Of a DNA stretch of 64,000 nucleotides, positions 1-64,000 are shown piece by piece. The stretch lies in contig CP075493.1 of the NCBI GenBank assembly GCA_021613535.1, forward strand, positions 11,284,001 through 11,348,000, given 5' to 3'. The position numbers and the translations under genes were made by a program. The DNA comes from Adineta vaga (taxonomy: Eukaryota > Animalia > Rotifera). Numbering within the stretch: position 1 is the first letter of the stretch; every line of letters begins with the position of its first letter. Below the pieces are notes generated by a model that saw only the letters and a list, made by a program, of their open reading frames with translations, did no database searches and was not told the DNA's origin.

Positions 1-1
1 A

Positions 2-1018
2 ATCTTTCATCTGACTGTATTATTATCGGCAAGTATTGCCTTATTAGTATGTCAAAAAGAAAAACACTCAGCGAAGTACGTATTCGTTGATATTGAATCG
101 CGAAATGGTTGGAGTCCTATTGGATTTTCGTTTCTTTTTGGATTTCTTTCTGTTGCTTGGGCAATGACAGATTACGATGCAACAGCACATATTGCAGAAG
201 AAATTCAGAATGCAGCTGTGCGTGCTCCACAAGCGATCACTTCTGCTCTCTTTCTAACATATAGCCTTGGTTTCCTCTTTAACATAGTTCTTGCTTTCAC
301 TATGGGAGACATCGACAATCTTCTTTCATCTCCAACTGATCAACCATTTGCTCAACTCTTCTACAACGTGTTTGGTATAGCTGGTGGCATTGCTTTTACA
401 CTGTTTGCTTTCATTATTCTAAATTTCTGTGGCATTGCTGCTCTTCAAGCTAGTGCACGCACAATTTTTGCTTTTTCACGTGATGAACTTCTACCGTTCT
501 CCAATATTTGGACTCGAATAAATAGTTATACTAGTACTCCTTTAATTGCCGTTTGGTTAAATGTTATTCTTGCTATAGGCATTAATCTTATTGGACTCGC
601 TTCATATACGGCAATCACAGCAATCTTTGATGTCTGTACAATTGCACTTGATTGGAGTTATTGTATACCGATCATTTGTAAGATGATTTTTAGTTCTAGA
701 ACAGGACGTTATACTCCTGGACCATGGAATTTAGGAAAATTTTCTTGGATAATTAATTGTTGGTCAGTAATCTGGACCTTGTTTGTTTCCATTATTTTTC
801 TAATGCCAACAACACGGCCAGTAACTGCAGAAAATATGAACTATGCCGCTGTTATTCTTGTCGGTATTCTTACATTCGCAATGATTTATTGGTATATAGG
901 TGGTGCACGCGAGAAGTATATTGGACCGCGTAACAAACATCAGCAACAAAAAGAAGAAAATAATATTACTGAGTCGATTTCTTCTATGTACAAAAAAGAT
1001 CATGTAACTAAGTTTTGA
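2..1018 (+). CDS. APC-superfamily amino acid/GABA permease (fungal ACT/UGA4-like), 5' truncated by the window edge
   Basis: Frame is open from position 2 (IFHLTVLL...GWSPIGFSFLFGFLSVAWAMTDYDATAHIAEE). It has multiple TM segments and the motifs 'YDATAHIAEE', 'SARTIFAFSRD.LLPFS', 'PGPWNLGKFS', 'PVTAENMNYA', typical of fungal GABA/choline permeases. Confidence 0.85.
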   Translation: MFHLTVLLSASIALLVCQKEKHSAKYVFVDIESRNGWSPIGFSFLFGFLSVAWAMTDYDATAHIAEEIQNAAVRAPQAITSALFLTYSLGFLFNIVLAFTMGDIDNLLSSPTDQPFAQLFYNVFGIAGGIAFTLFAFIILNFCGIAALQASARTIFAFSRDELLPFSNIWTRINSYTSTPLIAVWLNVILAIGINLIGLASYTAITAIFDVCTIALDWSYCIPIICKMIFSSRTGRYTPGPWNLGKFSWIINCWSVIWTLFVSIIFLMPTTRPVTAENMNYAAVILVGILTFAMIYWYIGGAREKYIGPRNKHQQQKEENNITESISSMYKKDHVTKF

Positions 1019-1575
1019 AATGCTTCTTGTATTTTCAACAAAAGTTTTAAAACTCAGATAGTATATACATATCTCAATCTTATTTATGCATTTGCGTCGA
1101 TCAGTACATATAATAATTAAAATAAATATATTTTACTGAAATACCTTAAGAAAAAAATATTTTGTTAACGCCATAAGTTATTTTCATCGTCATCATCAAT
1201 TATCGATTTATGTAAATGAGTATACAGAAAAAACAAAAGTGCTTATAATATAACATTAAAACACACCAGATGGTAATAATATTTTTCGTATGAGAAAAAT
1301 ACGCAGTTTCATTAAAAAAGAAATGTAAAAAAATAGAAATACGATTTCTGATTTCGTCAAAAATTCTTCAATACTATAAATAAATACTGAAAAAGTAATT
1401 CCTAAAATATATATCGGTGTACTGAAATGTTCTCTGAGAATGTACTTTTTACTCATTAACAAGATGCAATCATCCATAACTAAGTGATGACGTATGTGTA
1501 GATGTATTTAATCGTGAAGCGAACGATAGTTGTAATCATTCATATTTTCAAATATTTCAAAGCACATCAACAAAA

Positions 1576-1884
1576 ATGGCCTTTACTGGTAGTGGATATA
1601 TTGATCCAAATGTTACTGCTTTCGGTGGATTTCCTGGCGGAATTAATCAAAGTACATAAGATGTTTTCTTGTATATTTAAATACATTTATTTCTTTCAGC
1701 TCCAGCAGGTGTAGTTTATCCTATAAATCCAGTTTTACCTGGTGTTATTGCAACTCCTATTCCTGTCTTAGCTCCAGCAAGCACAATAACAGCATCAGGA
1801 TCAATTGTTACGCCACTAAGCTCTACCATCATTGATCCTACTTCTAATTTCATGGCAACGACAAACTATGCTCCTGGAATTTAA
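1576..1884 (+). CDS. Small 86-aa Pro/Gly/Thr-rich protein of unknown function (2 exons: 1576-1651, 1700-1884)
   Basis: ATG in AAAAATGG context, a 48-nt GT..AG intron (1652-1699) and an in-frame join give MAFTGSGYIDPNVTAFGGFPGGINQTPAGVVYPINPVLPG...NYAPGI*. GC is higher than the flanks, and AATAAA overlaps the stop. Confidence 0.65.
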
Positions 1885-1965
1885 TAAAAAAACAAACTTT
1901 AATTGCCTTGTAAAAAACATAAACATTTGCAATTTTCAATAAACATACAGTTATAATTATAACCG

Positions 1966-4900
1966 TTAGTCATTCACAAGACATTGAGTCTGATATAGAT
2001 TTGATTTTCGTCCAACCTAAAAGAAATATATGCCTTTTTAAATTGATAGCTCATCTCTATATTTACTGTTAATTTGTCTGATTTCCATTGATTATTCTTA
2101 TCGAGATAAAAACAAGATGAAGAATAAATTCTTAATCTATAATTTGATGTAAAACGACTTTGCTTATTGATGATTTGAGGACTTGTACTTATTCTTTTCG
2201 AACAATAATCACCAATCTCATCTGAAGTTAATTCTCTTAAACCGAATATTAACGTACGATGATTAGCAGTATGTTGATTATCAATATAATATGAATAATA
2301 TTTTTCATCTGTTAAATTTAACAAATTACTCGATTTATTTGTACTTTGATGGCAAAGAAAACTAAATTCATTCAATCGTTTTAGATTGATTTGTTGATGA
2401 TCAAATTGGTAAATGAATAGATACGAGGTATTCGAATCAATTGGATCAATATCGAAATGAATTGAATACGAAGATTCAATATGAATTAATTTCCAATCAA
2501 ATGATTTTGATGTAAATGAAACATTTTGAAAAATAAATTCTGGAAAAATGAGATTATTATCCCGAGGAATGAAAATTTCCTTTGCCATTGATATTTCATT
2601 TCCGTTGATATCTAAAAATGAACTGGATACGAATCGAGATAAATTCGTTGTTAATTGATTTCCATATGGAGCTAATGGCATGATCATTGACTATATAAAT
2701 AGAATTAAGAACATTCATTCGAGATGTAAGATATAGAAAAAAAAGAGAAACAAACTCGAAAGAAATATGTTTGATTTTGATTTTGTAAAGCTTGAATAGA
2801 AAATATGATTTGTGATGTATTAATAATTAGTTTTTGTTGAACATTCAAATGAATAAGTAGTGTCAATGTTAAATATGAAATGATTTGATTCACTTGATTT
2901 GTGATTTCATTTGAGAAATTTTCATCGACTATACCAGAATTTAAATGAATCATTCGTTGTTGCAATGGCCCATGAACACCCTATATGAATGCATAAATAT
3001 ATCATCAGTTTTTTTCTTTTCAGAAGAAATATATATATGATTACAGTTAAAATATTTGCAGCACTTTGAAGTAATTGAGTGTTATCATTCGTGCATCTTC
3101 ATATGAAATAGTTGATGAGATCGAATGTAAAATTTGTGATAATTTTAAACAGTTCTCTAAAGTGACGATCAATGTTGTTGATGTTAATTGATTCGTAGAT
3201 TGAGTTAAATACACTAATGTTGATGATTGTAGATAGATACTGAAAAGATGTTGAATGGTTAGATTATATTTGAATTGAAAGAAAGTTTGTCGAAGATTTG
3301 ATTGAAAATGTAAGTTTTTTGTATAGTCATCCATAATGGATTGATTGAATGTTGTAAAATTCTATAGAAAAGAATAGGAGAGAAATGTAACTTGAAATAG
3401 ACATTATACTTGTTCATAACGTTGACTATCCAATGATGAAATGGAGATCTTTACAGCTGGAATTCCATCTAAGAAAGAAGAAAACTATACTTTGTTCGAT
3501 TTGATTAAGAAATAAGAAATTTACTAGAAATAGCTCGATGAATATTTTCGTTATTTAATTGATTGATTTCTTGTGAAATTGAAGAGAGAAGTTGATTATT
3601 CATGTTTAGATTTGCAATCGAAAAGATTTTACTAAAATCATTCAATTCGAATAGATTTGCCGAAATGTTGATGGACGAGATATTCAATTGTGAATAAGAA
3701 TTGAATTTATCTCGAACACGAATGATAAGATGAAGATATCCAGATGGTAATCGAACTTGAAAATTAGAAATAATAGAAAAAGCAACGATGGTTAATTGAT
3801 ATGGATTGGTCTTCCAAAAAAACAATGTATAATCTTTAATTGAATGTTCGTCTGTCCAATTTGAACATGAAATATGAAACAAGGTTTTAATTGTTCCATT
3901 TGTAGGATCGATGCTACAGAAACCATGTGCGGGTGGTTGATTTATTCGAAAATTTAATGAACTTGAACTGATTGTATCTTTAAACGAATATACAACTTCA
4001 AATCTCCAATATTGGATCGAATTATATTTCACGAAGAAATCATTTGCAATTGTTAATCTCTTTATATTTAATCCTATGAAAAAGAGGAAAATTGAAATAT
4101 TTTCAGAAGAATTCGTTTGATTAAACTGCGTCCAGTTATGTTCATTTTCAATTGATTGATAGATATTCCATCGAATAGTTTGAATATTTGAACACTTTTC
4201 AAAACATTGAGAATCTAATAAAAGTTGATTTTAAGGATTGATCAATCGATATGATGATTGTGAAATACACAAAGTCGATATGACACAACTATAGACAAAT
4301 AAAAGTTTGCTCTTTGTTCGAAATCAAAAAGGAAATCTAGACTTGTACCTGATAAGAATGAATGGAGAAGATTGTTCTTGAATTTGTACGATTAGGTGAG
4401 TATGGAATTTCATTGAAGAATTTTCCTTATTGATTATTTCAACCTGAAATTCATACAATTGATTGAATTTTAATGAATTCGCTACAATTGTTATTGAAGA
4501 TTGTATTGAATCATCATATTTCCATGTTTTGTTCATCATTTGACAAAAATATTTATATATCCATTTCTAATCAGAAACATATACTATTACGAAAGGCATC
4601 TTCATTCTTTTGAATTGAACTTACGTTAGCATTGAATGGATATCCATCATGATCAACAGAATATTTTCCTGGATTAAGTTGCAAATCTTGTTGATATCCA
4701 TGCGTAATCATTAAAAGTCCATGTGGAATAATATTTAATGATATTCCCGATGGAACGATATGGATGAAAATCGGTTTGGATGATATTATATTTGACAAAA
4801 TCGATGTGGAAACGGTTAGTTTTATGTGATAACGACCTACTGATAATGTAGATGGTGGAATATATAAATCCTGATACGTTGTTTCAATAAATAATGAGTT

Positions 4901-7608
4901 CAGTGAAATGTCATGTGAAAAATTAGAAATTGTCCATTTTGGATAGACGAAAAATGGTTTGTCACAATTGAATTCAACGAATGAGCTAAGAAAAATTTCT
5001 TCATCTCGTTGATATTCTAATGGAGTAATCGTTTCTGGAATTAATTGAATCGATGGAGGAATTGAACATAACGGCCATGAATAAGTACCTTCATCTTTTG
5101 AAATTGTTGTAGTTGTGCTTTGGTTTGTTATTGAAATCATTGTTGTTTGATCTGAAAATAAACTCAATTCTAATCGAATTGTACCTGTCATTTTAGTACT
5201 TACCACAAGAATCGTTTAAGAAAAGAAATTTTAGAATTCGATGATTATCTCGATCGCTAACAAATATATTCCCATAAGTATCAAAACTAAGTAGTCGTGG
5301 TTGTTTCAATTGAGTGATGTATGCATCTAGTTGATCACATCCAACGAGACATCGAAAACCGTAAGGTCCAGATCCGATAATACGATGATTACTACTATCC
5401 ACAATGAAGAGATATTTATCAGCATCTAGTGTAATTCCACTAGGACATTTGAGCGTAATTGTGCGAGAAGATGATGTAACGCCTGCTAATGTCGTTCCTT
5501 CTAATATTCCAGATGAAAACGATTGAATTCGATCGTTCTGACAGTCGGCGACATAAAGATCAAAGTTCACATCAACAAAAATCCCTAAAGGACCATTCAA
5601 ATCGTTTGAAGAAGAACCATTAATACCTGTACCAGCTGTGATCGTTGACGTTTGAACGCTATTAATCAACTCTATTTTGATAACTCGATGATACTTAGAG
5701 ATTGAGCAATATACACTCTCATTGATATCAACAAAAATACTGAAACATGATGAATTCACGTGCATAATAGTAAAAAAAGTATTTGTACTCGATAGCCTTT
5801 TATCGATGCGACGTTTCGGTGCACCATTCGTAAAATAGATATCACCAATATTTGTGACAAAGATAGATGCTAAGTACGACATATTACCGGAAATGATCTT
5901 TGTTGGATTGATTGCACCATTTTCCCATACTAAAATTTTCTTTTCATCTCGATTCGAAAGATAGACGGTGTTGTTTCTACTGATAAAAATAGCAACTGGA
6001 AGAGTTCCAATTGTTGTTTGATCGGTAAAAACGATGGCATTTCGATCCCAACTTGCTGTTGGACATAGTTTTGGTTGGTTGAATGACAGAACTATAACAG
6101 AAGAAGAACAAATTTGATCTGTGTTGCTCTTATATTTTATTACCTGTTGTCGAAGTTGTTTCATTTTTTGAATGAAATAATTTTATAGAATTAGACTTTG
6201 CCTTATATGAATCTTGTTGTCTGTATGTTGTTCTTAGGTTACTAGTTGTTTCGTCTAAAATATATGTATGTATACAAAGTAGAATAGTTATGGCTTTGTC
6301 ATCGTCTGAATTAGATTAAATAATATACGATAGGTCGAAATACTACGAGTTTTCGTTGTTTATTGGTTTTTGCCATAGGATCTATTTTTTAAGTGCTCAG
6401 TTGAATACAAATATTTAGAAAGAACTAGCAATTATTTTGCTTATGCTTGTTCAGATACAACTAACATTATTTTCAAACATTCTTTCGTCTGTTCTCTATT
6501 TTCCGATGTAGCTATCCAAAAAATTCTCTTATTTTCGATTTATTAGATTTATCGAAATTAGTTTTCTTTTTCATATCACTACACATCGCTTACCACAAGA
6601 ATTTCCCAAGTATGGAAATTTTTGAATTCGATTATTATTACGATCACATACAAATATGTTTCCATAACTATCAAAACTAAGACTGAACGGATCTCGTAAT
6701 TGATTGGATTGTGAGCCTCCTCCTTGACATCCAATTAAACATCGAAAACCATATGGTCCTGATCCCACAATACGATTATTGCCCTGATCCACAATGAACA
6801 AATATTTGTCAGCATCTAGCACAACTCCACTTGGAAGATTTAGTGCAATTGTATTAAGTGCGCCATTTCCTGCTACTGTTATTCCATTTGATTGATTAAA
6901 ATGAAACAATTGAACTCGATTATTTAAAGAATCTACTACATATATATCAAAATTCACATCAACAAAGATTCCCAAAGGACCATTGAGTTGATTTGAAGAG
7001 AACCAAGTTGACCATTGATCAGTTCTTCTGAATTTGAATCAACAGTACCAGTGCCAGCTATAATGATTGATATTATCGACTTTTTATTCAATGGAGTTTT
7101 TATAACGACATGATACTGATACAATGAACAGTACATATTATCATTGACATCAACAAAAAGTCCAAAGCATGGTATCCTAGTACTTTTAACAGGAACAAAA
7201 GTATTTTTCTTAAATGTCCATTTGTACACTTGATGATTCGGATAGCCATAATCAATGACAATATCGCTTTTCTTTGTAACAAAGATAGAAAATGAATGAT
7301 GAAAGATCATTAGTAATAAGTTTCATTGGATTTAAACTACCATTAAGCCACATTAAAATTTCATGCTTTTCGCGATTGACAAAATAAATTGTGTTATTCA
7401 TATTGATAAAAATGGAATGAGGATTTATACCAATTATTGTCTGATCAACAAAGGTGATTCCATCTGAACTCCAACAAGGTGTTGAAGGAAACTTTGGTTG
7501 ATTATAAGAAACGGCTAAAATGAAGTAAAACATATAGAAATAGGAAGTTTATTCACCAAGAATTGTATAGATGATGAAAATAGGATAAATGAATACAAAA
7601 ACAAGCAT
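1966..7608 (-). pseudogene. Multi-exon NHL-repeat (2 beta-propellers) + REJ/PKD + GAIN-like polycystin-type gene, disrupted
   Basis: Signal-peptide exon (ATG 7608, MLVFVFIYPIFIIYTIL|AVSYNQPK). NHL repeats (LNGPLGIFVD..LYVAD..N.RIQ) at ~7514-6590 and ~6090-5200. REJ-like segments (LNPGKYSVDHD, INQPPAHGFCSIDPTNGT..LFHISCSNWTD). GAIN/GPS-like end (YRLRIYSSSCFYLD..QWKSD..VG...QTQC). Frameshifts near 7295, 6995 and 3080, plus an in-frame TAA at 4233-4231. Confidence 0.7.
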
Positions 7609-9509
7609 TCTAGGGACGAGTGATTCAAAATAGTTGGATTCTATGTATCAAATAATATCTAATGAGCTCTCAGAAAATTGATCAAAGAGGATATTTACAT
7701 GAAATTTTGTTGATCATAATGGAAATAATATAGATTACAATATGAATACTACGTTTGCTTATCAGATTGCATAACATTTTAGATCAAATATGATCAATTA
7801 ATCATAAACAAATGTAATTAATGTAAACTGTGTGACAAGCGAGATTCTTGTTTGAAGAGAACAAATGACATTTATTCATCAATTCTTCAATATTTATATG
7901 TTTTGTTTCTGTTTTTATTTTATTTTATGAACTAAACGTGACAAAAGAGCAATAAACGATTCACGTCAATGAATATTCTTTATTAGACAATCTCTTTTAC
8001 CGTGATTTATTTTCACAATGCTTTTTCATGTAAAGTAATCTTTTGAAAAGGATTTCTCGTCGTTATTTCTATTTCTAATAGATAGAATAAAGTATTTTTC
8101 TATTTAAATGAAAATCATGCAAATTTACTCTTTTTTATGCATCATTTCAGTATAGTCTTTCATGATAAACAGAAATAAAAAATTTATGCACATGATCTGT
8201 CAAAAAAAGAAAGAAAAACTCTGTCTCGTAACAAAAAACATAGGTTATTCTGATTTACTCTCTCATCCGAAGATTCACATAATAATCCGTGAATAAGAAG
8301 AATTGAGACCATAGATTCACACTAATGTTGCTTTTTTCTCGATAATACATTTGATGTTCTCGTTACATATACCATGAATCATTTCGGATGTATCTTAGGA
8401 AATATTAAAATGACAAATCGATGATTAAAATCACAGAATCCTTGAGTCATATATAAATTAAGTTCATTTGGTAATTTACTTTAGGTTGTTTATCAACGAT
8501 AGTATTCTTTCCAATATACCAAGGGATCGACAATTTGATTTCGTATTCAATGCCATTCATTCATAAAAAATTCGCTCGTTGAAAACTTATAAAGTAATGA
8601 ATGAATACATGTTTCCATAAGCTAAAGAAATTAATCGAATTGGATATATACAATACAACATATACATTGAAAATGTTTCATTTCAAATAATACAAAAAAA
8701 AAGATCATTTTCTTGTAGAATGTCATGTACCTATTTGAATCCATGATTTTCTTGATCATTGGGATTCGTGCAATTCTACATTGATATTGATTATTAATCA
8801 ATTCTTTCTTTATTTTTTGAATCTTCAATCAAATGAATATTATATCTGTTTGGAAATATTTTCAACACATTATGTGTTAATAACAATATTCTTTTACAAA
8901 CTTGATTGATTTTCATAGACATATTTTATTTAAATTGTAAAAATTATTAGAAAATAATGAGAAGCTTGGATGAATGAAACAAAGAAATTAAAAGGAAAGG
9001 CAAGACAAACTAAACAGAATATTAATTTTGCGTGATCATTTTAAGATCGTTAATATAAGATAAAATACAGATTGGTGATTTTGTTGAAGACAATATATGC
9101 TTGTGATTTTACATTAAAACATTGCTTCTTAAATACATACTGAGAAAAAGCGACAAAAAGTAGAATTTTGCTACATTCAGGTCTATTACCCGTTTAGATG
9201 AGACTTTATAGAGAATGTCTTCTCATCAATAGTTTCTTTTTTAATTACGCTACTAATTTGGAGGTCTAATTACAAAACATATCGTAAAATTATATACAAA
9301 ATAATATTTAAAATAAAAATTGACGATGTCTGATATTATCGTAAATAATTTAATTATGAAATGGTCAAGAATTTTTCGTTCTTTTTATGACAAGCACTAT
9401 TTACTATGTTGATGACATACGCAATTGCAAAAAAATAGAAGGAAGTGAGTTAATATTATACTATTTATGTGCATCGCTAAGATGGTATTGATTGCTTTTA
9501 TTATATATC

Positions 9510-12491
9510 TCATAACTCTAAATCGATAACAATCGGTTCTTGTACTGTTTCATAATTCGAATTAGAGATCGATGCATTAACAAATGTTGTTAAGTCATAG
9601 TCGACACGTCCACATGCTTCACGAATATGACCAAAAACATGTAAACGCGGCTTGACGTTAGTAACACGAGCGCGTAATTGCGCACAGCCCACATGTATGT
9701 CCATGCTGTTTTTATCGAGAATATTGGTCGGTGGATAATTGGTGAGAAGAACATTCACATCATTTGGAATTCGAGACCAAACATCTCTGATTTCGATACT
9801 GTTGATCGGTACATTAAAAGCCGAATCATAATCTGCTGTTTGATAGGGACTAAAGATGAAGACAATTTTCCACAAGATTAGAAACAATATACATATTTCG
9901 ATGGTTTACCTGCCATAAAATTTCAGACCAGTAACACTATCGATGAATTGTTGTTCTTCTAAATAAATAATGCCATAGTCAATTGCTAACGATGGATCGC
10001 GTACAAGTTGTTTGATAACTTTAGAATTTTGTTTTCGATTATCATGCCATCGTTTCCAATTTTTCTCATAAAACATTTCGTCCAAAGTGATATCATGATT
10101 TCCGGCAATGAAGATTTTTAAACGAAATTGAGATTGATATTTGAGGACAGTGAGAAATTGTTCAATTTCATTTTGTTCGCCTGACATCGAAAAGTTGCCT
10201 GTATGCAAAAGAATATCACCAGCAGGTAGTGCAAATCCATATTGAGAGTATGTGTCACTCAAACACACAATGCGTATCGTTTTATTTGTTTTATTAATAA
10301 TATTATCTAAAAAAACAGAACTAGAATATCAACCTTTCGTGAACAAATGACTACTCACCAGATGTATCGATGGAAGATTTATCTTGCCGATCTTTCAATA
10401 TCATTACTGCATATAATTTTTCAACTTGTTTCATTTTGTTTTCAATATCTTCTTTTTCAGCCAACTACATAGAAAAAAATTAGTGAAATTAAACGACAAC
10501 ACTGAGTGTTAAATCAAATGTTTATCTCACTTGATTTATATCAATCCAAGTTAAAGTATCTTCGATATAATCAATCATTTGCTTCTTACTGTCAGCGTCA
10601 GTTTGTTCGAATAGTTTTTCATCCAGAAGGGTTGTTTTCATATTAAAACAATATAACTCAAGTGAATTCTTAGCTTCAATACAATCTCGTTGTGCTTGTT
10701 CTTCTCTTTTATAATTTTTAGCATCAGTAATCATTCTTTCGATTTCATCTTTCGATAATCGACATTGGTCATTTGTAATTGTGATTTTATTCTGACGACC
10801 TGTCAATTTATCAGCAGCATAGACATTCAAGATACTATTGGCATCAATATCAAATGTAACTTCAATTTGTGGCACACCACGAGGTGATGGTGGAATACCA
10901 GTTAGGTCAAAATTACACAATAAACGATTGTCTCTCGTCATGGTCCGTTCACCTTCAAAAACACGAATGCCGATAGCAGATTGATTATCGAAATACGTTG
11001 TAAATATCTGTGTTTGTTTTGTAGGAATGGTTGTATTACGCTTGATTAACGCTGTCATCGCACCACCTATTGTTTCAATACCCTTTTCAAAAGAAAAACG
11101 TGCTTATAAACAAAGATTAACGTTTTTCTTGTTACATCACTTACCAAAGAGAACGATACAACATCTAATAACATAATATCCTTGATCTTCTCTGATGTAT
11201 CACCTGTAAAAATAGCTGCTTGAATAGAGGCACCATAAGCTACGGCTTCATCTGGATTTATTGATTGGGAAAGTTCTTTTCCATTGAAAAAATCTTGTAA
11301 AAGTTTTTGCACTTTTGGAATGCGTACTGATCCACCAACCAAAACAACATCATGAATGCTTGCCTTATCCATTTTAGCATCACGTAGAGCTTTTTCAACT
11401 GTATCAAGTGTTGAACGAAAGAGATCAGCACAAAGTTCTTCAAAGCGAACACGAGTTAATGTTGAATAAAAATCAATATCATCATGTAACGACTCAATCT
11501 CGATCGAAGCTACTAATGATGATGATAAAGCGACCTAAACGAGAAGAGAAAAATCATCAATGAATTATTTCCAAAATGTAACTCAAAAATAAAGAAAAAT
11601 TATTTTTACTTTAACATGTTCACAAGCAGAACGTAGACGAGCAAGAGCACGTTTGTTCTTGAGTAGATTTTTGTGATGTTTTTGTTCGAATTCTTTAAGA
11701 AAATGAGACAATATTCGATTGAGAAAATCTTCACCTCCCAAATGTGTATTACCTATAGAGAAAGAGTTCAAAATAAAATAAAATGCTTGTCAACGAGAAA
11801 TCAATATATTGATTTTCCAATTACCAGCAGTTGATTTAACATCGAATAATCTATCTTCAATCGTTACAATTGACACATTAAAAGTACCACCACCCAAATC
11901 AAAAATTAATATATTTCGTGCGTCCGCATCACACGAATGGAATCCATAAGCAATTGCAGCAGCTGATGATTCATTGATGATGCGTAACACATGAAGACCA
12001 GCAATTTGAGCAGCATCCTTTGTTGCTTGTCGTTGTGAATTATTAAAGTAAGCAGGTACAGTAATAACAGCCTCAGATACTTTTTTACCAAGATACGCTT
12101 CTGCTATGTCGATCATTTTTGTTAATATCATTGATGATATTTCTTGAGGAGTAAATAGTTTTCTTTCATTTTTATAGTCAACTTGAATCATTGGTTTCCC
12201 ATCTCCATCAATGACTTGGAATGGCCAGTATTTCATATCAGCTTGAACAGTTGCATCAGTAAAATTTCGACCAATAAGTCGTTTAACATCAAATATGGCA
12301 TTATCCGGATTCACTTTTACCTGATTTTTAGCAGCGTCCCCCAAAAGGCGTGTACTATTAGTAAACGCAACATAGGATGGTGTTGTTCGATTACCTTGAT
12401 CATTAGGAATAATTTCCACTTTATCATGTTGAAATATAGCAATACATGAAGATACCGTACCTAGATCTATGCCAACTGCTGCTCTAACCAT
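9510..12491 (-). CDS. Divergent Hsp70 fused in frame to a C-terminal calcineurin-like metallophosphoesterase (MPPED/239FB-like) domain
   Basis: Hsp70 signatures [69 protein letters not shown]. The lid continues through introns 10530-10465 and 10358-10307 into [11 protein letters not shown]...IAGNHD...HVFGHIRE. All junctions checked are GT-AG and in phase. Confidence 0.85.
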
Positions 12492-13019
12492 CTTCTATTG
12501 TTGTAACTAGAGTTCTTGTCAAGAAAAAAAGCCAACCGAAAAGGTAGAAGATAAGATAAATATTCATTTATCGTAAATAAAGACTCTACAATACGGTTAT
12601 ATTTTGAGAGATATTACGAACAAACGTTGAATTTAACTTAGTAAGACGATATGAGTATGTGAAACAGCGATTTCACCCTCAAGATTTACAACCACTTACA
12701 TAAATATTCTCAAGTATCTTATTAGGTTAAAGTAAATTTTACATCTTATTAAATACAAATCAGATGGATATATTTTACTTGTTTTTTTTCGCGTATTTTT
12801 TTTACATATATAAGCATAAGACACGTGTACAAATTTATTGTATCTTTTCTTTTTCTTATTCTGTCTATCTTTACTTTGAATGTTGCTTTTACTTCATTAA
12901 GAAGAACGTGAATAACTTTCTATTCGTATAACTACATGAGAAATAGGAAAGTCTTAACAAAGATTTCATATTCGTTTGAATTTTTTAATGAGAAAAGGTT
13001 GAATAAACTCTGATCAAGT

Positions 13020-14264
13020 TCACGGACATCGGATAATCTCATCTTGATCATTCGATGACATTTTTGATTCACATGATTTTCGACTATTTAATAATTGTTC
13101 AGTAGTAAAAATAATTTCATTTCCTTTTCGTGATCGAACATCTCCACCATATTTGTTTTCTAATTGTTTTTGAAAATTACGGACTTGAATATGATCAGGA
13201 GCAAGTAATAATATCTGTCGATATATTTCATAAATTCCTTGTGTCGTTGCTTTTAAACGCATTGTTTCACGTTCTTCATCAGTAAGATTTGGAATAGTGG
13301 CTAAAATTTGATTCCATTGATTCATTAAATCTGTATCAGTATTTTCTCGAAAAGATTGATCTTTCGAACATATCGGCGTGGATTGAAGTTTTTCAATTTT
13401 ACAGATAATACGACGTGATGTATGTTCCAAATAGTTACGAAAATCTATAAATATTAACAAAAGAAATCAAGAGATGCCTTCAGTGTGTGACTTACGACCG
13501 AGATAATCTTTAAATTTTTGAAGACCAAATTGTTCTGGTTTGATATAAATTCGATCACCATAATAGGGATCCGATTCGTTGTCATATAAACTTCTCAATT
13601 CTCCAAACAGAATATGACCGAAACCATTTGGCATACAACCATGTTTGATATCCATTCCACTATATATATAAAGAAAAACAATCATCTTCTACAACTACAT
13701 TCAATGCACTTACTACGCTGGATACATTGATTTTCGTTCATCTTTTGGACCACGTTCACGAAAATGTGACGATTCATCTCCACGTACATAAATAAATGAT
13801 TTTGGAGTTGATCGAGCAAGTTTGATTAGATTTAAAATCGATGTAAGACTATTCATAACGAAATGTTTCAAACGTTTGTAATAACCAGAAAGTTGCTCTT
13901 CACTACCATAGGGTTGAGCATCTTTAGCAGTCATAAATCGAGTAAAAAATTGCTTTGTTGAATCATATAAAATAAACATTCCTTTCGAAAATTGAATAGG
14001 CTGTCCATTGAGAATTGCTTCTTGCATAAAAAAGTGTAAGAGCGAACAAATATTATCTTCATTGATATCCCTGTACGATTGATCATTTAAAATGATTTCA
14101 GCGAAAAACTTTCGACCGAAATTTGCTCGAGTAGCATTGATATTTACCTTTGGTTGTTCACAACAAGTCTCATTCGTATTCAATCTAATTGGTACTTTTC
14201 TTAATGACCAACCGTAGATCGACGAAATATAAATCAGAAAAAAAAGTATAAAGAAACGAAACAT
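13020..14264 (-). CDS. Predicted secreted protein of unknown function, 379 aa (exons 14264-13714, 13659-13496, 13444-13020)
   Basis: N-terminal hydrophobic signal MFRFFILFFLIYISSIYG. Two GT-AG introns join three ORF-track fragments in phase. Confidence 0.7.
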
Positions 14265-14492
14265 ATGGCGGGTAATATGCATATAAATATGAGAATAAAT
14301 CGTTTTATAATATACTTCATGATATTCATTCATGTGTTATATATTTACTTAAATATTTGCTTTATTAGTATGTTGTCATGAAACAAACGTACAATGGTGG
14401 CAGCAAGGAGAAGGAGAGAAAAAGAACTGTATAAGTTAATACTGATTCAACTTGAAAGTATTTGACAGGAAGAAAATTTTGAAAATATATAC

Positions 14493-17400
14493 TCAAGATG
14501 GATGAAAATATTTTGCTCGATGGTAACTATTATAATTATAACATAGTGCTTTCCATTTACATGGAACTTGACAGTGAGTTGTTGATTGGTATAGTTCTGT
14601 ATATGATGGATGTGAATATCTTGTGCGATGGGGGATACTATGATCCCGACAGTCGACTCGCCATTTGCACTCCATTTTTGCTGTTTGCGATTTCTGAAAG
14701 ATTTGTTCTTCATTAGAACTGTACACATGAGCATATTTCATACAATGATTTGGAGTGTTGTGCGAAAGACTTCGAATGTCTATTGCTCCTGATAACTCCT
14801 CGAAATGAAGACAATCAGATGGTGTTTGTGGACAAGAAGAAGCAAACGGAAGTTCAAATTCTTCGAAGCGATTTTTCTTGCACAACATTTCCAAAATATC
14901 ACGGTCAGGACAACGTGGAGCACAATGACGGAATTTACTACAGTGACTGGCAACTTCTTTTCGATATTCCATACATTTATGTGCTTTTTCACACAGAGGT
15001 AAATGACGATACTGTTTTAAATGTTCATCGTTTTGTTTCTGACATCGACCTTCGTCTGGACAATAATCTGGATGGTCGAATTCTCGTGGATGATTTTCCT
15101 CATTAATCCGGTGACATAAACCACCGTCTCGACATTGCTTTCGATGAATGAATGAAGTTGTATGAACTATATCATCCGTTCTTTTACATTTCACATTAAT
15201 AGTTGCTTGAATACAAAGAGGTGGATGAGAAAATTGATTACTATGCTGATGTTTATACATCTCCCTACATTTCGCACCATATTTGCAAGGTGTTCGATCA
15301 AATATTGTCACATTAGCAACAGTTACACCATCACTTAAAAGTCGATAAGGTCCAATGATTATATTAGATTTGTTCATTGCAGTGTTCGGTTCTACAGTTT
15401 GACCATCTAAGATAGTAGCAAACGGTTGATAGTTTCCTTCTGGATTAAGTTGACGACCAGCATTATAATCGTCAACAATAGCAAATACAATCGTGTCGAA
15501 AAAACCAGCGTATTGTTCGATAACGGAATAAAAGATTTTTGCAACATGTTCAGTTGGATTTTTAAAAGCTCCACAACCAAGTGCTGATAGAATGAGACAA
15601 TCGTGATTATGATGATGAGCTATAGCAAAGATATTTTCAATCTTTTTCCTTGTTCCAACAGCAAACTGGGGTGCAAGAAAATTCCCTTTCAATTCAGGAT
15701 CACGATAAGCAGCCATGGCAATGGAACAAACATTTTCTAATGGATTTTCCATAAAGGCATAACCTTTTTCTTCTGTTTGTCGAAAAACAGTAATACCTGT
15801 CGTATAGATAGCACCATATTCATTCATTGGATACATATTATTTGGATCTGAAATACGATCAAGACGACTCTCGGATGTGCAATGAAAACGATCAGCACGC
15901 GGTTCTTTAAGAAAATCGTCAAGACCAATATCAAGACTACGACAATAATCCGATCGACGAAAGATATTTTCTTCTTGTGCTCCATCACCTTTCCGAAATC
16001 CACCACCAGGACTAGTTGCACTTGCCATATTGAGAAGAACAGGTCGTTTACCCATTTTCGTCATACGTTCATATTCATGCAAACAATCGTTACGAACGAC
16101 ACGAATCGTCGTTCGAGAATAAGGTGTTTTTGTGAAATTTAATTTTTCCGTTCTTTCAAGAGTTGATTCATGATTATAAACAATAGTTTTCAATTCATTT
16201 TTTAAATTCAATTGTATTTCACGATCTTCAATCATAAAACTTCTTTTTTTAATAACACCAAGTGTATTTAACATGACAGTAACTCGAAGTAAATGACGTA
16301 TTTGATCTGGTGTTGGTTTCTTTGGATCATGGGAAGTACCATGAGCTGGATCACGTTTTTGGTTTTTTACACGCTCAAACTGTTCATTCCATAGGTGCGA
16401 ATTCCAACGATAACGAAAGATTTTATGTTTAGGATTAGCAACAAATTGCATTATATCCGGTTTGATTTCTAACATTTCTCTCTCATACCATGTATCATCA
16501 TCAATTTCACCTCCATCTGAATTATTTGAAGTATTGCCAAGAACCATAGTGAGCACAGTGCCATTATCAATACGAAGTGCTCCACGATCTAGACATTTTT
16601 CAAATACATCTTCGTCAGATAATTCCAGAATAAGATGATCACCAATAAGCTTATGATGTATAACTGCATTTCGAAATTCTCTATGTTTAATAATACTTTG
16701 AATGGAAGATGATTTGGGAATTGGATGTAGAACTAGTCGACAAGCAAGTTTCGTCTTTTTTTGTAATGTTATTTTATCAACAATAACAAAACTTTTCGTT
16801 GACCATAGTCTTGCGACATTAGCAGAAATAATACATGCCGAACCTGAATGTTTGTTAATTTGAACATAAAGAGAAGTCGACAGATCAGATTCTCCAATTT
16901 CACGAGCAATTGCGTCGTGTAAATGTTGTTTCTTAAATGTCGCGGTAAATCATCGAAGAAACAACTATCTGCACAATAGTATATATCACCTAAGAAATTT
17001 TTTAGTCGAAAAGTTTCATGGGATGAAGCACCTGTAAGTTCTTCTAACGAAGAAGAAACAACACGATAAATGTTCGAAAATTGTGCATTCAATATATCGC
17101 ATGATAACAATGGCTTCTCTCCTTTGTGTACCTCCAGCCACCGACGAGACACTTCCTTTGCTGTTGGTAATTGTTCATCTTGTAATTCTTTGGTGACATT
17201 GAGCACGACGTACGAAATGAGTTCAATGGTTTCAACTATTGTGATAAAATCTTTTGCACGTTTTGGATCTAATGCAATTTTTCCAATTTTGTTCAACAGA
17301 CGATCTTTCAGGTCGTTGTTAGCCACATGTATGACACCAATACCTAATTTTAAATAACATTTTACTTTCTTTGGCTTCATTGAAGCGAGATCTTCAATTC

Positions 17401-19208
17401 GTCTAGCAATTAATATTTCCAGTTTATAATCATCGTCAGTATTCAATGGTAGATCAGGTATGTAAACTATATGTGTGTGTTCGAGATTTGATGAAGATGA
17501 CCTATGCGATTTTTCTGATGTTATTGATTTTTTATGCGATGCAGATTGTCGATTATTTTCATCTGACTTGCATACTAAATAACAACATGTTAAATTATTA
17601 ATGTGGAATGTCGATTAGTAATTTAAAAGAAGTATATTTTATTAAGTATTCAAAATCAGTTATATCATCAACTAAATCGATAACATATTCTGTCAAATAA
17701 ACTTACCAGTCGATCTCTCCGACGATGAGATATGTTGTTTCAATTCAAGTGATCGTTGATGCCAATGCATACTCATATCGTAGTCACCGTTCTGTGATGT
17801 CAATTTCCCCAAATCTTCATATAATTCAATAAGTAAAGAATCATTTGGTGGAAGTTGTTTGATGAACCGATGAAAATATTGTTCTGCTAATTGAAATTTT
17901 CCCATTCGTAATAAAATGTTTCCAAATACTCGAAGGTTTGTTTCTCCATTGCCAACTTGTTGTTTCATATGATTAAGAACTTGTTTCAGATCATGTTCAT
18001 CATCATTACATAAAGTCATTCGAATAATCCAAAGCTGTTGATCATCTTGATGAATGTTCTGAAGGCGAAATATAGATCCAAGCATAAAGAGAACTTCTAA
18101 TTCATCCGCAAAATAACTGTATGAACTTATTTCAGCGAATGGTTTTGAACTAATCGTTTTAGAATCAGAATTGATTTCAAATAAAACTCGTTGTAATTCC
18201 GACGAATTATCAGAAAGTTCAAAAAAGGAAAGAGCTCGGTCCTGTAAAAGACTAGTAGAAAAGAATGAGTTAATTGAAATAAATTGTCCAATACGCTTTT
18301 CCAAAGTTTTCAATTCATTCAATGGCATCATTTGAGATCGATAAACTTGCATGGGGATTTTTGATTGATAATCTAGTAAACAATGATAAATATCTGAGAT
18401 AAATGAACGAAATAAAAATATCATATGAATATCTTGATTGCGCAATGCAGTATTGAGTGTTTTGTAAAAGAAGGATTCTCTTGTATACCACCATAATGCG
18501 TTACTTGATGAATAGCCTTCTTCGAATTCTCGAAGATTATTCATTTCATCAGGATTTCCTTGATATTGCTTTTTAAGATGTTCAACAAGTTCATTTCGAT
18601 CAGCTGGATGTGATTTCAATCGTAAAAGACAATCGACAAGAATTTGTGAAAAAACAAATTGTCCATTGACACCAGTTGTCGATGTACCAAGAGAACTAGT
18701 TGTGCTAAAGAAACTCATTGCTAACGGTTCTTCAACTTTCTTTTGTATTCTATGATCTGATTCAATTCGAAATATAAGCTCATTAAGTTCAGTAAGAACA
18801 GCTTTTATCTACAATTATTAATCAAATTGAGAATATTTTCATATTTGTATGTATATAAGTTACTTTTGAGAATTTCGATGACCATTGTTCATTAGTTTTT
18901 TTATCAGCACAATAAACATATATTGATATAACATGTTTATAGTCATGAATATATGGTACGATTTCTTTTCCTAATTTTCCATTGACAATGACAACTAGTC
19001 GGTCCTTTTGTGATCTTTCTTCGATAAAGTTTAGACACTGCTTAACATCTTGAAATTTTTTTACATGATTTATAATACAACGAAGTTTACGTTCTGTATC
19101 ACGTGATTCAGTAAGATTGGTATCGAGCCAAATAAGGCTAAATATTTTTAATTGTTTATCATGATCGTCTGTATGCATATCATCACTGGATAAATCAACT
19201 CTTGCCAT
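14493..19208 (-). CDS. Multidomain ADP-ribosylation protein: N-terminal module + ART (R-S-E) + TPR + linker/RRM-like region + microbial-type PARG (DUF2263/TIGR02452) + PBZ-like zinc fingers; one -1 frameshift near 16935
   Basis: Exons 19208-18864, 18808-17707 and 17574-14493 join in phase. ART motifs VYRSQ, FISINSFFSTS, DELEVLF. TPR-like GNILLRMGKFQLAEQYF and GDYDMSMHWHQRSLE. PARG signature LNMASATSPGGGFRKGDGAQEENIFRRS and LILSALGCGAFKNP. Repeated C-x5-C-x(6-9)-H-x5-H-P motifs at the C-terminus. Confidence 0.8.
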
Positions 19209-19889
19209 AATAATTAATAAAATAAGATAATCTGAAAATATTATATCTCGTTTTTATTTTTATTTACAACAAAATGAATGCGTGCTCATTGCTTTGTACT
19301 GTCATGAGTGCATATTTATTTACCAACGTATACAAAATTGAATAGACTGACTAATGAGAATAATTTAGTCAGCCACTTTTCTTTTCCAGGATGGAAATCG
19401 TAATCTTGCATCTCGATGTTTTCTGGCGTGGTCTAATCTAGTCACTAACTGTCTGATAAAAATGTGCGTAGTAAGAAACTTGCAAAAAAAGGATTTATTT
19501 TCCTTGATATTGCAGCATTCTAAAGCTTGTTGGACTTTCGCGGAGGTGACTCGGAAGAGCATGTAATAAAAATTTCGTGTTTCGTGCACAAAAAAAGTAT
19601 GCTTGTGGACAAAAAAAGACCGACTGATTGTAGCAACTGCTTTCGAATGTGTTTAACTTGAAAGTGAAAGTGCTTCAGTAGCATAAGATGTATGCTTCTA
19701 CGAGAAGAATACTGATTGTTGTTTGCTTATTCGTTCTGTTTGATTTTCTTCGAGACGAATAATAGTGATGTAAAAGAAGCGATGGATTTCGCTTTATTTT
19801 GATCCACTGTAATTAAAGTTTCAAAGAGAAAAACACGAGAAAAAAAGATTGCTAATCGAAAAACAATAGTCTCTGCTGCAAAACTCGAA

Positions 19890-20455
19890 TGTCTTTTGTT
19901 AGATCATCCTGTTCGTCTTCTTCCTCTTCAACTACTTGAATTTCAGCATCGCCATCTTCAACGTTGTCATTGCTTTTCAAATAATCAATATCATCTTTAT
20001 CTTGCCAATTTTATTTGCCGATTGCTTCAGCCCCCAATTTTTTGACTGTGCAAGCAGCATTTCACAGTTATCCGTGTTTCAAATAGTCATATGGTATATA
20101 AAAGTAAGCTCGGTCACCCAATCTTAACACAAGAAAGATGACATCTTATTGAGATAAATTTTTGAAAAACTTACTCATCTACGTCTCCATGAATTTTGTA
20201 CAATAAATACGCTCGAGCGATCACTATAACCAACTACTAGAAGGGTATGTCTAAATCACATCGATTTCCTTTGTAGTGAAGTTACTACAACTGAAGAAGT
20301 GCGATTACCTTCCATGTAATAATCGACCTATTCTATTACTGTTCGGTATACGAACAATTCCATGTTCATCTGCTTTGTCAAATGACTTATAGAAATTGTG
20401 ATTAACTATGAAAGAAAAGCCTTGAGCAAGACAAGATTTCATCGATATCTTTGCC
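19890..20455 (-). pseudogene. Decayed third copy of the papain-like C1A protease (3' part only)
   Basis: Recognisable remnants MKSCLAQGFSF..FDKADEHGIV, HTLLVVGYSDRS.VFIVQNSW, GDRAYFYIPYDY and an acidic tail, with stops and indels. Same intron positions as the intact copies. Confidence 0.75.
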
Positions 20456-21120
20456 TGCTAGCTATTAATAAATGTGATAGATGACTACTCCTAGAGAAAA
20501 AGAAAAGATTTCTTTGGAAATCATCCTGCTATATAATGTATTTTTCTTCGTTTTCTTAGTCGTATTTGTTTGGAGTAGAAGTATGTTGACCGTTTGAAAT
20601 AGGTACCTACAAATGAATAGAACTGTATTGCCGTGAATAAGCAATGGGAGATGCCGTTTCTTTCTATTTGTATATACTGATTAACATAATCATATTTACG
20701 TTGATATTCGACATTCAAATATTTCTTGAATAAAAACAGCAATAATATATAGATGTCTGATGATTCTTTCTTCGTACTTTTGATGTTTGTCATTTATTTT
20801 CTATTTTGATTGATTTTAACTGAAAAATGATCCGATTGCTCAAAGTGTGCTTATTATGATAGAGTCAATGTGTTCTTCATTCATTTCTCGATGATGAAAA
20901 ATCGATTTAAATAAGACAATTTTATCCGGTTTTCTTCAGATGGATGATGATATCGAAGAGAGGATTACCACATGAATAATAAGTATATATGTTACCCACA
21001 CCCTCAAGATAGTGTGAGCTTCTCTATATTTTTAAAAGAAGAACATTGTGAAAAATAATTTTCAACAGAAAATAAAAATCCTCAATACAACATTCAAATT
21101 TCTTTCGTTGAATTGTTTTA

Positions 21121-22390
21121 TTATTCATCTTCGTCCTCGTCGTCTTCTTCTTCATCATCTTCATCTTCTTCTTCTACTTCTTCGATATCGGCATCATCTT
21201 CATCTTCATCATCTTCCTCTTCTTCTTCATCATCATCTTCTAAATAATCAACCTCATCTTCATCGTTCCAACCTTCATTGCCCATTGTTGCAACTCCTAA
21301 CTTTTTAACTGTCCAAGCAGCATTACATAATTCATCACTTCCCAAATAATCATATGGTATATAACAATAACCTCGATCGCCCTAAATGCAAAGAAAGAAA
21401 ACATTTGTCGCTGGAATAAATTATTGAAAAACTCACCCAAACTTGTCCCCACGAATTCCGTACAATGAATGCTCTCGAATGATCACTATAGCCAGCGACG
21501 ACAAGAGCATGACTAAAACAAATCAATTTCTCTCATATCGAAATCAATATAACCATTCAAGAATATAATTACCTTCCATGTGATGAACGACCTATTTCAT
21601 TAGCTTTTGGCATAGGAACAATTCCATGGTCATCTGCTTTGTCAAATGACTTGAACAGATTGAGACTGATGAGAAAAGGATATCCTTGAGCAAGACAAGC
21701 TTTCATCTCATTCACATTTATATCAACTTCAAGCGCTTCGGTAATACTGTTTGATACAGCAGCAGCATAACACTGTTTATTTGGTTTCGTATTGACTTTT
21801 TTAATATTATATGGCCATAGCCATTCAGCACAAACACCCTGTTCTTCAACGGCTTCAATTGTTGTAGCAATACTCGTACCTTCATCAGTAATATCAGGAT
21901 CACCTTCGTTATCTTTAATTCGACTGTTGTAGTAAATAAAGAGACGACTGACATCTTCTAGACGACCAGTAATTCTGTAGTTCAAATACTCATAGATTCC
22001 AGCCATGGCATTTGCCGTACTATAAGAATAGATTAAAACGGAGTGGTGCTAATATGAATACGTGATACTTACCAACTGTTTGCATCAGATTGATCTTCGA
22101 TCTGTGTCATCCATGGTCGAAGATCAACTTTTTGTGGTAATTGTGGAGCACTGTAGACGACATATTGTGAGAAATCTCTGTTTAAACTAGCTTTCTGTGG
22201 TTTTTTCGCAGTATCTTTTGAACCATTGAGACGAAAACGTTTGTTTGTCTTCCGATTGTGCAAGAATGTTTTCTTGATGATATGTCCTTTATCTTTGGGT
22301 ATTTGAGCGGTCATTGTAGTTCTATGTGATATTCAAAAGAAAGTTATCATCAATATGATCCTACTTCACAGATGCCTACCTACTAGCCAT
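21121..22390 (-). CDS. Papain-family (C1A) cysteine protease, bacterial-type, with Asp/Glu-rich tail, copy 1 (5 exons)
   Basis: LPQKVDLRPW..IEDQSDANS|C|TANA (oxyanion Q, catalytic C split by an intron), SRLFIYYN, HALVVAGY (His), FIVRNSWG (Asn), GDRGYCYIPYDY. Poly-D/E C-terminus. Confidence 0.88.
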
Positions 22391-22802
22391 TGACAAACTT
22401 AGTAGTTTTTTGCCCTACAAAGGAAAAACATTATACAGAAATTATGCTGCTATGTCATTCTAAATACTTTGTTGTTACTCTTTTTATGATGTAGATATAT
22501 CGTTTAAAATAAGTAGTGATAAAGAATAAATACGTTAAATATTTTTTTGTTATGATATTATTCATCCACCTGTGTTTACTGACTTGTGACAAACGACGAG
22601 AAGAAGAGAAACAAATACATGTTAAGATGTAATTACTATAGTGTTGACATGAATAATCGAACGGATACGCCTTTTTTCTGTTCGAAGTTCAAAAATTCTA
22701 CAAATATTCATTGTGAATTTTATTAAAATAATCTCTGTGACGCGAAATATTGATGAAATATAGTAAAAAAAGATTTTCATTGAATAGAAAATAAAAATAT
22801 TA

Positions 22803-24056
22803 TTATTCGTCGTCATCATCATCTTCATCATAGTCTTCTTCTTCTACTTCTTCGATATCAGCATCGTCATCATCTTCATCATCATCATCTTCTTCTTCAT
22901 CATCATCTTCTAAATAGTCCTCCTCATCTTCATCTTCCCAACCTTCGTTGCCCATCGTTGCAACTCCTAACTTTTTAACTGTCCAGGCAGAATCACACAA
23001 ATCGCTATTTCCTATATAATCATATGGTATATAACAGTAACCTCGATCACCCTAAATCAACAGAAAAAAAGAGATAATTTTTGTTGTAATAATTTATTAG
23101 AAAACTCACCCAACTTTGTCCCCATGAATTTCGTACAATAAATGCTCTTGAATGATCGCTATAACCTGATAATACGACAGAATGTCTACAACGAAATAAG
23201 AGAAAAAGAACTATTGTGAAGTTTGATATAAAACAATTACCTTCCGTGGGATGCTCGACTTGTTTCAGTACTTTTCGGCATAGGAACAATTCCATGTGTA
23301 CTTGCCTTATCAAAAGATTTGAACAATTCGAGAATAAGTAAGATAGGAAATCCTTGAGCGAGACATGCCCTCATCTCGTTCAGATCGATATCAACTGCAA
23401 GTGCTTCGCTGATGCTATTTGCTACAGCAGCATCGTAGCATTGTTTATTTGGTTTTGTATTGACTTTTCTTATATTGTATGGCCAAATATACTCTGGACA
23501 GACACCAAATTCTTCAACAGTTTCAATCGTGGAAGCTACAGTACTTCCATCATCGATAACATGAGGATCATCATCGTTATCTCGAACTCGAGCATTGTAG
23601 TAGACAAAAAGACGACTGACATCCTCAAGACGACCTGTAATTCTGTAGTTCAAATACTCATAGATTCCAGCCATGGCATTTGCTGTACTATAAGAATGGA
23701 TTAAAACGGAGTGGTGCTAATATGAATACGTGATACTTACCAACTGTTTGCATCAGATTGATCTTCGATCTGTGTCATCCATGGTCGAAGATCAACTTTT
23801 TGTGGTAATTGTGGAGCACTGTAGACGACATATTGTGAGAAATCTCTGTTTAGACTAGCTTTTTGGTTTTCGAGCACTGTCTTTAGCGCCATTGAGACGA
23901 TAACGTTGATTTGTTTTTCGATTGTGCAAGAATGTTTTCTTAATAATAGGTCCTTTACCTTTTAATGTTTGAGTGGTTGTGGTAGTTCTACATGAAATTC
24001 AAAAGAAAGTTATTACTAATCTGACTAAATTTCAAAGATGCCTACTTGCTTGCCAT
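22803..24056 (-). CDS. Papain-family (C1A) cysteine protease with acidic tail, copy 2 (tandem paralogue)
   Basis: Same exon structure and catalytic Q/C/H/N residues as copy 1, offset by about 1,668 nt. Confidence 0.88.
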
Positions 24057-24528
24057 TATTACAGTGCTATTTAGTTGTTTCCTCAAAATAGGAAAAAATA
24101 TTTATTTAGAAAATTATATTGCTACTTGTTTGTAACGGAGATATGTTGTTTGTTTGAAACACAGGTAATGATGATGAATAATTACGTTAAATATATTTTT
24201 TGTTATGACATTATCGATCCACGTGTGTTTAGTGAATTGAGACAGTTGAAACGAAGAGGAAAAACAGATAGATATTTGTAATATCACATTGTTCATAGTT
24301 ATGAAATATTATAGATAAAAATAATATTTTTGAAGTCTATATGAATTAATAGTTGTTTGCGTTTGCGAGCTGGAGAAAAAGATAAGAATATAAAACAAAA
24401 CACATTGATGTGCATTTTCAACATTTAATAATATAAAGCAAGATACGAAAATGTCAGTTCTATAAATCACATACTTGAAACAACGAATAAAGAAAATATA
24501 ACATTTTGATTTATATTGATTTGTATAG

Positions 24529-25476
24529 ATGGTATCACCGCTACCCAAACAGCAGATTATGATGGAATATCTTGGTGAAGATCATAGTATAGAAAATGAA
24601 TTGCTTCAGACCACTCCTTATGAACTTAAAATAATAAAAAGATCACCAATAGATGAATTACTTGCATGTTTTTCGTCGATGCCTGTCGCTTTGATTAGTT
24701 TTGGTATTCCATTGACTGCCGAGATTATCTCTCAAATGCCATCTTCAATTAAAGTGATTGCTCAACGTGCAGCTGGTTATGAGAATGTTGATGTTAAAAT
24801 GTGTCGACAAAGAAATATAGAAGTTTGTTACGTACCAGATTATGGAACAAATACAGTTGCAGATCATGCAGTCGCTCTTGTCTTTGCTGTTCAACGTCGT
24901 TTATTAACTTTTCATAAGTCTATTGTTGACATGCATGTATGGAATCGTCGAATAGCTGGACAATTACGAAATATGGATACAATGACATTAGGTATTATTG
25001 GTTGTGGACGTATTGGTACATGTTTTGCAAATAAAATGCGACCATTTGTAAAACAAATTTTAACTCATAATCCAAAAGATTCGACAACATCTACATTAAA
25101 AGAAATTTTTGAGCAATGCGATATTATCTCATTGCATATTCCATATACAAGTGCAAATCATCATCTGATTTCATCAGAAACGATAGCTCAAATGAAACAA
25201 CGACCCATTCTAATTAATGTTAGTCGAGGTAATCTTGTCGATACTAAAGCTCTGATTCAAGCATTAAAGAATGGTCAAATCTCTTATGCTGCACTTGATG
25301 TCGTTGAAAATGAACCTAACATTAACGAAGATTTAATTCAATTGGATAATGTACTTCTTACACCACATATCGCTTGGTATTCAACAGAATCAGAACGATC
25401 TCTCAGAACCAAGTCAATGATCGATGTTTTACGAGTATTAAGAGGTGAAAAACCGATGTATCCAGTTCCACAATAA
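24529..25476 (+). CDS. D-isomer-specific 2-hydroxyacid dehydrogenase (bacterial CtBP/PGDH-like), no intron in the CDS
   Basis: AGYENVDV, VPDYGT.TVADHA, Rossmann GIIGCGRIG, DIISLHIP, INVSRG (Arg), LDVVENEP (Glu), TPHIAW (His). Confidence 0.88.
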   Translation: MVSPLPKQQIMMEYLGEDHSIENELLQTTPYELKIIKRSPIDELLACFSSMPVALISFGIPLTAEIISQMPSSIKVIAQRAAGYENVDVKMCRQRNIEVCYVPDYGTNTVADHAVALVFAVQRRLLTFHKSIVDMHVWNRRIAGQLRNMDTMTLGIIGCGRIGTCFANKMRPFVKQILTHNPKDSTTSTLKEIFEQCDIISLHIPYTSANHHLISSETIAQMKQRPILINVSRGNLVDTKALIQALKNGQISYAALDVVENEPNINEDLIQLDNVLLTPHIAWYSTESERSLRTKSMIDVLRVLRGEKPMYPVPQ

Positions 25477-25728
25477 AAAGAACTATTCAATTAAACAATT
25501 TGACGACCATACATTGTTAGAGGATATGTATTGATATAAGAAATTATCATAAACAGTCACTGTTCTTTCATCATAATAATAAAATAAAAGAGTTGTTTCT
25601 ATTTTGTTGGTTTCTTTATTCTAACAGCAAAAAGATATCGTTTAGTAGTTGCAGATAAAATAGAACGAATTAAAATATGACATCTTATCTTGTTGCTTAC
25701 ATCTTATAATATTCACTTTCATTTAATC

Positions 25729-26952
25729 ATGACTTTTCTACGTGTGATAATTATATTATTCGTTTCTATTCATTGTATCAATACTTTCGATGTAATGATG
25801 TATGCAAATATTCAATATACAATTCTTTATCATCAATATCGTGATTTATCCTTTCAATCGTATCCTTCTATGGGATATCCATTACAGGCCGATTGGATGT
25901 CTTTACCAATTCTTCATACATTTACGGATGGTTTTTTTTCTGGAATATTTTGGAATTTATTAGAAATAAATGCCACAGAAAATATTTTGAAAATGGCAAC
26001 TGATTTAACATTACCATTAGCTCCAAATGCTAATGTAACAAGTACACATGATATTGGTTTTGTTCTTATGTCAAGTTTTGGACATGCATATCGTTTATTA
26101 AAAATATCTGATTATTTACAAATTCTTATTACTGGTGCTAATTCATTAGCAACTCGTTATTCATCAACTGTTCGTTGTACACGATCTTGGGATAGTAAAG
26201 AAGGTTTTCTTGTTATTATCGATAATATGATGAATTTAGAATTATTATTTGAAGTAAGTAATCAAACAAAGAATCAAAAATATTATAATATTGCTTGGCA
26301 ACATGCTAATCGAACAATGTACGAACACTTTCGTTCAGATAATAGTACATATCATGTTGTTGAATATAATGAAACGGATGGAAGTGTTATTCGAAAGTAT
26401 ACAGCACAAGGTAAATATAACAATGAGTTATATTAAGTCTAAATTATCCATTTTACAGGTTATGCTGATTGGTCAACTTGGTCTCGAGGGCAAGCTTGGG
26501 CAGTTCATGGATTTACAATAGCATATCGGTATACGAAATATCCACCGTTTCTTGAGAAAGCGATAGGTGCAGCAAGTTATTTTCTTTCGCATCTTCCCAG
26601 TGATACAAACTTAATTCCCTATTGGGATTTTGATGCACCACATAATTCAACAATCATTTATCAACCACGAGATACATCAGCTGCAGCAATATTCTCAAGT
26701 GCACTTGTAGAACTATCACAATATGTTGTTGAACCTGAACTAAAAGAGAAATTTATAACAAATGCTAAAGCAATTGTTGATCAATTAACAAGTTCAACTT
26801 ATTTAATATCAGGTAACAAACAATATATTTTGCATGCTATTATGGCTAATGGAACGCATGGCCCTTATCCGCAAAAAGCATACGATGTAGCTACTGTATT
26901 TGGTGATTATTATTTAACACAAACCGTTTTACGTTTGCGTAAACTTCAATAA
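25729..26952 (+). CDS. Secreted glycoside hydrolase family 88 (unsaturated glucuronyl hydrolase-like); intron 26411-26458
   Basis: Signal peptide MTFLRVIIILFVSIHC. GH88 motifs THDIGF, VIIDNMMNLELL, STYHVVEY, TAQ|GYADWSTWSRGQAW, PYWDFDAP, RDTSAAAI, FGDYY. Confidence 0.88.
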
Positions 26953-27219
26953 TCATCTACGATAACATTCAATGGATTTATAAACTGTTAATATAAATCT
27001 GCGAGGCTCGATACCTTACACACTTATTTCATAGTATAGTTAGATCGTTTGATTGTGATTTTTCGTCGTTCATTGATAAAAATTCCGAAAAAAAATATCA
27101 TGAGAAGTAGATGATCTGACAGTTAGTGAAAAAAAAGCAATGGGAGAAGACACTCTCATCCTAGTGCGATAGAATGACATCTTTTAGTTTATTATTAAAG
27201 AAAAACACATTGAATTACA

Positions 27220-28258
27220 TTATTCACGTATGAGACGAAATCGAATTTTGTTAAACAAATGCTGTCTCAATTCGCGATTACATATAAATAGATTTATAAT
27301 TAAACTTAACAGAGATAGTTCGCACAATAAAACCAAAGATTCACGTACAATTAGGCGAATGGAAATAAATTGAGAGATAAATAACATGAAATATGTCGGA
27401 CCCCAACCACCAATAAACATAATGAACATAAAAATCATTTGTCGTAGAAAAGCGATTTCTCGTCGACTAATCAATGGGTGTTGTTGTTGTTGTTGTTGTT
27501 GTTGGAAGTTATTGCCGTTTGTAATTCGAGTGACAGTATATGCCGGTTGAACACGTTGGGTCGATGATCGAATGTAAATAAATATACGAATATTTAAAAT
27601 AATATTAATGAATGATGGTAAAATGACAACTAAAGTGCATAAATAAATGAGTGCCCATAATGGAACGAGACAATACTAAAACAAATATGTTTTTTATGTT
27701 TAACTGAGAACAATAATAAACTATCTAAATTTTGAATGGTAATTATTACACCTACACAGTCTATATATGACTATCATGAGACAACACCCACACCCACACC
27801 CTCAATAATTATGTATAACTTACGTGTCCTGATCGGAAAATAAATGGTAATGAAATAAGAAATTCACTAATCCATTGTCCAGCAATGCATACTAGCACCC
27901 ATTTTTTTGTTCGAAAAAAAGGTCGAGTATAATATAATATTAAGCAAAATCGATGTACAGTAAATGTAACGAACGCAAATGGCACTTGAATACTTGCTAT
28001 ACCATATGCATAGTAGACTAATAGACAAACTTCAGAAATAATCATCCTTCGAACGTCGAAAGCTGATAATAAATAATAGATAAGGAAAAAACTAGCACTG
28101 GCCATTATTGTACAACAGATGTTAAGTATAAACATGTTGTTTTGATGATGAAATCGACGATTCGATAGAATCAAAATTAAATAAATTGTTGTTAGACACA
28201 AAGCTAATCCCAAAAAAACGATTTCAACAATCATCAGAAGATATAGTATATCCACCAT
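27220..28258 (-). CDS. Rhodopsin-like 7TM GPCR, copy A (intron ~27818-27676)
   Basis: Seven hydrophobic segments, NNMFILN (TM2), DRY-equivalent 'VHRF', TM6 'FIGGWGP', helix 8 'NRELRQHL'. Confidence 0.75.
27481..27504 (-). repeat. (CAA)8 microsatellite encoding polyQ in the GPCR third intracellular loop
   Basis: ttg x8 on the + strand; the paralogue has only 3 Gln at this position. Confidence 0.9.
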
Positions 28259-28877
28259 GATAAAGAATATGTAATGAGTTGATGTAGAAGAAAAAAAAGA
28301 TATATAGTCGGATGTTTTATACATTTTATTTATAGAAAGATTTTCAAAGAAAAGAAAGAAAAAGAAAATATAACGACGATCATAATTATTTTAATAGAAG
28401 CCTTCGGATCTGCTAATCAAGATAGAACTGTTCTTCTGCACTTCCATCCCAATTTAAATCAGGAAAAATATTTTTTACAGTTGAAAATTGTGTAATAATT
28501 ATAATATCTAGGTTGAATACTTATCGAAAATATTTGCTTGAGTTCTTATTTTAGGACTAAAAGTTTCATGGAAGTTCCATCTGGAACTTGAATGCAAGAA
28601 AAATATTATATAGTTGCATACTTCTTGTTCATTTTTGAAAAAGGTCAATATATCCTTCAAGATGAGGGTAATGGTGGGTGTGCGTAGATGGAAGGATAGC
28701 AATAGGAGAAGACGCTCTCTTACTCCATCCCTCCGTCCACACTCACATTCACATCGATACTATTATAATATATGGAAGCAGGAATAAAAAATCTTTCTTA
28801 CTCTCGAATACTAATATAATTTATTGAAAAAAAAGTACAAATAGTTTTTTTTTGTCTCACTCATCAGTGTTCATTGA

Positions 28878-31295
28878 TTATAAGTAGTCAACATTATCCG
28901 CTTGTGTATAACTTTCATTTTTATGAAGATACTCATTTGTGGTTGGTTCAACTCTCGTTTTTCCACAACAACAACAACAACATCGTCTTCCACACAAATG
29001 TTCATCATACCAAGCCAATGTTCTAAGAGGTCGTGGTAACCATGACCATGTTTTCAAAACATTGGGTAGCCACTGTGGACGATAACTTTGAAGTAAATTT
29101 ATCACAACAACAGCAATAAGAATCAATGCAATAGGTCCCAAAACTCCGCCAAACACATACCTAATCAAATACAAAGATTATATCTTCATATTTTGATGAA
29201 AAGAACGAATCGTTTACTTACCATCCAGCAAGAGAAAGACCAAAAACAATTAAAGGAATAAGAAAAAATGCTGCTATGATGTAGACAACAGCGAACCATC
29301 GATAAGTTGCTGTAATTTCACCTAATTTCTTCGCCATGGGAATAGGAAAACGCATAAATGGTATAGGAAACCAAAGCAAAATTCCTAAAAACATAAATAT
29401 TTTTACAAAAAAAATAATGTTAATTTCAATGGAACAGCATTTCTACTCACCAAAAATATTAAAGAATGTATGACACAATGCAATTTGAATTGAATTTTTC
29501 AATTCATTAGAACTTGCTGTTAAGGCAGCCATAATACCTGTAACTGTCGTGCCAATATTTGAACCTAATGTAAATGGATAAACTCTATCCACTGTAATGA
29601 TTCCTAAGCCAACTAATGGTGTTAATGTAGATGTAAATATTGAACTACTTTGCACTAATATAGTCAAAATACATCCAACCTAAACAATCAAAGAAGTAAA
29701 GCAGATGTTTAAACAAGATCTAAATGTTTACTAAAATAGCTAAATAAGGTGTGAAATATCGAGATCGTCCAGGAAGATTCGAGTTTACTACTTTGAAAAT
29801 TAAATTTTTCACTGTTCCTTTCAATAATGATTGAAGAATTTTCACCAGAACAATCAGACAAAAGCATAAGCAAATAATGGCTATGAGTAATAAAACAAGT
29901 CCAATGATCCATTCTGCCCATGGTACTTTAGCAAATAGAAATGAACAATGTCGATTTGGAACTAAACTGAATGTGCCATTATCGCTTTCATTTTTAAATG
30001 AACAATATCGTTTCAATATATTTATATCAGTTCGATTTGGTTGTAATGCAAGAGTTTGAATAGCTTTGCGATCGAGCTAGAATATAAAACAAGAGGAAAA
30101 TTTTCAATTGAAAAGTGTTCACATCATGTTAAAAATAAGAAAAAAATATACTTGAACAATTCGTTCAGTTAAAGGTTTTGTAATAACTGTTAAAAATTCG
30201 GGATTCGAATTTGAATTTCGTTTGAAATTGATTAATTTCGTTATTCCATCAGTAAGATGAAATAACATACCTTAATTGTTTCATTATTCGAAAATCAAAC
30301 AATTCCCGAAGAAACACGCCTCACCTGATACTATCTCCAAAGGTAATAGAACAAGAACACTCAACCAATTGAACATATCATGAACAGTTGCACCAGCAAA
30401 TGCGCGACGAAATTCTTCACGATTTCCCTAAAACAAAATGCAAGTTCTCTTCATGTTCAAATGTCTAGCTTTTCTACGAACCGATTGAGTCAATGCAACT
30501 AATGTATTGGTCACCGATGTTCCTTTTATTGTTTAAAAGAAAATTCGTAGAAATATTGGTAACAAACTATTGATAGTCAAATAAGTTACCTATATTAGCT
30601 CCTAATAATAAGGAAAAAGAATGTGTCTAGTGAATGGAAAAGGAATTCACTATTTACCCATGACCATTGGTATGGCTCTTTGTACAGAAAGGGCTAATTA
30701 ATTAGAATGAAACTTCAAATAGTTTCGAGAAAGAAAATAATATTACTTTCTGATGAAACCATGGCTACAATAATAGAGGTCGATGTTGATGAACTTTGAA
30801 CAAGAACTGTTGTCAATAAACCAATCATTAATCCTGCTATTGGATTGGAAAGTATTGCACCTTCTGCAAACACTTTCCCCGTTGCTTTACCTAATTAAAA
30901 GAAAAACATTCTTCTGTGCATGATAAATAAAGTTCAATACCTCCGACAAGTCGAAAGCCGGAACTCATCAGATCCAAGGCACATACAAACAAATATAAAA
31001 GCATTAATAAAGATAGTACTTTAATGGTGACAATTGCTACAACTTTGATTCGTTTCTTGGTATCCCAATCTAAATGAGCAACAGCCTTATAAGAGAATCA
31101 AACCTTTCACTTTCACTTACTCTTCCAGGAATTGGGTTCGTTATTCTTAGGTTCTTCAACAGGTTGCTGTTCATCAACAAAGATTTTATTTGACTCTCCA
31201 ACCATTACTTTTTCTTGTGAACGACACCATAATCTTTTTCAGATTTCCTTATATAGTTTTTGGAGACGCTCGAACTCTCTTCTACTATGATTCAT
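28878..31295 (-). CDS. SLC34 sodium-dependent phosphate cotransporter (NaPi-IIb-like), multi-exon
   Basis: Duplicated signature VQSSSTSTS / [19 protein letters not shown] / [35 protein letters not shown], and a C-terminal Cys cluster (CCCCCC). Confidence 0.92.
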
Positions 31296-32189
31296 GATGA
31301 TTCAAGAAAATTTCACGAATTTATCACGTATAAAGCGCATGTTTTCTAACAACACAGGTACATTACAACACATCGTCATTTGTTGAAAAAAACGACAACA
31401 TTTATCAGTGCAAAAATGTACCTGATGCATGTTGAAAATAGGCAGACAACAATTCTTTCCAATGAAGTAAATATTAAAGAATTTGGTGAATCATAAATGT
31501 CAAATACGAAATATTTTCGATAAGGATGAATATGATATCGAAAGATGAGAGTTGATTGTTTTCTAGTCAATGGAATTTCTTCATATATAAAAATGTTTTT
31601 TCTTTCCTTATCGTAATCATCATTAAGACCACCTATAAATGTTTTAAAATAATGATGATACGTAATAAATACAGTATTTCACAAAAAAGAATTCAGTAGA
31701 GAATTTAATCATTATTCACATTGACGCATCTAAATTCGAATGTAATAAAAGTTGTTTTTTTTCTCATATATTCTAGAAGAGATTTAGCATAACTGCAAAA
31801 GTACAATAACAAATATTAAACTCTATTTTCTTCTCTTTTCAGGTGTAAATTGGATGCACGACTGTATCATCAACAATATGACATATATTAAGTCATGATA
31901 CTTAACTAAAACGTCGAGATAGATCAAGATTTCTATTTCATCAATTGCTATATTACATCTTCAGATCAGAAACAGATCTAAAACCATTTTGTGATGAAAT
32001 ATAATACTTTATCAAAAGATATTAAAAAAAAACAGAAAAGCTGGCAGTACTGATCTGGTATCAGTTTTCTGACCTACAGCTAGTGCACAAGTATCATTCT
32101 TTTCTATTCGTTTTCGCTTTGTTTCATAATTTCAATTACTTGTAAAACTTTGTCGAGTTGAAAATGATTTTAGAAATGGTTACACATAG

Positions 32190-32440
32190 TTCAATTTATG
32201 CTCTCTTCTTTCGTTTTTGCTTGTACAGGCCATTGGTTTGGTATTCAATTAGATTTAATGACTTGTTGTTTAACATTTGTTAAAACAATTCTCTCCGTTC
32301 TTTTACGTCATCAAACGGAAACATCAACAGTCGTTTTAGCTTTATCTTATTGTATAAGTTTATTTAACTGTACTTTTTCAATGGGCAGTTCGATAATCGA
32401 TTGAAATGGAAAATTTTATGACAAGTGTAGAACGAATTGA
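32190..32440 (+). pseudogene. Fragment of an ABCC/MRP transporter TMD2
   Basis: HWFGIQLDL...LALSYCISL then, after a frameshift, FQWAVR*SIEMENFMTSVERI, matching the ABCC4-type 'QW.VRQ..E.EN.MTSVERI' motif. No intact ORF. Confidence 0.65.
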
Positions 32441-33477
32441 ATTTACGAATTATAAATTAGTTTTAAAAGGAATTATGCTCGGAAGCATCGTTGCCGGAAA
32501 ATCATCGATTTTTATTTACTGATACACTTCATTATAATATTGATCATAGCAGAATATTGAAGTCATTTTAATGTAAGTAAATGCCGATTGATCTATATTA
32601 AACGAGAGAGTCGCGGGAATCAATTAACTCGACGACAAAACGGATAGAATTCATCTTCTGAATCAAGATTTAATTGAAGATTATGAAATATTAAAAGATA
32701 TTCTTACAAAACAAAATCATTTATTGAATGAACATAAACATCGTTATCGAAATGATTATAAAAAAATTTACATTCTTTTTTGTAATCACGCTGGTGATGC
32801 ATAGAATGTTTTAGAAATATTTAAGTAAATAGAACCATTTTGATAAAAAAGATGAATATAACTTTGAGGATGTACAAATGATTGATATGTAGTATGATTA
32901 AGACGTTATGAGAATCGTGGACGAATGATTATTTCTCAGGTCGTATCTTTATCCTGTAATGAATCTCAGCATTTTCGTTTTTTAAGATAACGAATAGTTG
33001 GTTGAAAATAAATCAATATATGTCATTATTTGAATATGTCCGTTTATCAATAGTAATTTAAAAACGTAGTTTACTCGCTGGAGTAGTTGGAAAAGAAAAA
33101 AGGACATGTATTGATTAAATATTGTCTCGTTCTTTTGTGATTGTGATGATCACTCAATCGTGACGGAAAAAAAAGAGTGAATAAATTGTACCACGGACAA
33201 ATTTTAGTCACGACACGTGTTCCTATCCTCCAAATCAAGTTTCATTCGATAATTATGTCTGAGTCATACCTGGTTACTCCTGTTTGCAATATACAAATCA
33301 TGTTTATGTTTTTCTCTATATTTATACTGGATCAGTTTGAAAACATCTCCGATACTTTCATACATCGAAAAATTTTTTACAGTGATTAGATGATTCAGTG
33401 TAATATTCAATTGTATTTCTGTTCACATCCTCAAAAACAACAAAAACGCTTTACAACGAAACGGGGTGGGTTTTACA

Positions 33478-34659
33478 TTATTCACGTACAAAACAAAATC
33501 GAATTTTGTTAAACAAATGCTGTCTCAATTCACGATTACATATAAATAGATTTATAATTAAACTTAATAGAGATAGTTCGCACAATAAAACTAAAGATTC
33601 ACGTAGAATTCGTTGAACAGAAATAAATTGAGGTATAAATAACATGAAATATGTCGGACCCCAACCACCAATAAACATAATGAACATAAAAATCATTTGT
33701 CGTAGAAAAGCAATTTCTCGTCGACTAATCAATGGGTGTTGTTGCTGGAAGTTATTGCCGTTTGTAATTTGAGTGACAGCATATGCCGGTTGAACACGTT
33801 GGGTAGATGAGCGAATGTAAATAAATATACGAATATTTAAAATAATATTAATGATCGATGGTAAAATGACAACTAAAGTGCATAAATAAATGAGTGCCCA
33901 TAATGGAACAAGACAATACTAAAAACAAATATGTTTTATGTTTAGTTGAGAACAACAATAAAATATTAAAATTTTGAACGGTAATTATTACACCTACACA
34001 CTCTGTGCACTCATATTCTGTCAAAATTTACGTCTATATATAGCTTTAATGGGAAGAAAATTTACTGCGCGTTACGAAATGATATAATATACTAATTAAA
34101 CAACAGTCTTGTCACCCTAAATCTATTAAAGTCAGTATTGCTTTAAGGAAAATATTCTGTTCTCTGAATCTATTTTTAACAGATTCTATTACGTAGATGA
34201 TTGTTAGAATTATGTATAACTTACGTGTCCTGATCGGAAAATAAATGGTAACGAAATGAGAAATTCACTAATCCATTGCCCAGCAATACATATAAACACC
34301 CATTTGTTTGTTCGAAAAAAAGGTCGAGTATGATACAATATTGAACAGAATCGATGTACAGTAAATGTAACGAAAGCAAATGGCATTTGAATGCTGGCTA
34401 TACTATATGCATAGTAGATTACTAGACAAACATCAGAAATAATAAAACGTCGAGCATCGAAATTGGTTAATATAAGATAGATAATAAAAAAGATGGCACT
34501 TGCCATTATTGTAAAACAAATGTTAAGTATAAACATATTGTTTTGATGATAGAATCGACGATTGGACAAAATCGAAATAGAATAAATTGTTGTTAAGCAT
34601 AATGCTAATCCCAAAAAACTTACTTGAAGAATAATCAGGAGAGATATTATATCAACCAT
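33478..34659 (-). CDS. Rhodopsin-like 7TM GPCR, copy B (paralogue of 27220-28258, longer intron)
   Basis: Near-identical protein segments to copy A (e.g. SRREIAFLRQMIFMFIMFIGGWGPTYF). The upstream ~230 nt are also shared. Confidence 0.75.
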
Positions 34660-35299
34660 GATAAAGAATATGTAATGATTTGATGTAGGACAGAAAAGAT
34701 ATATAGTCGGATGTTTTATACATTTTATTTATAGAAAGATTTTCAAAGAAAAGAAAGAAAAAAGAAAATTCAATGACGATAGTAATTTTTCTAATGGAAA
34801 CTTTCAGTCACACTAATCAAGACAGAATTATTCTTCTCCTTGTCCATCTCAATTCAAATCAGGACGAATATTGTTTACATTTGAAAACAAAAGGATAATC
34901 ACGACAGTATTTCTATTTTAGGAATACATGATCCATATAATCATTGTTACAAAACTAGTATGCAAGATGAATGATCTGTGATGTGAAGAAAATTCCTTGA
35001 ATGTTGTTGTTGTACTTTGGAATTCTCAGAGGTAAATGTTTTTTTTTCTATCGCCTACTATAGATAAGAAAAGATCATATCTGTTTCAATTGCGTGAATT
35101 GCTTTTTCCTTTGACATCTTAGTTTATTCTTCATATTTTATTCTCACGTATTTGGACTTATTCCCTACAACAATTTTTAAATTTACAGCAAGGCCTCTTA
35201 TCTCCATCTGTTAATTTTACCAATACTCAGCAATATTAAGGGTAGACATCTAAATTTTTCCCCATCGATATGATAAAGCCAGTGATTCACATGGACACA

Positions 35300-35318
35300 C
35301 ATATATATATATATATAT
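35300..35318. repeat. (AT)n microsatellite
   Basis: atatatatatatatatat run. Confidence 0.85.
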
Positions 35319-35397
35319 AGGGTAAGTTTGAAGCAGAACTTTCAATATAGAAAATCTTCCCGTTATTTGTCGTTTCAGATATTGGCAATAATATCGA

Positions 35398-36859
35398 ATG
35401 GCTGAAACTATACAGGATACATCAACAGAAGCTGAAATCATTGATATTTTATCATTGGATGATAATGAACAAAAAGACAAAATTCTTGGTGATCTTTTAA
35501 AAATGGTCGACAATCATTGATCAAATATAAAGATGACATCATACCCAAAATCTATAAAGAAGTCATGGACGATAATGATTCGACATTGATCATTTTATTG
35601 AAGAAAAATATCGAACAATCGCTCGAAAAAAAATATGGTACAAACCATGAATGGTTCATGTCATTTCTTAAGGAATATCAAAATGGAGAAAATCATGATG
35701 TGTATGATCGTGTTTTGATGCGTACAGTTGATTATGGAACGACATATATGAAAGATTCTCCAATATTATCATTTGCCTTACAATTTCTTTTCGAAGGACT
35801 TGATGATGATTGCATGCAACAAAGCAAAGTATTTGATAATTTATGGTTTACTATTACTAACGATGGTTTACAATCTATTACTCAATTTTCTGATTATATT
35901 ACTAAAAGTGTCATGAACGAACAATTGAAAAGTCAATCTGCCTTGTTTCTTGCTTTAAAAGAATATTATCGAGAAAAAGTGTGTGCAACCTTGAAAGATT
36001 GTAATATTTCGGACAAGCGAAATTTACATAACTTAGTATTGGATGATGTAGTTAACAATGGTTGGCTAAGTGATGTGAACTCAATCAAGGATGAAGTAAC
36101 ACCAAAATCATATAATATATTATTGGAAAAACTTCATTCATATCATCAGAAAAAAGAACATGAACATAAATTAAAACAAAAGCAACCACCAAAGCAAGAA
36201 AAAAGTGAGTTAAATTATATGAAAATGATGGTTTTGACCTTCGTATTATTTTATTTTAGAGACTGAAAAAAGCGAATCTAGTAGCTCGGACGAGAGCGAG
36301 GAAGAAGAAGATTCATTTAAACCACGTGCTGGTTTCACTGCAGAACAAAATGCATGTCAAAAAGAAGCATTAAAACTTCATAATATTTTACGAGCTTGTC
36401 ATGGTGTTTCTCCTCTTGTCCTCGACGATGATATTAATCGAAAAGCACAAGCTTATGCTGATTATCTGGCACAAAGCGGTCGATTTTAACATAGCTCAGA
36501 TCGAAATGGACTTGGTGAAAATTTATACTGTCAAATGGGTTCTACGGGAATGGATAAAACTGGGAATGGTACGTAGATGTCGATGACTTGTCTTTTTACT
36601 TCAATACATTACTCTGTTTCAAATAGGCACACGAGCTACTCAATCATGGTATGATGAAATCAAATATTATAACTTTAATCGACCTGGTTTTTCCAGTGCA
36701 ACAGGTCATTTCACTCAAGTTGTTTGGAAAAGCAGTACGAAATTAGGTATGGGAGTAGCGTTTGGAAACGGAGGACAAAGAGTCGTTGTTGTTGCACAAT
36801 ATGGTCCTGCCGGTAATATGATGGGTGCATTTCCACAAAATGTTCCACCTCTTCGTTAA
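35398..36859 (+). pseudogene. CAP/SCP (GAPR-1-like) domain protein with ~300-aa N-terminal extension, disrupted
   Basis: HNILRACHGVSPL, GENLY, WYDEIKYYNF, TGHFTQVVWKSS..LGMG, VVAQYGPAGN. Frameshift near 35512 and in-frame TAA at 36487-36489. Confidence 0.75.
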
Positions 36860-36937
36860 ACTTTATTACGAAAGAGAAAATACTGACTTTAACTAAGTGA
36901 ACACATTTTATTCTCGAGAGAATATTTTATTAATTTT

Positions 36938-38543
36938 TCAAGTCATTATAATTATCTGTTCTTCTTCTTCTTCTTCTTCATGTAAATCTTCCAAGGCTGA
37001 TTCTATAGTTATCGATGTTCGTTTCCGTTGATGAACAAAATAAATCACATTTGATATAATATAAAGAGAGATAGATGCTAACATACAACTAACTAATAAT
37101 GATGGAAATTGATTTGGATTCCAATCCATCACAAACCCTTAACAAAGAAAAAATTCTTTAATTGTTTCAGTATTCATTCCCTTTTACCAGCTAATTTTTG
37201 AAATACAATCATTCCAAATGCTGCTCCGGAAAAAACTAAAGCAAGTAACATTGGCGTAACATTTAATCGTTTATTAAATAAAGCAAATGTCAATGGAATT
37301 AATGGTGAAAATACCAATCCGGTTGAAGCGCCCAGAATAAATAAATTTGTTCCAGTTAAACCAATAATCCAAACAAATACTAACCATGTTATCGCAAGAC
37401 ATAAAGCAATAAACCAAAGAATATTTAGACAGATACTAACGGATAAAAATACCGATATGATAGCAATAATCAAACGACCAATCTAAATAGAAGAGATTAA
37501 TTCTGATTGATCAAAGGTGATATACATACTGAATAGGAAAGCCAGTAGAGAATTATTCCCCAACTTGCAGTTTCTATGGATAGATGAAATTTATCCGATT
37601 TTAAATAAGTAAAAAAGAATTTGGAAAATGTTTGATCGTTTCCAATAATGAAAAATATGCAAGAAATGAAAAGTATTGAAAGAATCAATTCAAAGGAACG
37701 CGAAGAATTTGATGAACATTTTTCTTCATTTTTTGTATTTACAACAGCATAATCGACCTAAAATTCATAGACTTCTATAATTTCCTTTCTCTCACTTTCT
37801 TCTCCACATTTACTTGTTGAACTACTAATTTCTCTTTGGAATTTTTCAATGCTTGAATATAGAAAAATACAAAACCAATTGCCATCAAGATGCATAAACT
37901 TGCAGTAATACTGTATGGTATTACAATGTTTGTTCGTGTTGAATTAACAAATGGACGTATGAGTAAGTTCACAAAAATAGCACCAATTCCATATCCTAAT
38001 TGAACAATATTCAATGGTGCTGCTGCATTTGTACCCCACATTGCTAATAGAACATTTGTTCCACATAAATCAATCAAACCTTGACCAATGCCATGAATGA
38101 AAAATAAACCACAAATGACAAACAATGATCCCATATGTGGAGTAAGAAAAACCACTAAAATATAAAATTATTATGTAATTTCATATACATACAATGAAAG
38201 TATATACCGATGGCTGATAAAAGAAATGCAATAATTAATAATCCATCAGAATGTTTTTTTACAATTTTTTGAAGAATTACCCCAAGAATATTTGCAACTA
38301 GATAACCAATACCTCGTGCGGCAAGAGCTGAACCGATGCCACTAAAATCAACTTGAAGTCTCTTTGCAAGAATTGTCATAGTTGGCCCAATAAGTTCAAC
38401 ATGCATAGCCTTGAATAGTTGATAAAATTCAATATTAAACAGAGAAAAAAAAGAGAACTTACCATAACAATCCATGTAAGAAGAAGAAATCCAGTTTTGA
38501 TTAAATACCATGGATTTTTAAAATAAGTTGATTTGCTTGCCAT
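36938..38543 (-). CDS. MFS transporter (MFSD4/FucP-like sugar permease), multi-exon
   Basis: About 12 TM segments over spliced exons: ELIGPT, GIGQGLID.CGTNVLL.MWG..AAAPLN...GYGIGA, YWLSYS|IGRL, GLVFSPLIP. Confidence 0.8.
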
Positions 38544-38829
38544 TTCTTCTTTCTGGTAAATGAAATGAAAAATAGTAATATGTTGATTTCGTACTGTTTG
38601 CCGATGGAATAAAGACAAATATAAAGAAAAGCATCACTGTATTTTATGTTTGATACTATATGCTCGTTAGAAATACAATACAACACAACGTTGTTTTTTC
38701 ATCTATTTGAAGAGAACAAAATCACAAATAAGATGATAATGTATTAAATAGAACTTTATTTTTATGTTAAAATACAACAATAATGACTGATAGTATATAC
38801 TAAACGTTCACAAATTATATTCTTTCGGA

Positions 38830-39889
38830 CTATCGGCAGAATAATTGTTCCCGAAACAATCGACTTGTTAAAGTAAATATAAAGAATGTTATATTGTGAC
38901 CTACACCTGCAATAATTCCAGAAAGAACGAAAAACAAATTCTCTCTTGCTATTTGAAGATTTGTTTTAGTTTGATGGGATGTTAAGGAAATATACCATTG
39001 ACTAATTGCATATACAGTTATTGTTGATCCAACTACTAAACACTGAACAAAAGTCATACGAATTAAATTTCTACTTTTATTTGAACGTCTATGTCCTTGA
39101 CTGGATGAATTCCTTATAGTTATAGGCATTACTGCTCGATGACGAATATGACGAATGGTAAAAATAGAAAATAGTAACATTAATAAAGGTGGACCTGATC
39201 CATACGTAACTAAATGCCATATACCAAGAAATATATTATACGCAACATTTTCAATTGAACAACTTCGTTGAGGTAATAATATGTCATAAAATATCAGTAC
39301 ATGAAAATATGCCAAATGAACCAAAATAAATGTTATAGGAATTACACGATAAGCTACTTTATAACTACTCCATCTACGCATATTGATATTTGATGAACTA
39401 TGTAAGAATCTATGAGATAATCAAAAAGAAAACTAAATGAACATCTTTATCGTGAGAAACAGACATATTTTACCGATCAATACAAGCAAGAAGAAGATAC
39501 CATATTGCCAATGTTCTATTAACATACAAAAATAAATAGATAGAGAATTAAAATCTATATCCTAAACTTTCTCTCTCTTACTTCCAGGTATATGAAAAAA
39601 GATATTTTATCTTACAAACTACAGTTATATACATAGTTGGATCAATTCTATATCCCACTTGAAGATCTCGAAGAGGTAAATTAATAATCGTATAAATAAG
39701 TGTAGTTATTGATGATGATAAGAAATACATGCAACATGGATTTTTTCTTAAGATTGGTCGCGTAAATACGTAGATATTTAAGATATTGAAAATACTACCA
39801 ATTACTATAATCATAGGTAACACCCAACGTGTACATATAGTAATAAATGAATTGATCGAATTGATTTCATTTTGACTATTCGATGCCAT
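38830..39889 (-). CDS. Rhodopsin-like 7TM GPCR (3 exons)
   Basis: G..FNILNIYVF..LRKNPCCMYF, CKIKY, LLACIDRFL across a splice junction, PPLLMLLFS, FFIFTLTSRLFREQL. Confidence 0.8.
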
Positions 39890-41716
39890 TTTCTTGATCT
39901 ATCTGTTTTATCAAAAGCGTCGGTAAGAGATTTATATAAGGAGCTTGTGAGTGCAAAACTGATAAAAGCTTTCTGTGAACAAAGAAAAAATTAATTTAAT
40001 GCTTTTGTCCTTTTTTTTCTTTATACTCTTATATTCACTCTCAATTATAGAAGAAATATTCTTTTTGATTTTCTCAAAATAGATTAATTATACTGCAATT
40101 ATCTTAAAAGAAAACTTATATTGTTTAACGAATGGTGCATGATGAATGAGTCTCTCAATGTTTTACATTGTTTTTCATCTATTATCTAGCTGGAAAAGAA
40201 ATGTTTTCCTTTTAGAAAGATTCTTCGTGACATTCTCTATCAAATATATTATGACATATGCAGTGCAATCGATTGATCTGAGAAATATAACTCTTACAGA
40301 AAACATGCTTTTCGATAAGAGATGAACAAATTGTCTCGACAACTTTGCTATATTACATGATGAATATAGAATTTAGCACGATCCTGTTGATTTAACCAAT
40401 CATTTTCATAAATTGTACTGCCATACTTCAAGGCAATGGATGATACTTCTTTGAAGATCACAAGTAGATAAATATCATGTGAACATATACATCTAACTTA
40501 ACCAATCGTATTGCCTTTATCTACATTATGTAAAAAACTGAGCAATTTGACTTTTAAAAAAAAGTACCAAACAAAGTTTCGGTTCATATCTGTTTTCATT
40601 CTTTCAGCTAACATCAAATGACTTACAATTAACATATACCTATATCCCAATTAATACCGGCAATTATCCTCAGCATTTGATAAGATAAGCCTAAAAATAT
40701 ATTCTTATTTGAACTTTTAGTCGGACTTTAGTATTTGAAGCTTCTAATAATACCATTTAATGTTATTGACTTTAAAATTGGAAAAAATAGATTCTTTTTA
40801 TATTTGTTGCTAATTTAGAACACTATATTTTCAAGTTTCAAATTTATACCGAGTTTTCTTCTTCTATTCATCATTCATGTAGAATGATTATTTAAGCAAA
40901 TCTAACTTTTACGTCTATAGACAAAACAGATGCAAACATATGTGAGAGTATAAAATCTAAATATAGCTATCTTCACCGATATACGTAATCTTGACGATGA
41001 ATATTTATAGGAGGAAATATCTAAAACTCTGACCATAGATTTGATTTGATCATATTTTCAATATTTAGAATTCTTTAATAATCATTTGCGACATTGTTTT
41101 AAGAGGATAAGTGCAGGCATTCAGCATCCAAAAATAGCGGTAGGTGCTGGCGACACTCGGTCTGCACTTATCCCTTGAGTAAATATTATGAATGCAAATG
41201 ATATTTGTATATAGTAGATTACTAAACAAACGTCGAATATTGAAGTTTGCTATCAAAAGATAGGTAGGCTAATAAAGAAAGAAGCACTCGTCATTACTAT
41301 AAAACGAGAAAATACTTCGTTACACATCTTTTATACTCTCTTTTAGTTAAAAGACCATGGAGACGTTCAAAAGGAAAACTCTTTATGAATTTCAGTCATA
41401 GAAGATTTATTTAATTATGTTCAAATGAAAGAGACGTCTTCAAGACGAAATGAGATAATCATGTTTTTATCCATTTGAACGACGAGATGATCTTACTATG
41501 ATCATTTCACCTTTAACGAAATATACGATCGTGGTGTATGAGTGAAAATTTTCGTTCTGTCATATGCTCGTTGCTACGGATGACTTCATGTTTTATTCGT
41601 CTCTTTTTTTCTTCACACGTGTTTCGTATATGTGTATAATTAACATATTTTTTTCTTTCTTTCTCTTCAATACATACCACTTAACAAACATTTAGTTGTT
41701 CTATTATTCTCTAGAC

Positions 41717-44700
41717 ATGGTCTTTCGAAGTATAGTCAGTTATTTTCTTGATAAATATCTAGGAGATTATATTGAAAATTTGGATACGAAAAAATTCAAA
41801 CTTAATCTATGGCAAGGTTAGATCTACTATTATTATAAACTAGTTTATTTTTTGTATGATTTTTAATAGGTGATGTTGTTTTAGAAGATCTATATCTCAA
41901 ATCGGATATTCTCGTAAATCTTTTCGCATCGTTAATTGAAAGAAAAATGCATGTGTTGTTATTACTTTTAGGCGAATTATAATCTTCCTGTTACGATAAA
42001 GAAGGGTCATATTCGTAGGTCAAATTTTAATTGAATTAGTTTGAAAGATAAAAACAGTTATTTAGGTAAATTATCTTTACATATATCATGGAAACATTTG
42101 TATGAACATCCAATCAAGATTAGCATCGATGGTTTTTATGTACTTGCTGAACTGAAAGTCGATGTGAAATATAATGCTGAACAAGAAGAAAAACGTCAAT
42201 ACAATGCGAAAATGAAAGAAGTACATAAAGTTGAAGACTTTCGTAGGAGAAAAGAAAGAATGGGTAGAATTATTCTTGATTTCATTTTCATATATCGATT
42301 TCTTCGTTTCTATAGAACAAGAAAAAAGATCACCAAAGAATCAAGACACATTTCTCAATCGTTTATGGTTACATATTATGCGTAATCTTCAAATTTCAAT
42401 TAGTAATATTCACCTTGCTTTTGAAGATACAACAACTAAAGTTGATCATCCATTTGCATTTGGAATCACTTTGAACTATATGAAATTTCAGGTAAATATT
42501 TATTAATCGTATTTTGTTGTATGAATCGAATATCTTTGTCAATAGACAACGAATAGTGAATGGGAACATGCGGCGATACCAATAGAAGATTCAGAAATTG
42601 TTTATAAAGTAAATTTTATGATGGAAGAAAATTCGAAAAATCTTCGATTCTTTTTATCATAGTTTGCTGCATTGAATGCTTTGTCTATCTATTGGAATTC
42701 AAATATCAAAACCAAATTCTCAGAAGAGAATCTTATTGTATAGATTTCTTGTTTGATTTATTCTCTTATGTTAGATACGTTTGTTAATATAGGATGAGTT
42801 ACATGCACAAATCATGAGAAATGATGGAGCAATTATTGAAAATATGACTTATGGTCAGTTTCTTCATATTGTGATTTCATCAAATAATTAGATGTTTGAT
42901 TGTAGTTTTACGACCATCAAATATCGAAGCAAAATTACAGATTACATCCGTTCCAAGTCAACAGAATTTTGTTCGACCTATACTTGATATTAAAATTGAT
43001 TTCGGACAGATTTATTTCGATGTTAACCGTGATCAGGTTCGAGAGAGAGAAGAGAAACTCATGTTGAAATCCATTGATTAATTTATCTATAGTATACGGA
43101 TCTTCTCGATCTTTTCGAACATTGGGATTATATTAAATTACGATCAAAATATATCAAATATTATGAAACAATCGAAACTGATCAACCGAATATAAAACGG
43201 TAAGAATATATTACTTTTGATACTAAACAATTTGTGTTTCGTTTTTCTATAGTTGGAAATTTGCTTATACTGCAATTGTTAATGAATTTGTTCGACCACA
43301 TTTATCATATCAACAATGGGAAAATATTCGAGACAATTTACATCGACGTCGTGAATATCATACTCTTTATTTTAAAAAACGAAATGGTCAAGCAACGAAA
43401 CAAGATAAAGAACATCTTCGGGTTAATATGATAGAACTATTGATTATTATAATCTTTGTTGTTTCTTTTATCTTTCAGGAAATTGAAAAACAACTCGATG
43501 TACTAAACATAGTTTTCATTCGTCGAAATGTTGATCTTGAGGTACGAAATGATTCAGTCCTTTTTTTCAGTATGTTTTTATCTCGAACTTGATGTTTGTT
43601 AGGTTAAAAAGGAAAAAATTGAACGAAAAGAGGAATCAACATGGGATTGGTTATCCAATTGGTGGACTAACAATTCAAATGATGATCATTTAAGTAATGG
43701 AATTTTGTTTCTGTTTAATATTTATTATGATTCGTATTTGTTAGATTTAGATTGAGAATGTCATGACTGTTGATGAAGAAATGAACTTGTATAGTGCTAT
43801 CCATGATAAAGAAACTGCTCAATCACCATCGTATCCTGAAGAAGTAGATATCTTATATGAAGTTATTGTAATCTCAAATGAAGAATTATTTTTGAATTTT
43901 AGTATGTTGATATGGATCTTTCGATTCAATTGGAACTCCTCGAGATCAATGTTTGGTCTAGTCTGAATGAAAATGATTCAAAGTAAATCATCTATTTCAA
44001 TTTTATATCATGCCTGGCTTCTTTTCTCAATAGGTTCGACCTAATTACTCAAATTGATGTATCGAATACAAACGTAAAATATCAACGACATCCAACAACT
44101 TTAGGTTTTCTGTTCGTTATTTCTAAGTTTTATTTTCTTATATTTTTTTTTACTTTCTTAATCATCTAGAGCAATCATTGATATCGATGAACTTGAAATA
44201 TATGGTGTTGATAAAGAAAATATTCGTCCAAATTTACTCCAACGTGCTGACAAATCCGAAGTATCACCACAACAGTTGTTACATGTCGAATTTGAAACGA
44301 ATCCAGTGCATACAAACATCGATTATCGTATTCATTCGCAATTACAATCCGTTGAGATTATCTATGATGCGGTATTATTTCTTAGAAAGATCTTTTTTTT
44401 GTGTGAAAGATTACCTAGTTTTATTTAGATGACAATGAATGGATTGATTGATTGTTTTTATCCTGGTGTTTATCGTGACTTGAAAGGGTATATTGAGAGC
44501 AAGGGGAAGTGTCTGATGAATTGATAATGTATCTTTCTTTTTAGAGTAAAAAAGAAAATCTATTCAATGTACATGGATATTCGACATCGAATACAATTTC
44601 TACTTGATTATAATATACGAAATATTAAAAATTTAGATCTGGATATTGATTTTCAATCGGTTTCTTTTCTCGTACCAGAAAATGGTATTTATCAATCGAA

Positions 44701-47700
44701 TAATTCCTCAATTGCTTGTTTTAATTCTGGACATCTCATGATTCAAGGTGGTCGTGATGAAATTGATAAGATTGACGAAGAAATATTTGAAGATGCTCAA
44801 GTATTAAATAATCTCAATATTTATCATAATTTTTTATTTGTTTTTTTTTTCTTCTCTAGAGTCGTTTAGATGTTATTGATTCATCTTACATCCCAATAAA
44901 AATTCGATTAGAAGATATTCATTTGCTTTATGCTCAATCAAGTACGTAGAATTGCCATTTCTTAAACTCGATATAAATCATTTTTCAATTATTCAGATGA
45001 AGATTGGCAAAATCTTCGAAATGATCGAAATTCTCCCATATATTTCATTAAACCATATATCATCGATTTGAATATTGATAAATGTATTTATGTTGATGAT
45101 CCTATTTTACCACTGTATGTTGTCAATATTGATTTCAATGATTTGTTTTGTTATAAATGATTTGTAGTTGGAAACTCATTGTAAACGTTTCAACAGTCGA
45201 TTGTTGTTTATTGGATAAACGTATTTTTGGTATGATGAAATTGATTCGTTCAATTCCAATTTCTCAAGTACAAAACGTTTCCAAAAGCTCATATTCAATT
45301 GAAGAGGTGAGTACAAAAAAAAGAGAAGAAGTTTTCTTGATTATTTGTGTTTGTTTTAGTTATTTGAAGCTGAAGGTACAATGCCGGAAAAACATACAAA
45401 GAAATTATTTGAAACAATCGAAAATATGGCCAAGGTAAAAGAGAATCTACAACAATCTGATTTAGAAGCGGAACCAACAGAACTTGAAGGGAACTTGAAT
45501 ATGCCTTATGTAAGCAAACATATCATTTCAGATGAGATGAAAAGGATCCGTTTTTAGATTAATATTCTTTTTCAAGAATCGATTTCGAATAAAATTCAAC
45601 CATTTGTTCGAATTTCACTCGTTTCATTCACAGCTCAAACAACAATTAAAACATTTCATATTACTTTAAATGCATCTCTTTCGGATTTTACTATTATTCA
45701 CGAACAATTTCTAACAAATAACAATGAACCACTTCGTCTACTCTCAACTACCGACAAGGAAAACCTACTAACTATGAATTGTTTACTGACTTCACCCGAA
45801 AATCCATTATTCTATTCGGCTCCTTATAATCGAATTGAAAATAAAGTTCATGTCAACATTAGTAAACCTATTGCCATGCTACAAATCGATGCACTCGTAT
45901 CCATTATTCAATTTCGAAATGATTTAATGAATAGAATATTAAAATTACCCCGACACAATCGCATACAAACCGATGAATCATCATCAACAGAAAAATCAAA
46001 ATACATTTCAAGTAAAGCAACATCGAACATTGTAATTGATCTCGAACAATTTCGAATAATCATGGGTACAGATCTTTCTCAATTGCTCGATATTCAATTT
46101 CATGGATTGACATTAAATATCACTCAATCGATCAAAAAATTCGGAACGAAATTTCTTCTAACTGATTTTCATATATTTGATCTTCATGCACATACACGAT
46201 ATCGAAATCTTATGTGTCAACAAAGTCCTGATATACAAGTTTTATACATCGATTTTATCACATACAATCATCCGAAGTTTTACAAAAGAAAATTAAAAGA
46301 TATTGATTACAAAATCAAAATTTATTTGAACAAAATCAATACAGTTTTTTTATACAAATATATTGATATTATCGTCAATTCATTCAATGCATTTCAATCA
46401 AAACAACTGAATGTTTCAACGAATCAAACGAATACTTTCGATGATATGGTCGAAAAATTTCACAAAGAAAATTCGAAGATTTATTTTGATATTATCGTCA
46501 ATATACCAACAATTTTCATTCCAATAGATACACATTCCAATGAAGGAATCTTTATTGATGTAGGTGAATTGAACTTTCAAATGCAAACTCGCGAAGATCA
46601 TCCAAATCAATTATCAATTGAACGACAAGAATTAACTTTTAGGAATTTTTATATCAGTCATCGAATTCTCAATGATAGCAATGAAATATCCAATGATATA
46701 GTTCTTGTAAAGTGTACGGAATTTCATGCATGGATTCATCGTGTTTTGTATCTGGATGGAAGTTTAACTCAACCAGAAGTTTCGGCAAAAATCGAATGGG
46801 AAACAATTGATATTACGTTGACTAACGAAGATTATTCATGTATTATGAAAATATTTGAAAGAAACTTTTCGGAACAAGTATTTCTTCATTCATTGGAACA
46901 AGAAGTAATAGTAGATAAACCATCAACAGATATTCCGGTAGAAAAACATAAGAACACGTTCAATAAGACAATTTCTAAGAAGATTCAAATTGATTTTGAA
47001 ATTCAAAAGATTAATTTAACTCTTTGTCTTAATGAAAATAATCAAACAATTGATCAACTAAATCCAAATAAAACTAGTGAATTTCTCAAAATGATAATTG
47101 AAATGATTGATCTTCATTTTCAACAATTATCCGATGGAAGTTATACTACGAAAACTCAAATTAAACATGTTTTTTTGGATGATTTATATGGAACACGTGT
47201 ACTCAATCGAAATTTTCATGTTGATCCTAATGTACCACTACTTATTACTACCATTGATTTTCAATCTGATATTCGACATGGTAAGCAGGAAAAAAGTTGC
47301 CTATTTTAATGCTACATACACGTATATTCTGTATGCTGATTTTATAGTGAATATTGTGTTAGAAAGTTTTTATCTATGGTTAACTGCTGATTGTTTAATG
47401 GCATTGAAACTCTTTTTCACATCAATTCAGTCGTCGGATGATGAAGATCAATCTCAAGTATCGACTAATAATTCATTGGCAATTCGAGAGAATCTACCAC
47501 CACCTGCTAAGTGTATTTCAGTATGTCGTCGTCAAAGTCTACGATCAGCACCAACCTCATCTTCACCAGAGAAAATCATATCATCGAATACTGTAACAAA
47601 AGTTGATATTCTAATTAAAACACCTCAAATTTGTTGGCTAGAAGATCAATCGAATTCGAATTCAAATTGTCTTGTATTCAATGTAAGATTCAATATAGAC

Positions 47701-50700
47701 GATTTAACATAAATCTATCAATATTTATTGTTTATTTAGTTCGCATTTCAATTGCAAATGAACTTTGAACATGGAGAAACTCAACTACATAGTTCGATGA
47801 AAAATATAAGTGTTTATAGTTCTAATTTTCTTGAATTGAAAGATTCAAAAATCATATATCATGTGAGAAAAATGTTTTTATCGTTTTGCTGCATTCTTAT
47901 TCTATTTTATGTCTTTCTCTCCAGATTTTACAACCGATGAATATTGATATTATTTCAAGGATGAATTCAATGGATCAGTGCATCGATGTAAACATTAAAA
48001 GTATTCATATAAATCTTTCTCCATCAGTTATTCAATTAATTGTCAATTTGATGAATTCGATTGATAACTCTCAGACGACAAGTTTTGTAACTGATGTAGA
48101 TAAAAAAGTGAAAGTACAATCTACTTCTTTGTTCGATCCAAAACCATTTAAAGATGCATCATTTTGGTTTCTTACCGGTTTGTTTCATTTATCTTTAAAT
48201 CGTGATAAGATTGTTTGTTTCAGGTGCTGAAATCGAACAGGAAATGGTCGAACAGAGAGATATCTTGGAAATGGCAACTGGTACTCCTACACAAAAGAAA
48301 GATTCAAATGAAGAAAACGAAGAAGATGATAAACCAAAACAGACAAATGAAATTCATCGCTCGCAAAAAGTATTTATCTAAAAGACATCTCTATAGTTTT
48401 TCATTCGTCTGGATGTCTATATTTAGTTGAAATTTGATATGAAACTCGTTGAAATGAGACTTGAACTTGGTTCAAAATCAATTGTTGCTTTATGTCTATC
48501 TAATCTATGTCTTGATGTCAAAAATTGGTCGAATGATGTAAGAGTTTCCTATACAAATAGATATAGTATAATGAGATCTTGATTCTTTCCTTCTCTTTAG
48601 ATAAATTTTTCTTCAAGAATTCACATTGAATTAGCTGTATTTAATGATCATATGCTCGCTTGGATTCCATTGATTGAACCGGTAGTGGATAAACGTGGTG
48701 AAATAGTCTCTCCGTGGTATATCATATGTTCGACTCAAACTAATAAAAATGAGGTACAATGAGTTCATTTTCAAAGTGATTTTTATAATCTTTCTCTCTA
48801 CTAGTATCCCATTGAAGATAAACGATTGAAACGATCTCAAAAGGTATATCTAGTTGATTCTATGAGAAGAGAGAGATCGATGTTTTCATTTTTCCTCTTC
48901 AGGAAAGTTGTTTAGGTCGTCGTCAAAATTCATTATCAACTATTGAAGAACATTCAAAAGATATTACAGATTGTCTCAATGCAAAGAAAAAATTTCATAT
49001 TCGAGCTGAAAATTTGCTGAATATAACATTAACAAAATCAAGTTTTGATTTGATAGAACGACTCACAACTGTATTTATGAAAGCTTATAATAACAAACTA
49101 TCAAAAGATGACGATATTGAAGATAAATCGATATTGTCTGTACACAATCTTACTGGTTATGAAGTTCTTCTTGATGATATCAAAGATATGGAGATAGATG
49201 AGATGCCAATCAAACTCAAGTATAAAGATTCCATTGCAATGAAAGTGCCAAAAGAACGATTATCTTCTACTCATCTTCCTGATATTGATGATCAAATCAT
49301 TAAAAGACAACAAGAGTTTTCTGTTCAATTGAAGATTAATAATGAGAAGACAAAAGTAGATGTCAAACATACATCAAAACGAGTTTATCCATTGAGTTCA
49401 TCCTCTATACCAAATTGGCCGATTGAGTTACATTGTGATTCTCACATTCACAATAATCAACGACGAGTGATTCTTAGCTCTATTGTCAAAGTAAACTTTT
49501 TATATTTCATCAATATACTCTACAAATTGATTCGTTTTCATTTAGATATATAATCGAACTACCTTTCCTCTGTTCATCTTAGATGTTGATTCAATCGAAA
49601 CAAAAAATCATCGTACATTATGTCGACTTGATGCAAATGATGAATGCTATCTTCCCATTGAACCTTTATATATGCGATCAAGTTCTCGTCTATTTATTAG
49701 CGTAGATGAGTAAGACATGAATTGATTGTTTTGTTTGTTAATGAATTGTTTGCCATTGATAGGAATGATTTTATTTCATTTGATTGGAGAAATGAAACCA
49801 TACTCGATCGTAGATTGAAGATGAAAAATGATGTAGAAATTCATCTTGTCGTAAGTGAGTTGTTAAATATGGATTGTATTTGATATATGATATATTTAGA
49901 TATTGAAAGAAACGATAAAAGCATTTTCTGAGAATACAGATGAATCCAGTCGAAGTTGTTTTCATATTTATATTAATCTTGCTCTTCATCTAATCAATCT
50001 TTTACCAATTGATGTTCAATGTTCAATTGATGTAAATATTATTTCTTTTTCTTCGACGCTATTCAATTATTTGATGTATGTAGCGTAACAAACCAATCGA
50101 TTTAAAACCAAGTGAATTGTATAATAGTATTTCCGGTACCAAACAATCTATACTAACTTTCATTGTATGTATAAATTCATCGTATTTCTCATTTCTATAA
50201 AAAAGAGTATCATCTACAATAGATTCCATCATATAAAAATATAAAGTGGCTTTCAGAACCAGTTGACTTAACTGAAAAGGGTCATGGTAATCGGAATGAA
50301 CATTTAATATTATTTCACGGATTTGAATCGCAAGATGAATTGGTATAGATTTTTATTTTTATGAAACATGTTTATAATTAAAAATGTTATGTTCTAGACA
50401 ATGATCTTACGTGTAGATATATATCAAGAATCATTTCGTGCTGCGTTATATTCACCATTTTGGATCATTAATTGTACGAATCTCAAACTTGAATTTAAGG
50501 TTAGTTGATTTGGTTATTTCTAAGTTTTGTTTCACTGTATTGTCGTATAGATTGATAACGAGGAGACGCTGATTGATGTTTGTAATACGCCATTTCTTGT
50601 TTGCCCAAAGAAAATTGATAGTGATGTATATAATAAAAAGGTTTGCTTCAGTAATTTCATACAGAAAACAACGATAAAATAGATCTTGAAACCATTCTAT

Positions 50701-53700
50701 AGGCTCATCTTCGTGTACATGGTGTCGACGAACATGATTGCATTTCTCATTGGTCAAAAGAATTCACTCTATACGTGGTTGCAAGTACAGGTATAGCAAA
50801 TTGCAAAATGTCGAATGATAGAACTTATATGGTAAAATTGAATCATTAAGTAATAAATGAAAACGTTTCTTTTAATTTTTTCAGATCTGTGTACATATAA
50901 CAACAACTTCGTTTTGTATGTCGAAGATTATCAAACTTTCGTCATCTATGGCTATTATTAATAGATCAATAGTATCGATTATCTTTCTATAATCTCACAC
51001 TTATTTAGAATCATGTTTGTTTAGATGGATCTTGAAGTTAGTGAACTAATAACTGAAACTGAACAGAACAATTGGCATTTGATAAAATCAGAACAAGTAA
51101 AAAATTTTATCTATGAAAAAAAGTCGAGTTGTATTTTCAAAAAATTATACTTAGATAATTCCATTCTGGCCACATAATATCAAAGACGGTGCTATGCGTA
51201 TTCGTTATGTAAAGAATCGTACAGCATCATCATTGTTGTTTCCAATGTATGATCGACATCGAACATTATTAAGAATGAACGATGCAGATTATCCAGCTAT
51301 TCATGTTGAAGTGACAATTATTGAAACGTTAGGTATTCATATCATTTTCAGTGATTATCAAAGTGGTGATGCACCTCTTCTGTTACTTAATTGTTTGAGA
51401 AATCATTCCATATTATACGGTCAAGAAGAAGATGATAGGTAAGTTTCTAATATTGTCTTTTCACACTATTACCACTCTATGTAAATATTAGACAAACGCA
51501 CGTTTTACCATCACAACATTATGTTTACTATACATGGAGCAATATATTCAAATCACGTAAATTAACTGTTTCATGCAATGAACAAGATATAACACTTGAA
51601 CTTCGTGTAATTTTCTTTTCATTCTAAATATTATCATGAGAAAAAGATTCATTCTCGTCCTTTAATAGTCTGTTTATGGTTGTCTAGAATCATCAAACGG
51701 AGATCGTATATTCTATGTAATATTTCATGATGGTCCTCAAACGATCTTGATCTTTGCTGAAGAAATATCGATTATCAAATCAGTTTTAAATGTGAGTTAT
51801 CAAGTTTTTCTTTGTCTTGAAAATCTAATCCGATAATTTAGCTTGCCAACGAAGAAGGCTCGTCGAATGAAATAATGGATCAATATATTGATATAAGTTT
51901 TCATGATATTAGTTTATCAATTATTAATGATATTACACATGAAGATCTCGTTTACATTACTATAAACAAATCGAAACAGATTTGGACTGAAACACAAAAA
52001 TCTTTAATAAAACCACTTTCAAATAAACTTAATCGTCAGCTAGAAAAAAAATATCGAGTTCATTTGAAACAACATCGAATGAATTCGAATAATGACACAG
52101 AATTGGAAAGAAAAACATTCCATATTGGTGGACATCGTGTAAGTTTTGTCAATTTAGTTCCAAGAGATATATCATTATCATTTATAGCGTGCTTCATTCA
52201 TTGAAAATACGGCTGAAATCATTGATCAAAATGATTCTCGAATACAAATTCATCGGCAAGCTCTGGATGGATTATGGATTCGATGGAGTTGGTCAAAGAC
52301 TAATACAGTTTATCATCTTCGTATTAATCATATTCAAATTGATAATCAACTGGAATATACATTACTACCAGTGGTTCTTCGTCCAATGACTTCATCGTCA
52401 GTAGAACAGCCATTTATTGAATTGAGTGCTTCGAAAATCATCAATACTCGATCGAAAACAATGTATTTCAAGTATGCAATATATTTCTCAATCGATTCAT
52501 TCTAATAATTTGAAAATAATCATTTAGATATTTCAAATTAACGTGTCAAGAATCTCTCATATGTATTGATCAAGGTTTAATTAACGCATTTCTTATATTC
52601 ATCGACACAGAAAAGGTTAGTTTTCTCTATTTACATCAATGAAAGCTTATATCTAATATGACATTTTTAGAAATCGACCAAATTGACCATTGATATGAGT
52701 CATGATTTGAAAGCCATTCAGAAAACATTCGAAACACTTGTGGAAAAACAGTCGATTGAAACAAAGATATTCTTTGATTGTATTCATTTCTCTCCACTGA
52801 AAGTAAATTATTTTCCTCAACAAAAACTTTTCTATTCAGTTTCTATTCTCCAGATTCATATAAGTCTTTCACCAAATGGAATAAAACCAGATATATTCAT
52901 ACTCGCTGATTATCCATCGATTGAATATTTTGTACAAATATTGGACTATGTTAAAGTACACGATATTATATTAAAGTAAAATCAGTTGTCATGAAGAAAT
53001 GATTGTATATTTTTTGAGTATGTATTTAATATAGATTAGATTTCTATGAACGAGAAAAAGATCGATTTACAATCAATAAATTAATCGATGAAATTTATGA
53101 ACATTATTTTGAACAACTTTGGAAACAAGTTTATGTTGTTATTCTTGGCCATGATTTACTTGGCAATCCTTTTGGCATGGTTCGTGAAGTTGCTCATGGT
53201 GTTAAATCATTTTTTCATGAACCGTTTAAAGTAAGACATAGTTATTTAGTTTTGATTTGATGTAATGAAATGGATGGTTTATTTTCGCTGTTTAGGGTGC
53301 GATGGAAGGTCCACTTGGATTTATTGAAGGAGTTGCAATAGGTACCGAACATTTAATTGGCTCAGCTGTAGGAAGTGCTGCTGGTGCTAGTTCAAAACTA
53401 ACTTATGTGATTAGTAAAGGTTTAGCAACATTAACATTTGATAAAGAGTATGCAAATGTTCGTAATCAACGTAAAAAATTAAAGACACAAACAGCATCGG
53501 ACATTGTTGATGGTGGAAGAAATCTTGCTAAAGTATTTTGCATGAAATATTCATGTTTCTATATTCAGTTGATCTCTTGAATAGGATTTTGTACATAGTG
53601 TAAAAGATATTGTTAAAAAACCAATAGCAGGTGTCAAAGAAGAGGGTGCATCAGGTTTAATGAAAGGTTTAGGTAAAGGTTTGCTTGGTGCTGTTGCACG

Positions 53701-54513
53701 ACCAACAAGTAGTGTTGCTCATCTGACTAGTACATCATGTGATGTACTTAAAAGGTAAAATGTTTTTTAATTCAAACTGTTGATTTGGATACAAACGGTT
53801 TTTTCTATCCATTCCAATGTAGAAAGGCGACTCATGCAGAGATTGTTCATCGTACTCGACGTTCACGTCATATTGGAAGTGATTATATTATTCGACCATC
53901 GACAGTTGATGAAATGAAAGGACGTTTTATTTTTAATGTAAGTTTTAAATAAAAAATTAACTTCTACTACGTGATTCTAGTATTCTTCTGTGGTTTGTTA
54001 GAGACTTGATAATAGCAAGTTCATAAAAACAGATGATTATATTGCTCATATGATTTGCTATGAAAATAACGAATTTGGTTGCTTTTTAGTTACATCAAAG
54101 TAATTTTTCTTTTTCTCTTTTTTTCTCTATTGATTATGATTTATTCGTAGACATATACTATTTGTTAAAGAGAAAATATCAACTTCAGATGATTATGAAG
54201 TTGAATGGCATTTTCAATACAAAGAATTAAAAGGACTACCCATGGTTAAATTTGATTCTAATCAGATTGTAATTAACTTAAAAGTAAATGGAATTTTGAT
54301 TTCATTTCTAAAATAAAAAGTTCTATCATCATTTAGGAACCAACACTACGTCGAAGAGTTAATAGACATCGAGAACATGAAAAGATCATTACTTATGAAA
54401 ATATGAGTGAAGCTCGAGTATGTTATTTTTACTTTTATCTTCTAGAAATTAAGTTATCTTTTTAGTATATTGTCGATCAAATTACGGAAATAATGCAGTC
54501 AATGGAACTATAA
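41717..54513 (+). CDS. VPS13: VPS13 (VPS13A/C-like) bridge-type lipid transfer protein, dozens of short introns
   Basis: Chorein_N start MVFRSIVSYFLDKYLGDYIENLD..LNLWQ|GDVVLEDLYLK, NLQISISNIHLAFED..HPFAFGITL, WKFAYTAI, WIPLIEP, YSPFWIINCT, QIDNQL...LPV, LLGNPFG, KPIAGVKEEGASGLMKGLGKG. Exon boundaries were not all verified. Confidence 0.88.
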
Positions 54514-54584
54514 TTTTTTTTTATCTGACTCATTTTTGGTCATATTTATTTATTAATTATTCTAGCAAAATAAAAACTCTTACA

Positions 54585-54602
54585 TATATATATATATATA
54601 TA
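54585..54602. repeat. (TA)n microsatellite
   Basis: atatatatatatatata run just 3' of VPS13. Confidence 0.85.
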
Positions 54603-54981
54603 GTTACCAGAGTGTGTATTTCGGTAGAGGAAAAGAACAAAACTATGATCGAACATTCCATTTGTAAATTAAGCTTTTACGATTTTGACGTGTTTGCATG
54701 TTTCCTTGACATCGTTGATGATTGTTTCACTCTTTTTCCGTTCCGATCGATACGAGGAGTGACACTTCAACTTTGTTTCACATCATTTGATCCGATACAG
54801 TAAAGTGGAAAATCAAATTAAACAAAAATATTGTTCATGTCTATTCATATTATTGTGCGTTAGTAAGAACACAAAATAGGTCGTATATTTCATGAGTAAC
54901 TGGTGCAAATAGTTGTTTGTTTAACATACGATTATCGTTATATCTTCAACGTCATCATCGAAACGTCTACTCAAAAGTAAT

Positions 54982-56191
54982 ATGAATATTTGGATTAATG
55001 ATGTCAATAGTAATAACAATAAGCAAAATGCATCAGTTGCACCAAAAACAGGAATGTGAGTTTCATCAATTAAGTTCATAACTTTGTTCGAAGATGTCAA
55101 TTACTCACTGATTTGATATTTTTAGATCGTCAGTTGAAGCTAGTACAATGAGTCCTTTTCAACGTTTATTATTACCAATAAGTCGTCTAAGAATTATCAG
55201 ACGATTGACGGCTATATATCCTTCTAGGAGCATCTTGCATGGACGTTCAGAAGTATGTAAATATGTGGATAGAACAAACACCATAACTATGCATTCTTTT
55301 TTTTTGATAGATACCAACGTCAATATCACCAAATGAAAAGTAATTGAATCAACAATCAATCATTACGAAACTATCTTTCTGCATTTATAATTTTTTTACA
55401 GATTTGTTAGTGAACAACTGATTGAAAATATCGATCATATAGGTATTCTTGGCCTTCTATTTGCTGCTTTTGTTGCTGCTATTATTCTTGGATTTTTCAG
55501 TTTAATCTTTAGTTTACAATCTGGTAAGATATCATCTTTAGATAGATAGATTTATTGATCTTAGAAAATTTCGATTATTCTAGAATTACCAACTGGTACA
55601 ATTCTTCTCTATAGTGGACCTTCATCGGCCTTATTGGGCCAAGATGATCGATGGCTCTTCTGTAATGGTTCTGAAGTATCTCGAAAAACCTATCGAAGAT
55701 TATTTGATGTTATTGGTACTATATATGGTATTGGTGATGGTGTCAATACATTCAATTTGCCTGATCTTCGAGATCGGTTTCCATTGGGTAGTACTCTAAG
55801 TAGTGATGTGGTAATGGTTGCTGGTGGATCTGCAACGCATGCAATTACTGTAGCCGAGATGCCTTCACACAGTCATAATCAAGGATCCTTAAAAGCATCA
55901 AACAATGGTACACATACACATTCGTATACTGATCCAGGACACGATCATGGCGGATTAACAGGTACTGAACCTCTGGGTGTTGGTACTGCAGCAATGGTAA
56001 ATTCTGGTACTCCTGGTAATGGTGATGGTACACATAGTCATTCGATTTCTACCGATCAAATAGATATAGTAATTGATACTGATGGTAATCATACTCATAC
56101 CATTAGTGGATCGACAGGTGCAGCAGGATCAAATCAACCTATGAGTCTGATACCACCGTATCAAACAGTACATTATATCATTCGAACGTAG
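54982..56191 (+). CDS. Predicted type II membrane protein with phage tail-collar domain and HxH-repeat tail-fibre tip, 319 aa (exons 54982-55055, 55126-55252, 55311-55339, 55402-55523, 55584-56191)
   Basis: Four GT-AG introns give one open frame (960 nt). TM helix IGILGLLFAAFVAAIILGFFSLIFSL. Collar motif LPTGTILLYSG..WLFCNGSEVSRKTY..LFDVIGTIYG.GDG..TFNLPDLRDRFPLG. Then GGSATHAITVAEMPSHSH, five HxH motifs and PPYQTVHYII. Confidence 0.85.
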
Positions 56192-56652
56192 AAAACTGCC
56201 TTTTCTATCATGAATATTTTTTATATTAAACATGAAAAATTTTCTTTTTGATGTTAAAAATAAAATGCTGAAATTGAATTCGTTTTTTTCTCATGATTTT
56301 TGACATAGAAATTGTTATGTTGGAATTCATTTAAATGTTCTTTAAGCATATCATTCTTATTCACACTTCGAGTAAAAGATAATACTAATATATGTTTTGG
56401 TTCTGTGAGAGTCAGTAAATTTAAAGAAATCTAAGATTTCTAACCTAAACTTCTGTTTGCATAGTTTCCTTCTCTTATTTACTTTTTTCTGTTGTACAGA
56501 AGAGTTTTTGAATTAATTTTCTCGATCAAAAGTTAAATATGATGGACATAGAGAATCAATACTGAAAAATAAACTCGTGCATATACTATTGTATTTAACT
56601 CGTCGATGGATTCAATCATTGAAGTCTAGTAGATTGCATCAAATAGTATCCA

Positions 56653-58932
56653 ATGTTCCAACTTTCCACCATAAAATTTCTTTTTCTTTCTCTAACTGGG
56701 ATCGCATCGGTTCAAGTTGGATCGATCAGAAACGTTTTTTTCTTCTCGCCTTCTGCTACCACTGTATCAATGAATGGATCATGTGATGTATGTTTTTGTT
56801 CTATGATCTCGTCGAACAATATCATTGGTCTTAGTTGTTCACAAAATGAAACATGTTTATTCTTTTACAACTACTCATTGTCCTACACGCTCGCTAGCGA
56901 TTTAAATAAAAGTTTTCACTTTCTTATTTTGCCACATGAACAACAATATTCTACGTACAAAACAACTGAAGTACTACCAACGAGTGAGTTATATAAGTTA
57001 AGTTGAATGTGAATAAGAAGTTATCTTTGTTATAGCGGTGATCACTACTACAGCTGTTCGTAAGTAGAGAAATACGGATTTATTTAGCCATCAATCCTTA
57101 GTTCGACATCCTTGTTTTTAGAACTAATAATAAATGCTTCACGTACTTTCTTTTTTTGTATGCAATGTAGAAATTTGTATTGAATAGAGTCATTGGAAGC
57201 TATCTTCTAGAAAAATTAAACACCTTTGAGATATTGTTGTCTAAAGAGATAGAAACGAGCATATTTTGATAATATGTTCTTGTATTAAAAGTGTCCAATC
57301 AGCTAACGAATAATTCTGTATGGTCATCAACAGGCGAGACAGTAGCTGGTACTGGCTCGATTGGATTGGCTGCTAGCATATCATTGACTGGACCAGGACC
57401 TATCGTCTTTGATGTTTACAACAATCTGTACGTCAATGATTATGGCAAGCATCGGGTCGTTTTATTTCCAAGCAATGGATCTGCGCCAAAACTCATCGCT
57501 GGTAATGGAGTAGCAGGAGCAGCAATGTATCAACTAAATTCGCCAAACGGTATCGATGTGGATACTACAGGAGCATTGTATGTAGTAAGTATAATGTATG
57601 GTCATCTAAAATTCAGATCAGTTGGACTAGACTCGAGGATGCCCATTAAAATCGTTTTTTCGTTGTTTGTCCTATTTTTTTTTAATAGGCAGATCAAAGT
57701 AATCATCGAATTCAAAAATGGTTTCCTGGAGTATCGAATGGAACAACAGTAGCTGGAGTAACAGGCACTAGTGGATCAAGTCTAAATCTATTAAACAAAG
57801 TTAGTTCACTCTTTTCGAATGTGTTGTTTTTTTCTGAAAAAATACGTATCAAAGCCATAGATTGATATTACAAATCTATCAAATACGAAAAAGGGTTGAT
57901 CAAGCTTGAATCATCTATGAATGGCATTTTTGTGAGAATAGATATACATTGAGAGCAAGAACATATCTGTGCCTAGTATGAGATGGAGACATGAGAATTG
58001 ATCTTGTCGTGATTCCTCACTGTTAACCTCATATCGAATCAGCAAAAATGCAGCGATTATAATAAATAACTCGTATTCCATTCTTTTTCTGTTAGCTCAA
58101 AGTGTTACCGTCGATGTTGCTGGCAATATGTATATTTCCGATAGCGAAAATCGTCGAATTCTCAAATGGCCAGCAAGTGCCTCTCAAGGTATTGTAGTTG
58201 CTGGTAAGCACAAAAATCAAACTGCATGCGAGTGATGTAAGAAAGACTTTTCGCTCTTCCTATTAACATTGATTCTTTTTTGCAATTTTCATGAATAATG
58301 AATATATATCATTGTAAATAGGAGATGGATCGAGTGGTACATCTCTCAATAATATCGGTTATGCATATGATGCGAGAGTCGGCCTAGGTGGTAATGTATA
58401 TGTGCCAGATTTCAATAATGGGCGCGTTCTCAAGTGGATTTCACCAGCATCGTCAGGTGTTTTAGTTGCAGGACAAACCAATAGTCCTGGATCGAGTTCT
58501 AATCGACTAGATAATCCTACACATGTCGTTTTGGATTCGGATGAAAATATTTATGTGTGCGACTACAGTGAGTATCTTCAATCTACTCATTATAGATCAT
58601 TGATTCTATAAAAATCTAAATAATCAAGCAGTTCCATAGAATCACGAACTAGAAAATTTTTTGATAGCAGATGTGTGCTGAAAGTAGTTATCGTATGAAC
58701 TAATACAATATTTCCCTTCATCATTCGTTTTCTTTTTCAAGATAATCATCGAATTCAACGATGGATCAATGGAGCATCTGTAGGTTCTACGATAGCCGGT
58801 AATGGAACAGCTGGCGCAAGCATTAGTCAATTGAATCATCCATATGGTATCACTTTCGATATGTTCAATAATTTGTATGTAGCGGATTCCGACAATAACC
58901 GCATCCAACGGTTCAATTTAACATTTCCTTGA
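56653..58932 (+). CDS. Secreted NHL-repeat beta-propeller protein with Cys-rich N-terminal domain, multi-exon
   Basis: Signal-like MFQLSTIKFLFLSLTGIASV, then a C..C.C...C...C module. NHL repeats QLNSPNGIDVD, NRLDNPTHVVLD..IYVCD, QLNHPYGITFD..LYVADSDNNRIQRF. Confidence 0.75.
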
Positions 58933-60601
58933 ATGACAAAATAATGATGACAAATAATTCTACGTTCTGTTTGTATGTGTATTGGCTCAATGAGGGTGAG
59001 AATATGGGTGTGAGTAAACCAGCAGCAAATCTTGAGGATGTATGTCTTTCTTGCCAACTGATATTTGCGTATACACCCACATTCCTACATTAATTGACAA
59101 AAAAAACTTTTCGCTCTATAAGAAATTATCGAGATATTTATTTGAAAAGAAGTCTATTATTTTCATTTAAAACTAAATTGTCTCATTTTGATATCATTTA
59201 ATATAAAATTTCTAAAAATCAGTTGTTTAGTATTTAATTTTCTCCTTCAAAACATTTCTTTCGTATTGTAATTGAATTCATATGTGTATTTCAGGTGAAA
59301 GAAGTATTGCACTACGATTAAATATATTCTTTTCATATAATTCATTGGAGTAATTTTCAGATCAATTCATGATGTATCTGATCATGAATTCATTGTTGAT
59401 TATACTTATGAAATATCAATAATTCTTTTTAATAATCTCGTATATCATTGTTTTTTTACTATTACTTCGAAAAAATTGTCAACGTATCGCAAATAAAGAA
59501 CGATCATAAGCGCATTCGTTGTATTTGTTTTATCGAATACTATACCATATTCAATATTAGCAACAGAATTTATTAGTTAGTTGATATTTTTGTTATCTAA
59601 ACAAATTACTTTTTTCCACTTCAATTGCCTTTCATATGCATTTGCACAAACAGAGAAAAATTTGAATATCTTTTCCTTTTACGTTCTGTCGTTTAAATCA
59701 ACGGTAAGATAATGATCAATAAAAACAGATACTTTCGTTTTTTTTCTTTTCTTTTCTTTTCGAATACACTATATCGTCCACGTTGTGAGAGAAAATGAAA
59801 ATATTTCTTTTCCGTTCTCTAATGTCATACGAAAAAACAATAGCCACTCATGAATGCGTTGCAAAACTATCAAGGGTCAGATACAGGTACTTTCTCTATA
59901 TGTCAGACATAACTGTGACTTGTTTAGCCATACTGATTTATTCATAGGTCTACACTTGTCATGTCAATGCATAGCTATTATTCGTTATTCTTGGGCTGAT
60001 CTTAAACATGTAAACAAAAAATTATCTTTATGAAACCATTTTTTTCTGAGAAGATATGATAGAAATCAATAAAATTGATATTTGTATGAAGAATACAGAG
60101 GATAGCGATAATGGTTGATGAGTTTTAAATTCTTAAACACCATCACTATTGTATATAACTGTATATTTTCGTTTTATTGTCAAATTTGTTAGGAAGATAA
60201 AAACATCACATTCTTATTAAAAACCAAATCCACCAATGTATGATACTAATGCATATAAATCTTTTGTCTTTATTCACATCAGTCACAATAAACTGAGTAT
60301 GAAAATGATTTATAGGAACTGAATGTGCGTAAACATAATTATTCATTGTTTTTATTTTTCTTCATAATTACCCAAATGAAATCAAGTTGACTGCTTGTTA
60401 TGTATATGCCTATGTGTGATTGATAAGAAACGTGAACGAAATATATGGATAAATCAAATATATGCTATCCTTGGATAATGGGTAATGATGAAGAGTAGAA
60501 AGAAATATTTTTTTACGGTTGATTTGCATTGACGTCAAAATTGTTTGGTTTATAATCTCTGTGAAAAATACTAAATCCTTACCAATTATTTGAATCACAA
60601 A

Positions 60602-60966
60602 ATGAGTACTTCACCAAACTCTGTAAGTTATTTCTTTAGGGAAAAAATTTCTTTTTCTTACGCTTTCTATTCATTTGAAAGGCCGTTGAACAAGTAACAC
60701 AAACCTTGACCTATGAAATTGGTCTTGATGTAGCTCTTGCTGGTTTCACAAAAAACCCAATTGAGTATGAAAAATATAGTGCTAGTGCAAATGCTACAGC
60801 ACGTCATTCATATGGTGTTGGACCAGATGTTGGAATTGGCGCACCAAATGTAGCAAGAAAAAGTGAACAATACGATCCAGCTGCTGCTATGTTCGATTAT
60901 GCTGATGTGAATCATGATGGAGGCATTGATCAACAAGAGTTTGGTACTTTAATGCGATCGCTTTAA
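60602..60966 (+). CDS. Small (~101 aa) protein with a C-terminal EF-hand (intron 60623-60681)
   Basis: MSTSPNS|AVEQVTQTLTYE...; canonical EF loop DVNHDGGIDQQE flanked by helices. Confidence 0.7.
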
Positions 60967-61714
60967 TTATTTTTTATTGTGAAAATTAAAAATTCTTCAT
61001 AAATAAACGAAGTATAAAATTGAAAATAGTCAATTCTTTATAATCTTTCTTGTTAGTTTGTTATGTATCAAAGAAGGAGATAAAAATGTGATTTACGAAA
61101 ATAACTGATACACTTCAAGGTTAACATGTTTTTTTCGTACCATCTTGAATAGATTATATTCAACGGACTTTACAGTTTTATCATAATATTGATTTTAATC
61201 GACAACGATTCGTAGTATACGAAATATGATTATTTTCAAAGTCAATGTTTAATTCTAGATAGAGAAAGATAAGTTGTATTCTAAATATTTGTTTTTATTC
61301 TGCAAGAAAAATATGGAAACTTTCGATTTGAATCGATACATTACGATTATAATCGTTGTAACAAAGGTAAATACACAATAATAACGTTATAGGAGAATCC
61401 TATGCATATACAGGTGTCTCCTGTTCTAAATTGTGATGTTATCGTTTACGTATGTCTACCTTATAGTATTAAATGATTCATTCTATATTGACAATCAAGG
61501 ATACAATTTATGCTTTAAAGAAATTTTCTTTTTCTTTCAAAGTCATTAATGATTATGGCAATGATTTTCGTAAAATTGATTGTAGAAAAAAATCAATATG
61601 CTTTATGTTATATACTTTTGTTTTATTTTTAAAATTGTTGCTTCCGATGATACTAAGAAATTTCATCAAAGAAAACTAAAAAGTTTAATGTCATTGTTTG
61701 TTCAGAGAACATTT

Positions 61715-62830
61715 TCATGAATCAATTGAAATTGAAAGATTTGTGCTATTGAGATGAACATATGGATAAAATTCGTTGATATTTAATTCTTTTGATAGAT
61801 AGAAAGCCCACTTGTCTTCTATTTGATCTTGAATACGAAATGTAAAATAACGATGATGTGTATCAAATAATAAATCTATATATGAAACTTGAATCAATTC
61901 ATTTTTTGGCTGCTGTGGACATTGAAATTCGTCAATAGGCCAAGTGTACGGACGAGCCTTTTGACAAGGCTTTTCAATAGTACCATCAAAGACGTTCAAA
62001 AGCCATGTTTGTCGTTGTTCGTTCATAAATATAGAAGGCTTTTGTATCTTATCTTTATAGATGATACCGACTGAAAGAGTACCATCACTTACAGATTCGG
62101 ATAAATGTACATTAAATCGAATTGTCTGGTAGCGTTTATTTTTCGAGAGAAAGCCTTTATCTACAGACGCAAATACTTCATGTGAATATGTTTTATTAAC
62201 ATATCGGACCTCAGAATTGCCGAACATGCCATGATTAAATCTTCTACTATTCTCATCTTGTACTTCCATAGTATAAGTTTCACAGCATATTGTACGATTG
62301 TTGTTTGAAAATTTGATATGATCATCGGTTGAATGATTTTGAAATTGAATTTCGTTTTCCCAGAGAACTGAAAGTTTTGTCGCATAATCAAAGCAATCAT
62401 TAATATGGTATTCTAGTTGTTCAAGGCGTTGTCCGTGTTCTTGAATAATATTTTCCAATCGAATAATATCATCAAGTCGAATACAATCCAAATTAAACTG
62501 CATGTTAAATGAACGTGATAGGCGTCCAAAATTAACAATAAGAATCACATTTAATACTACTTTCGAACCTTGTTCTATTATTTGAAGATTTTTATCGGAA
62601 CATTTTCCATCATTATCGATCAGTTCATGGATTAATTCAACCAAATGCTCACATGTTTCACAAGCACCTTGTGTCATATTCAGAACTGCATCTTGATCGA
62701 TCTCCGTTCGATAGATTCTTTTCGTTTGCCGATGTTCAGCACCAATTGTTACTTTTGATTGAAGACAATGAACATCAATCTTATATAGTTGAAGAAGATT
62801 TTCATCAGGTTGAAACTCGTTACACGACAT
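61715..62830 (-). CDS. Intronless protein of unknown function: globular N-terminal head, short coiled coil, SPRY/B30.2-like C-terminus
   Basis: Long ORF with heptad LDDIIRLENIIQEHGQRLEQLE. The C-terminal beta-rich region has SPRY-like elements (FSNNNRT, LSVGII, IDLLFD..., FYPYVHL). Confidence 0.55.
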   Translation of the reverse strand: MSCNEFQPDENLLQLYKIDVHCLQSKVTIGAEHRQTKRIYRTEIDQDAVLNMTQGACETCEHLVELIHELIDNDGKCSDKNLQIIEQGSKVVLNVILIVNFGRLSRSFNMQFNLDCIRLDDIIRLENIIQEHGQRLEQLEYHINDCFDYATKLSVLWENEIQFQNHSTDDHIKFSNNNRTICCETYTMEVQDENSRRFNHGMFGNSEVRYVNKTYSHEVFASVDKGFLSKNKRYQTIRFNVHLSESVSDGTLSVGIIYKDKIQKPSIFMNEQRQTWLLNVFDGTIEKPCQKARPYTWPIDEFQCPQQPKNELIQVSYIDLLFDTHHRYFTFRIQDQIEDKWAFYLSKELNINEFYPYVHLNSTNLSISIDS

Positions 62831-62980
62831 TCTTTTTTTCTTCTTTATCTTATGCTCAGATAACATTCCTTTTTATATTAGAAGACAAGCAAAAGTTTAT
62901 TTAAGATATGACTGACTATTATATCCATAATATTTAGACTATACACACAACTTACGAGAAAACGAGAAAAAAACTGATTG

Positions 62981-64000
62981 TTATGAAAATAATGAAAATA
63001 GGAAAGATTTTTCTGAATTTTTCGTTTTCCAACAATAGTTTGTTCGTCTATGAATATTTTTTATTGAATGTCTTGATTTACTTAAAATCAATCGTCGCCA
63101 ATATGCATTACGTAATTTTTCCATACGATACGTTTGTTTCATGTGATAATATTTTTTCATTGAAATTTCATATAATTTCTCTTTTAAAAATTCTTCCGTT
63201 ATTTCTGTATGAGTTTGAATAATAATAACAGGTAGATCTTCATAGAGACTATTCAGAGAGGAATTCCAAACAATTGGTATCACATCAAGATATAGTGCTT
63301 CCCATGTACGATGGCAATCAATACCATTTCCACGCGGTGATAACCAAAATGAATATTGACGATTTCGTATGTAAATATCAGCAAGATTTGATCGACCGAC
63401 ACCAGGATCTTTACCAATACATGTTATAAATGATTTTGTTTTGTTTTTACGTATGCATAAATCTTTCCATATACGTCGACGAAGTCCAATTCCATCACTA
63501 TCTGCCATAAAATTGATTAAGAGAAGATTTTTTCTATTTGAACTACTTTTATCAAACAATACTCGACGAGTCATATCAATTGGTTGAATATAATGTAATG
63601 GTTCATCGATATCACCATAGAGTTGTGGTACTGTATGATGATTTTGTTGTTTATAAATTGTTTTCATTGCTTCAACCATTTCGTAACATTGAAGTCCTAA
63701 ACTGCAATGCTTTTTTAGAGAGTTTTATCTATTTGTAGTTTACCGATAGGAATATGGGTAAATTTCTTGCTTTTTGAACCATCAATTTCACCATTTTGAC
63801 CGAACCAATGAATAATTTTCGAATCGACTCGTTCCAAATAGTCCAAATTTGGTGAAGATAAGTCACCTTCGCCTGTTATTAAAACAAATTTATGAATGAG
63901 ATGTGGATAAATGTCCATGAAAAATCTACTAATTGCCCAAATACTAACATAAATAATACTACCATCAGGTAAACACGGAGCTATATGTCGTGCGTTTGTT
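62981..64000 (-). CDS. Exostosin/GT47-like glycosyltransferase domain protein, 5' truncated by the window edge
   Basis: FVLITGEGDLSSP, HWFGQN, HIPIG|L, FWLSPRGNGIDCHRTWEALYLDVIPIV, LYEDLPV; intron near 63700-63742. Confidence 0.7.

Follow-up and report, generated by a model that had tools for sequence, protein, structure and literature searches.

The window, a 64,000-nucleotide stretch of Adineta vaga DNA, carries on its minus strand the gene I4U23_003663, for which P0001 is the public model. The gene encodes, in this order, a pseudo-receiver, an R-S-ExE ADP-ribosyltransferase (ART), two TPRs, an RRM-like linker, a microbial PARG and eight CCHH fingers (Table 1). Its spliced CDS measures 4,529 nt including the stop, 1 nt less than 1,510 codons, and the product of about 1,509 aa proposed in the initial annotation is borne out if the frame is whole.

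Table 1. Features of I4U23_003663, in window positions.
Feature	Position	Strand	Remarks
Exon 1	18864..19208	-	aa 1-115; bulk of the 'LIWLD' pseudo-receiver, with the domain end (~aa 141) in exon 2
Intron 1	18809..18863	-	55 nt, GT-AG, phase 0
Exon 2	17707..18808	-	end of receiver-like domain, R-S-ExE ART, two TPRs
ART motifs	VYRSQ 18346-18332; FFSTSL 18265-18248; DELEVLF 18106-18086	-	R272, S299-T-S, E351-L-E353
Two TPRs	about 17938-17732	-	Pfam matches under cut-off
Intron 2	17575..17706	-	132 nt, GT-AG, phase 1; connects the cassette with the duplicated gene piece
Diverged low-complexity linker	17469..17574	-	homologue of the stretch preceding the parent's RRM-like region
Block near-identical to I4U23_003738 (P0002)	14907..17468	-	RRM-like region, PARG, fingers 1-5
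RRM-like region	16545..17482 (approximate)	-	weak assignment
Frame break	16930..16945	-	window 1 base shorter than paralogue
Microbial-type PARG macrodomain	15462..16265	-	PF10021, E 5.4e-22
Finger array	14502..15287	-	8 C-C-H-H plus 1 degenerate; motif inspection
Finger starts	15287, 15215, 15134, 15062, 14993, 14834, 14669, 14561	-	four ligands kept in all 8
Degenerate finger	near 14910-14850	-	C, H, H lost
In-frame internal deletion point	14700..14727	-	finger 7 abuts the family's two terminal fingers

Contigs from four RNA-type runs (X15-X18) were compared with contigs from four DNA-type runs, the former being so classed from their splice joints and from zero cover at 19348-19700, and not recorded as RNA. 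Intron 1 was removed exactly (joint 18808/18864) in two of the four RNA-type runs, X15 and X17, from two studies. Intron 2 was removed exactly in X15 and X16, again two of four, from one study; this is the 17707/17574 junction that had been singled out for a check by RNA reads, and the X16 contig crosses it from 18179-17707 to 17574-17438, with 137 letters on the short side. Both joints were absent from 4/4 DNA-type runs. The two in-phase GT-AG introns read from the sequence are thus skipped exactly by RNA-type contigs. In genomic DNA, the ART-side junction lay within a gapless 2,057-nt contig (17409-19465) in three of the four DNA-type runs, reaching 60 nt into the block shared with the paralogue. 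The window-specific 3' end (14440-14936) was covered by RNA contigs, with 3 differences in X15, and the 3' junction of the shared block was overlapped by 30 nt only. Over 14907-17468 a paralogue-type RNA contig showed 71 differences and 7 gap letters relative to the window, and DNA-type depth over the shared block was about twice that over the ART part. The gene was not covered end to end by any contig, and the shared block has two entries and two exits that short-read contigs cannot link in phase.

The N-terminal region was modelled with AF2 (aa 1-482, pLDDT 85). In this model the 'LIWLD' module of the initial annotation has a receiver-like (beta-alpha)5 fold, with a VIA Z of 13.7 to the MrkE receiver (rmsd 2.1 A over 113 residues) and matches to many other receivers; an Atlas search with the module returned only unnamed rotifer clusters. 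At the end of beta3, presumably the phospho-acceptor position as in receivers generally, the cassette family has S in 52/67 and N in 13/67 sequences, and the window has N76 and so no canonical phospho-Asp, for which reason the domain is termed a pseudo-receiver. The ART was recognized by Pfam as ADPrib_exo_Tox (PF03496; E 1.5e-5, 24.9 bits against a cut-off of 23.4), PF01129 remaining under its cut-off. Foldseek matched it to Vis at E 1.5e-9, and also to C3 and HopU1, and VIA Z values of 13.4-13.6 were obtained against Vis, HopU1 and ART2.2. Across the cassette family R was present in 67/67 sequences, the first E in 64/67 and the catalytic E in 67/67, and the window copy has both the fold and every residue expected of an ART with R (VYRSQ), STS and ExE (DELE). 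These features are shared with the arginine-specific R-S-EXE enzymes Vis, HopU1 and ART2.2 (C3 being a relative in fold), from which the window ART differs by an identity of only ~20%, by the preceding pseudo-receiver, by the TPRs and variable cargo that follow, and in that no signal peptide is evident in the window protein sequence. The predicted TPRs were recovered, but only two of them.

Downstream of the cassette, the RRM-like region gave zero Pfam matches in the window, and the family profile matched the RBMS1 RRMs at E 1. A fungal homologue (P0212) has RRM_1 at E 2.6e-6, and the bdelloid linker profile matches it at E 1e-5; on these profile matches we tentatively call the linker RRM-like. 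PARG_cat_microb (PF10021) was clear, with 79.2 bits against a cut-off of 23.5, and T. curvata PARG (3SIG) and D. radiodurans PARG were matched at E 1.3e-12 and E 1e-10, respectively. The PARG signature GGGFRKGDGAQEE at 16007-15969 is intact, as the initial annotation had it for a DUF2263-type macrodomain, but reads GGG-x7-QEE and not x6; the accessible part of PMC4245714 gives GGG-x6-8-QEE as the microbial PARG signature. A second loop, SALGCGAFKNP, lies at 15587-15555. T1090 and Y1119 are changed in the window PARG although invariant in 10/10 outgroups. With the zf-CCHH profile (PF10283) finger 1 alone reached the cut-off, at exactly 22.7 bits, far below the 79 bits of the homologue P0023, while the family profile matched the APLF PBZ at E 0.017. 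On inspection of the ADP-ribose pocket in the eight window fingers, the first aromatic was found in 3/8, C-Y in 1/8 and R in 1/8. The fingers share the C-x5-C-x6/7-H-x5-H spacing of the APLF and CHFR PBZ, and Pfam and APLF matches occur in the family; none, however, has the full aromatic-plus-C-Y-R pocket of APLF (C-x-Y...C-Y-R). Of the 7-8 PBZ readers first proposed, eight four-ligand fingers and a degenerate one are present, a canonical PAR reader is less likely, and the assignment of a PBZ-like fold is unaffected.

The core of I4U23_003738 (P0002) is 96% identical in amino acids to the window copy, and the two are sisters with support 99 in a quick tree carrying SH-aLRT support only. The linker at 17469..17574 is 29% identical to P0002 aa 306-356 and 37% identical to P0003 aa 122-175. 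Deletion mapping aligned P0001 1301-1366 with P0003 1009-1074, and P0001 1369-1441 with P0003 1955-2042; the ART-fold domain of the parent has been lost together with the domain that follows it and several fingers. By sequence comparison, then, the window gene is a chimera of a REC-ART-TPR cassette and an internally deleted duplicate of I4U23_003738, in which the block 14907..17468 is likely to have been homogenised by gene conversion. The internal deletion is in frame, two further indels against the paralogue each span 3 nt, and in the last two fingers 8/8 ligands survive at 37% identity, a combination that points to a frame under past selection. Derived changes in window versus parent numbered 17 v 8 in the core, an excess that is not significant (p 0.11); for fingers 6-7 the counts were 19 v 1 (p 4e-5). 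Among core substitutions 21/44 were synonymous against 21% expected (p 9e-5), as counted over 14881-16908 in the best 40 of 116 plus the best 40 of 139 rows, which permit no assignment to a lineage. This excess shows that at least one of the lineages has been under purifying selection; the window gene is likely to be a young, drifting fusion, but 'drifting' may overstate the case.

If the break near 16,940 is real, translation stops at 16,769 after 750 aa, upstream of the PARG. An extra base was present there in 8/8 runs (4/4 DNA-type and 4/4 RNA-type) and the window's shorter form in none. This does not prove an assembly error, because the same contigs show paralogue-type differences. At 16,880 those with the extra base also carry a 3-nt insertion typical of the paralogue, and RNA contigs depart from the window at 17,468 into paralogue sequence, the loose end hand-translating to P0002's SPSTSKPLQT. 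The base reported missing near 16935 is thus truly absent from the window, but since the contigs that supply it are partly or wholly the paralogue's, an assembly error is only one possible origin. Sequence of the locus itself across the break was seen in no run, a substitution adjoins the break in DNA-type contigs, and depth arithmetic there does not separate two from three copies. For the extra intron with which P0001 bridges the break (about 17131-16932) no RNA joint was seen, such absence from contigs being weak evidence. We consider it probable that at least one allele is in frame.

The whole cassette stands at the start of 88 of 113 BLAST hits. Seventy-five of these 88 proteins form one group, mostly with NHL or more TPRs, and the other 13 are spread over 10 groups; Pfam cargos include MLKL-like kinase, PARP, ABC, filamin, PDZ, macro, myosin VI and Ig, in gene models that may merge neighbouring genes. 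Pairing of cassette with PARG was found in 3/497 proteins collected in searches that were incomplete, corresponding to two genes. The second, the Rotaria socialis fusion P0134/P0497, lies in the tree beside its own parent P0079 (92% identical), in another clade (support 100), which indicates an independent origin. Three gene models show it either split or lacking an 87-aa stretch that contains R and STS, and it looks broken within the ART exon. Among these 497 proteins the pairing is not conserved across lineages, the two fusions being unrelated, and the search for the same architecture in related genomes yielded one further example, which is apparently broken. The proposed joining of an expanded ART-TPR cassette to a horizontally acquired PARG holds in that the fusion is spliced and the PARG microbial-type, but direct acquisition from bacteria is not shown, as PARG+ART chains occur in other eukaryotes. 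A first metagenome scan found nothing; in a second, three of 80 loci contained a cassette (L021, L022 and L025, apparently one locus) and were rejected as fusions, since there the cassette lies downstream on the opposite strand.

The parent's C-terminal domain, at about aa 1340-1760 of I4U23_003738, was present in 119/120 long homologues and missing from P0001 only. Its model (pLDDT 92) gave VIA Z values of 11.4 with SopF, 11.1 with OspC3, 10.9 with CopC, 10.4 with DarT, 9.9 with DarT1 and 8.5 with Tpt1, the next unrelated structure scoring 7.3. The top nine VIA and top nine Foldseek rows were all ARTs or Tpt1, with Foldseek E of 7e-3 or weaker, and the Atlas gave OspC and DUF3626 at 0.89, which serves as a lead only. 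Pfam did not recognise the domain, and the sequence profile of the parent family matched no ART in the PDB. E335 is present in 82/82 sequences and H57 in 77/82; judged by strand order in the model, they would be the counterparts of the catalytic Glu and His of DarT. Tpt1 aside, the known SopF/OspC/CopC/DarT-fold transferases that the structure searches returned are effectors or toxins of bacteria. Chains with this PARG+ART combination are present also in an Endogonales fungus, Pharyngomonas and Diphylleia. On these models it is likely that the parent family, rather than the window copy, is the single-chain writer-eraser. Like DarT with DarG, it would pair a transferase sharing the ART core of SopF, OspC3, CopC, DarT and Tpt1 with a macrodomain eraser; unlike that group it is eukaryotic, forms a single chain of about 1,700-2,300 aa, has a PARG-type and not a DarG-type eraser, adds RRM-like and finger modules, and is only 6-14% identical at an rmsd of 3-4.4 A.

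How the window gene might act is a matter on which we are evenly divided: about half of our belief goes to a spliced chimera that is a young, drifting fusion of two enzymes working on different bonds, with no tuned write-and-erase switch. The cassette ART, with its pseudo-receiver and TPRs as a gate, would place single ADP-ribose units on arginine. Through the captured RRM-PARG-finger part it would reach PAR- or RNA-containing complexes, where the PARG would trim PAR chains and leave the ART's own mark. The matched writer-eraser would instead be the parent family, in which a single chain holds the RRM-like region, PARG, fingers and then an ART of the SopF/OspC/CopC/DarT fold whose glutamate is invariant. 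The initial annotation had the cassette ART write, the PARG on the same chain erase and the fingers read, as a toxin with its own antidote. All catalytic motifs are indeed intact within one spliced transcript, two independent fusions exist along with a cassette-macrodomain model (P0289), and MavL and Larg1 are macrodomains that act on arginine (PMC10951314). We nevertheless regard this device as very unlikely. The ExE motif predicts an arginine acceptor (PMC3102197), and the accessible part of PMC10951314 reports no evidence that PARG-like macrodomains remove arginine-linked ADP-ribose from proteins; it describes them as hydrolases of O-glycosidic bonds and the PARG motif as missing from the arginine-specific class. 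The terminal protein-linked unit is, moreover, not removable by PARG, and most cassette proteins have no eraser. With the fusion rare and the copy drifting, the self-contained switch could not be upheld.

It is fairly unlikely that the chimera is dead, the break being real on both alleles and the sole product a 750-aa REC-ART-TPR protein with a partial RRM-like region. The window sequence itself is short, a plain one-base sequencing slip leaves the substitution beside the break unexplained, the R. socialis fusion looks broken within its own ART exon, and positions invariant in 10/10 outgroups, such as T1090 and Y1119, have changed. Yet only the longer form appears in any of the eight runs, an outcome that in 4/4 runs would have a chance of about 1 in 16 if two of four copies were short and coverage decided which form was assembled (an estimate, as runs may share strain and bias), and the frame has survived two triplet indels and marked divergence of the 3' end. 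Plant NLRs with integrated domains offer an analogy for a different reading, in which the cassette is an immune executioner fused to host-protein bait, the PARG-finger part baits a parasite effector and drift is bait evolution. Such a decoy would fit an N-terminal cassette that stays constant and conserves its catalytic residues, the roughly ten unrelated cargos that resemble host proteins (pieces of MLKL-like kinase, PARP and macrodomain among them), the capture of the same parent family twice and the concentration of amino-acid change in fingers 6-7. Most cassette proteins (75 of 88), however, bear NHL or TPR repeats, an abundant 5' cassette that captured exons at random would give the identical pattern, and each of the two PARG fusions has a lesion in the assemblies examined; we hold the decoy to be quite unlikely. 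That assembly misjoined the 2.5-kb shared block, so that the ART entry belongs to one locus and the short 3' end to another, seems highly improbable: the doubled depth of the block and the lack of a spanning contig would allow it, but the record sits on an 18-Mb contig, the two flanks are diverged but homologous stretches of a single duplicate, and with the ART-to-RRM junction in independent DNA and RNA contigs the ART-PARG join holds whichever exit is used.

Returning to the parent family, we put at even chances a broader proposal: that bdelloids, an Endogonales fungus, a heterolobosean and Diphylleia possess an unrecognised one-chain enzyme of reversible ADP-ribosylation (RRM-like region, active PARG, fingers and active SopF/OspC/DarT-fold transferase), plausibly writing and erasing a phosphate- or O-linked ADP-ribose mark on nucleic acid, and that in the window gene nature has exchanged one writer for another, the transferase having been deleted and an arginine ART cassette, of the kind that bdelloids join to many captured host domains, having been placed in front. 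PARP14/PARP9-type proteins likewise combine writer, reader, eraser and RNA-binding modules in one eukaryotic chain; here, the ART clades differ and the catalytic macrodomain is PARG-type. The bacterial-type PARG of A. vaga with its PBZ repeats was reportedly described by Slade et al. 2011. This PARG+PBZ part, with the same PARG-then-fingers layout, is described in PMC4245714, and P0033 (B3G4H5_ADIVA) belongs to the family; the accessible part of that paper mentions neither the C-terminal ART-fold domain nor the N-terminal ART cassette, the one of which the window copy swapped for the other. In the literature outside subscription papers we found no relevant description of the fusion or the C-terminal ART.

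A predicted catalytic domain, hitherto unannotated, is thereby added to a family whose published description is PARG plus fingers, and a conserved eukaryotic member of the SopF/OspC/CopC/DarT fold in one chain with PARG offers a directly testable writer-eraser pair. The window gene alone, a single rare and possibly broken fusion, makes a modest case; the many-cargo REC-ART-TPR cassette shows how bdelloids generate new genes and renders the decoy-receptor idea testable. A gene-number search of one supplement of PMC10809525 gave no match. According to the same paper, ADP-ribosylation genes are induced in A. vaga after desiccation and irradiation, and the parent family is a candidate in that response.

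The gene I4U23_003663 (protein P0001) consists of four open stretches, the first three of which are joined in frame by two GT-AG introns. Its spliced length is 4,529 nucleotides including the stop, or 1,510 codons minus one base, and its 3' ORF is 100% identical to the Adineta vaga protein P0001; the public gene model crosses the frame break with an additional intron. Both splice joints, predicted in the initial annotation from in-phase introns, were found exactly in RNA-type contigs: intron 1 in sequencing runs X15 and X17, and intron 2 in X15 and X16, the latter being the junction over which RNA reads had been proposed as a check (the four runs with splice joints are RNA by guess). A single X16 contig starts in the ART–TPR exon, crosses the splice and ends at 17,438. 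The introns were unspliced in four DNA-type runs, in three of these within one gap-free 2,057-nucleotide contig; therefore, the junction of ART cassette and PARG gene is genomic and transcribed. The earlier observation is confirmed, with corrections.

Features of the window gene and its surroundings (window positions)
Position	Strand	Feature	Remarks
3505-6182	-	Exons with NHL-repeat and REJ-domain	
10522-12494	-	HSP70-like gene	Conserved motifs hold several unusual residues (by eye)
13713-14336	-	ORF immediately downstream of window gene	5' part under RNA-type contigs; no Pfam match
19208-18864	-	Window gene, open stretch 1	
18808-17707	-	Window gene, open stretch 2	
17574 to ~16940	-	Window gene, open stretch 3	
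16949-14493	-	Window gene, open stretch 4	
14,907-17,420		DNA-run depth approximately doubled	
15899		Indel relative to paralogue	Triplet
16880		Indel relative to paralogue	Triplet; 3-nt insertion in paralogue
16940		Indel relative to paralogue	Frame break; window one base short
21036-23716	-	Gene in two tandem copies	Resembles papain-type cysteine protease with acidic tail (by eye); one exon without Pfam match
55565-56191	+	Phage tail collar domain ORF	PF07484 E 3e-19, Gp10_C

In Pfam, exon 2 has an ART above cut-off; the TPR matches are weak, the microbial PARG match is strong, and a single PBZ finger lies at cut-off. The proposed combination of ART, microbial PARG and zinc fingers in one gene holds for the domains. 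Eight fingers carry four ligands and one more is degenerate, and none of the window gene's fingers has the complete pocket of APLF as described in PMC6264785. The PARG matches PARG structures from T. curvata and D. radiodurans; its signature is intact, the spacing being GGG-x7-QEE and not x6 as annotated. Residues 1-482 were modelled with a pLDDT of 85. In the predicted model the 'LIWLD' module folds as a receiver (Z 13.7, rmsd 2.1 A), and structure comparison makes the ART a relative of Vis, HopU1 and ART2.2. The receiver is without its canonical Asp: of 67 cassette-family members, 52 have S there and 13 have N. In the ART, all 67 keep R and the catalytic Glu, and 64 keep the first Glu. The linker appears RRM-like, through a fungal homologue only.

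The main weight of the finding lies with the parent family's hidden, predicted transferase domain and with the cassette's habit of capturing cargo. In 119 of the 120 long homologues listed, out of 171 found, the fingers are followed by a domain of ~400 residues; the window gene is the only listed one without it, and a Pfam scan gave the domain no name. With a model from homologue P0003 (pLDDT 92), the nine best Foldseek rows were ARTs (E 7e-3 or weaker), as were the nine best VIA rows: SopF (Z 11.4), OspC3 (11.1), CopC (10.9), DarT (10.4 and 10.3), DarT1 (9.9), DarTG (9.6) and Tpt1 (8.5), with the next unrelated at 7.3 (rmsd 3.0-4.4 A). Glu335 is present in 82/82 sequences and His57 in 77/82. 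Searching 1.84 billion representatives yielded 330 matches, with PARG above cut-off in 16 of the 32 long matches scanned. Both domains occur together in transcriptome ORFs of Pharyngomonas kirbyi and Diphylleia rotans (the PARG signature pattern being unmatched in these ORFs), in the fungus Jimgerdemannia, in continuous reading frames at metagenome loci, and in 177 of 497 proteins, a set gathered by search and not a prevalence. The conserved, putative writer–eraser architecture is the parent family's PARG with this predicted ART-fold domain. Because RRM-like modules are present and DarT and Tpt1 are among the fold relatives, our preferred guess is a mark on nucleic acid that PARG could remove. 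SopF, OspC3 and CopC modify proteins, so the acceptor may instead be protein.

Behind the ART-fold domain, 118 of the 120 long homologues listed carry a further unannotated domain (P0003 ~aa 1590-1800). Other partners of the ART-fold domain are LRR-Roc-COR, GBP, EF-hand plus PARP, TPR and kinase domains (P0401, P0433, P0443, P0451, P0482), a conflict- or immunity-like spread. At metagenome loci L006 and L007, parent-family genes are paired in tandem.

With P0001 as query, 111 proteins were returned. BLAST with the cassette among the gathered proteins gave 113 matches, 88 of which open with the whole cassette: 75 form one linked group, mostly with NHL or TPR extensions, and 13 are spread across 10 others. 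Cargos named by Pfam in 21 chosen proteins, gene models of which some may be false joins, were MLKL-like kinase, PARP, ABC transporter, filamin, PDZ, macrodomain, myosin VI, Ig and kringle; the cassette is promiscuous. Cassette ART and PARG coincide in only 3/497: P0001, plus a Rotaria socialis gene represented by two models. A quick tree built from 74 PARG cores groups the window copy with its paralogue P0002 as sister (99) and places the R. socialis fusion next to its own parental gene, P0079, in a different clade (100); the fusion therefore arose on two occasions. One assembly has the R. socialis gene split, and two other models skip 87 residues, R and STS among them, so that this fusion looks broken in its ART. 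Cassettes are also modelled upstream of a macrodomain, PARP domains and MLKL-like kinases (P0289, P0333, P0334, P0309, P0313, P0322, P0341), with an additional ART downstream of the kinase in P0341. The cassette at metagenome loci L021 (11363-12763, minus strand), L022 and L025 has a long TPR array, is continuous where the first intron would be, and is arranged tail to tail with a parent-family gene.

The deepest RNA contigs depart from the window at 17,468, and their loose end, translated by hand, is a peptide of P0002 (I4U23_003738, 2,159 aa), the parent-type paralogue with 96% identity over the core. The break has to be read in the light of this second locus. The longer form was present in 8/8 runs, always with the paralogue's 3-nt insertion, and was rejected as proof of an assembly error because the same contigs bear that insertion. 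Contigs are mosaic elsewhere (the same 737-nt contig differs by 11, 17 and 17 in X1, X2 and X8), and the longer form in 4/4 DNA runs is thus likelier if the window form is an error or confined to one allele. Quite probably, at least one in-frame allele exists; were both alleles short, the product would end at 750 aa, upstream of PARG. All three indels lie in CCG/CG-rich contexts within an AT-rich gene.

R-S-EXE is the mark of arginine-specific ARTs, which are undone by ARH1/DRAG (PMC3102197). PARG-like macrodomains act mainly on O-glycosidic bonds, with no evidence that they act on protein arginine-linked ADP-ribose, and arginine-specific macrodomains are without the PARG motif (PMC10951314). 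PARG spares the terminal protein-linked unit and does reverse phosphate-linked ADP-ribose at DNA and RNA ends (PMC8883491). Thus, the window gene's two enzymes, judged by their motifs, would act on different bonds. The interpretation in the initial annotation is supported in part: the fused, genomic and transcribed gene stands; a toxin–antidote switch is improbable, the motif-predicted arginine mark not being a known PARG-like substrate in these sources (PMC3102197, PMC10951314). A wrong join in the assembly is very improbable: spliced and unspliced contigs cross the junction. The whole gene is covered by no single contig from the DNA- and RNA-type runs.

The gene is most likely a young chimera, a reading we hold at about even confidence. 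Identity to the parent is 29% for the linker, 96% for the core and 68% for fingers 6-7; beyond these the window copy skips to the pair of fingers that closes the family's proteins (37% to P0003). A duplicate of the parent would have lost its N-terminus, gained the cassette and had ~880 residues removed by an in-frame internal deletion, and its middle was likely homogenised by gene conversion. Of the polarised changes, 17 in the core are window-derived and 8 parent-derived (p 0.11); for fingers 6-7 the figures are 19 and 1 (p 4e-5). A transcribed dead chimera is doubtful. Three observations speak against pure decay: each of the other two indels is a triplet, no ligand is missing from the last two fingers, and synonymous changes make up 21 of the 44 core substitutions listed, versus 21% expected (a selected subset, with lineage not assignable). 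An integrated decoy is unlikely.

PBZ repeats on an A. vaga PARG have already been reported (PMC4245714). ADP-ribosylation and PARP genes respond to stress (PMC10809525, PMC12220480), these genes being unmentioned in the accessible text, and that of PMC3417536 holds nothing on them; the literature covered, mostly outside subscription papers, gave no description of cassette, fusion or C-terminal ART. Elsewhere in the window, the phage tail collar ORF is likely a foreign gene.

Follow-up and report, generated by a model that had tools for sequence, protein, structure and literature searches.

The locus studied here raises the question of what an animal might do with the tip of a phage-type tail fibre. 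The window, the 64,000-nt stretch of an Adineta vaga contig that was analysed and to which coordinates refer unless another contig is named, contains a forward-strand gene in which a tail collar and needle module is joined to a membrane helix. Three questions follow: (i) whether this is a working animal gene, (ii) where the module came from, and (iii) which way it faces and what it binds.

Addressing the first question, we identified five coding exons, all on the forward strand. The coding part of exon 1 (54982..55055) contributes 24 Asn-rich codons and is followed by exon 2 (55126..55252, with a second Met at 55148), the 29-nt exon 3 (55311..55339), exon 4 (55402..55523), which encodes an acidic flank and then a transmembrane (TM) helix, and exon 5 (55584..56191), which carries the entire collar and needle module and the stop codon. 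The exons sum to 960 nt and encode 319 aa with no internal stops. The four introns (55056..55125, 55253..55310, 55340..55401, and 55524..55583) measure 70, 58, 62, and 60 nt, have GT..AG ends, and lie in phases 2, 0, 2, and 1. Every joint is present in spliced contigs from public runs, in agreement with the preliminary description, which had proposed four canonical introns. Specifically, a single 722-nt contig of X1 (54852 to 55823) spans exons 1 to 5 with all four introns removed, and all four joints are present in contigs of X3. The splice check also found the joint from the TM exon to the collar exon, likewise proposed at the outset, in a contig of X2 from a second study, so this joint is spliced in three runs from two studies. 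One low-depth contig of X6 retains intron 1. Because GT..AG introns are cut out precisely, the contigs are transcripts; the RNA status of the runs is otherwise presumed, and such contigs give no expression level, tissue, or induction. The 5' untranslated region covers at least 54852..54981, counted from the start of the spliced X1 contig, and an ATG scan of it returned an upstream ORF of six codons at 54892. Candidate polyadenylation hexamers lie at 56225 and 56259 (56225..56264), and the X2 contig stops at 56226. Five amino-acid-changing differences in transcript contigs, at 55324 T>C (I72T), 55773 (D181A), 55794 (T188N), 55818 (V196A), and 55970 (P247S), are probably alleles or strains.

Searches and fold prediction were made exon by exon, and the joined protein was spliced solely for checks of frame, hydropathy, and charge. 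The only hydrophobic segment found by the hydropathy scan, which stood in for a dedicated predictor, is the 26-residue TM helix at residues 90 to 115 (55439..55516; Kyte-Doolittle value 2.78 across 19 residues), and the same scan found no signal-peptide-like start (best 11-residue value 0.52). The product thus has the N-terminal tail and single TM helix without a signal peptide that had been described. A 16-residue Arg-rich motif lies in the tail (55175..55222), and a linker of three residues leads from the helix to the collar. Within exon 5, PF07484, the collar domain of phage tails (55595..55783), scores 69.1 bits (E 3e-19; cut-off 24), and a Gp10_C match sits right at its cut-off; collar, Gp10_C, and fibre-repeat are the only Pfam matches of the gene. 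Five HxH motifs follow at residues 213, 228, 237, 268, and 287, and their spacing of 15-9-31-19 is maintained across bdelloids. Motifs 1 to 3 (55868-76, 55913-21, and 55940-48) lie on an outgoing needle strand (55868..55948), motifs 4 and 5 (56033-41 and 56090-98) on a returning strand (56033..56098), and between them is a variable tip loop (55952..56032), the predicted ligand-binding head. The module ends in a PPY..V.YII motif (56153..56182), which forms a confident strand in the model and, by analogy with gp37 of phage T4, may close the collar. The collar, the five HxH motifs, and this C-terminal motif therefore do share one exon, as first noted.

An orthologue in A. ricciae lies directly behind the same VPS13-like gene and has introns 2 to 4 at identical places. 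Exon 5 is 78-79% identical between the two species, with dN/dS of ~0.14 at dS ~1; dN/dS is ~0.2 for the TM exon and ~0.1 for the Arg-rich exon-2 motif, which is identical at 14 of 16 residues and is conserved as well as the collar. The start of the protein differs. In A. ricciae the frame over the exon 1 region contains a stop, lacks an ATG, and is non-coding, so the first 32 residues of the A. vaga protein have no coding counterpart there; the A. ricciae protein begins at an early exon-2 Met, five codons upstream of the second Met of A. vaga. Judged by these substitution ratios, the gene is under purifying selection. The open frame and the dN/dS of 0.14 at dS ~1 rule out a pseudogene, and contamination or a prophage was rejected from the spliced introns, the chromosome-scale contig, and synteny with A. 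ricciae. The gene contains introns and sits between VPS13-like and NHL-repeat genes on an 18-Mb contig, not in a phage or prophage tail module, and its product is not a virion part. The proposal of a horizontally acquired collar and HxH tip that has been domesticated is upheld by splicing, transcription, purifying selection, and synteny.

The surroundings were also described. The 3' end of the VPS13-like gene (49800-54512, forward strand) is spliced in the same runs and lies ~340 nt upstream of the collar transcript. One model in the A. ricciae annotation wrongly merges the collar gene with VPS13; a genuine fusion was rejected, given that the VPS13-like gene ends in a stop of its own near 54512. 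No contig spans 54546-54818 between the two genes, a gap that alone is no proof. Downstream on the forward strand are an NHL-repeat gene (56653-58932) and an EF-hand ORF (60706-60966); at the NHL position A. ricciae has IIGP-type GTPase genes and then an EF-hand gene. A 383-aa intronless ORF on the reverse strand (61715-62866) has no Pfam match.

Every test that could be run places the module in the collar/HxH fibre-tip fold family. In the monomer model the collar has pLDDT of ~90-97 and the C-terminal strand is confident, and the needle has pLDDT of 50-75, a weak prediction that is to be expected if the chain needs the trimer in order to fold. Foldseek matched this model to the cyanophage A-1(L) fibre (8kec, E 2.5e-6) and T4 gp12 (1ocy, E 1.8e-4), and more weakly to the T4 gp37 tip (2xgf, E 3e-3). 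The gp37 collar is built from the start of the module and its very end (PMC12724248), and seven iron ions are bound by the HxH motifs of gp37 (PMC11705849). By analogy with gp37, the rotifer module would have its two ends at the membrane, with the loop that separates HxH 3 from HxH 4 directed away from it. Trimerization, metal binding, and bacterial binding are likewise predicted by homology.

Conservation among bdelloid rows is lowest in the tip loop (0.27), followed by the neck (0.37), and reaches 0.48-0.57 in the collar, needle strands, and C terminus. Four of the five HxH pairs are 99-100% conserved, among them the His of the outgoing strand, and the remaining pair is ~74% conserved. Between two A. 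ricciae copies, six of nine nonsynonymous differences fall inside the 27-codon tip loop (binomial against an even spread, p ~3e-4, on small numbers), and tip-loop dN/dS is 0.17-0.78, never above 1. Such a distribution is what one would look for in a structural needle that carries a specificity loop. The near-invariant His could also be read as a sign that the needle mainly handles metal, binding iron or zinc at a surface for scavenging, withholding, or luring siderophore-bearing microbes with no recognition at the tip, and a role as iron ligands has been suggested for phage HxH fibres (PMC11705849). We consider this quite improbable: the variability of the tip would be left with no explanation, the metals of gp37 serve as staples buried in the structure, and about five ions per trimer would make a poor store.

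To place the gene in a family, we searched the 100.8-Mb genome (six contigs) and identified at least 10 collar genes. Three are TM-anchored, namely the present gene, L007, and L008; the last was rejected as a syntenic duplicate, since neighbours within ~10 kb are not shared. Six others (L001-L005 and L009, at G000:C5:16647979, C1:4079130, C1:13000450, C1:16592890, C4:808726, and C5:2527977) have a large N-terminal region before the collar, which in five is an uncharacterized domain of ~430 residues and in L009 a more divergent version. Signal-peptide-like starts are visible in L002, L003, L004, and L009. L188 is a further paralogue, short and secreted, whose collar is of a different and shorter kind and is split by an intron (L188:3520-4110). 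At L014 (G000:C4:808726) the collar is retained and the entire HxH needle is lost, and the coding region of L003 is broken by a short-period repeat (L012:5100-6150; G000:C1 about 12999100-13000150) that is either an insertion or an assembly artefact. Two of the paralogues have counterparts among A. vaga records: P0009 is identical to L008, and P0121 matches L002 at 100%. The best named homologues are all from bdelloids (Adineta, Rotaria, and Didymodactylos), whose family entries carry the automatic UniRef name 'Phage tail collar domain-containing protein'.

For the collar-needle module we built an unrooted maximum-likelihood tree of 80 rows and 193 columns, from which a few near-duplicates and two bacterial rows, long or partial, had been set aside. 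Amid rows from viruses and bacteria, those of bdelloids all fell into a single clade (100/93). Within it are subclades of the TM type (100/90, Didymodactylos included), the large-domain type (97/95), and the short secreted type (100/98). The simplest reading of this tree would be a single old acquisition and then diversification of architecture. One protein, P0033, carries the short secreted tag in the trees because of a weakly hydrophobic start; its place is with the TM clade, and the call probably runs into an intron. Seven TM-clade loci have in common an AG acceptor in phase 1, two bases ahead of the first collar codon. This would fit exon shuffling, the mechanism first suggested; a search of the genome gave no donor gene for the tail or TM exons, so the intron may instead have been gained following fusion.

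The large domain of the secreted paralogues has no Pfam match and no clear structural match (best Z 7.3). In L002 it contains a Gly/Ser-rich alternating hairpin reminiscent of pore-formers. A toxin-like nature was tried and dropped: similarity to pore-former features was sub-threshold only and, with no clear fold match, the label is unsupported by test. In three other bdelloid proteins (P0214, P0227, and P0173) LamG and FG-GAP domains take the place of the collar beside the large domain, or the large domain follows an AIG1-type GTPase; this suggests that it pairs with swappable binding modules. Fusions of the same domain to a different collar (P0299 at L025, P0310 at L026 and L027, and P0282) occur in a tardigrade (XP_055329265.1), where the gene range exceeds the coding length and implies introns, and in bacteria outside prophages. 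The collars of these fusions fall outside the bdelloid clade, and on this ground we rejected a derivation of the TM type from bacterial fusions.

With regard to the second question, related modules occur in named phages at ~30-35% identity across most of their length, in a P2-like tail operon, in many bacterial genomes, and in viral contigs. Another comes from a contig of 22% GC that also encodes Hsp70 and glycosyltransferases and in our reading looks like a giant virus, and virophages also have collar fibres (PMC12724248). The preliminary description named a phage as the source. With homologues spread over phages, prophages, bacteria, and a giant-virus-like contig and no supported sister group, a phage is one candidate among several for the direct donor, and 'viral or microbial fibre tip' is the safe wording. 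Two AT-rich homologues with a DPGH needle register, one of them from the 22%-GC contig, adjoin the bdelloid clade, weakly, with support of 81 in a quick tree. They bear on a further reading, in which a fibre captured from a giant virus or virophage occupies the viral receptor and acts as an antiviral decoy or receptor blocker, like endogenous envelope genes. We rate this as highly improbable. The grouping is slight, secreted large-domain fusions suit targeting more than blocking, and to our knowledge no giant virus of bdelloids has been described.

The third question turns first on topology. A single TM helix with no signal peptide may insert in either direction. The preliminary description proposed a type II protein with the collar outside; in its favour are the one helix, the missing signal peptide, and the flank charge difference (C minus N) in the relatives, which is -0.5 to -5 in nine of the nine other TM members, a type II bias. 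Several of these members also have a juxtamembrane Cys. The flank charge difference of this copy is opposite, at +1.5, and that of its A. ricciae orthologue is +3.5; in both, an acidic flank lies N-terminal to a long TM helix, and under the charge-difference rule the reverse orientation is favoured for the pair.

This copy might be inverted (type III, with the N-tail translocated) or organellar, with the Arg-rich start serving as a mitochondrial presequence, in which case the needle would be a metal-binding trimeric scaffold in the cytosol or intermembrane space. The acidic N-flank and the 26-residue helix are kept in both species, and the conserved N terminus of the pair is targeting-peptide-like, being Arg-rich and, from the exon-2 Met, acid-free for ~30 residues with an amphipathic moment of ~0.75. 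We nonetheless regard this arrangement as unlikely. A basic tail of 60-90 residues should resist translocation, and in A. vaga a 32-residue in-frame extension precedes the basic motif. L021 and L195, which have the same collar acceptor, have basic N-flanks. The module of each orthologue carries three N-glycosylation sequons, of which two differ in position, and sequons exceed shuffled expectation in bdelloid modules (1.27x) and not in non-bdelloid ones (0.85x), in rows that are related and so not independent. The secreted relatives with signal-peptide-like starts indicate that the module works outside cells in the rotifer. On balance, the needle of the present copy is probably outside or luminal, and of that probability we would assign slightly more than half to a module that binds microbial surfaces.

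Our best explanation as a whole, held tentatively and at somewhat under an even chance, is a type II trimeric needle at the surface or in the lumen that binds microbial glycans. The product would be a single-pass membrane protein with its collar-needle module facing the cell exterior or lumen, and three modules would assemble into a trimer. Each chain would leave the collar and return to it in the style of the gp37 tip, and at each level the HxH pairs of the three chains would hold one metal ion, about five per trimer, giving a rigid needle. The distal variable loop would then bind a microbial surface glycan, such as LPS, and the secreted relatives in the family would use a tip of like kind in soluble form. 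A study of fungal infection is neutral on induction: neither 'collar' nor PF07484 was matched in its supplement (200 of 206 files, some partial).

Alternatively, the needle could be outward and trimeric and its ligand non-microbial, such as the animal's own glycans, mucus, body wall, or substrate, with a role in adhesion or structure. Selection is strongly purifying with a tip dN/dS not above 1, three TM paralogues per genome are few for sensing microbes, and the collar sits directly on the membrane behind its short linker. These features suit such a role, which we nevertheless think not very likely, as the differences cluster in the tip and the ancestral role of the module is the binding of microbial surfaces (PMC12724248), as it is for the T4 fibres.

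The family as a whole may be read more broadly. Bdelloids might have taken up the viral needle once, before the split of the sampled lineages, and built from it a microbe-recognition kit of membrane receptors (this gene among them), soluble binders, and secreted effectors, in the last of which the needle would aim the large domain. We put this forward as a speculative possibility that falls short of even. Should it hold, it would be an animal recognition system with a phage-type adhesin tip as its binding site, and a tip that binds microbes would be a new scaffold for pattern recognition or food capture in animals. The gene also tests whether foreign genes give bdelloids recognition functions beyond enzymes, and the question of the ligand is readily testable with a module of 201 residues, a single compact exon, and a narrow variable loop.

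Overall, this is an expressed, conserved, domesticated gene whose architecture is new relative to the literature searched, in which no paper was found that treats genes for collars or tail fibres in any animal, bdelloids included; a 'virus tail fiber assembly' term (PMC11258130) denotes RNA ligases. The same order of collar, HxH needle, and C-terminal closing strand is seen in T4 gp37 (2xgf) and gp12 (1ocy) and in the cyanophage A-1(L) fibre (8kec), with matches in sequence as well as in fold. Unlike these, the rotifer module occupies a single exon of an animal gene with spliced introns and is anchored by a TM helix rather than in a virion; its tip loop is unrelated and it has no fibre shaft. 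It has five HxH motifs, compared with seven in gp37.

Beyond tailed phages, the tripartite tail proteins of the virophage DSLV2 are trimeric and combine a collar and gp37-like needle with a variable head, and a virophage collar fibre binds Synechococcus cells, is blocked by anti-LPS antibody, and binds cyanobacterial LPS in ELISA (PMC12724248). This gives an experimental precedent for LPS binding by such modules outside tailed phages. The DSLV2 proteins form a capsid-attached viral heterotrimer, and unlike the rotifer protein they are not encoded by a host gene and have no membrane anchor. The nearest precedent for an animal membrane protein with a domain related to phage tail appendages is MYRF, which also trimerizes (PMC3742443). 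The MYRF domain is a tailspike chaperone that acts by autocleavage to release a transcription factor, and is not a receptor-binding tip. The two proteins share no domain; neither the tailspike chaperone (ICA) nor the DNA-binding domain of MYRF was matched by Pfam here.

Animals have reused viral fusion proteins, and we know of no description of a receptor-binding fibre tip reused as an animal cell-surface protein. In manner of working, the rotifer protein may be compared with the class A scavenger receptors (SR-A and MARCO), which are trimeric type II membrane proteins that bind bacterial surfaces through the far end of a long ectodomain. The likeness is one of analogy and not homology: Pfam matched no collagen, coiled coil, SRCR, or C-type lectin domain in exon 5, and none was seen in the short upstream exons. 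With its type II orientation and bacterial binding both putative, the rotifer protein would be a capture or pattern-recognition receptor that resembles a class A scavenger receptor and is built from a viral adhesin.
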